Positions 1 through 64,000 of a stretch of DNA of 64,000 nt are shown here, piece by piece. The stretch lies in contig CBFFRP010000312.1 of the NCBI GenBank assembly GCA_965644295.1, positions 1 through 64,000 on the forward strand, given 5' to 3'. The position numbers and the translations under genes are program-made. The stretch comes from Paraphysomonas bandaiensis (Eukaryota; Protista; Chrysophyceae). How positions within the stretch are numbered: position 1 is the first letter of the stretch; each line of letters begins with the position of its first letter. The notes beneath the pieces are model-generated. The model was not told the DNA's origin, did no database searches, and saw only the letters and a program-made list of their open reading frames with translations.

Positions 1-443
1 AATAGTGTGTGATAGTTATGTTCTGCATTATTATTCACTTCTACATTACAGTGTTCATCACTTCATATTCAAATATTCACAACGTTCATCTTACTATTAC
101 TACGCTTAAATCTGCATTCGGTTAGAAGATGCTTATAGTATAATATAACATATGTCTCCCATTCTAAGAACTAAGAGCCATTGATTAGGCGGCTTGGCTA
201 ACGCACCGTTGTACCAACACACTATGGCCACATTATGAATAACATAATAACATTACAATTATTATTGAGTTCAAGTCATCGGCTACCATATAATTAATTC
301 AGCTTCTCACGTCGCCATAACAACAGAATATCTGTCAAGCAGAGTTTACTAAAATAGCACAAACCCGATTGTTTGAACATATACCATAGATTTGAAAAGG
401 AAATTCACTTTCCATCACCAACTGAGCTACTGAAAGCAAAAGT

Positions 444-1784
444 CTAACGACGGCGAGCTGCACCAGACTTCGTAAATTTAACCTCAAGTTCAGCTGCTGT
501 ACACGATCCAGTCGGTGCTGAAGTCTGAACAACAGTAGGCGAAGCAGTTGGGGAACGGGTTGGTGCCGCTGTAGGGGAATGTGTAGGATTCGCAGTAGGT
601 GATGAAGTTGGCGAGGCAGTCGGAGAAGCAGTAGGAGAGGTAGTCGGAGAAACAGTTGGATGTAAGGTTGGGGCAGAAGTGTCAACAGCAGAGTTGAATC
701 TCACCAGACAAGTGTAATTATTGACAGCTTCTCTGGATTCACCGACAGTAATAGTATAGGCGGTTTCCTCAGCAGTGTGGACAGTCTGTTCGTCGACGCA
801 CTGGTCCTCTTGTGTAATGAAGCGACCACGGTTAACAGTGTTGTTGAATTGCCTCAGAGTAGTTGCATCGGTGAGAGAAACAGTACTAATGGCACCGTAC
901 AGACCCGGAGGATAGTCATACACATTCTGATAGTCGACCTCGATTTTTGTACTGGTCACAGGTTGAAAGGTAGCAGTCTCAAAGACCATTCTCTCTATGC
1001 AAATAATACTTAACGGGGTGTCAAAAACCATGAATGCGGTATCCTCAGGGGTCATAATTTGGAATATAGAAGGATCAGAAGATGAGTGCGGTATTAACAC
1101 CACCTGAATATGACGCACAAAAATAATTCGAATACGAACGTACAAAAACATGTCGAATCCTCCGTCGACTTTGTTTACATTGCTCTGAAGCTGGACGATA
1201 GCTGCCAGGTTGGAGCCGGGATGGGTACAAGAATTCTCGAAATCGCCATCACACCCAGTAGGGTACCACAAACGGACAGCGTTTTTGTTTCCAGGGGTTG
1301 CAATAGGTTCAGAATTATTTCTTGTCACATCCCCGGATGAAACTATAAAAAAATTACTAGACAAATTGTAGACTCCTTTCTCGACAATTAGCCACGAAAT
1401 CTGAACTTTATTTGAAAGGTATTGAGGGACATACCACTCCTTAGAGCAGTACGAGTCATTCGCCTGGACCAGTTTTACATCAAACTGCCACACATTTTCA
1501 CTGCTAACGTATTCAATATTTCTTAATCGAGATACTATGGGGAGACCCTCAGTATGTAAGCTGCCTCCAATATCGGGCAAACTGATAAATACAGTTACAT
1601 TCTCTTCCCAGTTATCATTCCGTGATTTAATAGTGGTCCATTCTCTATCATCAATATCAACGAAACCGACTTCCAGCCATTCATGGTCTAGTATTTGATT
1701 GGTGATAACATTCACAGGCTGTGCTTCGACGGCTGTGGATACTAACAGGGACAATAGAGCGATACACTGACAACGATAACTCAT
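444..1784 (-). CDS. Putative secreted/surface protein with beta-rich domain and Thr/Ser/Pro (TxSP) mucin-like stalk
   Basis: ATG at 1784 starts a signal-peptide-like MSYRCQCIALLSLLVSTAVEAQ. The ORF is intronless and ends with PTVSPTTSPTASPTASPTSSPTANPTHSPT repeats. The 3' end may be spliced or frameshifted. Confidence 0.75.
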   Translation of the reverse strand: MSYRCQCIALLSLLVSTAVEAQPVNVITNQILDHEWLEVGFVDIDDREWTTIKSRNDNWEENVTVFISLPDIGGSLHTEGLPIVSRLRNIEYVSSENVWQFDVKLVQANDSYCSKEWYVPQYLSNKVQISWLIVEKGVYNLSSNFFIVSSGDVTRNNSEPIATPGNKNAVRLWYPTGCDGDFENSCTHPGSNLAAIVQLQSNVNKVDGGFDMFLYVRIRIIFVRHIQVVLIPHSSSDPSIFQIMTPEDTAFMVFDTPLSIICIERMVFETATFQPVTSTKIEVDYQNVYDYPPGLYGAISTVSLTDATTLRQFNNTVNRGRFITQEDQCVDEQTVHTAEETAYTITVGESREAVNNYTCLVRFNSAVDTSAPTLHPTVSPTTSPTASPTASPTSSPTANPTHSPTAAPTRSPTASPTVVQTSAPTGSCTAAELEVKFTKSGAARRR

Positions 1785-3049
1785 AATGGCAACTAACCCG
1801 AATATTATTAAAGGCAAGGTGCAAGGAAGTTGATAGTGACAGTAATAATCAAAGCGTTGGGAGTATAGTGCATATGATTATAGTGGCGGATTGCTGTCAA
1901 ATCAGCACTTGAATTTCGCCACATACGTACATGCGTATGTTATGTTCCATAAAAAATTCGTAATCCCAGGCTATATATGGCTACATACGGTCGTCAATGT
2001 GAAGTTCGTAGATATATATGGATCTTCAAGAGTTAAACTGAAAATAGGGTCAATGGTTGTATAGAAATAGTAGTGAAAAAATAGCAACCAGATATTCATG
2101 GATTTCACATACGTAATTCCGGGTTAAATACGATGATCATTCGTCGAAAATCGAATCTCCAATATTGACATACGCACACATACAGTCGCTCACAATGGTT
2201 ACGTACGAAGTATCTTTGATAATCAAAAATAAAACCAGGGGTTTTGAGGTCTATAAATAGGAATATCTATAGATATATACTCTGTATATACTGTCAGTGC
2301 GTCAAGTGGGATATTATGGAGGTGGAGAGTTCGAATAGTTGTCATTCTCACTGCCGTGTATGGGGAAGAGTGTGTGTTGAACAATTGCGTGAGGGAATAC
2401 CATACCTATATTAAAAATATGATCTTGCAGCATTGCATATGGCAGATGAGATGCAGGAGTGACGAGAACGATAGTTAGTTAGTGGTTAGATAATTCCCAG
2501 CAGATATATCTGAATCACACTCATCACTCTTGTGGCACTGGGTTCGGGTGTATGGATGTATGATGAGGGGCAATTTCGATATCGTGAGATTTATTTATGT
2601 TTGTGAATATTACTGTGAGCGAATACTTTAAAAATAGCCGAACAATATACAGACTCTATGGGTATGTATGGTGACACCTATATTCCTTGAGAATCAACAT
2701 GCAATTATTTGATTAAGCTTGTATATTAAGAATGGTGCATTAAGAATGTTGTATGATATAACTAATAAGTGGCTGGGATCTAGCAGGGCTTGGTAACGAT
2801 ATGTTAAATAGTATACTTCTATACTACAAGTACTATAGTAATAGATTTATACTTTCAACAATATACTGGCAATATGATATGAGTTACAATACGTTAGCAT
2901 ACAACACGTTACAATACAAATCATATACTGCATATATTAGGTCTTGTGGTACTGATGAAATTATTGATACTCCTACTGAGTTCAATTTTTTATCGATTCT
3001 ATTAAACTTAAATACGGCTCAACTGCCATTTTTAGTTTGTGTTAAAGTC

Positions 3050-3345
3050 TTATTAATAATAACCAGCATCAGATAAGTAGTTAGCTAATTTGGTCAAGCT
3101 AGATCGACCGCTACCTGCAACTAACTAGCACAAATTCTCATATCCTACTATATATTGAAAGTCTTCTTATTAGCGATAGTAGCTAGATAGCTAAACGCTA
3201 AACGCTAGACAAACTAGTTAGACCTCTACCTGTAACTAATCAGTACACACTTTTTTTATCCTACTATTTAACGCTACGGAAGCTGCTTGTGCGTCGCCAC
3301 AAGCACCAAGATGCGACCACTTCCGCTCTGAGTTCTTAAGGTGAA
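3050..3345 (-). mobile_element. 3' tail fragment of non-LTR retrotransposon family
   Basis: The reverse complement of ~3200-3345 aligns closely with 15720-15846, which lies downstream of the RNase H-bearing element. A partial second copy of the tail is at ~3090-3155. Confidence 0.65.
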
Positions 3346-3929
3346 CATCCCGGATGCTTGACTTCAGCAGGCAGCCCAATACCCCGGTTACCCTTCATGT
3401 GGGCTCATCCCGGATGCCTGTTTTTTCGTCAGGGCCCAAAGACGTCTACACAAGTGACACTTATTGGTGTCCCTTGTACCACAAAAGCATTCGGCTATGA
3501 GTGGGCAGAAGAATATCTGCTGACTATGTTTGCGGCTCACGTTAGTTTCCCAGAGAGAATCTCTCCGGTACTTATCCCTCCAGAACACCACGAAAAGGTG
3601 CGATGTATGTTGCATTGGTTCTACTTCACCTGCTATGACCTCATGCCTCTGTAATATATATCGTATGTATGTATGTGTGTGCAGTATGTAACATCGTGTC
3701 GTCATACTGTGAAAGTAGAAAGTAGAAAGAGAGGAAGAAATATTGTCCCAATCAATTGTGTAGAGATATAACGGATAGAAAATCACAAGACCATGACTTT
3801 ATAACAAAGTGAATAGATACATCAATGATTGCTTAGTGTTACACGTGCGGGACAAATTTAAAAGCAATATACGATTATAAGCAAGCACATACAGAACGAA
3901 ATATAAAAGTAACAGAGTATATAAGAAAG

Positions 3930-5786
3930 CTAACCGAAATGCAGAGGTGACATTGACTTGTTAGATGACTGATTTGATTGTAGAGGGCCCACATACGTTG
4001 GTGTGATACGTTTCATATGTGGCTTCCGTTTATTGGGGCGCAATATAGCTGCTGGAATACTACTCCCGAAGCTATTAGAGACAGAACTTGACTTATCGTC
4101 CCTTGTGAAGGCGAATCCTCTCGAAACACGCTGTAGCTTAGCAACTTTCATATCACCCATATTTTTAAATCTATCTACATTGCGTTTCCGTCCGACTTTA
4201 TCCTCTGCATCATCCGATTCAATGCTCGTTTCAGTACCAACAGATTCGCTTTGTGTGGAACACCTACTACTTTCGTTACTCCGTTCTTCACCTTTATCGG
4301 ATGACACTGGGACTGGAAGCGCGCACGCAGCTGGCTTTTCTGAGGGACTTATGGTCCCTAAACCAGTACCAGTTGATTCTAGAATATTGTTAGTGGTTGG
4401 CGCCCTCTCGTTGTCCCGCTCGTGACCCACTGGACATATCAAACGAACATCATTGTTGCTGTTGCTCGCAACCTTTTCCACACGAGAAACTTCAGTGGCA
4501 CAACACGTATTAACAGTTGCCAAGCCTTCTATCATAGAATCTGTAAATCCGAGAGATTCTAGAGACATTGACTTCGCATCTTCCATCACTTCCCTGGTAC
4601 CTGCTGCCACAGAAGGCAGGCCAATACCAGCGCACTCCTGAACAGTTGCCAAAGTGGTAGGTAGCACAACTTCCTTAGAAGCACCGACTGCAGAAAATTC
4701 ATCATCGCCAAGTATTGCCGCCATAGTGTCTGCACCCATTGAGTACTCGCCACCCCCCTGGGCAGGCTCATATGCACAGCTTGGGGGCGTATTGAGAGAA
4801 TTCACTCCACTGGGGGAAATGGAGTACTTGGCACGGGCTTTAACTGATACGGCGGCGGCTGCTACAGCTGCCGCATCGTCAACCACAGAAGACTTTGGTT
4901 GCAGAAAAAGAGGCATATTGTTTACCCACGAAGAACCTGTTGCACAACTTCCTCCCAGGCCCCCGAGAGTGCTAGAATTTGTCGACGCGAATGGGAGGGC
5001 AAGAGTAGCAGTACTTTGGCCAGAAGGAAGCAATGACTTTGGAGGTGACGAAGATGTCATCGCAATAGGAGGTTTCACGCAGTTGTCATGTAAAGGAGGC
5101 ACCGTTGATCGCTCACCTGAAATATTGCTCTTATCGCCACCAAGTACTTCTGCCATGTTACACATTGCACCCATCAAGCTATCTGAGAACACAATTGGTG
5201 ATGATGGGGCTATGGGAGACTCCATAGTAGATGCTTGTGGATGAATAGCTGATGTACCCGGATCAACAACTTGCGACTTCCCATCGTGTGCAGAAGTCGC
5301 ACATTCTGACACACTGTTGACGCCAGCAGATGTGATCACACGCTCACTATCATGGATAGTTTGTTTAGTGCTAGAAGCACTGGGAACAGTTTCTTTATTT
5401 GTTTCTACAGGGTGTGATGGTGATGTGGATTTGAGATGATAATAGAGTGCAACCATCGGAGTGGAATCCGCGGTCAAGGACTTTCCTGCAAGAACTGGAT
5501 GATTGCACAGTGAATTTCCCACAGTCAACGAAGAAAATGATGAGACATAGTCTGTGTTCGGTTTTCCATGCGAGTCTACAGAAAATATCTGAAGTCTCGT
5601 CGCAACGTCGTTCACTCCTTTCCATTTCTTGACAAGATAATTGACTACATTTCCCCAATTCTTCTTTGCCTTCAAAGTTAAATCAAGAGTGGGGGCATGA
5701 GAAGCACCCAATACTTCACTCTTACTTGCTGCATCCCAAGATATAAGACGCAGTTTAATGTTCTTGTACTTGGATATATCGGACAT
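3930..5786 (-). CDS. TKI1/Cramped(CRAMP1)-like N-terminal domain followed by low-complexity Ser-rich region
   Basis: ATG at 5786. The segment KIKLRLISWD...HAPTLDLTLKAKKNWGNVVNYLVKKW resembles the recalled plant TKI1 motif (KIKLQLFPID...HPYLELTLSxRKKISSVLxHLxxKW). Confidence 0.6.
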   Translation of the reverse strand: MSDISKYKNIKLRLISWDAASKSEVLGASHAPTLDLTLKAKKNWGNVVNYLVKKWKGVNDVATRLQIFSVDSHGKPNTDYVSSFSSLTVGNSLCNHPVLAGKSLTADSTPMVALYYHLKSTSPSHPVETNKETVPSASSTKQTIHDSERVITSAGVNSVSECATSAHDGKSQVVDPGTSAIHPQASTMESPIAPSSPIVFSDSLMGAMCNMAEVLGGDKSNISGERSTVPPLHDNCVKPPIAMTSSSPPKSLLPSGQSTATLALPFASTNSSTLGGLGGSCATGSSWVNNMPLFLQPKSSVVDDAAAVAAAAVSVKARAKYSISPSGVNSLNTPPSCAYEPAQGGGEYSMGADTMAAILGDDEFSAVGASKEVVLPTTLATVQECAGIGLPSVAAGTREVMEDAKSMSLESLGFTDSMIEGLATVNTCCATEVSRVEKVASNSNNDVRLICPVGHERDNERAPTTNNILESTGTGLGTISPSEKPAACALPVPVSSDKGEERSNESSRCSTQSESVGTETSIESDDAEDKVGRKRNVDRFKNMGDMKVAKLQRVSRGFAFTRDDKSSSVSNSFGSSIPAAILRPNKRKPHMKRITPTYVGPLQSNQSSNKSMSPLHFG

Positions 5787-6431
5787 GACGATTACTAGTA
5801 ATGTCACAACAATAACGATATCAGTCTCTGTTAGCCCCACTCATATACGTATAATCCAGTCGAGGTTTCTATTCGATCGAATTATCAGTTTAAATTGTTT
5901 GTGTATACGAAGAAATAACAGCAATGAGTAACTCACACAGCTATCTAACCCTTTAGCTGAGTGATACAACCACTCACTCCATACATATATATATATATAT
6001 GACTCTCTACAGGAGCTCAGCTGTTCATATCAATCGAATATCGCCACTTTGTACTTCATTTAAAGTTTCAAATAAAATGGCATTATATCTTTGAAAGACG
6101 CCGAAAATTCAGTTTGGTTGTAATATGTCAACAATTCCAGGGCTGTTGAAGTGTTGAAATCTGCTAAATTTCGTAACATTTTACATCACAATTTTCTAAA
6201 ATATAGATAAAATATTGGGATATTTGCTAATCTTATCTCCTATACAACTTCGAATGACTTGATTGGACATGGATTGTGTGAATGTGTGGCTTACTCATCA
6301 GCAGTCTAGTACAGGATTTTTCATAATAAAATGCATAAAGTGTTTGTTGATGTGGGGTGAATTACCATAATATGGCCTATTGAGGACCTGTTTCATAAAT
6401 ACATTCTTTTTGACGCCTCTTTCTGGAAATC

Positions 6432-7245
6432 ATGAGCCAATGGAAACTAGTTGAAGCTGAACCTCTTGGAGGACAGAATAATAGTCAGGGTGGGGTGCAG
6501 CATAGATATGGGGGGGGTATGGAATATATATCATATTGTGTGTGTATAATGTAATATATGATACAGGAAATAATCACCAAAGCCAAAATCGTCATCGCCG
6601 CAACAGTAGAGGTGATGGAGATCATAGACGGCGAGGTGGTGGAGGCAGACGTGGCCATAACAACCGTGACCGCATGTATGTTGCGGACACTCCTGAGACC
6701 CGTCAATACTACGCACAAATGGCGGTTCAGATAATGTATGTAAACTACTTGTTATATATATATATCTAAATAAATTTATATTGTTTTAGCGAATACTTTT
6801 TTTCTCCGGATAGCTTGTGCGCCGATATGACTATTCGCTCCTACATGGACGAGGAGGGGTATGTCCCCATCGCTTTCGTTTGTAACTTCCCCGATGTCTT
6901 AGCTGTCGGGGCATATTATGAAGATATTATTTCTGCGCTCTGCCAGTCGAGCATGTTCGAAATTGATTTGGAGAATGAAACGATGCGTGTCCCAGATTAC
7001 CGTAAGGTGATTCAATGATTACCAAATCACTGTTGATGATGTAATCAATTTTGTAGTGGCTCATGCCCAATGGCAACGGAGGATTCGGCCTCCCTCGTTA
7101 TGTAAAACAACAACCGCATGCGGGTGAAGTGGAATCTACGGCTGAGGGTGCAGTACAGCAGACTCAGGAGCCGATTGTGAATCGCGAAAGGTCCCACAGC
7201 AAGGAGCTCTCCGCCACCGCGTCTGTGTACACTCCCCAGAAGTAA
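6432..7245 (+). CDS. Small La-motif RNA-binding protein (LARP-like) with RGG stretch and C-terminal PAM2 motif; 4 exons
   Basis: Exons ~6432-6489, 6567-6735, 6790-7006 and 7057-7245 join in frame. La motif: QIIEYFFSPDSLCADMTIRSYMDEEGYVPIAFVCNF. RGG stretch: RRRGGGGRRG. PAM2-like end: SKELSATASVYTP. Confidence 0.85.
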
Positions 7246-7499
7246 ACGGCTCATATATCAGCAGAACTTGAATCAATAATTGGACAATATGGATAAGATG
7301 GAATTGTGATTAGTGAAAATTGGTCTGATGCAGTTTGTATGTTAAAAGAGAGTGGGATATGTGGAGCTATGAGTAGCAACGCTCATAGCCACAATCTCTG
7401 GCCTTATCAATATGCATCTTAAAATTATAGCGAAATATATCAGTGGTGGCCTAAACGCCTGTAGTTTTATTATATCATATCTGAAGTTTAGAATCATAG

Positions 7500-8216
7500 T
7501 CGTCAATCATTTCGTTTATCAAAAAGAACAGTATTAAATGAGGAAGAATCGAGTATACCAGAAGTTATTTCTTTTCAGCAGAATTGCTTAGGACAATTTT
7601 TACCATTTGACTATAACGAGAAATATTATTCATCCTACTCAAATTCACTGAGTTATTAAGTCACCCGTTTTGGTGTGTCAAGTATAATACTGATTACTGA
7701 TTCTTCAATCAGCTCAAAAACTTAAGAAGCGGAAAGTTGAAATATCTAAGTACAGGTGCACGAGTCATGTAGTATGTGCTTCCAATACGTGTGAACGCCT
7801 GTTCAGCGCAGCAAAACTGATTATATCAGTATTGCGCAAACGTATGCATCCTACTACACTTAATATGCTGTTGTTTCTGAAAGCTAACCGACAGTTGTGG
7901 CCGGATGCAAGCATATTTCAATCAATATTGAATGAATATGGTGATGATGATGTCACCGATGATTGCTCAGAGGATGAGTATGAGAAAACTTTTAATTAGT
8001 TAAGAGTAGTGGGTTTGATTATCAAGTGACCTTAGACCTTATAATATGGCAAGTACTAAAAATGAAAACTACGGATGTGTTTACTTACTGATTAGTCATA
8101 CTAATATATTGCAATATATTGCAATAGTATTGTAGGGCCGGTTTAAAAAATCCATCAATACTATTGATGGAACACTACGTAACAATAGTATTGCAATATA
8201 TTGTTCCCTATCCCTG
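7500..8216 (+). mobile_element. hAT transposon 3' remnant (dimerisation domain plus right TIR)
   Basis: Encodes SNTCERLFSAAKLIISVLRKRMHPTTLNMLLFLKANRQLW at ~7780-7900. Subterminal CAATAxTATTG repeats follow, and the element ends in ...CCCTATCCCTG at 8216 (CAGGG-type TIR). Confidence 0.8.
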
Positions 8217-9198
8217 CTTTACACTCTATTGTCTATTGTGAGATTACAAATTTCAAATTACAAACGTATAGTATCATGTACCATTCACCATTCAAATTTA
8301 TGTTGTCTCAACGTCTAAACTACTAATCATTTCCATAGAATCTTAGATATCACGATTTGATACAGTCAATCTGTTTCAGTTTCACTACTATGATTACTAT
8401 CAAGACATTAACTACTTCTGTATTATTCCATTAAAAGTCTTAATTCTAATACCTTTGAACTACAGCTCAAACAGCAAAACTCAACAAAATGAATATCATT
8501 GACATGTTAAAACTCATGTTAGCTAGTTCTTAGCGCAGGTTTGTCACAGACTGTGACAAGCCGTACAACGTATTATACCCCACGATAGTTTCATTTCAAG
8601 TGGGCTTAATCTTCTCACCCACACTAGATTAGTAGTTTGATGCAGAGATACTCATTAACATCTGTTATACTTCTATCGTCAGAGCTAATATTTCATTGAA
8701 ATGTATTGCTGCTTATAGAAGTAGAACACTAACATTTATGAAATGATATTATTGTAGAAGTGAGACTTTGTATAATGAAGGAGCTCTAATGGCTACACAA
8801 GTACAGCGTACAACGTAACAGCTGTGTCACCAGTCATCCCAAGTGATTAGTGGATTGTCGTTCTGGGAAGAGATCTAGAGATATGCATATCTAGATATCT
8901 AGCTGTGGTGGAGTGGGAGTCTCATTCCACTACCAAAAAAACACATTCATTTTTTTTTGGATATGGAGTTTTGCCTCCTTTATTGGGATAAACCCCGTTA
9001 CTCATGACAAAGACGAGTGGCTGCAGTGTATCGTGTGACACGAAGTGAAGTGAATGATATTCGTGTGGTTCAAAAGTCCCACCATATGTTTCGAGTTCCA
9101 GTCATAATGATAGAACCATACCATCATATCATTCACTGGTACAGTTGCTGTACCTCGAATTAATGTTAGAGGAGTAATGAAGTGAGTGGGCTGGTGAG

Positions 9199-12100
9199 AT
9201 GAATATCGCCAAGCTGGAAGCACTTGTCGATGAAGCAACCAGTGGATCTGGTGCTTCGAAAGTCGAAGCGACTCGAATGATAGATGAACTACGACTAGAC
9301 CCAGAGAGATGGTCGTTAGGAATGAAGCTGTTCTTCGATGCATCTCGCGATATGGCTAGACTGTTTGGGTTGAGTTTGGTGCGTGATTTCATTAAGAGCC
9401 ACTCTGACTCCACCCATAGGAATGAACGAGTGGCTATAAAGGATGCTATACTGGCTTGGGTGTCCCAAACTTTTCGCTCTGCTATAATTGAGCCTTATAT
9501 TGTTAATAGTATTGCAAATATAATCACACTGTGTGTAAAGTGTGATTTCCCTGAGCATTGGGGAAGTGCATTTGATGACATCTTGTCGCTGTCATCGCTT
9601 GGCCGCGCTGGTATCGACTTAGCTACACGAGTTATAACAGATTTAGATTTTGAAGTAGTGTGTTTCTCGGAGTCTCGCACTCAGGATGAAATCTCACATA
9701 ATACCCGTGTGAAAGATGCGATGCGGGAAGGAAATATTATCCGGAACCTCGTTGCATTTCTCTGCTCGACTGCCATGGAGGTACGTGACAAAGGTGATGT
9801 TTCTGGGGGAGATCTTGGTGAACGTTGTCTACATGCTTTAGCGGAGATGATAGGATGGATTGATATTAGTTTAGTTGTGAATGATACTGTGTTACCGCAG
9901 TTGTACGAATTTCTTCACTGTGAGCAGCTCTCTTCTAGTGCATGTTCATGCCTTCTGGAAATTGCAAAGAAAGGTATGGATCCGGTAGATAAGGTTAAGT
10001 TGTTGGCCTCGATTTGCATGGTTGAGACTCTTTCACGTGTTCCATTTTCACCTCAGTCATCTGATGGGGTAGAAGAAGATGTTGGTTCGGTTGTGGATGT
10101 CATAGTCTTGGAGCTCGTGAGTTGCTGGGGAGTATTTGAAGCCCACGCACTAGACATGGTTCATGGAAATGTAGACGTATCTAATGATCGACAACAACAA
10201 ATCTTGGAAATTGGTCGGATTACTGGTGAGCAACTACGAGCTGCATTCCCTGTCCTTATGAAAGTATTCAACCACCGAGAGAGTTATGTTGCAGTCACTG
10301 TAGTGAACTCTGTAAAGCGTTTGATTGCTCACGTGAAGAAGCAACAAGGGCGCAGGGCAGCGCCAGATGCTCGCGCATCGGAAGATATTCTTCAGCTATA
10401 TAGTATGTACCCAGAATGGTTTTTTCTTGCTGGAGAGTGTTTGACAGACGTATTGTCGGGAATATATTCCCAGCTGCAGTATCCTGAAGATTTTTATGAA
10501 GCACATGCAGAGCTATCTGAGGAAGATGACGAAGAATACGCTGCAGAACTAGAGGCAAGTACTTCAACCATGTATACAATTATGCATTACCATATATAAT
10601 TTTTGCGTTGCTTGCGACTGGAGAGGACTGCGTTGAGTGCCTTGTGGTTTACCACTCGCCGCACTCCGCAAATCATGTCACATCTCCTTACACTGCAACG
10701 CTAGAATAATCCTCACACTGCTGCTCAGCGCTTTTGCGCCGATGCCGGTGTGATGGAGAGTTTCTGTTGAGTTCGTCTATACCCTATGTACTGACGGTTA
10801 TTTATGAAACTCACATATTTACTTAACATGCTATGCTAAATCGTGTATACTCGTATCTACGAATTTAACTGTGTGATAACAGACGAAGAACCAGATTCGC
10901 GGACTATTTGTGAGTTGTACCCGTATTCGTCCTACGGATTGTCTTGAGCTAATTGCGGCGGTGCTTTCTTCCCAGTCTCAGCCGCTCTACTCAGGTATAC
11001 TTCTCATATGTAAAAAGTAATTGTATGCATTCCGCAGCTAGCACGTTACGGCATTCATTATGATACGTATGATATGTTGATCAATGTGCGGATATAGTAA
11101 GGGGACATATGTTCTCAGCTTTGATGAGAGGCATTTGATTTTACCCACGTTGTGTGGTTTCTTGTGCTCTTCTTGTCAAGCTAACAAACAACTGTCATGT
11201 TTGAGTTGAAACCAAATTGCTCGCATATGTTCTGATAGTGCTCTCTCTACAGCTCCTTTTCCTCAACTTGAAGCCGCTCTTCGATTAGTTTATTCGTTTG
11301 CTGAATGTGGTCCCAGCAACACTTCATTTGTACGTATGATGGATATCTGTTATGGGCTCCATTGATGTCGATTATTTTACAGATCAATGAAGGAATGTTT
11401 CCTGGGATCCTTGAGGCGTTACATCAGAGCAATATTCATAGACACTCTAATCCTTTGGTTCTGATTGCATATTACGAGGTTGCGGCGCGCTACGCCTATC
11501 TGTCTCCAATGAACACCATTCTTGGTGTTGTTGGCGCTCTTGTGAGTCCACAAGGGTTGCGCCACAACGACCCACAGTTGAGATCGCGATCTGCCTATTT
11601 GCTACGAAAAGTTGCAGAAGCTCTTCGTGACGATGCTAAGTGTCTTATTGCTGCGGTCGGGACATTCGCAGGTAACTGTTTTGCTTGTTAATGACATCGT
11701 ATATGTTCTCCCATTGATCGAACGTTCTGCAATCTACACATATTGACAAAACGATCAAACTTTGGGTATATTAACACACCAGTTTAATTATGGGTAGCAT
11801 ATGGACACAAAATGTGTCATCACTCATGTGCTGTCTATGGGAAGTGGTGTACATATCTTACTATCTATATATTCATTAATTGCATCTTCAGATCTTATTC
11901 TCACGCAAACTGGTCATGCTCCCCCACTCCCCGAGCAAGCTGAACTTCATTTACTTGAGGCAGTCGGCATGATGACTTCATCTGGAACGCAGCCAACTGA
12001 CTCACCTCAGTCCCCGTCAAATTGTAACTCTGATGTCAGCAGTGTTTCTATTCAACTGAGGCTACTGGAGGACATGCTTTCCTCGCTAGTACGACAACTT

Positions 12101-13222
12101 CAAGACCTCACTAATGAAGTGGATAGCAATAATAGGCGTGGGGGGGAGCAACTGGCGGAAGCAGCTGCTTGGAAATTCGGATCGCTTGCTGCCCTTGCCC
12201 GAGGACACACCCCTCGCACTCATAATGGCTCCTCGGCTGACATGTTTTATCAGGCTACCCTTTCAGTCACTCCTGCGTTAAGGGAATTTGGAAAATATAA
12301 ACCCTCTCGTAGTAAAGGGATTGTCTTCTTACATAGAATGGTTCTCTGTGTTGGACCGAGAGTAGTGGAGTCGATATCAAAATGTATACATATATATTTT
12401 GAGTGTGCCGATGCCTCGGACATTGAGTTTCCTGTGCAGCTGATAAATCAGTTAATGGTAGAATTTGGAGACAAGTATGAGAATGTTGTGATGCTAGTCG
12501 AAGATGTTTTTCAGATCGTTATTAACCGTCTGGGTGGTTTATACGGTGATCTTTTAAGGGCTTCTGCAGAGGCCGCTGCGGCCAGTGCTGCTGGGAAGTC
12601 TGCATATGAACATCGCCAGGAGGACACGATTGTAGATACAACCCTCGAGAGTGATAAGTTAGCAATACAGAAACAGTATTTGGTGTTTGTACAGCATGTT
12701 GCGGCGCATTGCAACGCGGCCTTGGTATCCCCCAATAATGTACACAGACTTCCTGAGATATTCTCAAATATTATGACAGGATTGAGAGGGGGAGATGACG
12801 ATGGTATTGGCGTTACTGTAGGACTTCCTCTAAGAAGAAATGCCGTATCCATTCTATCGAGTCTTGCAAAGGTCTGGATGGCTTCCGACTCGTCTGTGTC
12901 TCCGGATGTTACTGGACTTGTTGTGTCTCTTCTATGTGATCAGGCCTTGCCTGTAGCGATAGGTGCATGCTCGGATAACTCTCTGAACGTATCAGATCCA
13001 CAAACGCAAGGCTATATAGCGGATGTAGGTATATTGTTGTGGTCGATGGCCTCCGTAAGGCGTGATGATACAATTAGTTATGTACAGTCAGCTTTATTGC
13101 CATCTCTGGGGTGGCATACGAATGCGATTTCTGAAGTAGTCCGCCTCTTCGAAAATTCATCCCAGCTAAATGTATTCAGAGATTCTTTTAAGAAGTTAAT
13201 TAGAGAATTAAACAATAGATAG
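9199..13222 (+). CDS. XPOT: Exportin-T (tRNA exportin, Los1/PAUSED); 5 exons
   Basis: Motifs NTRVKDAMRE, IGWIDISLVVN, KKGMDPVDK and GLRH...LRSRSAYL. Exons ~9199-10554, 10883-10994, 11252-11328, 11383-11671, 11892-13222. Confidence 0.9.
10605..10818 (+). ncRNA. Candidate intronic box H/ACA snoRNA (three hairpins), XPOT intron 1
   Basis: Stem GCGTTGC(10605)/GCAACGC(10695) is followed by H box AGAATA(10703). Middle hairpin TCACACTG/CGGTGTGA. Terminal stem GAGTTTC(10758)/GAAACTC(10806) is immediately followed by ACA(10813). Confidence 0.7.
11031..11240 (+). ncRNA. Candidate intronic H/ACA-like structured RNA, XPOT intron 2
   Basis: Stem TCCGCA(11031)/TGCGGA(11087) is followed by H box ATAGTA(11094). 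A branched domain is closed by GGGACATATG(11102)/CATATGTTCT(11224) and followed by ATA (ACA variant). It ends close to the 3' splice site. Confidence 0.45.
11706..11856 (+). ncRNA. Candidate intronic box H/ACA snoRNA, XPOT intron 4
   Basis: Hairpin CCCA(11710)/TGGG(11763), then H box ATATTA(11768), then hairpin ACACCA(11776)/TGGTGT(11845) with a long upper stem, immediately followed by ACA(11851). Confidence 0.7.
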
Positions 13223-13320
13223 TTCTTTTTGTCGATATATTTTAAATAAGAATTATTTATTATTATGCTTTTCCTATTTTTCTACCGCTACTTGGAAAAA
13301 TATTTGCTGTAGCTTGTAGC

Positions 13321-13600
13321 AGCAAGGCTTGGTAGCCGTTAATGGTAATTCCGTTACTATTGCCCGGAACTGGACTACCAATATGGCATCTCATTAACAG
13401 AAGGTACAATATACTGCTATGCATAATATATTGAACAATATGTTAAACAATGTTCATGCAACTTTACAGCCATTATGTAGAAACGTTATTCATTATCAGC
13501 GGAAAACTTAATGCTATATGAGATAATAGTTTCCTGAGAAACAACATGACAACGTACTCTCACTCAAAAACTCTAATAAAAAAGCATTGAAAATATGCAT
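13321..13600 (+). mobile_element. Non-autonomous hAT-like element, left portion
   Basis: AGCAAGGCTTGGTAGCC resembles TAGCAGGGCTTGGTAAC (2781) and the inverted end at 20130-20146. The segment 13520-13600 is repeated directly at 19885-19970. Confidence 0.5.
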
Positions 13601-13859
13601 ACTTGTTTCAACCCAAAGTTGAAAGGAGCTGCAGTACACAACTAATCCAAATAACTATACTCTGTAATTATATATTACACCATTTATTAAGCAACGATGA
13701 TGGTTGATGGAAGTGTAATTTATATTAAAAGTCTTGTTATTTAGCAATAGGCGTTAAAAACCTGCACCAAAATAGTGGCTAGTGTAATTTACTGAATCGC
13801 CTTACGAGTGAATTCGCAGGACTTTCTTCCTTTGTTTGGGCTATATGTTGCTTTCTGAC

Positions 13860-15850
13860 ACCTGACACTGAGCGAGCAAACTGGGGTACCGAGGTCGGCC
13901 TCACACTCCAACAACCCGAGCTCCCTGAACGTCAAAATGCACACACCCTGACTAACATTATACGCACCCTAGGACTTGATGAAGCCGACTCTGGTAATTA
14001 TCAAGCAATCTTCACAGACGGATCATACACGCCCGCAGCTCTTTCCCCACGCCGCATCACGCATGTGCACCCACGCACAAGATGGACACATTGCGGAGGA
14101 GCGGCGGCTGTCTGGCTCCCCCTGGAGGATGAACAGGAGAACGGCACCACTAAAATCCTGCGCTTAGAGACATCCTTCAGAGACGTACCTGGACTTGGCC
14201 CATATGCGTATGAACTCATGGGAGCTGCGATGGCACTTATACTATCTGCGCGACTCCCTGCGCACATACCGATTAACACAGACTGTAAGATCCGCACTGA
14301 CGAGGCACTTTCCACCAGACGTCGGGCACTTGGACTCGAAAGCATTGCGGCAAATAAAGACTGCACAAGGAAAGTAGCATGGGTCCGATCACACCCTGAG
14401 CGACGTACCACTGATGAATCTGAATGGACATATGAGGACAAAGGCACTTACATTGAAGATGCAATAGCCGGAGAGGACTGGCTTGAAGTTGACTAGGACG
14501 ACAAAATTACACTGTCTGCAATATAGAATTGGACCAAGCCATTGAGCGAATACTCACCGCGGGTTTATGGAACTGGCGCATATCCGAGGGGCGACGGCCG
14601 CATTGTACAAGCCCCCTATTCACGGACTTCTAATCACTCTGCAGCCAACAGACACTGGAGGGCTACACTGCACTTAGAGATCAACTCTACGGACACGATA
14701 TTGGACAGATAGCGGGGCACTACTTCCGGGCAAACTGGCACACAAGCAGAGATAGTGGTCCATCCAAGGATATAAAGATAGTTCTCACCTCTACGCCAGA
14801 GAAAGTGCTCAATGCAGCATTGACATGGGACATATCTTTCAGCATTGAAAGAAACCGGGCCAAAGCCGCATGTTCTGACTAGACTCACTCAAGCACATGT
14901 GTCTAGACTGCACAAAAATGACGCCATCACTCAGATACGGGAGAAACGGCATTTCACAGCCACAAAAAAGCGCTTCAAGAGACACTGAGAAACCAGGACC
15001 TACCCCACTGGACTACCACAATAATGCGCTACAGCGGCTTTTCAGAAGAGCCTGGAACCCCTCCTTCCCACAGGTGGAAAGATTCTGGAGGCACCATCAC
15101 CACTGTACAACTTGAGACGGCCTTTGGAGATCACATCCATGAGCCCCTCCTGACACATCTAGGTCTGCGCAGCCTTGAATAAGCGGTCATCAGCAGCCTA
15201 TATTTCTCCCGCTTTTTGCTGCAGCAGAGTTCATGATCCAAGATCGAAGTCGACGATACATTACCCTCTACAAAAAGTACCCCCTAACTCCAATATAGCT
15301 ACTCCCGCGACCGCGTCAACTACGTAGACAGCAATAATGGAAACGCCCCAGGGTGCTACGATTACTAGGAGTCCGCAGACGACCATCGCACACCGCACAC
15401 ACAAACCCTACATCTCATACCCACAGGACCATATCACTGGCCCGCATGAAACCTTCAGGCCCCAGACAACGACGTCGTCTTCGGCAACTCCACCTACTAT
15501 ATGCCTGACGCCCAAACGGTGCACTGAGACAACGCCACATTCCACCACACCACCCACCTCTCAGCACATCTATCTAGCACTCGGTACACTCAGGACCTTT
15601 ATACAGAGCCCTGTAACTCAAAGCCTGGTGGAATCTCATCCCAACAAGGGCAGACCCTCTGACAACACGCGCCAGTGAGTCCTAGGACACATGATCATGG
15701 CGAAACTCACAATCAACATTAAGAACGGGAGTGGTCGCACCTTGGTGCTTGCGGCGAAGCACAATCAGCTTCTGTAGCGCTAAATAGTAGGATAACAGAA
15801 TTTGTGCTGATTAGTTATGGGTAGCGGTCTAACTAATATGTCTAGTATTC
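13860..15850 (+). mobile_element. Degenerate non-LTR retrotransposon, 3' part with RNase H
   Basis: RNase H motifs IFTDGS (14008), YAYELMGA, INTDC and WVRSH...EDKGTYIEDAIA, broken by frameshifts and stops. The tail is shared with 3200-3345. Confidence 0.75.
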
Positions 15851-15919
15851 AACTAGCCACTTCATCGGTGCAGGGTTTTGACGCCTCTATTGCTAAATAA
15901 AAAGACTTTTAATATAAAC

Positions 15920-16260
15920 TGGTATTCCTTGATGAAAGATCTAAAACCGTTTGAGAATGCCATTTTGCTGTCATCGGATAGCAATCATGACAAAAGTGCA
16001 GGATGTTCTGGAAAGCGTCGAGAGGTCACCAAGAGAGCTCGAAGTGGTATCGATGAGTCTATCTACTACCGCTGCTTGCTTCATTTTGAAGCACAATCTA
16101 ATGTTGTTGTTGAGAGGTACTGCAGTCGTGCGAAGTTGATCATGACGCCTGTGAGCGTAGAACCATGAATCCATATCGGCTAGAATCGTTTCTACTCTTA
16201 CGAGCCAATTACATGTTGTGGGATGCTTATGACCTCCATGAAAAGGGCCTGTGCCAGTGG
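15920..16260 (+). mobile_element. hAT transposase C-terminal remnant
   Basis: Reads FENAI...SNVVVERYCSRAKLIMTP, then after a frameshift ERRTMNPYRLESFLLLRANYMLWDA. Homologous to the ~7780 remnant. Confidence 0.7.
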
Positions 16261-17444
16261 AGAGCGAGAAGTAGTTACTATTCGTTGTCTGTTATTACAC
16301 TAGATTATAGTAATTAAGAGAGCACTACACTATATATATATTGTAGCTAGAGTATTTATACGTTATACATTTTTTTGAAAGTGGCTATCCTGACCTCTTC
16401 GAACTTGTTGATTTAATGCAAATGTAAAAGTTATTTTTTAAAAGTATGTCACTGAAGGACTACATTGGTGCAGGTTTTTAACGCCTATTGCTAAATAATA
16501 AGACTTCCAATATACGTTACTGAAGGGTAATATTTCTTTTAAAAAATATTGGAATGGGTAATATTCGCACATTCGGCATTGCACACTCCATGTTCATTCA
16601 TTGCATATTGTATATATATGGCAGGGCTTTGTAACCTATTTTCATTTAAGTCCGACTGGTGCACCGACCGATTCACTACATTGAATCAGCAACAAGCCCA
16701 GCAGGTGCGCCTTCCCTTTTACCTACATCTGAGAGTTGGCCCTATTTGAAGTTCAAAAAATTTACTATTCAACACCAGGCAAGTTTCAAAAGCTGTCTTG
16801 CAGTAAGTGTTGATGTACGCAGTGCATAAAACACTGTAGTGTGGACACCATTCAGGTTCTCTATGATATTGCTGCATTATCTGTTATCTGGGAGAATCAG
16901 CAACAATAATGTGTATCTCTCGTAACTGTTAAACTCCGTTCCTCAATGCTTGACTTCAGCAGGCAGCCCAATACCTCAGATGACCTTGAGGCGGGCTCAG
17001 TCCTGGATGTGCTCCATTCTGAGCGCGTACTTATTAGGTAGAGCCGAGTGGGGGCCGGGTAAGGGTCTAACTAATACTTAAGTCCCATATGTTATTTTCT
17101 AACTACCTACTGAAACCAAATAGCTACATCATTATCACACAGTTTTTAGCGCTGGATATGCAGTGAGAACCCAGGTGGGGAAGCGCTGAACTAAGCAATG
17201 TATACATAGGTAGAGGTGCGCGGTAGCAAAACTCAGCAGCACTCACTAGACGGTCAAACGCCGTGATTAATTACGCTATCAATATGGGACACCTAAGTCA
17301 TATACCTTATGCTTGAGCTTATGCCTCAAGTACTACTAACAGTTATCTTCATGCTTAATGTAGCAATAACACAAGCGACGCACCAAAATCGGTATACCCT
17401 TCAGGACAATAAAGATTGAAATAGTTGAATTTTCCACTTTTTTC

Positions 17445-18335
17445 CTAGTAGTCCTCAAAGTCTTCGTCAATACCAGACATAGGAGGGAGATAGGAATTTC
17501 GTGAAGGTTGCGAGGGGTGATACTCCATAGATGTCCCTTTCGATTCGTCATAGTATATATTGCAGTCTCTTGGCTTCGTCCACTCTCTGCGGCAGTATCT
17601 GTTGCATACATGTCTACCAAAAAAAGTACTGATACCAGCTGCGCCTAAATCTGTTGGTCCAAATCTTTGGTTTCTTGAGCATATTACCGGATCTGAAAGA
17701 ATTACCCCATCCCTATAGATACCACCTTGTAAATCACACAACGTAAACATTCCGCTCGATACGTGATACGTGTAGTGCGAGAGTGCTTGTAAAACCTTAT
17801 ACCAACCTCCTTGCCTTCGGTTCACCCAACCACTGTTGCTGTTGAACTTTTCATAGTTTTCGATAAAAGGTTCCACGAACATCTGCCTCCCGTCTGTAGT
17901 CCATTTTGATGGTACATTGATGCGAATTGTACTGTCAATGAAATTGGCACCATTAAATTGGGAAATAAGATGCACTGCCTTGTTGATAGTTTCTTCATCT
18001 TTAGCAAAATATAAATCAGACATATGTTCATACTTATCCTTAAACACTTTCGCTATTGCTGATTGTCCAGTTCGTGGTCCTCCTGTATACACACCGCGAT
18101 AACATGCACGAAAAGATCCAGTTGCAAACACCCGACAAAAATCAAACTGGGCTCTTCGAGAATTTTCATTCGATCTGCCAGTTCCAAAACCACACCCATC
18201 TCGACTCACATTTTCTTGAATGCAGAGTTTGCATCGAGATACTCCAACTTGTTTACGCCATTGATTTACTGAATAACACTCTGATGCTAACTCCGAGTTA
18301 CACCCTGCGCATACACGATATCCCCACTGCGACAT
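17445..18335 (-). CDS. Alpha-kinase (MHCK/eEF2K family) with N-terminal CxxC...CxxC zinc finger
   Basis: Motifs GSFRACY, EPFI..YEKFNSNSGW, LQALSHYTYH, CDLQG, SDPVI, GPTDLG and HVCNRYC. N-terminus CAGC...YSVNQW...RCKLC. Intronless. Confidence 0.92.
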   Translation of the reverse strand: MSQWGYRVCAGCNSELASECYSVNQWRKQVGVSRCKLCIQENVSRDGCGFGTGRSNENSRRAQFDFCRVFATGSFRACYRGVYTGGPRTGQSAIAKVFKDKYEHMSDLYFAKDEETINKAVHLISQFNGANFIDSTIRINVPSKWTTDGRQMFVEPFIENYEKFNSNSGWVNRRQGGWYKVLQALSHYTYHVSSGMFTLCDLQGGIYRDGVILSDPVICSRNQRFGPTDLGAAGISTFFGRHVCNRYCRREWTKPRDCNIYYDESKGTSMEYHPSQPSRNSYLPPMSGIDEDFEDY

Positions 18336-19229
18336 GTTCTTCTAGTTGTTCCAGGGATCAAGCAATGGGGATAGTGAAACGCATGGTGTTGAAATGAAGG
18401 GTTGAAATGTGTCGGAAGGGCTGGAGATGCAGAGAGTGGAGTGAGCCATGACTGATTGACTGATTGATGAGTCGTGTCATGTCTAGACGTGGGTTTACAC
18501 ACACACTAAAGGCAGAATCTCATAGTTTTCTTAATAAAAACCAAGGAATTCTTAGTCATATACTGATAAATTCATGTTTATAAAACAAAATGATCCAAAA
18601 GTGTATATTTTTTTTTTGTGTTATTGTATACTACTGAAGAGTGAAGCTGTAGTACACGTACAGTAGTATACAGTATACCTGTATTCATACGCCACAGGCG
18701 TATCGGCAGTCAGCATCTTATTTTTCGGGAGTAAACTGAAGCGAATATTCTCTATATTACTGCAATACAACTACGGCTGTAATACAGATAATTGTTGTCT
18801 CAATATTTGAGGTATCTCTGAACAAAAATATACGAAGGATGCAGTCATAGATACAAGTAAGTAAGTTGATTGCCTCGTGGCTCTGCATGAGACAGTACAG
18901 TATTGTTCATCTCTCAGCGGCACGGGGTCATCTAGTCGTCTCATCATGCTGTTCTGAGGGTGATGTAGAGGGAGTTGTGTGTGCGTGTTGTTGTTGTAGC
19001 AGGCATCCCTCTCCATTGCACATACTTCCTCTCCTACTTATGGAACAAAGCACTGGACTGGCCGACATCCGGTACATGTCAATTATGTGTGACGTATCGT
19101 GACTGTTCATGTATGTGATGCTATTGACGGCCTATAGGAGCCGTTTGTGTGGGAGTCGATCTGAATGCTATCATAGAATTCTGTCGATGTACTTCTCCTA
19201 ATGTTGCTTCTATCACTGTTGTTGAATAT

Positions 19230-19835
19230 CTCTCCTCACTACTTGAAATGCCACTCTATAAACCCCCAGGGTTACAGGTCAGGTCAAGGCCTTGTTTAGT
19301 TTTGGCCCGGTTTCTGCCTATGCGAAAGGATTTGTTCCATGTCAGGACAGCATTGAGTGTTCTCTGGCGGAGGTGGGAGCTGTCTTTGTGTCTGATTGAC
19401 CACCATCTGCTTGAGCCAGTTTGCGCAGGAGTAAAGCACCACTGTCAGTCCGTCAGTCCAGTAACCAGGCGCTCGATCTGGATTGTGGCCATAGCGTTGA
19501 TCTCGAAGTGCAGTGTAGTTCTCGAGCGTCCATTGGTCGCGGAGAGTTTGGAAATTGATGAGCATGGGATGCGTGTGGTGCGGGCCGTCGTGTCCCGGAC
19601 AGACGCCAGTGCCATATTCCAGACATGAGAATGCGCTCGGTGGCCCAACAGACGGTCGACTTCTGACCAGGCAGCGCTTGCAACAGCGTCTGCGATGTAT
19701 ATACCTTTGTCCTCGTATGTCCATTCAGATTCATCCGTACTACGTCGTTCAAGGAGGGAGCGGACCCAATTAACGGTGTCCTAGAGCTTGGCGACGTGAG
19801 GACGTGAGGAGAGCCTCGTCAGTTCGTATACATTC
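19230..19835 (-). mobile_element. Second degenerate copy of the RNase H-bearing non-LTR element
   Basis: The minus strand encodes RTDEAL...WVRS..ERRSTDESEWTYEDKGIYIAD, near-identical to 14290-14470. Confidence 0.75.
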
Positions 19836-19879
19836 GGCTTGACAGTGGCAACTTTGTTCATTATCTTCTCAATGCTCTA

Positions 19880-20146
19880 CAGAGTTAGAAAATAGTTTCC
19901 TGAGCAATATGCATAACGGCGTACTCATATACCCAAAAACTCTAAAATAATCATTGAAAATATGCATATTTTACCTAGAAAACATTCATAAAAATACTAT
20001 TCGATTAGGGTTAGTGCTATCTACTTTAAGTTAGTAGCTATTAATGGCCATTTTAATTGCCGGGACATTTTTCATTAATACTATTATAATTGCCGGGAGC
20101 TGGACTACCATTAACGAGCTATATTGATGGTTACCAGGCCCTGCTA
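19880..20146 (+). mobile_element. Non-autonomous hAT-like element, right portion with TIR
   Basis: Ends with GTTACCAGGCCCTGCTA (reverse complement TAGCAGGGCCTGGTAAC). Shares internal motifs with 13321-13600. Confidence 0.5.
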
Positions 20147-20596
20147 TGCTCTATGATAATGTTGTATTATCTGTTATCTGTGAGAATCAGCAACAATGTA
20201 TCTCTCTCAAACCTCAAACTGTTCAGCACCAGTAATATAGATATACAGATGTGTATAGGTAGTTGATTAGTTTACTAGTTTAAAGTCGCAGTTGTGATTG
20301 TCACGAGAAAACTCGATTCGATAAAGAGACAATTGTTTTCCACAAATCCTATCGATGGAATTCTAGTATTGTTGTGCCGTGAATACTTTAACAAACTCAG
20401 GATAATATTAGAAAGTAAAACGGATGTAGATTCAAGATAGAACTAGTTTACTCAAAATAAAAAATACATATCATATGTACATAACATTCTTAATATGTTA
20501 CTTTTACAAAAAGACAACTTTACATGCAACTATTTCTGAGAGATACCTACAAAATACCCTCAGCATGAAAAATTATGACAACCTGATATTCTTACT

Positions 20597-23500
20597 TCAT
20601 ACCCTGACATTACCAATCCATATTACGCGACCATTGCTCTCAAAGGATGGTCGCGTAACCAAAACATCAGCCAAAACTGAAACTTCACGCTGCATCGGTG
20701 GCTGATTGTCGCAACAACTGCTAGACAGTATAGTGGTAAAAAGGCTAGACGGTAGTAAGAACCCCGATTGGCCGTTAATCCTGGCGCTGATTTCAGTAAG
20801 CCCGGACCGCGATTCAACCGGTATATAAGGGAAGGAGATTTGGGCGGACTGTATTCGCGTTCGAGCACAACTTTCTGTGCACTTATCAAACCTTTTATAA
20901 ATATCACAGCCGTTGCGCAGAGCGGCTATTCTTCGCGAACAACTGTCTAAAGCTGAATTCCAGCCGTCCGAACAAGATATGTTAAATTCCGGTATGAGAT
21001 CAACGACAGTATGTTCGGATCTTGTCATGGATAGGATATCATGCTTTGCATCATACGACTTCACATGAGCAAATCGAATCCGGACATAGTTTCCTTCTTC
21101 GAGCCATGGTACCAATTTAGATTCACCCAATACACAATCAGGCAGGGCATAGTGAAACATTACGGTAGTAAAACAATTATCGATTGCGTACACTTCAATG
21201 CCAGACGGGCCCGAGTTGTAAGGATGGCGCACTAGCCTCCATCCCACTACTACGCAGTCCAATGACTTGTCACCCATTGGAAAAGATGAAGAAGCTGTAA
21301 CCAAGGGGTATGAATCAATACTTGATTGTGATGGATGAACTTGCGATGATTTCGTCGATATAACCTTAGTAATAGAATGTGCACCTGCAGTTTCCAATAA
21401 AACTCTTCCTCCAAAATTTCTTGCTATATACTTGAGGTGAGATACCAACACCTCATTTCCAATGGAGAAGCATGTGAGAAAGTCAGCATCGTCAGTTGTG
21501 TCGCTATTAACACGACATCTGATCCAAACATCAGCACCAGATAACACGCACGTACCCAGCACATCAATAAACTGCATTTTTCGACTCTGAAAACCCCGGT
21601 CAAACAGATATGATATGTAGTAGCGCAATGACTCACCATGCTCACTGAATTAGTCTGTTGCGTCCGCAGCATGTTATGCATCATATCTCTTCGAAGGTTT
21701 TGAACTTGAGCATATGTAGATTTAACGGAGGCAATATCATCCTCTCGCAGATCGACATCACGGCCATTATCCATATCCTGTGGTTTAAGTGATAAACACA
21801 TAAGTCATACACAATGTGCTATCTTACAATTATAATATTGCGAATTCTATCAGTGCAGTTTACTTCATTCAATAGGCTAGACAATGATAAAGATTCGTCC
21901 TCCTGCAAGCTTTCCTCGGCGGCATACTTCATCTTCTCCTCCACTCCGACTAACACTTCCAGCTCCCGTCGATTCAGAAAATATACAGAACCTTTCACAT
22001 CGGAAAAAACCTTCGTTGTCGGTGGCGAAACATAGCGGACCTGTATCCGCACAGCAAATATGGGCCCTCCCTCTGCAATAATTTCAGAGATACAGCAATC
22101 GTTTCATATACATAAGACACCTGAGCATAGAGTAGCCACTGATAACCCTCTAGGAAGGGCAGCCGGTCTCACATATCCGAGCTTTGCATCCACTCGCGCT
22201 CTTCGAATACAATTATAAAAGAGTTTCACAGAAGATTTTCCGTGTCCCTCCTCCTCAAAAGTAGCGCCAAAGACGACGATTTTGCAACCGTCATTGAGTT
22301 TTCCCTGAGTACATATCAATTGACTACATATCACAAGCACGAATTATCAGACCGTATGTATCAGCTTGGAAACAATGAGTTCATCGAGCTTTGCTTTGTT
22401 CCACCACCACCCGTCTGATATGCGCACATAGAATCCGTTGTTCTGTAGTGGCTGAATAGATACACATACAACTATCGGCCACACTAAACTGTGAATATCA
22501 ACACATCGTTGGAGCGGAGACATGGCTCCTCGAGTTTTAAATTTAATTTTTTCTCTTTCTTTAGACTCCGTACGCTTCATGTGGGGGGACGTGTACATAT
22601 TAAATCTGTAAGATACTGCAGCACACACATTATCGAATGACAACAACTTCCCAAGATATTTCGTTGGCCATCTCCTCTCGTAGGAGGCTAGGGTCCAAAT
22701 AACCCAGGTCACTTGATACCCTACCCAGTCAATCATTCGCCGAGAAAGACACACAGGAGATATATAATCAGCGATCGCGTATATAAGAGGAGAGGGTTTG
22801 TCATTACCAGGTTCATTGAGCTGTTGATGAATAGATATCTCGTTACCTTGGAAAAATCGAATGTAACCGGCATTGTAGGAGAATATTTTACACAGAGCTT
22901 CAAATCTTTGTGTCTTAAGCAATATCTCATCACATCTAGAAGAGACCTCGCTTGTCATTAGAGCACGTTCTTTATCCTCTGCCAAGCGAATAACGGCTCT
23001 GAGGTCAAAATCCGTCGTTAAGTGCTGATCATTATCAGAAAAGAGAATTTTATTGACATCACGGGGAATACTACGATCACCATCTGCACTATCTCTGGAA
23101 CTACAACTATCCTGGTCCAACTTTTCATGTAGAGATAACGAACAAGATTCACGGTTATTGTCAACACCACTAAATGATTTCACCGATACCAAACCATTTA
23201 ACATATCATCAGAAACACCAACCACAGGACTAATGTGATCACAAACAGGTAACTTTGAACCACCCATAGCAACAACACTAGGTGACGAAGGTTGTACCAT
23301 TGGAGTACTAGAATTCTCACTACTCAATAAGGCATTCGCACGATGCATAGATTCCTCAGATACAGATACACTAGAACCTCCCGCAGTGGAAAACATGGAG
23401 GTTGAACGACGAGGTTCACGACCCGTAGTAACAACACTAGATGACGAAGGTTGTACCATTGGAGTACTAGATCCATACACCAGTGACTTGCTAATACCAT

Positions 23501-26500
23501 CATCACCTTTCTTCTCACTACTCAATAAGGCATTCGCACGATGCATAGATTCCTCAGATACAGATACACTAGAACCTCCCGCAGTGGAAAACATGGAGAT
23601 TGAACGACGAGGTTCACGACCCGTAGTAACAACACTAGATGACGAAGGTTGTACCATTGGAGTACTAGATCCATACACCAGTGACTTGCTAATACCATCA
23701 TCACCTTTCTTCTCACTACTCAATAAGGCATTCGCACGATGCATAGATTCCTCAGATACAGATACACTAGAACCTCCCGCAGTGGAAAACATGGAGGTTG
23801 AACGACGAGGTTCACGACCCGTAGTAACAACACTAGATGACGAAGGTTGTACCATTGGAGTACTAGATCCATACACCAGTGACTTGCTAATACCATCATC
23901 ACCTTTCTTCTCACTACTCAATAAGGCATTCGCACGATGCATAGATTCCTCAGATACAGATACACTAGAACCTCCCGCAGTGGAAAACATGGAGGTTGAA
24001 CGACGAGGTTCACGACCCGTAGTAACAACACTAGATGACGAAGGTTGTACCATTGGAGTACTAGATCCATACACAAGTGACTTGCTAATACCATCATCAC
24101 CTTTCTTCTCACTACTCAATAAGGCATTCGCACGATGCATAGATTCCTCAGATACAGATACACTAGAACCTCCCGCAGTGGAAAACATGGAGGTTGAACG
24201 ACGAGGTTCACGACCCGTAGTAACAACACTAGATGACGAAGGTTGTACCATTGGAGTACTAGATCCATACACCAGTGACTTGCTAATGCCATCATCACCT
24301 TTCTTCTCACTACTCAATAAGGCATTCGCACGATGCATAGATTCCTCAGATACAGATACACTAGAACCTCCCGCAGTGGAAAACATGGAGGTTGAACGAC
24401 GAGGTTCACGACCCGTAGTAACAACACTAGATGACGAAGGTTGTACCATTGGAGTACTAGATCCATACACCAGTGACTTGCTAATACCATCATCACCTTT
24501 CTTCTCACTACTCAATAAGGCATTCGCACGATGCATAGATTCCTCAGATACAGATACACTAGAACCTCCCGCAGTGGAAAACATGGAGGTTGAACGACGA
24601 GGTTCACGACCCGTAGTAACAACACTAGATGACGAAGGTTGTACCATTGGAGTACTAGATCCATACACAAGTGACTTGCTAATACCATCATCACCTTTCT
24701 TCTCACTACTCAATAAGGCATTCGCACGATGCATAGATTCCTCAGATACAGATACACTAGAACCTCCCGCAGTGGAAAACATGGAGGTTGAACGACGAGG
24801 TTCACGACCCGTAGTAACAACACTAGATGACGAAGGTTGTACCATTGGAGTACTAGATCCATACACAAGTGACTTGCTAATACCATCATCACCTTTCTTC
24901 TCACTACTCAATAAGGCATTCGCACGATGCATAGATTCCTCAGATACAGATACACTAGAACCTCCCGCAGTGGAAAACATGGAGGTTGAACGACGAGGTT
25001 CACGACCCGTAGTAACAACACTAGATGACGAAGGTTGTACCATTTGAGTACTAGATCCATACACAAGTGACTTGCTAATACCATCATCACCTTTCTTCTC
25101 ACTACTCAATAAGGCATTCGCACGATGCATAGATTCCTCAGATACAGATACACTAGAACCTCCCGCAGTGGAAAACATGGAGGTTGAACGACGAGGTTCA
25201 CGACCCGTAGTAACAACACTAGATGACGAAGGTTGTACCATTGGAGTACTAGATCCATACACCAGTGACTTGCTAATACCATCATCACCTTTCTTCTCAC
25301 TACTCAATAAAGCATTCGCACGATGCATAGATTCCTCAGATACAGATACACTAGAACCTCCCGCAGTGGAAAACATGGAGGTTGAACGACGAGGTTCACG
25401 ACCCGTAGTAACAACACTAGATGACGAAGGTTGTACCATTGGAGTACTAGATCCATACACCAGTGACTTGCTAACACCATCATCACCTTTCTTCTCACTA
25501 CTCAATAAGGCATTCGCACGATGCATAGATTCCTCAGATACAGATACACTAGAACCTCCCGCAGTGGAAAACATGGAGGTTGAACGACGAGGTTCACGAC
25601 CCGTAGTAACAACACTAGATGACGAAGGTTGTACCATTGGAGTACTAGATCCATACACAAGTGACTTGCTAATACCATCATCACCTTTCTTCTCACTACT
25701 CAATAAGGCATTCGCACGATGCATAGATTCCTCAGATACAGATACACTAGAACCTCCCGCAGTGGAAAACATGGAGGTTGAACGACGAGGTTCACGACCC
25801 GTAGTAACAACACTAGATGACGAAGGTTGTACCATTGGAGTACTAGATCCATACACAAGTGACTTGCTAATACCATCATCACCTTTCTTCTCACTACTCA
25901 ATAAGGCATTCGCACGATGCATAGATTCCTCAGATACAGATACACTAGAACCTCCCGCAGTGGAAAACATGGAGGTTGAACGACGAGGTTCACGACCCGT
26001 AGTAACAACACTAGATGACGAAGGTTGTACCATTGGAGTACTAGATCCATACACCAGTGACTTGCTAATGCCATCATCACCTTTCTTCTCACTACTCAAT
26101 AAGGCATTCGCACGATGCATAGATTCCTCAGATACAGATACACTAGAACCTCCCGCAGTGGAAAACATGGAGGTTGAACGACGAGGTTCACGACCCGTAG
26201 TAACAACACTAGATGACGAAGGTTGTACCATTGGAGTACTAGATCCATACACCAGTGACTTGCTAATACCATCATCACCTTTCTTCTCACTACTCAATAA
26301 GGCATTCGCACGATGCATAGATTCCTCAGATACAGATACACTAGAACCTCCCGCAGTGGAAAACATGGAGGTTGAACGACGAGGTTCACGACCCGTAGTA
26401 ACAACACTAGATGACGAAGGTTGTACCATTGGAGTACTAGATCCATACACCAGTGACTTGCTAATACCATCATCACCTTTCTTCTCACTACTCAATAAGG

Positions 26501-27464
26501 CATTCGCACGATGCATAGATTCCTCAGATACAGATACACTAGAACCTCCCGCAGTGGAAAACATGGAGGTTGAACGACGAGGTTCACGACCCGTAGTAAC
26601 AACACTAGATGACGAAGGTTGTACCATTGGAGTACTAGATCCATACACCAGTGACTTGCTAATACCATCATCACCTTTCTTCTCACTACTCAATAAGGCA
26701 TTCGCACGATGCATAGATTCCTCAGATACTGATACACTAGAACCTCCCGCAGTGGAAAACATGGAGGTTGAACGACGAGGTTCACGACCCGTAGTAACAA
26801 CACTAGATGACGAAGGTTGTACCATTGGAGTACTAGATCCATACACCAGTGACTTGCTAATACCATCATCACCTTTCTTCTCACTACTCAATAAGGCATT
26901 CGCACGATGCATAGATTCCTCAGATACAGATACACTAGAACCTCCCGCAGTGGAAAACATGGAGGTTGAACGACGAGGTTCACGACCCGTAGTAACAACA
27001 CTAGATGACGAAGGTTGTACCATTGGAGTACTAGATCCATACACAAGTGACTTGCTAATACCATCATCACCTTTCTTCTCACTACTCAATAAGGCATTCG
27101 CACGATGCATAGATTCCTCAGATACAGATACACTAGAACCTCCCGCAGTGGAAAACATGGAGGTTGAACGACGAGGTTCACGACCCGTAGTAACAACACT
27201 AGATGACGAAGGTTGTACCATTGGAGTACTAGATCCATACACAAGTGACTTGCTAATACCATCATCACCTTTCTTCTCACTACTCAATAAGGCATTCGCA
27301 CGATGCACATATACATTTCTTGCATGTTTGTATTGCAGTGTTTGTGATGGTTCTGTGTACTGAAAGTCGTCGTTCTGGCTCTCACCTGCGTTCGGATAGT
27401 CTGTTCTCTTTCTCTTTTGATTGATAACTCCTGTTTGAGGTGATAATATATGCTCGTCACACAT
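20597..27464 (-). CDS. BRCA2: BRCA2 ortholog with 20 BRC repeats, helical domain and OB folds; about 5 exons
   Basis: BRC motif MFSTAGGSSVSVSEESMHRANALL occurs 20 times. Helical domain WVGYQVTWVIWTLASYERR. OB1 ISDGWW...GKL..GCKIVVFGA...LFYNCIRRARVDAKLGY...EGG. The large exon 27464-22353 is followed by short introns; the 3' end is uncertain. Confidence 0.92.
23270..27308 (-). repeat. 198-bp coding tandem array (66 aa unit, about 20.4 copies)
   Basis: Exact 198-bp periodicity (20 shadow ORFs at 198-bp spacing) with only a few substitutions among copies. Confidence 0.98.
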
Positions 27465-28520
27465 CTTTATATATATAGGATTTAACAGGAAAAATAAACT
27501 CGTATCGCTGCCACGTTATTAGCATTGGTGTTTCTCACTTAAGAGAGGGTACAATGACACCATTATAACGTAGAACAGTGGTACACATGAGTTTATATTG
27601 AATGTCTGCTCCATCTATTGATCTTAACCCATACATACATCTTGACACATACATATACATACATACATGTACACTGTATATAATTGAAATTTGATTTTTA
27701 TTACATGAATTTCCATACATTAAAAATACCTGAAAAAACAAGTCAGAAATCAGAAGTGAGAAACAAAAATGGAAAGTTGGAAAGTTGATTCTGATGAGTG
27801 GTTTGAACGTTATTGTTGGGACAAACAGGACGAACTATATCAGATGGATGTATCCATATGGATGTTAGTGTATCATAGATATGAGCGTATGGTATCTATG
27901 GATATGAGATATCAATGCCTTGAGATGGAGTCATAACGAACAGCAACCACAATGTCGCTGTCAAGTGAATATACTAATCAGTACCTGATGATTAGTCTCA
28001 TATTCATATCCTCATACCTCAGCAAGTTTCCCTTTGTATCCATAGTGCGAGGTGAACGATGACTACTCAGGAATGCTGTGGCTCTGTACTATACTTCACT
28101 GTAACACTAAAACCTCGTGATTAGTATGTTTGGTTTTATATCAATGTTCAGTTATATTTACAGCTATTCACAATTTCGTCTTGTTCCCAATTCATACAGA
28201 TATACAGTATACAGGGATTAGTCAGAAGCACCACTAGAATAATGCTGCAGAAATAGCTTTGTAGTGGATTAGAACTGCTTAAAAGCCACCATTATTCAAT
28301 ATACTCGTAGCAAAGCAAAAAAGTGAAGCAATATTAATAGCATTGTAAATTAATTAGATATTATATATATCGCAGTAATCAACATAATGCTTCTGAAATG
28401 TTTAATAAGAGAACACACGATCAAATTAAATCGCCCCACTAACAATAAAGCGTGGGGAATGGCATCACTAGATAGTGCCCCATCATCACCATTCAAACGC
28501 TGGACAGGGAGAATATAAAT

Positions 28521-30008
28521 CTAACTATCATTACTATGATCCGGGGTCAATGTAAACCGTGGTGTGTGATTTCCTTTAAAGTTGCCTTTTATTTTGGGAA
28601 GCTTGAAAACTTCGTCCAGCTGCAGGGACGTAGTTGATTTCAAGTATTCGATTGCTTGATGGTATACCTGATGCACGAAATTATTACATTTCCCTAAGAG
28701 CACATCAATATACTTACTTCATGACTGAGACTTTCATTGGTTAAATACTCTGGACTCACGCATATATCGTACCCTACACAAGTATCCCCACTTTTATCAA
28801 GAATCTCATGTGGTGAATTGTTTCCGGTCACCATTTTACCAACAGGAATAGACTCGTGTGTACACATGTTGATAAATACTTTACCACCATCAGAATTCTT
28901 CGTCTTTATAACATTAAACGGGACACCGTCAATGCACTTAATAGCATCACTGGTAGTGTCAGGTCCTAGCCCTTCGCTTGCAGTATCTATTCTCACTGTA
29001 GGTTTATTTTCAGCTGATTCCCCAACTTCAACCTTCGTCTCTAATACAATATTTTCAGCTGATACCCCAACTTCGGCCTTCGTCTCCAATATAACCCCAG
29101 CAGATTCAGTCTCTGTCCCTATCCGATGATCGGACGCTGTCTCTGTTTCAGTGTCTATTTCAGACGAAGTATCTACACTATTAGATGCAATCCCTAACAT
29201 GGCCTCCACGTTAGCCTCTGCATGTTTTCGAGATGACGCATCTTCTTCACCATCTTTTTGTAAGGACTCTAACTTCTCTGCATTTTGTGTTGATGTTGCC
29301 GCTTCTCTTCTAGAGTCGACTTCTAACTCTAACCTAGCAATCTCTTCAGCTTCCGCTCGTACGAGATTCTCGGTGATAATGACAGCGTCTATGTTGGATT
29401 CTTGTACAGATAAGTTCTTTCCGGGCTTCTCTTTGGAAGCCCCAGTAGACCTAAGTTCCTGTTTTTCGCAAGTTGAGGGTGCATTTTTCAGTACAACTCG
29501 TTCTGGCAACTTTACTTTTATAGATAATTCATCCTGTGCAGTAGAAAATATAAGTGCGACATATCGCATAGAAGACATTTCTTACCTGTCCGAAATAACA
29601 ATGGTTACATGCACGCACGTACCCATATTCTCTAAACTCTTTTATTTTTACAGTACCTCGTGAACAGCTATCGCATACTACATCCCCGCACACATGACAG
29701 TGATACTTCCACGTAAAGAAGGAAAACTGTGCAGCACATATCATACAGTTGTCAATATCACTTGCGGCCACCCAGCCAATGAATCGGTAATCTGGGGCGT
29801 GACGAAAACGAACGAACACTCTTCGTAAGTTAATTTTATGTCCATTTACGATGGCATCACTCTTCTTCACTACAACTGCTGGGTTTTCACGAGGATCAAC
29901 TCCAGAGAAGGGATCACTGCTTCTCTCCAATAGCACACAATCATCTAAGCATGGAAGGTTTTCATTTCCTTCAGTGTTATTTCGCAGAGTTTCAATCACT
30001 TCTTCCAT
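28521..30008 (-). CDS. FYVE zinc finger plus acidic linker plus PIH1-N-like domain protein; 3 exons
   Basis: FYVE: WVAASDIDNCMICAAQFSFFTWKYHCHVCGDVVCDSCS...VRACNHCY. PIH1-like: KVFINMCTHESIP...DKSGDTCVGYDICVSP...KLPKIKGNFKG. Introns at ~29585-29535 and ~28718-28668. Confidence 0.8.
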
Positions 30009-30378
30009 TATCAATATTCGCTGCTTGTGTCATATCAGGATATAGAAAGAGGCAGATAGATGCATCATTCGACCGCTTCAATCATAGGCGCCAGTCACTG
30101 CCATTGCTCCCACCACTGTATACTTGGCATGTATTTACCGTATTGTATATTGTGTTGTACGTACATTCCGACTGAAAAAAACATATAGAAGGAATACTCT
30201 ACACCAGAGTAGAGGTATACATGCATACAGTGTAGTTATGTGCTGCTGCAGAGGTAGGTGCTTATATACACAACTTCCCCCTGTCTGTACACTGCTTTCT
30301 ATATATGGGTAAGCTAATAGTCCCTCAGATAGGCATATAGTTTCCATTTCATTAGTCCACCACAATATCCCATTAGCT

Positions 30379-31427
30379 ATGGATTCTCCTCTGGTATCAA
30401 TAGACACGCAACACGAGGACATGATTCATGACTCTCAATTTGATTATTATTCCAAGCGTGTGGCCACATGCTCATCAGATAGAACCATTAAAATATTTGA
30501 TGTCAGTGGTGATATGTATCATAACTCGGCAACGCTCAGGGGTCATGACGGTCCCGTTTGGCAAGTTGCGTGGGCCCATCCCAAGTTTGGTGTTATTTTG
30601 GCATCGTGTTCATATGATGGCACTGTCATTATTCACCGCGAAACAACATCTAATAATTGGAGCAAAGTCTATCACCATAAAATCCACAAATCTTCTGTCA
30701 ACTCAATATCTTGGGCACCACATGAATATGGTCTTATTCTTGCTTGTGCCTCCTCTGATGGACGCGTATCAATTTTAGAACATAGAGACGACAATTGGTG
30801 GGTTCGTATGACAGTATTTTTTTTGTAATAAATGTATTTTAGGACTTATTCTCTCATACAAAACGACAGCCTTGGGTGCAACTCGGTGTCATGGGCTCCT
30901 TTTAGTGCTTTGGGTTCTCTACTGGAAAATGGACGATCTATAAAGAGACTTGTCACTGCTTCTTGCGACAATGCCGTACGCATCTGGCGCCAGCAAGAGG
31001 GTCAGGGTGGCAGCTGGGTGGAAGAGAAATACAAATCTCAGCCACATACTGGTAAGGGTTACATGCTTCAACTGTAATAATGCATGAGTGGGTTTCAATA
31101 TATGATTTTATAAATTTCGCAGATTGGGTACGTGATGTTGCCTGGGCTCCGAATACTGGGATGCCTATCAATATCATTGCCAGCTGCTCTGAGGACCGTA
31201 CAGTAGTGATATGGAAGCAAACAGAGAAGGACAGTGACAAAGATTGCTCGTGGGTGCCGTATCGTATGAAGGAATTCGATTCACCAGTGTGGAGGGTCAG
31301 TTGGTCCGTAACTGGGAACGTCCTTGCGGTCTCTACCGGGGACCATAATGTCACTCTCTGGAAGCAGTCAGTAGATGAGAAATGGGTACAAGTTGTTACA
31401 ATTGACGACGACGTTGATGCTATGTAA
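30379..31427 (+). CDS. SEC13: Protein transport protein SEC13 (WD40); 3 exons
   Basis: [56 protein letters not shown] and [16 protein letters not shown]. Confidence 0.97.
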
Positions 31428-32969
31428 TACATTAGAAAACGGAACAGATTGTAGATGAATGAGTATGTTTCTGACCTGTGGAGTTTAGTTGCCATTAATG
31501 CGTGCCACACATTTTAATTAATCTCATAGGCTCAATACTTATTGACCAGGATATAATGGTATAGAAAAATTCAAGCTACAATGAATTGCAGCTTATACTA
31601 ATAGTGTTAGAAGAATGTAAAAGTAAATACTAGAGAGTGCCAGGCGACTTGATATTGTGTTTTTCTTGTGAGCTATTGGAGTGATGAAAAAAAACTGGGA
31701 AGGTGAAGACAACCAATTTTCTCCCCTAACCCCTGCATAATTTATACTTTATACTGTATTTTTATATATTATTTATGTCCTTATATACTGCATGGTAATA
31801 ATTAATTGCTTTATATAGTAAAGATTAGAGAAGCCCCCCTTCAGGTTTGAGGTTTGAGAGGTATGAAGGATGTAGGTACATCGACAATGCATAATGCAAT
31901 ACAGTGTGATGCACACAATACTTTCTATCCGTTAATCTGATCCGTCACTACTCATACGCCTATTAGTGCTTCTTATATCTACTATTCAGTGAGAATATTG
32001 TATTTTGGCACGTTGATATCACGATGATACTAATTCATACTTCATATATTCGCACTGAAAACATATGCGTGTATGTTGCCGGCTTTTCGTCTTCTGCAAC
32101 ATGCATGAGGTACATAATAATTAGTTTATAATAGACTAAATGTAGCTGATATCTGATTATGAATAGCTAGGGCCGATAATGATACTGCCAAATTTTCTAA
32201 ATGATGCAATATTAGACCCGATAATGATGCTACTAAGCGTGATGACAATACTTCTTGTTGGGACGATGACTTCTAATATATTATGCTTTTGTATCTTATG
32301 ATAAATTATGATACTAGACAATAAATTTAATGGTATTAAGGGTAGACCCTATGTCAGTATATTATTTATTGATGGAAGCTACAGATACTATATGCTTGCA
32401 ATATATTGCTTTTAGCATTGATAGCGTACTGACAATACAAATTTCACTATTATATCATTTCGAATATTCAAAAAGGAGTGAATCTATACTAAGCTCAAAC
32501 ATATCAGTGAAATTTAGTGGATTATACGTACCATATCAGAAGAGAGCAAGTACTAGTTGCCGCCTTATGAACGTGTTAGATTAATTCCACGCTCATTTTT
32601 AACACAGAAGTGATGTGTGAGTGTACTATAAGTACTACGCCTATCCACATCATTAGCATATGAATTAAACGATTATAAGCGCTCCTTGGCTTACGGTACT
32701 ATAGATAGACCCCAACAGATGTTGGGTCCTCCATCTTCGATATTGTGATGATTGGCTCGTTGGACTGAAAACTCAACGGCAATAATACCGTAGAATACGC
32801 ATCATATTTTGTTGTTTTTTTGCCGCTTTTATGCCTATAGTATTCAACTGTCCACTGACAGTTTTTTATTGCTGTGCTGTGGATCCACATGACATGCAAG
32901 GAAACGTACAGTCAGCAGCAACGCTGTCTTAAACACAACAATCTGCCTGACATTGGAGCATAATTGCAA

Positions 32970-34239
32970 ATGGCAACACCATCAGCTGATGTGAGCAATA
33001 TTTCGAAGCAGCCTGCAACTTCCAAGAGAAAACCTGTAAGAAAATGGACTCCAGAGGAGGTAACCGCCATAGCCTAACGTATATGCGCAATGTCATGTGT
33101 CCGTAGGATGAATTAATGATATCACTAGTGAAAGAATATGGAACGCGTCATTGGGGGTTAATTGGCTCAAAGTTATCAGGACGCACTGGAAAACAATGCA
33201 GGGAGCGTTGGCACAACCAGCTTGATCCATCTATATCGAAGCATGGCTGGACCCCTGAGGAGGAAAGTATATTGATTAAGGTGTTGAACCAATTACATAA
33301 TGAAGAAAACTTTAACTATTATATTAGGCTCATGCAGAACTAGGCAATAAATGGGCTGAAATTGCTAAATATCTCCCGGGTAGAACTGACAACACCATCA
33401 AAAACCATTGGAACAGTTCCAAAAGAAGAATAATGCGAATGGAGAGTACTGCCCCCACTTTTCCAGATAATGGTATTCAGGAGATGGTTCACGATTCAGA
33501 GGATATCTTTGGTAGATTTTCTGATAAGAAGGTCGAGAAACTTGATTCAACTCCTGTGTCTATTGCAAGGCCTGTTGTACTTTCTCGAAAGACGCCGTCT
33601 CCTGGCACCCTCATAACAGATACTCAGAAAACGCCGCGGTCAATCAAGTCACACAAGGCTGCAAAGTTGCCCCCGTGTAGCAGGAATTCGAAGGAATCTA
33701 GGAATGGATGGATCAGTCCTATCAATCTGCCGCTGAGTTTCAATCTTCCGGTTAAGATTGAGGAGGCCCCTGTGGAAGACAGAGAAGCGGCAGATACACT
33801 TATTTCCATGGCTGATACGGGCACATCAAATTTTATTGGTAAGAAGCGCGACTCGTGTAATTTATTGGTGAAGTCGGAATTAGAATATTCCGTGCCCTAT
33901 TCTAGCTACCCTAATAAGAAGCCAACTATGACCACCGCGATGAATCACAGCTCATCCTTCCCTTCAAATCCATCGGGATCAACTGTTTTGCCATCCAAAG
34001 AGTCGTGCATTGAGTCATCTCATATATCTGTCCCTCCACCTGCGGATATTCCATCCGTTAAACATACTTTACGTTTGTTGGCGGACACTGCAATCGAGTA
34101 CTGCCCAACCAGGTCTACACCTACTCAGTCCACAATAAAAGGCAATAGGCGAACGGGTTCCATCAAAAGTTCGCCGATCACTGGATGCACACAATTTACA
34201 ACAATATCTTCATCTACATCTTTTGACATGCAATTCTAA
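32970..34239 (+). CDS. R2R3-type MYB transcription factor; 3 exons
   Basis: KWTPEE|DE...[26 protein letters not shown]...WTPEEE...[26 protein letters not shown]. Confidence 0.93.
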
Positions 34240-35466
34240 TCATATGTTATTCTTGGGAATCATAAACGGATTCTTGTGTAATACGTTGCATATAAATTCC
34301 CCTTATTCATGAGCATTTTCAACCGAAATGTGGAGTGCATTCTTGATTATTAGGATTACTTCGCATACTCAGTTTGCTCTGTTATTAGAGCTCACCAGAT
34401 ATTCAAGTATTTTATATTCGATATTTTAATTATAATGAATTATAGAGTTGACTTATATTGGTTGCTTACCTACTGAAATTTCTAGCTAACCACTTAAATA
34501 TAATTCTAAGAAGGTGTAAAGTGCGATTCTCCATGTCTTGTGACTGGACGACGAAGTAGAACTATTTTAGAAGCTGATTTCTAAAAGCAACTGTTTTTCA
34601 AAGTAAAGGCTTGCTCACTCTGATTCCCGTCTTGCTACTGTACAAAGTTTGTGCTGCTCGAAATGCTATATACAACAAAGTATATATAGATTTCCTGCAC
34701 TCTCTCCGTAATGATGGGGGCGATTCGGATAATTTTACTGATATAGAACAATCACATATGCTTTTTGGGCAAGCATAGACAGATCAATAAATAGCTAGCT
34801 CGAACTATAGCGCAGAAGCACGCATATCATCCACAGCGCATGGAGTACAAGTGAAATGATATAATATAATATGAGATGCAGTGTCACATTTACTGTTCTA
34901 TATATCCTATTAGTAAAAGGCATGCATGAACCACATTATGGTAATTATCTGTTATATCTAAAACCATCTCCTCCTTACACTACAATGCTATTCTTACGTG
35001 TCTATCCTATGTCTCGTAACTGGAAATGTCATAATTCTTCATGGTGTAGTGAGCACACTGGGGCTTATTTCAGCAGTGGCATGTGGGGAACGTGCTTAGA
35101 CAACAGCGTACACTGTGGTGTCCATATCTACTGTTGTGTTAGCCAATGAGTTTTCTTTAATAAATGATCAAGTTCATTCATTGGATAGATATTCCTCCAG
35201 AATTTTTTTGATGTACTCAGGAGCAGCAGGTTGGCGACAACAGAGCTGTTAGGTTTTGCAATGTATGGAGCGTGTATCCATATGATGCATACGCAGGTAA
35301 TTCCATACATCACACTCCAAAAATTCGCACACAACAACACAGAACTGAACCATTCAATTCCTCCCCAACCAACACTCTGCTATCTATAGGCCCACTGAAC
35401 ATGTAGTACAATGCTACTCCTCCTATCGTACTGGTGAAACTCTAGAGATAGCTTTCTATTGCTGTG

Positions 35467-36363
35467 ATGGGAGCGCTGTGTTCCACTCACAAGACAGCTG
35501 TGGGGGATGGAGTTGGAATAAAGCCTAAGAAGAAGATTAATGTAGCTGTGCTGGGGAACATTCTGACTATTCTCTCTTATGTATTTGAAAACGATAACAA
35601 TCTTCACACTGACTGCTTGAAAATGCTCTATATTGAGAGTAGAAAACCTGAATATGACCTCGCTAATGTTCATACATGGATATTGAAGAATACTAACATG
35701 GCAATAAACAAGAAGGAATGCGAAAACCTTGTTTTATATGTGGCACTCTATGCGCCATCTATTCCCACCCAATTCGACGATAGTTTTAACTATGTTAAGA
35801 AGAAGTGCACTCTTATTCCGCCATCTCCTAAAGAAATGAAAGATTGGGGCGCTAGAGTGAAACTGTTGGAGAAAAACTCTCAGTTTGCCCGAAAATTTGC
35901 CTCCTCTACTGTAAGTCATATTGCCCCTCGTCGTGGTTATTCCGACGCTTCTATGGTGAGAACTAGTAGTTTCAACAGGTCCAATATGGGAAAGTCTGAC
36001 AGCTTCAGCAAACCAGGCCTGAGTCGCAGCAGCAGTTTTACTTCAGTGTTGTCACGGAATAATAGCTTTAGTCGCCTTGGCAAAAAAATGTCCTTGCTTC
36101 AGCAGCAAATGTCCGGAAGCGATGTTCGGCGTACTTCTGCATCTAATACAGTGGTTGTGCAAGCGGCTGAAGTTAATGATAATGCAGTAATCAATAGAAG
36201 CTCTTCATCATGCAGTCAGAGCTCAGTGAACCCTGCATCTAGCACCCCGCGTGTAGAAGAGGCCCCGCGACAAAGTATTAGTAGCGAATCAGATGATCAT
36301 TGGTACACCAAGCCCATGAGTACGCGTGGCTCGATTGATCCTTATGCGGCCTCATTGTTGTAA
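35467..36363 (+). CDS. Hypothetical protein with probable N-myristoylation/palmitoylation (MGxxCS)
   Basis: ATG at 35467 gives MGALCSTHK. 298-aa ORF with a Ser-rich RxxSF tail. Confidence 0.7.
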   Translation: MGALCSTHKTAVGDGVGIKPKKKINVAVLGNILTILSYVFENDNNLHTDCLKMLYIESRKPEYDLANVHTWILKNTNMAINKKECENLVLYVALYAPSIPTQFDDSFNYVKKKCTLIPPSPKEMKDWGARVKLLEKNSQFARKFASSTVSHIAPRRGYSDASMVRTSSFNRSNMGKSDSFSKPGLSRSSSFTSVLSRNNSFSRLGKKMSLLQQQMSGSDVRRTSASNTVVVQAAEVNDNAVINRSSSSCSQSSVNPASSTPRVEEAPRQSISSESDDHWYTKPMSTRGSIDPYAASLL

Positions 36364-37097
36364 ATGTTCCACCACCCACAGCTGTAATCGAACTCTGCTA
36401 TAAATCAACAAGGGTGCCCTCTGGTGAAGTAACTTCCTTATTCATTATTCATGAATGTTGGAGTATATACTTCTTTGTGGCTCCAGAAATTACTATTGAG
36501 GTGTCTAAACACTGTGCTCAGTTTTGTTGCAACCTTGAACAGAACTGTACACCTCAACGGTCACCATTGTGAAATAATTGATAAAATAATTACCTTAATG
36601 ATGATAGGTGGACATATGCTCACATATTATTTGGATATACACTGTTGTTCACGTTAAAAGTACTGATGTTATTTTTGGCAGCTATCGTTCTGATCCTTGT
36701 TTGTGAATTTTGTGATGAATTTTATCATATAAATAATAATTTATAAATACCGTAGTAGTTAACTCATCCTTTAGCGATCAATGTGAATGGATAGATATTA
36801 GTTTTTTTCCCAAGCATATAATTCTATTCTTAATAATAGTCCTTTTGAGATGATTATGTACGCTTACACAATATCACTTTGCCACTTGACAAATGCAGAA
36901 CTTGAGCTACACACCACGCAACCAATAGAACTTATTGTTCAACGCAGAATTTACAACAATCTTCGATGCAGTGTCATGACTATAGTACACAAGATGGATG
37001 ATATGTGACTTGTATGTGGGATCACTTGGTCTACACTACACGATATATCATATACACTTCTATACACATTGTTCACTAAAAAATTAATCACGATCAA

Positions 37098-39001
37098 TTA
37101 CGAAGATTGACTCCGTCCACGATATTTGAAAAAATTATTCGGTGACCCGAAGTTCCCACGACTGTTGTGTCGGTAGAGTTTATTTCTGGTTTGACGCCTC
37201 GAAGGGGAGGAGAACAGAGATGTTGGAGCAGACTTGTTAACCTCATCCTCGTCGACGTCCAGCACAAAATTTTGTACAAAAGGTTGACCATGTTGCTGCA
37301 CTGGCAAAACCTTTGCCGGGCTCACAGGCGGTTTCGTTGCTGGCTTCAGTTTCGACACGATGTGGTACAGTAGTCCGTTGTCATCCGCTCCAACCAATAC
37401 TGCCTGATCTTTCAATTTTCTCTCCGACGTATGCGAGGCATTACCCGAATAAGTATCAGAACGGGTGCGACGATAGCGGGATGTGTCATTCAGTGTAGAT
37501 TTTAAAGGGGTAACTGGTGCACTGTATGACCTATTAACTTTCCTACCTGAGTTCTGAATGGGAGATATTTTCTTCTTGGGGCTCCCAATGGATAGGTGTG
37601 ATAGCGTATCTGACAGTGACAAATTTCCAAGACTTCTATCGGATTGGCTAACTCCATGTATGCACAAACGACTTGTACCTCCCTCATTATTAACATTGTC
37701 ACGCTCTTTATCCCATTTATCCATTGGCCTAGCATTTACTGGCTCGCCGAACTGTAACTCGTCTTCCCTTTCATCGTCATCACTACTCGCACCATCACTG
37801 TGCAAATCGAGGTCGTCGTCACCTTCCTTATATGGAGAGTATATGTCGTGCTCAAAGGGATTAAGACTGCAATATTGAAACCTCTTTTTATCTTTGGCCA
37901 CTTCACGACTAATACTTTCAGACTGAATGACAACAGTGTCTCGGGCGCGCCGGTTGCGGTGAAGGTTAATGGCACCTCTCCTTGACCACACGCGACTATA
38001 TGTCTGCACCATATCCCCAATTAAATGCATTGTACCTCATGCTTCCTAGATACAAAAATATATAAAACATACCTCCGGTCTCAGTGACTCTGTTTCTATC
38101 CAGTCCAAACGTTTTCTCATACTATGCTCTCTACTATGACTTAGCACGTACAGTTTCACAAAGTCCTAAAGACAAAATAAGGAGAGTATAAACAACTAAG
38201 CACAGTGACTTTGAATATATGACACTTAAACATGTATACTCACAGATTCTTTGAAGTCACTAATGCATTGAATATCCTTTAGTAGTCGAAACTTCGGAGG
38301 ATATGCCGCGATATCAACAATACTGCCACGGGGCCATATCACATCAATAATGCTCGATTTCACAATAACTTACTCATCTAGAAGAGTCCAGGCAAAGGCT
38401 ACAGTATTTCGTGGTTCAGAGTCGATGGCCCATAATTCTACTCATATTATCATTAGCCTTGAGAGGATATAGTCATAGGCATTTTACCTATGATTTCCAG
38501 CAGGATACAATAAAATGCATTCTTATCAAGCTGGCCAAATCTCTTCAAATCAGATTCATAGTCCATATTCGTTATCAGTTGTGATATGTCGTCGCTTATA
38601 CTAACATCAATAAGAGCCTTCTGAAGAGAAGCGTTGAGCCGTCTGTATCCCTTCTCCGACAAAGTCCAAGTCGTTGACCCGACATATATAAGCACTGTCT
38701 GCCAGAAGCATCTGAAGATATATGATAGAGCCGTATTATGACTCAGTTCTTCACACTCGACAGCAATAGCTACAGGATCACATAATTCCGAGTGAATGGG
38801 CTTTGTTACTACATTATCAAAAGCTGTTCGAGCCTTCTGTCGAGCCGCATCTGACCGAGAGTTTAATCTGCGCGTAGATATGGATTCCTTTACCACTAAC
38901 CAAGCCTGAACCAACCACACCACAGCGTTAGATATGTATATAATTAACGTATATACATATACATATACATAAACCTGTTTGACATCCGGTCGAATTCGCA
39001 T
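37098..39001 (-). CDS. Hypothetical multi-exon protein
   Basis: ORFs 38453-39001 and 37098-38030 are linked by small exons with GT-AG sites. No family recognised. Confidence 0.6.
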
Positions 39002-39461
39002 ACTCTCACTTCAAAAATAATCACCGCTCGAAGTGATATTTGCTATAGAAGAAAGTCAGACTTCGCACTTTCATTAGTCTGATTGGGTGGGAAGACAGAG
39101 ACTTCCATTCTTACATATCGCTGTATGTATATGTGATGTGAGGCGGATAAAAGGAACACATCATGTGCTATATGCTCTATGGGTATGTATATATCTATCT
39201 GTACAGCAGTACATCATATCACAGCAACGGACAGATTCCTATATACTGTACTGTACACATGTATACACTGCTGTATGCTAGTATGTCCACTGCTGTACCA
39301 TGGTGTATGTAGAGATACACGCTGCACATACATAAACCCATAGGCATCCCATCCATACTACAGCAGTATACGGTATGCACTTCATGTACACCAGAGTAGC
39401 ATGCTGATTCTCTTAATGTAACTCCTCACAGTCCAACCATACATCCTCTAGACTATCCACC

Positions 39462-41373
39462 ATGACATGGATGAGATTCCTCGCAATCCTACTCATATCC
39501 CACTGTAGCTGTGAGGTATATCCCAGTAGATTACTGCTAAGCAAAGTGTCAGTCCGTCACAATGTCTCGAGCTCATCTCTCCACTGGGATATATCCACCA
39601 TACACCGTATAAACACCACCTCCCCTCCTCTCTGTGAGATGCATATGACAGGAACCATAGTCCTCCCCATAGAGCATGAGGTGTTCTTTAAGACAGGTCA
39701 TGCAGCGATGGCTCTAGAGGGCTATCCGGACACCACCACATGTCTGTACATGACTGTCACTGGGGCTGAAGTTAACCATCAACATGTAAGGAGCCTCAGT
39801 GTATATCTGCGTCTTATTGCAGTCTTTATTCAGGATATTCCGAACACGCTCAATATAGCAGTTATGTGCAGTATACAAGCATCAGACGTAAACACTGTGA
39901 CCAACCCATGTACCACTCTACTCTATGATCGAGTACCTATTTCTATTACAGTGCATCCCGCGCGCACGCTTGAGCCAGAAGAAGCCGGGCCACCTCCCCC
40001 CAAGTTTGTATCGGGTCGGCCGTACAAACCTCAAAATATCCACTACCTCTCCCCACCCCCACCACCCTCACTTCCGCTGCCATTAACTGCAAGTATCACT
40101 TCTTCTCCTTATAGTCCCTCGGAGATGGTAGGACAACGAGTAGTTTGTACAGTACAGACTTTTCGCAATCGCATGAGTGGCCCCATGTTGTATATGTTTC
40201 TACAATACTACCTTTCCACTGGTTGGGGAGTAGTTATCTTTGACCGATTCGGAAGGCATGCGGATGTAGTACAGGAGTTTCTTTCATCCTCGGGATTAGT
40301 GTACTATCCATTTACCATTTTACAGAATCTTTTCCCTGATATTTACAATTCAGAATTTGAAAGAACTCAGGTAATGCCAGCGCTGTGTGATTACATCTCA
40401 TTTATAACTTGTAGGGGTCGGAGTTTAAGTTTTATAGCCGCCGAGGAGCGCACGGATTTCCTGAAGGAGAAAATAATATTCTTCAGGTATACAGATCTCA
40501 TACGCCTGTGAAACATATGTTACCGGTAACATGATATATTGTCCATAAAACTGCGCGTAATGTCGCCACCGTACAGCTTAATAGACGTTTCGTTAGGGCA
40601 ATGCAGAAGCCAATGACGATGCTGATCGCAGAAAATCCTACAACTATGCTCGTCTGGTTTTTTCTGATGCGCTTTCTATTCTGTACGCTGACAGAGATGA
40701 GTTTTTCTATTGCAACACCAAGGTTAACAGTTTAGCAGTACAAAAAGCCATACACACGAGATATATTACTAAAGTTGCTCGGCGAGAAAAGCACGGTAGG
40801 CGACGTTTTTCGATGTTTCAAGGATTTTTTTGATGCTGTTACTATATAGGCGTCGTATTAAAGCGGATGGCACATGCCCCTGTATATCCACGGTCATATA
40901 GACCTCCAACCACAGACGCTTCGCCGCCGCGCATGTTTGACGTCAACGAGCACGTCACGAGTTGTTTAGAAGCAGGTTACCTTGTCCGCAATATGTCCGC
41001 CCTTTGGGGTTGCTGGAGCGGTATATATATGGTAAATACGAAATCGAAAAGTTTAGATGTTAACACTGGCTGGAGATGTCCTTTTTATGGTGTCCACAAT
41101 GTCTGTCTGAGGTAATATATGAGATGCATGTGTAGACGAAAGTGTTCGGTATGTCATTACTTATTTGATGTCCTATTTCACAGGTGTCAATGTCAACTTG
41201 AAGAGTCTAATAGGTTAAGAACTTGAAGTGTCTAATGACGATAGCTCATTCTTGTTTTTAGGTGTTATATTATTCATCTCAACAGCGTATATTTTAAACC
41301 GAGAATGCTGAACAAATACGGTGATGATATATATACATCACATACGGCAATGACGAGTATATGGAATAGGTAG
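39462..41373 (+). CDS. Secretory-pathway glycosyltransferase-like protein (GT92/DUF23-like), multi-exon
   Basis: Hydrophobic N-terminus, FLQYYLSTGWGVVIFDR, DxD motif LYADRDEFFY (~40680), terminal exon CYIIHLNS...WNR*. Confidence 0.6.
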
Positions 41374-41664
41374 TGTATGTTTAGTTCAGTACTTGAGTTG
41401 TCATGTAAGGAAGTTGTTTCACGCTTTATGATGTTAGTCTTAGAGGTAAAATCTCTGGTATTGTACAGAACGAACAAGAACTTTGTAAATATGTTACTTT
41501 GTTGCACACTATGTGCGTACTGCGTACTCCCGAAAAATAATTATTTTAAGCACCTTACATCATATTCATGCAACATGTGGGGAACATCTTTTCCCCTTAA
41601 CATACGACTATCATGTACTTAACAGTAAACTTCACATTCATAAATATCATATATATATACGTAC

Positions 41665-41690
41665 CAGGGCTAGGAAACAATATATTGAAT
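41665..41690 (+). mobile_element. Isolated hAT-like TIR
   Basis: CAGGGCTAGGAAACAATATATTG matches the reverse complement of the 8216 terminus (CAGGGATAGGGAACAATATATTG). Confidence 0.45.
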
Positions 41691-42226
41691 TGCACAAGTA
41701 ACTAAATGTAACTCCTTTGTAATTAAATTAATTCTCTACTGCTGCGGACTAGTTCCACCTATTGAACTGCATTTGCGCAATATATTATATATTCCATGTC
41801 ATACAGTAAATTCTATGGGGAGGGATAGAAGTATTGAAGGTATATGCCCATGATTCACAAGCAGCTTTACTCTCAATAGTAGGATATCAGACTAATGCAC
41901 TGGCTCATGAAGACATTCCCTACTACCATCTACTTTTTAGTAGCATTTACATATTTAATACGTATATTATTATGATATCAGGTTTTAACATTTTCTTAAT
42001 ACATAGCCCTAATAATATTATCAAGGCAATAAATATTCAAATACCATACTTTTTTCATTTTCTATCGGTTACATTCTCACAATATTCTAAAAGGAAATTA
42101 TATCTATACTACTGTGTTAATAGATTCGTTCGAAACTGCAATTTATTCCGTATATTCGTATAATATGATTATATTCTGAAGAACAAGTCTCAACGTATCA
42201 CCTTTAAGCAATGGGATACAACCCGC

Positions 42227-45200
42227 TTACTTCGAATCAATCATCAAGGTATCCACTGAAATGACGAAATATAGTTTCCATGTCGCCGGTGAAATATATA
42301 CTTCACCTTCGAAATCTACAGCTTGTGCTACTAATTCAAAATCACACCGCTTTAAGAATGCTCCACTAACCGGGTCCTTTCGAGTACTGACTTTCGAACT
42401 ATTTACAGTTTCTTCAAACTTCTCTTTCGATATAGGCCCACATGTCAATAACCACTCACCCTGAATATCAATTAGTCAACAATAAAGAAATGAAAAACTG
42501 CCAAGCGTTTACCTCATCTAATACAAAATAGTACAGCGACCCATTGGGTGCACAGTACCACCCAGACTCTCCTGTATGATAAGTAAGAAAAGTAGTATTT
42601 CGGAACTTTTGTGGTATATTACCTTGAATTGTTTTCCTCATTGCTACAAGGACACCTGATGTCTTGGCAGCATGGTGAATTTTCATACGCGTCGTTGATG
42701 CTCGTGCAATGAACCCTCTAGCTGCAGCTTGTAGCTTATTCACCCTACTGAGGGAGCGAGGACTGAGAGTTGACGAACGCGCTTCAATCGAATTCATTCG
42801 GGAAAGGCGCAACTCTTCTTCAGCTCCCTGTAGAGACTCTTCAAGGGTAGATAATCGAGACTTCATCTCAGTCTCTTTCGCTTTGAGATCATTTATCTCT
42901 ACGCTTCTCGATGCCAATAACTTTTCGTATGAAGTGATCTGGTTTCGAAGATTTTGCATTGCGGACCTCTCACTCGCCAAACTTTCGTTCAAAGAAATAA
43001 CTTGGTTTTCTTTTTCTTTTTCTTGGGATCTAATTTTGTCGCGTAGAGATTCAATTTCTTTCTCACGTTCATCAAGTCGACTCTGAAGTTTTCTTGTGGC
43101 ATCGTTGATGGCACGCTTCATGGATTCTGACAGGACTGCATCAGTCGTGGACTTAACGAAAGCTGGCCTATCGAATTGCTTAACTTCTGGATCGATATCA
43201 ATAGAAGTCACTTTTTGAACCACTACATCCGGAGGTGGGATACTCACAGTAGGTACAGAAGGTAGGGTTTCGTCACGTTTTAAGGCAGTTTGTACCCTGT
43301 GGAGAGCATCGTCGATAGTATATTGGGAAATAAATTGTGCAACTTCTAGTACTCTATTTCTCACAACACCCTCTTTTAGAGCCTCGCATTTATCACACTT
43401 CTAACCACACATGTCAGCGACATGTAACTGTATTAGTACAACACATACCTGATCCACATGTTTCAACGCTGCTTTCTCAGTAGTCAAGCGCTCTACTTCA
43501 GCTCGCAGACGAGAAATCTCGGCATTTTCAGCCACATTCTGTTGTTGTCCAATACTGCTGACTTTCTCTTTACTTGCAAGAGCGCCCTCTGCTCGTAATA
43601 ATTTCGACAGCAAGGCGGCCTTCTCTTCTTCACGTTGTCGCGATTCGTTGTACACTAGTTGCGCTTGAGCTTTCTTCTCCTTTTCATTTACCTTCATCTG
43701 TTGCTTCAGAGCAGCTACTGTCTGTTCTGATTGAAGCAATTGAGACAATAACTTCGCTTTCTCTTCCTCTCGTTGCCGGGAATTATCGTACTCCATATTT
43801 TCCGCAACGCGTTTGTCTTTCAAGAGCTTTTTAATTTGTTCCTGTTGATTCGTTATAGTTGTCTCCGAACGAGATAACTTTTCTTGAAGCTCAGTCACTG
43901 TTGACGCATGCGAGTCCTCCATTGATTTTTTGGCATTAGAAACGTCCTCATACTGACTTCGCAAATCATTTAAGTCCTTTGTCGTCATTTCCAACTGTCG
44001 TTTTTTCTCCGTAAGTTCAGTCTCCAGTTGTTTCGATTGCGATGACAGAGTACTCCCTTGTAGTTCTATTTTCTTCTGTAACTCTTCCACTTGGGAAATC
44101 GTACTCTCCAACTCCCCTTGTAGTGTTTCTTTCTCTTCGGATATAATATTCCGAGAAGATTCTAAATCATTATATTCAGCAGCTTTCTTTTGTAAATCCT
44201 TCTCCATATCGCTCATCAATCCCTCAAGCCGCTCAATGTCTCCCTTTAATTTACTACACGTAGCAGCATGGTCACCCTCCATGGTTGCAATGCGGTCCTC
44301 ATATGACCGCTTAGTATTTTCCACTAAACAGTTCAGACGTATTGTAGTCGAGTCTAGCTGCTTTTGAGCTTCTGCAGACGATTCATCAAACACTTCTTGC
44401 AAACGAGCAATTTCCATCTCATAGTGAGTTTTTATCTTCTCCATGCTATTATGCGCTTCTGCAAGGGCCTCGCCATTAGAACTCCTGAGAGCACCTATCT
44501 CTGCCTGCATTTTACTGATATCTTCGGAATGTTTCTCCTCAAATTCCTTCTCGCGCTTATTGAAAGTCAGTTGTTGGGCTTCCAGTTCCTGTGCATGAGT
44601 AGCATCCTTTTCGGCCAGAGCTTCTTCATGCTTCGTCTGCATCGCTTCAAGGGCTTTCCTATGATCACTTTGCAACTGTTCAATTCTCTCCGAGTGTTCT
44701 TTATTACTGCTGAGGTGTGTTTCAGTCATTTTAGCAAGGCTCCGATCCTTCTCCAGTAGAGAGAGGCGAAGTGACTCGTTCTCACGCTTCATATCGCGCA
44801 GTTTGTTTCGTATCAACGGGATAATATTTTCCTTTAGAGCTTCGATCTCCTTCTTTAACATAGATATCTGTGTAGAGGCTTCTGATTTAATCATTTTCGA
44901 CTGCACTGTGAGAGCTTTCATTGTAGATAACAGTTTCTGGAGCTGATATCTCATTGATCTCTTAAAATCGTTTAACTCGTCGAAGTGTCTTGCACTCTCA
45001 CCAAGACGAACCGTGCGAGCAACCTGCAACACTGGAGACCATTCCTCCAAATCAAACAGTGCATTAGGAACCTGAAATGCTCGTTTCTTTACAAAACGCT
45101 CCAGATCATCAGCTTTTGATATGCTTATAGTGGCATATAACAGTGTTGCAAGAGCGGAATATATTCGAACAGATTGTTGACAGTGAGCCTTCACATTTAT

Positions 45201-45353
45201 CGTCAGTCCTGTGCTCGTACTGAGTTCAGATGCTCGACTCTTAGCAGCATTATAACTCTCTCGCAGATAGCGGACTGATATGTCTCCTGTCTTATCAAAA
45301 GTGAAGAGCTCCTTCTCGCTCTCTGGTTTACTCTTCTTATCAACAGCTAGCAT
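42227..45353 (-). CDS. Long coiled-coil protein with IQ motif and small C-terminal globular domain; about 4 exons
   Basis: Heptad-rich E/K/Q ORFs, IQ-like KLQAAARGFIAR, and in-frame GT-AG joins. Confidence 0.8.
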
Positions 45354-45561
45354 GTTAAGTCCTCGCTATCTATGGATCAAAGATTCTGAACATATTCTTC
45401 AATTGCAAAGGCAGGCGATCTATACGCAGATAGTGATATACATACACACATACATGAGACATGTGAGAAGAATTCCACACGTTACAGTGCATCACATGCT
45501 GCCCCATACACCCACTGCTGTAGGATAGTATACGTTTCATTTTCAGCGAGATATACAGGCT

Positions 45562-45870
45562 ATATGCATGTATGTATGTATGTATGTATGTATGTATGTA
45601 TGTATGTATGTATGTATGTATGTATGTATGTATGTATGTATGTATGTATGTATGTATGTATGTATGTATGTATGTATGTATGTATGTATGTATGTATGTA
45701 TGTATGTATGCATGTATGTATGTATGTATGTATGTATGTATGTATGTATGTATGTATGTATGTATGTATGTATGTATGTATGTATGTATGTATGTATGTA
45801 TGTATGTATGTATGTATGTATGTATGTATGTATGTATGTATGTATGTATGTATGTATGTATGTGTATGTA
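45562..45870. repeat. (TATG)n microsatellite, about 75 units
   Basis: Directly visible. Confidence 0.98.
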
Positions 45871-45983
45871 GTACATGAGTACAGCGAATACTGTGCATGA
45901 TTAAAGTGTGTTTGGTATATGTATGTGGGTATTGGGATGGTAGTTTGGGTGCGCAGTGACCTTAACACATTTAATGTAAGGTA

Positions 45984-47370
45984 ATGTCGGAGTTCACAGA
46001 CTCGACACATAGCACGCATTGGATCTTATCGGTAGAACAGCAAGGTAATTCCCTCCTATGTGTGTAAGGTCCTCAACGTGTGTGTGTGTATGTATAGATA
46101 TATGTCGAGCATACCGACACAGACACTACTTAACCACATCATCAGAGGAAGAGAACAAGGTAACACATCCCCACCCCTCACAGTGACATTCATTCACTCT
46201 TAGATCATACAGGCGATATTTTATTCATGCGATGCGGCTCGTATGAACCATGTGGACTATGAGCCTATGAGTATAGATGACGACACAGCCGCTCTGCTGG
46301 AGGAAGATGAAGTCATACTCACACACTTCTGTCACTTTATTAGGAAATCATGTGGACCTAATCCGAACTGTGCGATACGCTCCACATGGCGAGTGCCGGT
46401 AAACGAAATGGACTGTGATATTCACAAATTACTTATGTTGTGTTAGAGTACAGCTGTCAGTTTCTTCAGAAGGTTTTATTTGCATAACTCGTTAAGAGTT
46501 CATGATCCTAGAGTAATTATGTATGCTTTTCAAAGTGTATCTATTCCAGAATGTTGATATTGAGTCAGGATTGCCTGTATATTTCTCGCTGGAAAGGCTG
46601 AAGAAGATTATATCCCTCCTACGTTGTTACTATCTAAAGTTCACAAGAAGTGCAACATGGAGACACTTCTAAGTAAAGAAGAGCACCTATTAGAGGTAAG
46701 TAGATAAGCAACTTATAATGGCGGCGTTGAATGCGGACTCGTAGGGTCTTAACTTTGACTTGCGAGTGTTCCATCCCCAGGTGTCGATTTACGCATTTGT
46801 GACAGACATGAGGCGGAAGTCGGAGATGGGGAGGGAGAACGCAGCACAGGTCTTCAGGGAATGGGTTACGCGAGCGGAAAATGCTACAGATGTACTAATG
46901 GTACGAAATATTTTCATTCCGAACTTCCGTAACCACATGTTCAAATTGCTTGTGCAGAATTCGAAAATGTGTTTAAGCGTAAATCCATCGCTTGTTGCAA
47001 TTGGTGCCCTCATATATACAGGTGTACAACGATTGCTAAATATGGTTGTTTGTTGCTGACATGTTTCTCTTACAGAACCTGAAAATCCTCCATTGCAGGT
47101 ACGGGAATATATACGCGAGAGGTTTGGTGAAATCCCCAGTCAAACTATACTTCACGAAGCGGAGTCACTCATGAAGTACTTTGTTGTGGTAAGAGAACAC
47201 GATTTCTCACCAGTTCGAAATATTTGTAACACATTTTGATATATTATTACTACCTTATTTTGAGTTAGAGACTTATTCCGCTCTGTTGTTTACAGGAAGA
47301 TAACCCTAGTCGTACAAAGAGTGCCTTGCAGCGGCTCGTTGGAACTGCTTTGTGGGGCAAGCGTAAATGA
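45984..47370 (+). CDS. CCNH: Cyclin H (CAK/TFIIH cyclin), multi-exon
   Basis: MSEFTDSTHSTHWIL, STAVSFFRRFYLHNSLRVHDPRVIM, ACIFLAGKAEE and GLNFDLRVFHP; stop at 47368-47370. Confidence 0.88.
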
Positions 47371-48126
47371 TAGTTTTTTCTTAAGAAATATATATATGTT
47401 TATTAGCGTGGGTTATTACAATCCAGACTTAACACGACAATCTACTGAACATTTTTTGACACTAACAATTTCTGCTGAACAGTATAGTGTGCAGTTGCTT
47501 CTCAATTTCCTAGTAAACCTGTTGTATAAGCATTAGGGATATCTTAGTACGTAGATAATGAGTAGGACAACTATTCCTTCATAAAAAAGGTAATACCACT
47601 ACAACTAATACGCGATTTACGAAAAATCGACTGCGTTCACAAACTACAGATGGAGAATAACAGCTTGATCTGAAATCTAAATGATGTCCCGGTACAATTT
47701 GATGACTTGTGAGAGGTTGTTTTAGACACCTTGAAATGTTAATGTTTCTGCGTGCATATCGGCAAAACAATTACAATATATTGATGCTGCTTCCTAGATA
47801 TATATGGCAGTGAAAAGTCGTGCAGGACGACTACTATCTGACATTTTGAGTTCCTTGTCGATAAATGTTACTTAACTAATGAAACACATATAAATAGACT
47901 GTTAACTACTATTACACTCACTGATTCATCACTAAGAAAACCGAAAGCATTTACAAGAAACTATGTTTGAATCTTATTACACGTTTTCGACATAGGCAAA
48001 ATTGACGAATCATGATACTCGACTGAACTGCAATTACCTTTCTATATTCAGTCGGTATATATCCCTATACCACACTTATTTCAGGACAAAGAATTTGAAG
48101 AAATTGGCAAAGTGATGACAGAGAAA

Positions 48127-50226
48127 TCATCGATACCCCGAATGTTTAGACCCACGTTGCTGAAGAGCGGGAAGCCGAGTAACTCTCGAGTCCGCAACTG
48201 GGGCAGAGGCTACTTTTCGCGTTGGTTGCGTTGCGCCAACCCCTTGCGATGAAAACCCCATGTGGTTAAATTGTGAAAACAGTTGTGACTGTCCCCCCGA
48301 AGTCTGTCCATAGGAATCAGAGCGGTCTTGACGTTGAATATACTTTGAGGCCTTACTGGACGAGGAGTGCTGCAAAACACTCCCGCCCCGTACAACCCCC
48401 TGTGGCTGTACACGATCCCTTCTGGATGTGAGATCTTCTGAACCCGATCCATATCTTTCGATCCGACCGCTGCTCCTGCTGCTGTCCTTTTCGACTCGTG
48501 AGCTGCTGCTTTCTGCCACTTCCTGGTCTTGCTTTAACCGCTGAAGACCCTGCAGGAAAAATCGACGCTTATGTTTTTTTTCCTGCTTTGCGATCATCTC
48601 CACTTTCTGCGGGGATGGGGAAGGTGGAGCACTTTTGCTGCGCGATAGTGATTTGGGGTTGGGGCCACCGTCGCCTTCACTCATGGTAGAGTCACTGCGT
48701 TGAAGAGAACGAGAGTACTCGACACGACCTTCATCCGCCTCAGTGGCGTGTGCATCCGATTCAGTTCTGCCATGGGTAGGGTGCTGGTTCCCAGATGCTT
48801 GGCGGGAAAGTGATGTGCTCTTTTTGATGGGGGAGGGCTCCAAAAATATGGAATCATCGCATGGGCGATTAACTTCTTCCCGGACCATCGCTTGCAGTTG
48901 CTCAAGACTGTAGTCCTCACGTTCGAAATCAAAAAACTTCTCATCCACTCGACGGGGCATAGTATCTTCACTGTATTCACATAAAACCTGTGCGTCTTGA
49001 ATGTAGGGATACTCGAGAGCTTCCGCTGCGGATGGACGGCGGTTGGGATTAAGGTCCATTAGAACCTCGAGAAGTTCCAGAGCTTCAGGAGAGGCTTGCG
49101 GAATAAAGCTCGCGAGGGACTTCCCGCTGTATCTGCACCGGCGATCTAAAAATGAGGTAGCTTCTGAGCTCAGTTCAAATCCTAAATCCGCTGGCCCATG
49201 GTATCCTCGCACCTCTAGGATAAGCTGTACTTGATTGGCGTGGCTCTTGCCAGGAAATAATGGCTTGCGCTTAATGAGCTCACCGATAATGCACCTAAAA
49301 ATTAATGACAAAAAGTTCGTCAGTTAAGTAATATAGACAGCATGAAAAGAGCGCACCCGATCGACCATATGTCTATAGCAGCACTGTAGGGTTGGGTGGG
49401 ACTCAAGAGCAGTTCTGGGCAACGGTACCACCTCGTTACCACGTACTCCGTGAGCGGGTTTTGGCGGTTATTCCCAGAAAGCGTATCCTCGTCCATGAAT
49501 CGAGCGAGGCCAAAATCCGTAATACGCAATTGACAATCTGAAGCAGCACAAGTGTAACAAATGCGTAACAATAATAAAACCCAAACGTACCTTTGCTGAC
49601 AAGCAGGTTTCCTGGCTTGAGATCACGGTCTATACACAGATATACGTCAGAACAATGTGTGTCAATATAAAGTATCACTTACGAAACACGCCAATTTCGT
49701 GCATCGCTTTGATTCCCTCCAACATTTGTCTCGCAAAACATTTGTAGTGCATGTCATTCAGTGGCTGCTTGCTCTGTATAATGCGGTGCAAGTCGCAATC
49801 CATAAGCTGGCCAAAAAAATGTCAAATCATGTATATATGGGTAAGATACATCAACTGAACCTCCATTGACATGTATAGCTCCGCTTTTTCGTCAAATATA
49901 CTCAGTCCATAAAGCGCGATCACCTAATCAACAGCATATCATAAAAAGAAATACTAAACACTCAAACATACGTTTGGATGTCGTCCAAGTAGTTTCATGA
50001 GACGAATTTCTCGTAACGTGTGTCGCGCATCCCACTCATCATTAGCAAACGGTCGTATTCTCTTAATCGCAATGGTCTCTTGGCGGACGTTATCGAAAGC
50101 AGTACACACGACCCCAAATGATCCTCGACCAAGAATTTTCCCTGGTTGATATCGTCTGTCTATAGTGAATGTGTGTCCCTGAACCACCGTAGCCACAAGA
50201 TTACTGTTCGCATCAACTCTTGACAT
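48127..50226 (-). CDS. Mitogen-activated protein kinase (TEY) with long C-terminal extension
   Basis: [29 protein letters not shown] and [17 protein letters not shown]; multiple short introns. Confidence 0.95.
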
Positions 50227-50796
50227 GATAGAGGAGTTGTTAGTAGAGGTGAAGGGGAGGATGGAAGGAGATTGTGTGTGTTTGTTTCAGTGTCTGTGTG
50301 TGTCTGTATATGTATGTGTGTATTAGTGTCTGGAGTGTAGCATAAGTATATATAAGCGACACGAGTGAGCTAATAATGAAGATGTAACTGATAGAGGAAT
50401 GATGGGATCGACACTCTTCAACTGCTCGTACACTTTACAGAATTAATCAGTCACGAGTCACTATGCTTCAGATGTTAGGAATATATATGTATGTATGTAT
50501 GTATGTATAGACATGTACACACACAGTGAGGTCGACCTCGACAGGGCCTCTATATGTATGTTAGTTATACTGCGCTGCATGCGGGACTCTTCATACTGTT
50601 TTCTACGCATCGTATCGTCGTACGACACATCACACACACACACATACACTGCTGCTGTAGACGTGGATAGTACTGCACGAGATCACTGCACAGGTACAGA
50701 CAAAAGAAACCGGCGAGGAACAATACAGACTGTATATTCACAGTAGTTTGCAGTATTACACATATGGAGATGATGCATATCCGTTGAGCCTCATAG

Positions 50797-51971
50797 CTAC
50801 ACCATCTTGCTATAGGATCTCACAGCACCATCTTGCTATAGGATCTCACAGCACCATCTTGCTGTGGGATCTCACAGCACCATCTTGCTATAGGATCTCA
50901 CAGCACCATCTTGCTGTGGGATCTCACAGCACCATCTTGCTATGGGATCTTACAGCACCATCTTGCTATAGGATCTCACAGCACCATCTTGCTGTGGGAT
51001 CTTACAGCACCATCTTGCTGTGGGATCTCACAGCACCATCTTGCTATGGGATCTTACAGCACCATCTTGCTATGGGATCTCACAGCACCATCTTGCTATG
51101 GGATCTCACAGCACCATCTTGCTATGGGATCTCACAGCACCATCTTGCTATGGGATCTCACAGCACCATCTTGCTATGGGATCTCACAGCACCATCTTGC
51201 TGTGGGATCTCACAGCACCATCTTGCTATGGGATCTCACAGCACCATCTTGCTATGGGATCTTACAGCACCATCTTGCTATGGGATCTTACAGCACCATC
51301 TTGCTATGGGATCTCACAGCACCATCTTGCTATGGGATCTCACAGCACCATCTTGCTATGGGATCTTACAGCACCATCTTGCTATAGGATCTCACAGCAC
51401 CATCTTGCTATGGGATCTCACAGCACCATCTTGCTATGGGATCTCACAGCACCATCTTGCTATGGGATCTCACAGCACCATCTTGCTATGGGATCTCACA
51501 GCACCATCTTGCTATAGGATCTCACAGCACCATCTTGCTATGGGATCTCACAGCACCATCTTGCTATAGGATCTCACAGCACCATCTTGCTATGGGATCT
51601 TACAGCACCATCTTGCTATGGGATCTCACAGCACCATCTTGCTATGGGATCTCACAGCACCATCTTGCTATGGGATCTCACAGCACCATCTTGCTATGGG
51701 ATCTCACAGCACCATCTTGCTATGGGATCTTACAGCACCATCTTGCTATAGGATCTCACAGCACCATCTTGCTATAGGATCTCACAGCACCATCTTGCTA
51801 TGGGATCTCACAGCACCATCTTGCTATGGGATCTCACAGCACCATCTTGCTATAGGATCTCACAGCACCATCTTGCTATGGGATCTCACAGCACCATCTT
51901 GCTATGGGATCTCACAGCACCATCTTGCTATGGGATCTTACAGCACCATCTTGCTATAGGATCTTACAGCA
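50797..51971. repeat. 26-bp minisatellite (CACAGCACCATCTTGCTATGGGATCT), about 45 copies
   Basis: Directly visible; no unique spacers. Confidence 0.97.
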
Positions 51972-52369
51972 TCTATGGTGTGGAATGTACTATATGAATG
52001 CTGTTTATCTCTACCATTAACCTGGAATGGAGCCCATACTGTAACTACCACACCACTGTATAATCACTCCGCCGATAACTATATAGGGAGGGCGTCAGTC
52101 TTGATGAGAGTGTAGCAACAGTAGAGGAAATTATTTATTTTCATGATGAACTAGAGATTATGGGTCTAAGAAACGAGGAGACGTCTACACTCTATAGGAT
52201 GGCTGGAAGTCAACAGTGGTATTTAAAGTAGCTCACAATAGATGGCAAACAATATTGTGAGCTTCTTTACTGTGGGATGCAATATGCAATACTCCATGTA
52301 TAGAATATAGAATATACCTCGTTATGACAACGATTTCAACAATACAGAGGGTGATGAAGCTGATACTGG

Positions 52370-52432
52370 AGTGCGATAGTATTGTTGAGCCGATTCCAAA
52401 ACCTTCATCAATAGTATTGCTATATATTGATA
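52370..52432 (+). mobile_element. hAT subterminal fragment
   Basis: GCGATAGTATTGTTGAGCCGATTCCAAAACCTTCATCAATAGTATTG is similar to 8121-8166. Confidence 0.4.
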
Positions 52433-52804
52433 CTGTCTTGTACTGATATCACATTTAAGGGACTATATAAAGTGCAGAACATAGATGTGGACTGGAACAT
52501 AGATTTTCAATATTGTTGGCCTACAGGCTAGAAAGTCATAGCAGTCAAGGCTGCACTATGATTTCGGTCTACAGGGCGAGCTTCGATTACAATAATGTCA
52601 ATACTAAAATGTTGATATTTAACAGCCTGTTTATTTTATAGTTTACACGTCAAATAGGCATATAAGATTCTATGAGCTATGATAACATAAGCTACTTAAT
52701 ATATAATCTATCACTGTATCAAAATAAGAATCCGTCTTTTAAATAGTAAAATGCAAGGCGCTATATATATCCAACACCAGTGTGTATGAATTATCGATAC
52801 ACAG

Positions 52805-55800
52805 TTAAGAATCTCTAAACGAGGTAGGATCAGGAAAAGTCAGATCTGGATCACTTTTCATTTGATCCTTTCTCGGTGAATCAGGAACAGCTGATGCCCA
52901 GTGATCTGTTGGATGCACTCGAGATGTCCCTTTAAAAATACTTTCCCCTCCCGGTTTAAAAGAAATAGATGCATCAGGTATATCACATACAGCATCCTTA
53001 TGTTCAGTAAACTGGTGTTTCGCTCCCAGGGGTCTGTATTCACTTGCAGTTGGAGTTTTTTTCTGGGGTCTAGTGACACTTGAAATATCCTCACCGAGTG
53101 CCATTTTCCCATTTCGCCTTACCAGCGGAATACCCAATTTCGTGAAAGCGCTACGTATAGTGTCAGGATTCCCAAATACCAGTACTCGGTCATCTCCATT
53201 AACTGTGGTCTCCACTGGTGGATTAGTGAACACATACGGCAGTATTCCTTCGTTTCTCGGAAGAGGAGTTCGGTATAGCGCAAGAGGAAGCAGCTATAAA
53301 ATTAATAACATTACCACATACTACAGACGTTAGAAACTTACTCCTCGTGAGTTGAGGGCTCTGAACATATCCTTATACTTCCTGCCGAAGAATGTGCTAG
53401 GAATGGGCACATGGTAAAGCATTTGCGTATCCTGTCCGCACACTAATTTTTCACAGAGCTGTGGTGCCACAGTTCCAAAAAAACTCTGCAAACAATATTA
53501 CTTGTGCATTACCCACTACTGTTGAATTCACCTGACACAACATTGAGTCGAAAGAAGAAGGGACAACCGCTCTCCCTGCAGCGAATATTGGCAGAATATG
53601 GTGCGTGTCGTCGACTCCCCAGCAGTTTCCGGTTTGTATCTGTAACAAAATGCATTATCATGAAACTGCGTGACAGATAGATTTCCAACCTTCTGTTGTT
53701 CATTCTTCTTTGTATTAGCTTCAGACCGACTCAATGCGGTCACTGATGACATTCGCATCACTTCAGGACCCTTGCCCTGCCCTTGTCCGTGCACAGGCGA
53801 TGAAGGTGACAGGTGGATCGCAGTGCTCTGTCTGTGTCTACTAAATTTTCCGCTTGTTAGCTGCACAGTACCTTTGTACTTTTCAAAAGCAACTTCGGTC
53901 TTCATTTGACCCAAAAGAACATCTATATTAATGCTATTGCGGAATTTGTAGCTTCCTTTCAAACAGGACGCCAATCCAGTTCCTGCGTCACCCCATAATG
54001 GCCCCTGACTGTTAATGTCACGCTCAATTTTACTCCTTCTCACAATTGCAGAGTTTAACACACCCATATTATTGGGACAAGAGAGCTCAACAGTAAAAAA
54101 AACATCGCGGGGAACAAACCTTTCCATCTTGAGATACATAAATATGGCGTCTGCATCAACATTAAAGGTTTCATCCACATTTATACGCTCTCTGGAGGCA
54201 AGAAGAACAAGGGCATAAGCAGCTCGCACATTCATCAGTGTCAGCTCTTGATTTGATGAAACATTGCTATCCAAGAAAAAGACATCGTCGTATCGACTCT
54301 GAATCTGGCGCCACTTCCTTGGTTCTCCCGGGTTAACGATTAAGATTTGGTGATATGCATCATCAACAACTAACTCCTTTCTTAACTCACTCACAAAAAG
54401 TAAAATATGATCCATACAGCCGAATACAATTACATGCCCGCTGAGATCAGCAGCGTCATCTATTTCTTCAGATGGAACTCCAAATCTCTGTGACGCATTA
54501 ATTTCAGCTGAACCGTCAGCTTCCAAGCTCGGAAACGCAGTATTCAACGACCCTCTACGGCGTCGATTAACCGCAGGCGGTGATCGCATCACCGAAGCGA
54601 CTCGGCGCGCGACGCCCGAACCAACTGGCGCAGATTGTGCATTCGAACTCTGTATGATTTCCCCGGCACCCGACTCACTCCTTCCAAGTGCACTCCTACT
54701 AGGCGATTTCTTCATGGCTTCTGCTGACGCATCATCCTCATGAACGCTGCTTACGCGAGTCGATAAAACTCTTCGTAACTTTCTCTTTTCTTCATTCTCC
54801 GCCTGAAACTTTGATACCAGCGCTGCTATACTCTGAGATTGTTCTATCTGGTCATCAAGTGGAAGTTTCTTGTTTTTACTCTCAAGAGGAGATGAACCCT
54901 TTGGTGGACTTTGACTACTAGTGGGACCATTCATCACTGCCGCCATCCTGGCCATAGACGCAACGTCTTTCATGGATTTTCTTCCTTTCCGTTTGGTCAC
55001 TGAGTTCAATCTTGTTTGTTGTAACGCTGTCATAATACTTGCAGGTTTCGTTGCTGCCGGTATGGACATCGTATCATCTTCACCTGACATCTGTTGAAGA
55101 GCCGCCCTTCGAGCGATAGACGCAAACTTTCCTTTAGCTCCATTTCCTACACTTTCATGCTTCTGAGATTTTACTGCACGAACCAGTGACGCAGCATGCT
55201 TGAGTGACTTAAGTTTGTTCTTTTTAACAATCATATTCTTCATGCTATTCATATTGGTCACCTTTCCTGCCGAAGCTTTCATTTGAAGAACTGCCTTTTT
55301 TGATACTAGCGATAGATCCCTCATATCCCGCATTTGTGGAGTGTCATCATCGTCCAAAAGTTCAAGGATTTCGGAAGTTTCGTTTGGAAGACTCTTGAAA
55401 GAATTATTCCGACTCAATGTTTGATCGGGTGAGAAGCTGTTAAGTTCCCGCGATGAGGTTGGTGTCCTAAAGAGACTTCTATGTGAAGTGGAGCGCGAGC
55501 TTTCTGCGACACTTTGTAGTGAAAACTTCCGTAGCATTTCAGTATCTCTTGAATCTTCAGTACTGGTGGAGTGTGTAGCTACGGCGGCTCCTAACCTAGG
55601 TTGAGGCATAGTCTTTTGGTTCGCAGGATTATCCACATATCCCAAAAAATTCTCATCGTTTTCTTCTGACGAGTCAGTATCAAATCCAGAAATTGTGTCG
55701 TCCCCGCCCCTACTCAGCACGGTATCTCGCTTGCGAGCAGTCGCAAAATCATTTTCTATCCGTCCCTGTGCCTGTCCCATCTGCAAAATGGCTTTCAGGT

Positions 55801-57865
55801 GGTGGGAAAATGAAGACGTCATGCTACTACTCGACACTATGCGGACGAGTTCTGTGGTGGGTTCTGTGTTCACATCTTTATGTTTACGTACAGCAAACTG
55901 GCCCTCTGCCACTACCATATTAGTTAGCATGCGATCCATGAGCACAGTGTCTGTCATTGCGTATCCGATGGCACTCGCAACAGCGTTATTTGGGGCCAGC
56001 AGCACCCCAACATTGAACTTCTTGAAAAAAGCTGGGGCCGAGCTGAATTTCTTTCTTTCATATTGTTTGGGGTTGTAACAAACGCTCTGATCTTCTTCAC
56101 AATATACCCCCACAAGTGTGCATTCAAATTCAAGAAATATAGCCTCCACTAATAAGGGCCAAGAAAATCCTAGCATAGAAAAGAAACTGTGATCGATGGG
56201 AACATAGTATAGCTCCATTCCAACCCCATAGGTGTACTCAGAGAGCCAGTTATCACCAATTTTGTGGGCAGAATATTTCCCGCAAGTAGAAGAGAAGCTG
56301 TGAAAGAGATTTTCCACCAGAGTTGCCAGACCAGGGCAAATAGCATTTCTACACTGTAATGTGGTTTTATATTCGTCCAGACAAAGAACAAAGTCTGCAT
56401 CACTATCCTTGAGTAGGTCACGATCTTGAGACCGTAATACTTGGACAAGACAATCCAGTCTGGTGGTAAAGTTGTTGACAGAAAGGGTCCTTAGGACAGT
56501 GGCTGCATCATCCAACACAGCATCCTCCTCGTCCACCTCCACATTGCTCAGGAAGAACATACCCGAGGCAACATCTGCACGAACTTTCTGTAGGTCTTCC
56601 ATATTTAGTGCAGACCCGATGACATATGAGACCCGACTGTCAAATAGAGGAGAGAAGATCAAGTCCTTCACATCTTCGGTTGGCTCAGTAGGGCAGAGAA
56701 TCACCAGATGTAACTCAGGGGTGTTGGCAGCATACCGGTCAGGGTGGAAAAATTCCCGAAATATGCGTGAGAGCCTCCATTTGTCGTTGACATGTCCACA
56801 GATAATGATATGGCTTTCGTGAGGACGGGCATTATAAGTGGTTCTAAATGGTGAGTTCATGGCGAGAAGGGTCTGAAGCTTGTTTATTTGCATCGGGATT
56901 ACAATTAAGGCGGTTACAATTAGCATTAAAGTTGCTACTCTTGACGCATCATTGGTTGGCATGAAGTCACCGTAACCCACAACTGATATCGTCACAACTA
57001 CAAAGTAGAGACCTTCGAAGAAACCCAAAGACCGACAACGAATCTTGGATGGCTCGTGCTGCCTGTCGTGAATATCATGCAGTGCGTAGCAGTTTTTTTC
57101 CTTGCAATCACACGTTGGGTCATTATAAGAAGAGAAGTCAGCATCACACGATGGTTCATAGTTTGTCTTCTTGCTGATGTATTGGCAGTCATAATGTAGT
57201 TCATTTACGTCATTTTCGGTGAGGTTGATTATTCCAGCAGCAACAAATGTTAGACTTACTAGAGCCAACATGAGGGTAACAAGCTGTCTCTTCACGCCAC
57301 TGAAACCACCTAACAGCCGAAATATTCGCAATATTCTAATCAATCGAAGTATTGTTACAAATCTAAGCCAAGATACATTTGGAACATGCGGAATGTACAT
57401 CAAATATGTCGGTAAAATTGTAACTATATCAATCCATGCGATTGCTGATTTAAAAAATGTGACAGTACTGCTTGAAATGAACCAATTCAAAAGAAAGTCG
57501 ACCAGAAAAAACTGCGTTATGACATCTTCAATAATGACATAAACCTGAATCGAATAATACGAATCTTGGTATCTCTCAGCCACATATATCGCACAGGCAA
57601 GCAGCGATAAAGCCACTTGCAATAAATCCCAAAACTTTCCGATCGGTGAGTTATATTTTACAGATAAGAGGTATTTTCTGATCAACGATAAATCTAAGCA
57701 TCCGCCATCATCAGTGAGTGCAGGCCACCACCCACTGCACCTCTCCTTCTCGACCTCATCAGGTCCACGCATTGACTGCGATCTTATTGAGAAGTTTGTT
57801 TGTGATTTCCCCACCACTCCCAGTTGATATGAATTCATGTTCGCGGCTTTACGTTTTGTTGACAT
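52805..57865 (-). CDS. Slo/BK-like (Ca2+-activated) potassium channel with two RCK domains; 4 exons
   Basis: S1-S6 with S4 LRFVTILRLIRILRIFR, pore TISVVGYGD, RCK1 HIIICGH...GSALNMEDLQKV, CPGLATLVENL, RCK2 GHVIVFG and PIFAAG. Confidence 0.93.
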
Positions 57866-58621
57866 GGATGTTGTGCTTAGTTCAGCACATGGCTATATAT
57901 ACAGACATCTATATGGAGTACATGCTTATATCTGCGATGTGTACTGTACACTCCGCGTTACGTTATCAACTATTCCCAGTACGTTGATTATCAAGCCGAC
58001 AGAGTAGCTGATAGCCAGCCCACCTTCCCCCACTAACAGTTGTCTTGATGGTCGATATATGTGTATGTGTATGTGTATGTGTGTGTAGAGTCTCTTAGTC
58101 CACTGGCACCAAATATTGGCAGCCCTGTCAACCATCTTCAAAGCACGGAAAGCACCCTTTTTACGGTCCTAAATGGTCAAAAAAGCTTCAAAACATGTGT
58201 TTTATAGAAATTCCAATATTTTCAGGAGTTTTAAGTGGTAAGGAGGACATTGTTGGGGTTTTGTCCTACTCAAGAATACAGTCCATAGAATACAGAGTAA
58301 TACGTAGAAAATGCTGAGAAATATATCGCCAAATGGCCGTTTCTTTTAATTGAGTGTATACTGTATGAGTATGTATAAGGTATGTACAGAGCAGTGTGGA
58401 CTGCTGTATATAGGACTGTATATGTGTGTATGTGTGTATGTATGTATCCTCAGCTGTTGTATTGTACACAGAGACTGCTAGACGCATATATAAACAAGAG
58501 GAGCCCTCAGCTCAGCTCAGCTCAGAAACAACACACACGAAGAGATAACCCTGAGAGCACTTCATAACCATCACTAACAAACATAAAGATACAATAATCG
58601 TCATAACCCGCTCACTATCAT

Positions 58622-60941
58622 ATGAAAATACTTTTAGTGGACGCCTTCAGCGACAACAAACAGGGAAAAGATGACTTCCATGAATTTTACGGGTTATTTA
58701 CTAACATAATACACTCCTGTGGTGATATAGTTGATAATGGGAGCAGAGATATTATGTGTAGACGTCTAGATAATTTAGGAGATATCGTTCTCGACTGGGA
58801 GCACTCGGTTCTATCTCCAGATGCTCAGGCGATAAGTATCGCATACGATAAAATTGATGTCATATGTGTGTGCGGAGATATGAAAATATTACCATGGGAT
58901 CCTCAATGTTTCCAATTGATTACGCTTATTCATATGTCTCATCTCCTCGGAACACCAGTGCTGACTTGTGGCTCTGGAGCGTATGCGGCGGTTTATACTG
59001 TTGCTACTCAAGGGGCGAGATTTCAGGTACTGAATCATCCAACAGGAGATTCCCTGGAGAATCTGAAAAAGTTTCCACGATATTTTAAAGGAACAAGTGC
59101 TTATCCATGCGGCTGGCTTGATAATGAAACTGGAGATATGTACTCCTATGATCCTTCCTCTCGACATTGGAAAGCAGTGTGCAATATCGGCATTTACAGG
59201 TGTGATATCTGGAAAATAGTAGCGGTTGAATGCACTTATTGTTGTAATAGGTTGGCTTCTAATGGGGAGCCTACTCCTGCCAGATTTCGACCGGTAGCAA
59301 AGAAACGAGGGGTGTAAGTTTGAGGCCATTATATACTCCACTAGTTAATTTTTATTCAGGGAGCACCGACTACACCAATTTCAGAAGCCAGAAACCCCTG
59401 GTGATAGAGACTGTCTATTGGTTATTCGCAACAAATTCTTTCATCACTTCGCGTTAAAGAATTGTAAAGCACCAGCCATTGTTGCAGTTATGATGGATGG
59501 GTGGCATTTCAATGTGGATGGTGGACTGCCCCTTAAATGTGGAATGGAGGTCTTAGGGGATGGTCCTCATGGACCAATGATGTTCCAGCTCGGTAATAGT
59601 TTGCACTTAGCTTTTGCTGTTGACAACAGTTTTTCCTGTGAGCCAGCAAGAAATATTATCAGGGAATACCTTACGTATACGTTCTCCCGGATCTCCGAGC
59701 AAGGTCGTCTCTCTATTGGACTCCACGATTATATATTTGTACGAAATGGAGGCGGTATCACGGACTCGGCGAAGTTGTCCCAGCCAATGGCGCGACCACT
59801 AAATAATCTCCCAGTGAGATCCAGAGTCAGTGGCGGGCCGACACGTGTGGATCCTCCAGTTATAAAAATGGCCGTCACTCCCAATCCTGTAGTACCGATT
59901 CCCGGATCTCCGAGGAAAGGCGCAAATCCCGTTCCACAGCTGAAGTACGTGCGCAAGCCCAAACATAGCAGACACATTCGATTGCATCAGGTCATCAGTC
60001 AATGTTACGGGGAAGTACAGACGAATCGCCTTGAGTCTATTGCTGCAAAGACTACCCTTGATCAACGATCGGTCTCGCCCACTGTGAGTCTGTTCGACAA
60101 CCAAAGTACTGATATTTATTCTCACAAAGCCACTCGAAAGAGTACAAGCGCAAGAAACCATTCCCCACGCAGGGCTCGCTCGCCTAGTGTGGACGCAGAG
60201 AATATGCAATGTATGTCGGCCCGAGTTCCCGCCTACAATAGAACAGTCATTGGTGTCTCTCGAATCCAGCGACCGTCGAGTTGTACGGGAGTGCGTAGGG
60301 AAAACAATAATCGAATCAACTGGTGCAACAAGTGGGAAGACGTCCGAGCTGTCGATGGTACTATGCAAAAACCACAGGTTTTGGACGAAGCTGGAAATAA
60401 GAAAGTGCAACCCGTTATATCTCTTGCCGATGAGGTTCAAATGAGCTATCTGCCTGTACAACACCCCAAAGGATCTCTGGAGAGTAGCGACAGCCAGGAA
60501 CCAGTGCGCACGGTGCGCGTGAGACCCTCAAGTTCTAAACCTTATTCAACAGCTAAAGCATTCGAACGTCTCGTTGAAGAAGAAAATATGCAGAAAGAAT
60601 ATGTTGGTACATTTAGAGGTGGTTACCTGACACCCTACGAACGGGACCGCAAAGAGTACATAAACAGCAAGAAGAATTTTGTCGGAGGTACTTTTAAGTC
60701 ATACTTTGGAAAGGCTTCAGAGATACCTCTTCGGCAAGAGGGTGCCATCAGACCAAATGGGCCTTTTCCTCCTCCAATAGATTACCACAAAGATAAAACC
60801 TACACTCTTCACGGTTCCTGGAATCCAACCGTAAACGTGTTTTCTCACGAAAAGGAAGGATTAGAAACCAGAAGTAGTAAACCTGGATTTCGGCGTTCGT
60901 ATTCCAATATATCGAGGAAGCTCTCTGGTCCTATAGTTTAG
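58622..60941 (+). CDS. Protein with N-terminal class I glutamine-amidotransferase-like fold (probably inactive) and basic low-complexity tail; 3 exons
   Basis: MKILLVDAFS...DVICVCGD...PVLTCGSG. Exons ~58622-59199, 59251-59313, 59361-60941. Confidence 0.6.
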
Positions 60942-61769
60942 AACCTGTTAGTGATTGCCATATTGTATATTTCTTTCATAGATTCGTGGTGCTGGGATAG
61001 TAATAGCTATAGGATGTCTTAGAGATGGTATATTTGTTTTTATCCGAAACTGATATTTGAATGGCATAAATTGAACAATTGAACCCTAAACTTATTCTAT
61101 AACCCTAATGTCATTGTGATCAACACCTCTTGTCATTTACTATTTTTATATTATCGCTAATATCAATCACTATTATCATAGTATTATTATCATATATAGT
61201 CGCAATTTTATTCAGTCAATTTATTTCAGATTAACTGTAACATAATCCATATCATGCATTGAATTCATATAACATAAGTTTTCAACTTTCAACAACTGTA
61301 TTTTTTTAACTAGTGGTCATAATTCATAATTACAGCGTTTAATTTAAATAGGTAAACCTCAACAGAGGGGTTGAATATCAAGTCTAGTGGTAGTTCATGC
61401 AATACTGTTTTCAACTACCGTATTCTACAAGTAACAGTCATAATTTGACTTTCAAAGACCTTAAGCTACGAGGGTTGCGAAATAATGAATTGTTAGTTAA
61501 TTGGCGCAGGTTGTAGTCAATTATAATGGCAAGTTTTGCTTGCTGTCTCAATTAATTTCACTGCAATTGATTGATGCTTAACTACTTACGTCTATAGCTA
61601 TACATTAAATAAGCATTATGAAAACGTGGGAATTTAGAGATATCTTGGGAAAAACTAGAAGTATTTACAATATTTAAGTAGAAATATTTAAAAGCTATTC
61701 TGCTTGTAGTAAAAAGCAAAAGACAACGAAAAATAGTAACTACCACATAGCATTCCCAACTGTCATTTC

Positions 61770-62500
61770 ATTATTCCAGAGTCGACGGTGCATACGTTAA
61801 AACATAAGTAGCTCTAAATGCGGAGAAGTCATACTCTTGCGTAAAGCAACTATAACAATCTTAGTTCCACTGAATAATATTTCAACCGTATTGGTTGTGG
61901 CATGCAAGTTACATGCTGCGATATCGGGCTTTCTAGTTAGGGCGTGTTCGCTTCCTCTGCCTGTTACCATCAATCTAACGCTGCGCTGTGTTGACATTTT
62001 GATTAGTCACTCAGATTTATCATACTCCTCCTCATTGAGCAATTTCTGCCAGGCAAGTGGGGATTCGTTACCAAATTGCATCATCTTCACCTTTGCAACG
62101 TTTTCTAAATCCTGTTTACGAACTCTATAAGGCTTTCATATAATATTTTATTAGCTTTGATCTGAAAATAGTACTCAACCTGGTGTTCGTGTCAATACAT
62201 CTTTTAATTGCTTAGAAGTAAGCAAAAAACTCAACAGACGGATTCAACATCACATCTAGTATTAGTTCGCTTAAAGCTATGTGTCCACGGTGTCCACAAC
62301 TGCATTCTTAATTTAAGTGCCTCAAAATACAGTATTTAATAGCTTACAAATAAGCAGAACTCCAACAGTTACATATATAATATTGATAGTGGAGTGCTCT
62401 TCACACAATACTTTGGCAGGCATCTCTAACGATCAGCGCATATATTACACTAGCAACATACTGTGACGATAAGAATCTGCTTGTCGACAATTATGTTTAA
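61770..62500 (-). mobile_element. Degenerate hAT transposase remnant
   Basis: TTNTVEILFSGTKIVIVALRKSMTSPHLELLMF (61797-61900) is homologous to the other hAT dimerisation remnants. An IDTNTRLST (DxxTRW-like) segment lies upstream; many stops. Confidence 0.6.
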
Positions 62501-62801
62501 TTCTTGTTAGCAATATTCAAACTTCCATAATCCAAGCCAATACCCGTAAAAGGTAATAGAAAAAGCTGAGTAAGTAAAAATAATACCCCAATTCAGTACT
62601 TCCAATATGATCAAAAAATTTCAGAAATACATGGAAACAGCGCCTTTCAAAAAGGGCATCAATAGATAAGTACTGTGTCATTATCGACAGGTTTTACTTT
62701 AGGCTCCGATGACATAGCCAATTAGTAATACATTTTCAATATTGTGCGTTTCTGTTATGTAGTAGCCACAATATCGACATTGAACTGGAAATATCTAACC
62801 A

Positions 62802-64000
62802 TTATTCATTATTATACGACATACGTGTGCGATCTGTTGAAGGACTGTGATCAGTGGCGGAGGGTGTTGGCCGCTGATGATGCGGAGTGGTTGTGGATGT
62901 TGCGGACGATAAAGGCGACAGCTCCTCTGGGGGGGATGCAAAACGGCTAAGACTATCATCTGGCTCAACTATGCCCATAAGATAGGTGTGACACATTGAT
63001 GTAACGCCTTCCCAAAATCGTCTGCGCAAATATAAATTATCAAGAAATTAGTATATCAAGGAAGACCTGTAGTCAGCTATTCTCTCGCGAAATCGAGCCA
63101 TTAGCTTAGGGTTCCTCGCAAAAGCTATAAAGTGTTCGGCGTGTTGACCCTTCTTTGTGAGGGCATCTAGCACTATCTCAGTTTTCGCCCAGAAAGCTCC
63201 CAGCTGTTCCAAAATGAGATCCACCTAACCAACACATGTTATTGATATTATTAAAATGACAGGACACGATGTTTTACGACCTTTCTAAGCATGCCAAGTG
63301 CATTGTCCATTTGAGATTCATCATTCGCACCGTCGTGCTGCTCACTCAGCCCTTGCGCATACCGAGTCATGATACCATCGCCGTTTCCACTATCACCTGT
63401 ATCGACGTCCATATCCCCAGAATCATCACCACGGCCAGAGGGCTGGTTGACAGGAGGCTTACGCGGAGAAAGTCCAGCACCTATAATCACCTCATCCACA
63501 TCGGAGCTGTGCCCACTTGATTCACTCCGGCATCCCTCACTACGGGGGCGAGAATTAACTCGTCTTTGTGCATGAGAGCTCGGATGACTTATAAGTAGCC
63601 CGCGCTCACGCCAAGAGTCCTGGCCGAACAGATTCATGAAAAGATCCAAAATGGCGTTACCAGATATAGTGGAATCTCCTGCTTGCTCTTGCAAGTTTTT
63701 CATCGCATCTCTTAGTGCCTGCACGTCAATTGTGGTCGATCCAAGTGTAGCACCTCCAAGAGAGGAAAGCGATTGAGAGTTCAGTTTCTGATGGTGATGG
63801 TAGTTGGATATGTCCAGAATGTGCTGTAACTTAGATATTGAATTTCGATTGGCACTCTGCGTCTTACTCACGAGAATCAGCAGTTCACTCACCCATTGTC
63901 GCACCATGTTAAAAAAATCTACTGCCAATTGAGGTTCGCCTTCCTCTACTGCCAGCTCGAGATCAGGGAACATATTCAACACGGCCAACGCAGTCTGCTC
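62802..64000 (-). CDS. 3' part of hypothetical helical protein (starts beyond window)
   Basis: Exons ~64000-63280, 63224-63066 and 63022-62802 join in frame (MLRK|VDLILEQLGAFW...DYR|RFWEGV). Confidence 0.7.

Follow-up and report, generated by a model that had tools for sequence, protein, structure and literature searches.

A BRCA2 orthologue with 20 near-identical tandem BRC repeats in Paraphysomonas bandaiensis, probably a recent lineage-specific expansion

RESULTS

The window analyzed here, a stretch of 64,000 nt from a contig of Paraphysomonas bandaiensis, carries a BRCA2 orthologue whose features are collected in Table 1. In the gene model, the coding sequence amounts to 6672 nt including the stop, or about 2223 codons; we infer only that its 5' end lies at the ATG at 27464, which no other ATG precedes in the open frame; the ORF that follows upstream belongs to a different gene, with a PIH1 domain. 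Exon 1 encodes, in this order, an N terminus of 53 amino acids (aa) that includes a basic patch (KRKR), the BRC array, a low-complexity spacer of ~200 aa, a putative helical domain, and the first part of OB1, and its donor site at 22352 is borne out by an RNA contig joint (22303/22352). The 62.6-Mb genome assembly holds a single BRCA2 locus of this kind, and the genome search, which returned this one locus only, ruled out a second BRCA2 paralogue. Two plus-strand ORFs within the array (23386-25047 and 25072-27363) were rejected as genes: the unit is merely stop-free in that frame, and all RNA joints read CT..AC, as minus-strand introns do.

Table 1. Features of the BRCA2-orthologue locus, with positions in the window
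Feature	Positions	Strand	Description	Evidence
BRCA2-orthologue gene, whole	20597..27464	-	5 exons, 4 introns	ORFs, direct sequence reading, exon lengths, GT..AG ends, spliced RNA-derived contig
Exon 1	22353..27464	-	1704 codons	Translation, Pfam
Repeat homology start upstream of unit 1	27306..27326 (approximate)	-	BRC-motif tail …VYVHRANALLSSE without preceding FxxA	Translation, Tandem Repeats Finder end 27307
BRC array	23346..27305	-	20 complete head-to-tail 198-bp/66-aa units in exon 1; each unit HRANALLSSEKKGDDGISKSLVYGSSTPMVQPSSSSVVTTGREPRRSTSMFSTAGGSSVSVSEESM	
Degenerate 21st unit	23148..23345	-	121/198 bases differ from consensus, held in register	
Intron 1	22305..22352	-	48 nt, GT..AG; splits OB1	Sequence prediction; exact removal in 2668-nt contig of run X8
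Exon 2	22121..22304	-	184 nt; C-terminal half of OB1	Pfam PF09103, RNA contig joints
Intron 2	22073..22120	-	48 nt, GT..AG	RNA contig joint 22072-22121
Exon 3	21828..22072	-	245 nt	Sequence reading, RNA contig joints
Intron 3	21778..21827	-	50 nt, GT..AG	RNA contig joint 21776-21827
Exon 4	21637..21777	-	141 nt	Sequence reading, RNA contig joints
Intron 4	21587..21636	-	50 nt, GT..AG	Joint 21586-21637 in runs X8 and X14 (X14, poly-A metatranscriptome)
Exon 5	20597..21586	-	329 codons plus stop; putative tandem OB-fold tail, OB2/OB3-like	

Each 198-bp segment of the array encodes a 35-aa BRC repeat and a 31-aa serine-rich linker, with the BRC motif straddling every unit boundary (…MFSTAGGSSVSVSEESM / HRANALLSSE…, where the slash marks the boundary). 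Tandem Repeats Finder reports a single array at 23314-27307 (period 198, 20.2 copies, 99% matches, 0% indels, score 7883). In the exon 1 translation, FSTA occurs exactly 20 times at a spacing of 66 residues, and ALLSSE 21 times, the additional one coming from a half-motif that precedes the first FSTA. At the opposite end, the first 10 residues of the degenerate 21st unit (HRANALLSSE) complete BRC 20 and are followed by a shortened, diverged linker, NSSTPMVQPSSPSVVAMGG…, with no further FxxA. An earlier note on this DNA, made from the letters alone, had reported 20 copies of a 66-aa unit with FSTA and LLSSE at 23270-27308; these coordinates were essentially right, and the copies reappear as 20 in-register units, 20 FSTA motifs, and 20 Pfam BRC stretches.

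The units are highly uniform. They lie 0 to 2 bases from the consensus (0.8 changes per unit on average), differ from each other by a mean of 1.19 per 198 nt (0.60%), and vary at only 7 positions across all 20, with the reading frame intact over 3960 bp. Seventeen of the 20 are identical in protein, and each of the other three has one substitution (I>V, P>Q, or T>I). Both variants common to several units are synonymous and the three nonsynonymous ones are singletons outside the BRC core, although these numbers are small. Classed by their nucleotide sequence, the units run AABCCCDAAEFGAACDACHC along the array; a C-D-A block is seen twice, nine units apart, as a block duplication, and the longest exact duplicate within the array measures 791 nt. 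Near-identical at the nucleotide level and arranged head to tail with a fixed period, the units form a homogeneous BRC array of the Trypanosoma brucei type.

Searches with the spliced model went exon by exon. Pfam PF00634 (BRCA2 repeat) matched 20 stretches (240.4 bits, E = 4.4e-73), each scoring 22.3 to 22.5 bits against a cutoff of 20.3. A profile of 14 BRC sequences, including the array unit, matched BRC4 of 1N0W among PDB sequences (E = 7e-9), placing FSTA over FHTA and LL over LF; a single 51-aa unit had no match there by sequence alone. The LFDE position reads L-L-S-S and then E in the unit, so that the hydrophobic pair is retained, whereas the acidic pair has been either replaced or moved by one position. 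Serine makes up 27% of the unit, and a TP site and an RRST site adjoin FSTA. For a Leishmania BRC, the affinity or binding mode is reported to differ from that of BRC4 (PMC9162458); by analogy, the presence of LLSS in place of LFDE may mean that the RAD51 affinity or binding mode of the P. bandaiensis unit differs from that of BRC4 as well.

Downstream of the array, the helical domain (PF09169) scored 21.0 bits against a cutoff of 25, over the last 45 profile positions only; in alignments, this putative helical stretch matches the helical/OB1 region of many BRCA2s, that of Cylindrotheca among them. OB1 (PF09103), read through intron 1, reached 30.1 bits against a cutoff of 25.6, and exon 2 alone gave 25.5 bits. 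Exon 5 showed neither a Pfam match nor BLASTP similarity to the Cylindrotheca protein; it shows conservation (E = 2e-12) with the ORF that lies downstream of BRCA2 in the closest relative and has a counterpart in 10 other BRCA2-like matches, after their OB1, so that metagenomic relatives and a fold search were its only means of placement. Its AlphaFold model (pLDDT, 69.7) is beta-rich and was matched by Foldseek to the BRCA2-DSS1 structures 1MIU, 1MJE, and 1IYJ (E = 6e-7 to 6e-6), with low TM-scores (0.29), and also to other tandem-OB proteins (RPA, CST, and HIN). Judged from this model, and at the fold level only, exon 5 is a predicted tandem OB tail, OB2/OB3-like. A motif search for F.PP (PhePP, FxPP) found it in none of the exons.

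Public runs were compared only as k-mer contigs (Logan), which collapse tandem repeats, over positions 20500-23545, one unit included. From a sister strain (run X8), an RNA-derived contig of 2668 nt lacks all four 48- to 50-nt introns and stops at the edge of the array (23343); the same run has array contigs at a depth of 825-873, whereas the unique part stands at 157. In run X17, one contig forms a loop of 198 nt. Because an intron-free RNA contig reaches the array and array words occur at higher depth, the gene is expressed, its mRNA is spliced as modeled, and the array is not spliced out. The earlier note had named removal of the array by splicing in advance as an observation that would speak against it, and the array words in the RNA-derived contigs show the opposite. 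Its assignment to BRCA2 likewise agrees with what was found, namely 20 BRCs, a putative helical domain, OB1, and a putative tandem-OB tail in a single-copy, spliced, and expressed gene.

An exhaustive protein search returned 203 BRCA2-type relatives at E<=1e-3 and no sequence more than 47% identical to the query; the species' own protein is therefore absent from the library searched. The helical/OB1 part of exon 1 gave no match in a word-index protein search, and a scan of metagenome contigs for the relatives' loci found none. The nearest sequences, most of them metagenomic ORF fragments, share 37-47% identity in the DNA-binding domain and carry 0-8 BRCs that are not in tandem. At the locus of the closest relative (L015), the search found no tandem repeats, which means that the 8 BRCs there do not form an array at the DNA level.

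Homogenized arrays of 10-25 BRCs do occur among 150 BRCA2 relatives, in insects, a barnacle, Carpediemonas, and the diatom Cylindrotheca closterium. The claim in the earlier note that such expansions are known mainly from T. brucei holds for the papers found but fails in the sequence databases, which contain such arrays in the lineages just named. Those of arthropods are found in Macrosteles (XP_054276692.1), Ischnura (XP_046391019.1), Diploptera (KAJ9574868.1), Dryococelus (KAJ8876964.1), Cephus (XP_015598323.1), and Amphibalanus (XP_043225533.1). The literature search found no paper on homogenized BRC arrays of Carpediemonas or arthropods; changes in BRC repeat number have been described in Drosophila yakuba (PMC2882388). 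Carpediemonas membranifera (KAG9395034.1) has 17 near-identical 33-aa BRC units that are, as in P. bandaiensis, tandem and homogenized. However, the Carpediemonas and arthropod arrays have other unit lengths and linkers, and most are less uniform, with a mean BRC identity of 0.61-0.95 versus 0.98 in P. bandaiensis.

In the stramenopile BRCA2-like protein of Cylindrotheca (CAJ1940483.1), a helical domain and OB1 accompany 19 BRCs; for 18 of these, another BRC reaches 90% identity or more. Its BRCs have a similar flavor (VSVSEEAM…, with LDSS/LLSS replacing LFDE). In contrast, its array repeats a super-unit of 169 aa that comprises three different BRCs (spacing 65+52+52), identity to P. bandaiensis in the DNA-binding domain is only ~27%, this domain falls into the other major clade of a quick tree, and the protein carries an N-terminal RanBP2 zinc finger. 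Given these differences, its expansion is independent of that in P. bandaiensis.

T. brucei BRCA2 resembles the P. bandaiensis protein in its strict head-to-tail, near-identical units with less than one base change per unit and a unit longer than the 35-aa motif (PMC2408642, PMC3553974), in the degenerate copy at the C-terminal end of the array, and in being an otherwise canonical BRCA2 with a DNA-binding domain and a lineage-specific expansion. The two differ in unit size (44 aa/132 bp in T. brucei versus 66 aa/198 bp) and in unit count (15 predicted and 5-12 measured per allele versus 20 in the P. bandaiensis assembly). P. bandaiensis is moreover a free-living stramenopile without antigenic variation, and its BRCA2 gene has introns; in T. 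brucei, copy-number polymorphism and function have been demonstrated. Human BRCA2 shares FxxA followed ~21 residues on by a hydrophobic pair, and the order of BRCs, helical domain (putative in P. bandaiensis), and OB folds. It differs in its eight dispersed, divergent BRCs (BRC1-8) with distinct RAD51-binding properties and a complete LFDE, and it has PALB2-binding, PhePP, and TR2 regions that were not seen in P. bandaiensis.

DISCUSSION

We consider it very probable that this locus is the single BRCA2 orthologue of a silica-forming stramenopile and that tandem amplification of a single 198-bp segment recently remodeled its RAD51-binding region. Because the units are identical at synonymous sites and because unit and linker resemble those of no relative, the sequences point to a recent, independent, lineage-specific expansion at the DNA level; the earlier note had proposed a recent independent expansion. 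The 0-8 nontandem BRCs of the closest relatives available would agree with this. The array could have arisen and been kept uniform by unequal exchange between sister chromatids or homologues, or by replication slippage, and its uniformity would then reflect concerted evolution.

The same genome contains a RAD51-type gene (C559) and a DMC1-like gene (C269). By analogy with the BRC4-RAD51 complex (1N0W), each FSTA would mimic the oligomerization motif of RAD51 itself and capture one RAD51 monomer, and the downstream hydrophobic pair (LL for LF) would dock on a second RAD51 site. One protein could hold up to ~20 recombinase monomers in this way and hand them to single-stranded DNA on the OB folds. 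The replaced acidic residues of LFDE, the serine content, the TP and RRST sites beside FSTA, and the failure of a lone unit to match the PDB by sequence could instead be taken to mean that the units no longer bind RAD51 and are degenerate BRC-like spacers or a phospho-regulated scaffold for another partner. We regard this as highly unlikely, since every unit exceeds Pfam's curated BRC threshold and the F, T, A, G, and V-x-V-S-E core as well as the hydrophobic pair all align with BRC4. In addition, the BRCs of Cylindrotheca have the same flavor (…VSVSEEAM…FLDSS), which argues for a lineage variant, and against decay, as the source of LLSS.

The number of units is a separate matter, as 20 is the count in an assembly that holds one haplotype only. 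The array might be real and the figure a product of assembly, the true allele or alleles having clearly fewer or more units, or the homologues differing and one having been picked. The k-mer contigs of the public runs collapse the repeat, the 791-nt exact duplicate renders anything short of long reads ambiguous, and in T. brucei an assembly with 15 repeats stood against 11 per allele by mapping (PMC2408642). Nevertheless, marker variants occur in 13 of the 20 units, in a nonperiodic order that a collapsed or randomly padded assembly would not yield. In DNA run X1 of P. bandaiensis, the sole differences from the window are 1-nt deletions within homopolymers (T6, G6, and A4), a signature of noisy long reads, so that the reads used were probably longer than the 4-kb array. 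The summed depth of the array in this run (1872-3414 versus 28 for unique sequence, or 66-120x) was rejected as a copy number, being inflated by short overlapping contigs and error-bubble fragmentation, yet it gives no hint of few copies. An assembly artifact in the count is, in our view, unlikely. By analogy with T. brucei, where it has been measured, copy number is probably polymorphic.

A further reading, which we hold to be rather unlikely, is that the expansion is a neutral by-product of slippage, tolerated in a disordered region, with the extra BRCs adding nothing to recombination capacity. Homogenized BRC arrays have many unit lengths (33, 37, 45, 51, 56, 62, 66, 116, and 169 aa) in unrelated lineages with no common ecology, as expected from mutational bias, and in mouse, a single BRC repeat reportedly suffices for viability (PMC12803100). 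However, the frame has stayed open across the whole array, and all three amino acid changes are singletons lying outside the BRC core, the variants found in several units being synonymous, small as these numbers are. Furthermore, two T. brucei studies report that fewer BRCs impair recombination and RAD51 foci (PMC2408642, PMC3553974), and the mouse study reports that multiple BRC repeats give stress resilience (PMC12803100). It is tempting to speculate, although we find it doubtful at best, that BRC copy number is a fast-mutating, heritable dial on recombination capacity: segregating alleles, generated by the very recombination that BRCA2 controls, would alter RAD51/DMC1-like delivery in repair or meiosis, and the recurrent arrays of insects, a barnacle, metamonads, and diatoms would reflect selection for this dial and not mere slippage.

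Why BRCA2 carries anything from one to many BRCs is still debated, and recent mouse work addresses this very question (PMC12803100). Genes with BRC arrays are broken or undercounted in short-read assemblies and transcriptomes. As diatoms are transformable, a BRC copy-number series would be feasible in a second, unrelated system. To our knowledge, T. brucei is the only well-studied natural experiment with identical BRC repeats, and its expansion has reportedly been discussed in light of antigenic variation. The P. bandaiensis array is a striking new example of the pattern first described there, and the databases show many other lineages. Twenty identical units in a free-living host, and the recurrence of such arrays across eukaryotes, weaken a parasite-specific explanation and, taken together, suggest that BRC arrays are subject to a general process, be it mutational or selective.

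A five-exon BRCA2 gene with 20 near-identical units

Cut in register, the array yields 20 complete units of 198 bp (66 amino acids) that differ from one another by a mean of 1.19 per 198 nt, or 0.60%. Only seven positions vary among the 20 units: four are synonymous, with one variant common to eight units, another to two and the remaining two singletons, and three are nonsynonymous singletons (I>V, P>Q, and T>I), all three outside the FSTA…LLSSE core. Ordered along the array, the unit types by nucleotide sequence read AABCCCDAAEFGAACDACHC, in which the C-D-A block is seen again nine units on, a pattern expected from block duplication or unequal exchange. A half motif without FxxA (…VYVHRANALLSSE) precedes unit 1 on its upstream side, and at the downstream end a degenerate 21st unit finishes BRC 20 and diverges thereafter. 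Two plus-strand open reading frames (ORFs) inside the array, 23386-25047 (+) (553 aa) and 25072-27363 (+) (763 aa), were rejected as genes, since they are open only because stop codons are absent from the unit in that frame and the splice joints are all on the minus strand.

Coordinates of features in the window (about 42% GC) and of a recombinase locus in genome assembly G000
Feature	Position	Strand	Remark
BRCA2 gene model	20597-27464	-	Five exons, total 6672 nt, about 2223 codons
ORF holding the array	22347-27464	-	1705 codons
Tandem array (Tandem Repeats Finder, window)	23314-27307		Single array; period 198, 20.2 copies, 99% matches, 0 indels
20 complete units, cut in register	23346-27305	-	Each 0-2 bases off consensus
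Four introns, GT..AG	22352-22305, 22120-22073, 21827-21778, 21636-21587	-	48, 48, 50 and 50 nt; minus strand read downstream of the ORF
PIH1-domain ORF	28694-29578	-	Next ORF upstream of BRCA2, same strand
45-bp tandem repeat in PIH1-domain ORF	29005-29091		1.9 copies
Single-exon ORF	17445-18335	-	Strong alpha-kinase domain PF02816 (E 2.3e-44); cysteine-rich N terminus
BK/Slo-type calcium-activated potassium channel ORF	53528-57865	-	1445 codons; Ion_trans, Slo-like RCK and BK_channel_a domains
Recombinase gene L011	G000:C269:10282-11659	+	Multi-exon; exons favor DMC1 model over RAD51 model

In searches with the individual exons of the spliced model, the exon 1 tail gave a weak match to the final part of the BRCA2 helical domain (21 bits; Pfam cutoff, 25), and OB1, which is interrupted by intron 1, scored 30.1 bits against a cutoff of 25.6 when read across the intron. 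Exon 5 had no Pfam match; its conserved counterparts are the ORF downstream of BRCA2 on the contig of the closest relative (E 2e-12) and, in ten other matches, the stretch that comes after OB1. An AlphaFold model of exon 5 built on the alignment of these relatives (pLDDT 69.7) has a tandem OB structure; Foldseek matched it to RPA, CST, and HIN proteins and, among these, to the BRCA2-DSS1 structures 1MIU, 1MJE, and 1IYJ (E 6e-7 to 6e-6). Because the next ORF upstream belongs to a PIH1-domain gene, the predicted start at 27464 is probably the true one. No second BRC or OB1 locus was found in the genome (62.6 Mb, 669 contigs).

The unit as a BRC repeat

The Pfam BRCA2-repeat model matched 20 stretches (E 4.4e-73), each at 22.3 to 22.5 bits and thus above the curated cutoff of 20.3. 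A BRC profile, made by aligning the unit with the BRCs of 13 other proteins, matched BRC4 of the BRC4-RAD51 crystal structure 1N0W (E 7e-9), with FSTA over FHTA, V-S-V-S-E-E-S-M over V-K-I-A-K-E-S-L, L-L over L-F, and S-S over D-E, followed by E. Judged from this register, the FxxA module of the unit is canonical, and the second module seems to retain the hydrophobic pair of LFDE but not the acidic one. Since the BRCs of the diatom Cylindrotheca are of like flavor (…VSVSEEAM…FLDSS), LLSS seems to be a variant of the lineage and not a sign of decay. These results, together with the OB1 match and the tandem OB model of exon 5, bear out the earlier note, which had described a BRCA2 with 20 virtually identical BRC repeats, each carrying an FSTA module and an LLSSE variant of LFDE. 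The 31-aa linker is serine rich (S accounts for 18 of the 66 residues of the whole unit), and the unit holds a TP site as well as an RRST site directly before FSTA; a regulatory role for these sites is speculation.

The genome holds a RAD51-type gene on contig C559 and a second recombinase gene, L011, on C269. The C269 exon tested preferred human DMC1 (69 bits) over RAD51 (56.6), and the C559 exon tested showed the reverse preference. Exons of L011 scored 79.3 versus 67.8, 56.6 versus 36.1, and 47.7 versus 43.4 bits with the DMC1 and RAD51 models, respectively; its oligomerization motif is F-R-T-G, where DMC1 has F-L-T-A. Diatoms lack DMC1 according to a published survey (PMC4647503), and several silicon-transporter genes are present in this genome. 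L011 may be either DMC1 in an exceptional silicon-transporter-bearing alga or a RAD51-A2-type paralogue.

Copy number and expression of the array

Logan contigs collapse tandem repeats and hence give no unit count, and summed depth in X1, a DNA run of the same organism (1872-3414 versus 28), was rejected as a measure of copy number because overlapping short contigs inflate the sum. Indirect support for the assembled layout comes from three observations. The longest exact duplicate within the array is 791 nt, which leaves long reads as the only data able to yield such a layout, and the marker variants of the units follow a nonperiodic order. Moreover, X1 differs from the window solely by 1-nt deletions within T6, G6, and A4 homopolymers (at 22547, 22583, and 22257), sites at which the window sequence leaves the reading frame intact and matches an RNA-derived contig; such deletions are typical of noisy long reads, which suggests that X1 is a run of this kind and that spanning reads probably exist. 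Against these observations stands the T. brucei assembly, which over-counted BRC repeats (15 predicted versus 11 mapped per allele; PMC2408642), and for this reason we regard a true count materially different from 20 as unlikely, though a real concern.

Read contigs from four runs were compared over 20500-23545, a stretch that spans the 3' exons, the nonrepetitive part of exon 1, and a single unit. Related reads are present in seawater metagenomes and metatranscriptomes. In X8, a putative RNA run of a sister strain about 0.7% divergent, a 2668-nt contig lacks all four introns, each removed precisely at its predicted borders, and stops at 23343, at the edge of the array; removal of intron 4 was also seen in the poly-A metatranscriptome X14. 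Array contigs in X8 have depths of 825-873 versus 157 for the unique part, and in X17 (likewise a putative RNA run) a 228-nt contig closes on itself after 198 nt. At the level of contigs, array words are thus deeper than their flanks in these RNA-derived sets, the reverse of what splicing out of the array would give.

Homogenized BRC arrays in other lineages

With one unit and the exon 1 tail as the query, exhaustive HMMER searching retrieved 203 relatives, and BRCs were counted with an iterated HMM in the best 150 of these, some counts being checked with Pfam. By DNA-binding domain, the closest relatives, at 37-47% identity, come from marine metagenomes and have 0-8 BRCs among the 150 counted; one of them, P0001, has eight dispersed BRCs, three identical, and its locus holds no DNA-level tandem array. 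In a quick tree of the helical/OB1 region, which had weak support, BRCA2 relatives fell into two distinct clades, the window lying with the marine metagenome sequences and Cylindrotheca in the other clade with animal BRCA2s, possibly through rate differences or long-branch effects. In any case, the arrays of the window and Cylindrotheca are independent, because their DNA-binding domains are 27% identical.

BRC arrays in other retrieved proteins
Source	BRCs	Arrangement
Macrosteles quadrilineatus	25	33-aa period
Diploptera punctata	21	45-aa period
Ischnura elegans	20	Ten 116-aa double units
Cylindrotheca closterium (P0059)	19	169-aa triple units
Carpediemonas membranifera (P0062)	17	Near-identical 33-aa units
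Dryococelus australis	17	37-aa spacing
Cephus cinctus	12	Part at 56-aa spacing
P0054 (metagenome protein)	11	51-aa spacing
Amphibalanus amphitrite	10	Part at 46-aa spacing
P0065 (metagenome protein)	10	62-aa spacing

The window array is of the T. brucei type, in which 14 of 15 predicted BRCs are identical units (less than one base change in each), the final copy has degenerated, and alleles carry 5-12 units, with 1-3 in sister species (Hartley & McCulloch, PMC2408642); the units differ in length, with 66 aa here and 44 aa in T. brucei. Elsewhere, Trichomonas has 14 BRCs and apicomplexans 6-8 (PMC2408642), and changes of repeat number have been described in Drosophila yakuba (PMC2882388). Homogenized arrays of 10-25 copies, with units or superunits of 33-169 aa, are also carried by proteins annotated as BRCA2 homologues in several insects, a barnacle, Carpediemonas, and Cylindrotheca (P0042, P0009, P0090, P0059, P0062, P0015, P0075, and P0063). 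The window array is the most uniform among those retrieved (mean BRC identity, 0.98) and ties third to fifth by number; by these predicted counts, 20 homogeneous BRCs are not unique. The earlier note's premise that such arrays are known mainly from T. brucei was not borne out by the sequence databases. The recent, independent expansion that the note proposed, here read as one at the DNA level, is supported by the low divergence between units and by unit lengths that differ between lineages, which also show many independent expansions. The note's further idea, that RAD51/DMC1 loading may be tuned by recombination, is hypothetical. No paper that we found dealt with BRC arrays of stramenopiles or with their homogenization in general, and none surveyed large homogenized arrays; the meiotic toolkit survey lists diatom BRCA2 without commenting on its repeats (PMC4647503). 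The more interesting by-product of the analysis is that homogenized BRC arrays, which appear undescribed as a general phenomenon, recur widely.
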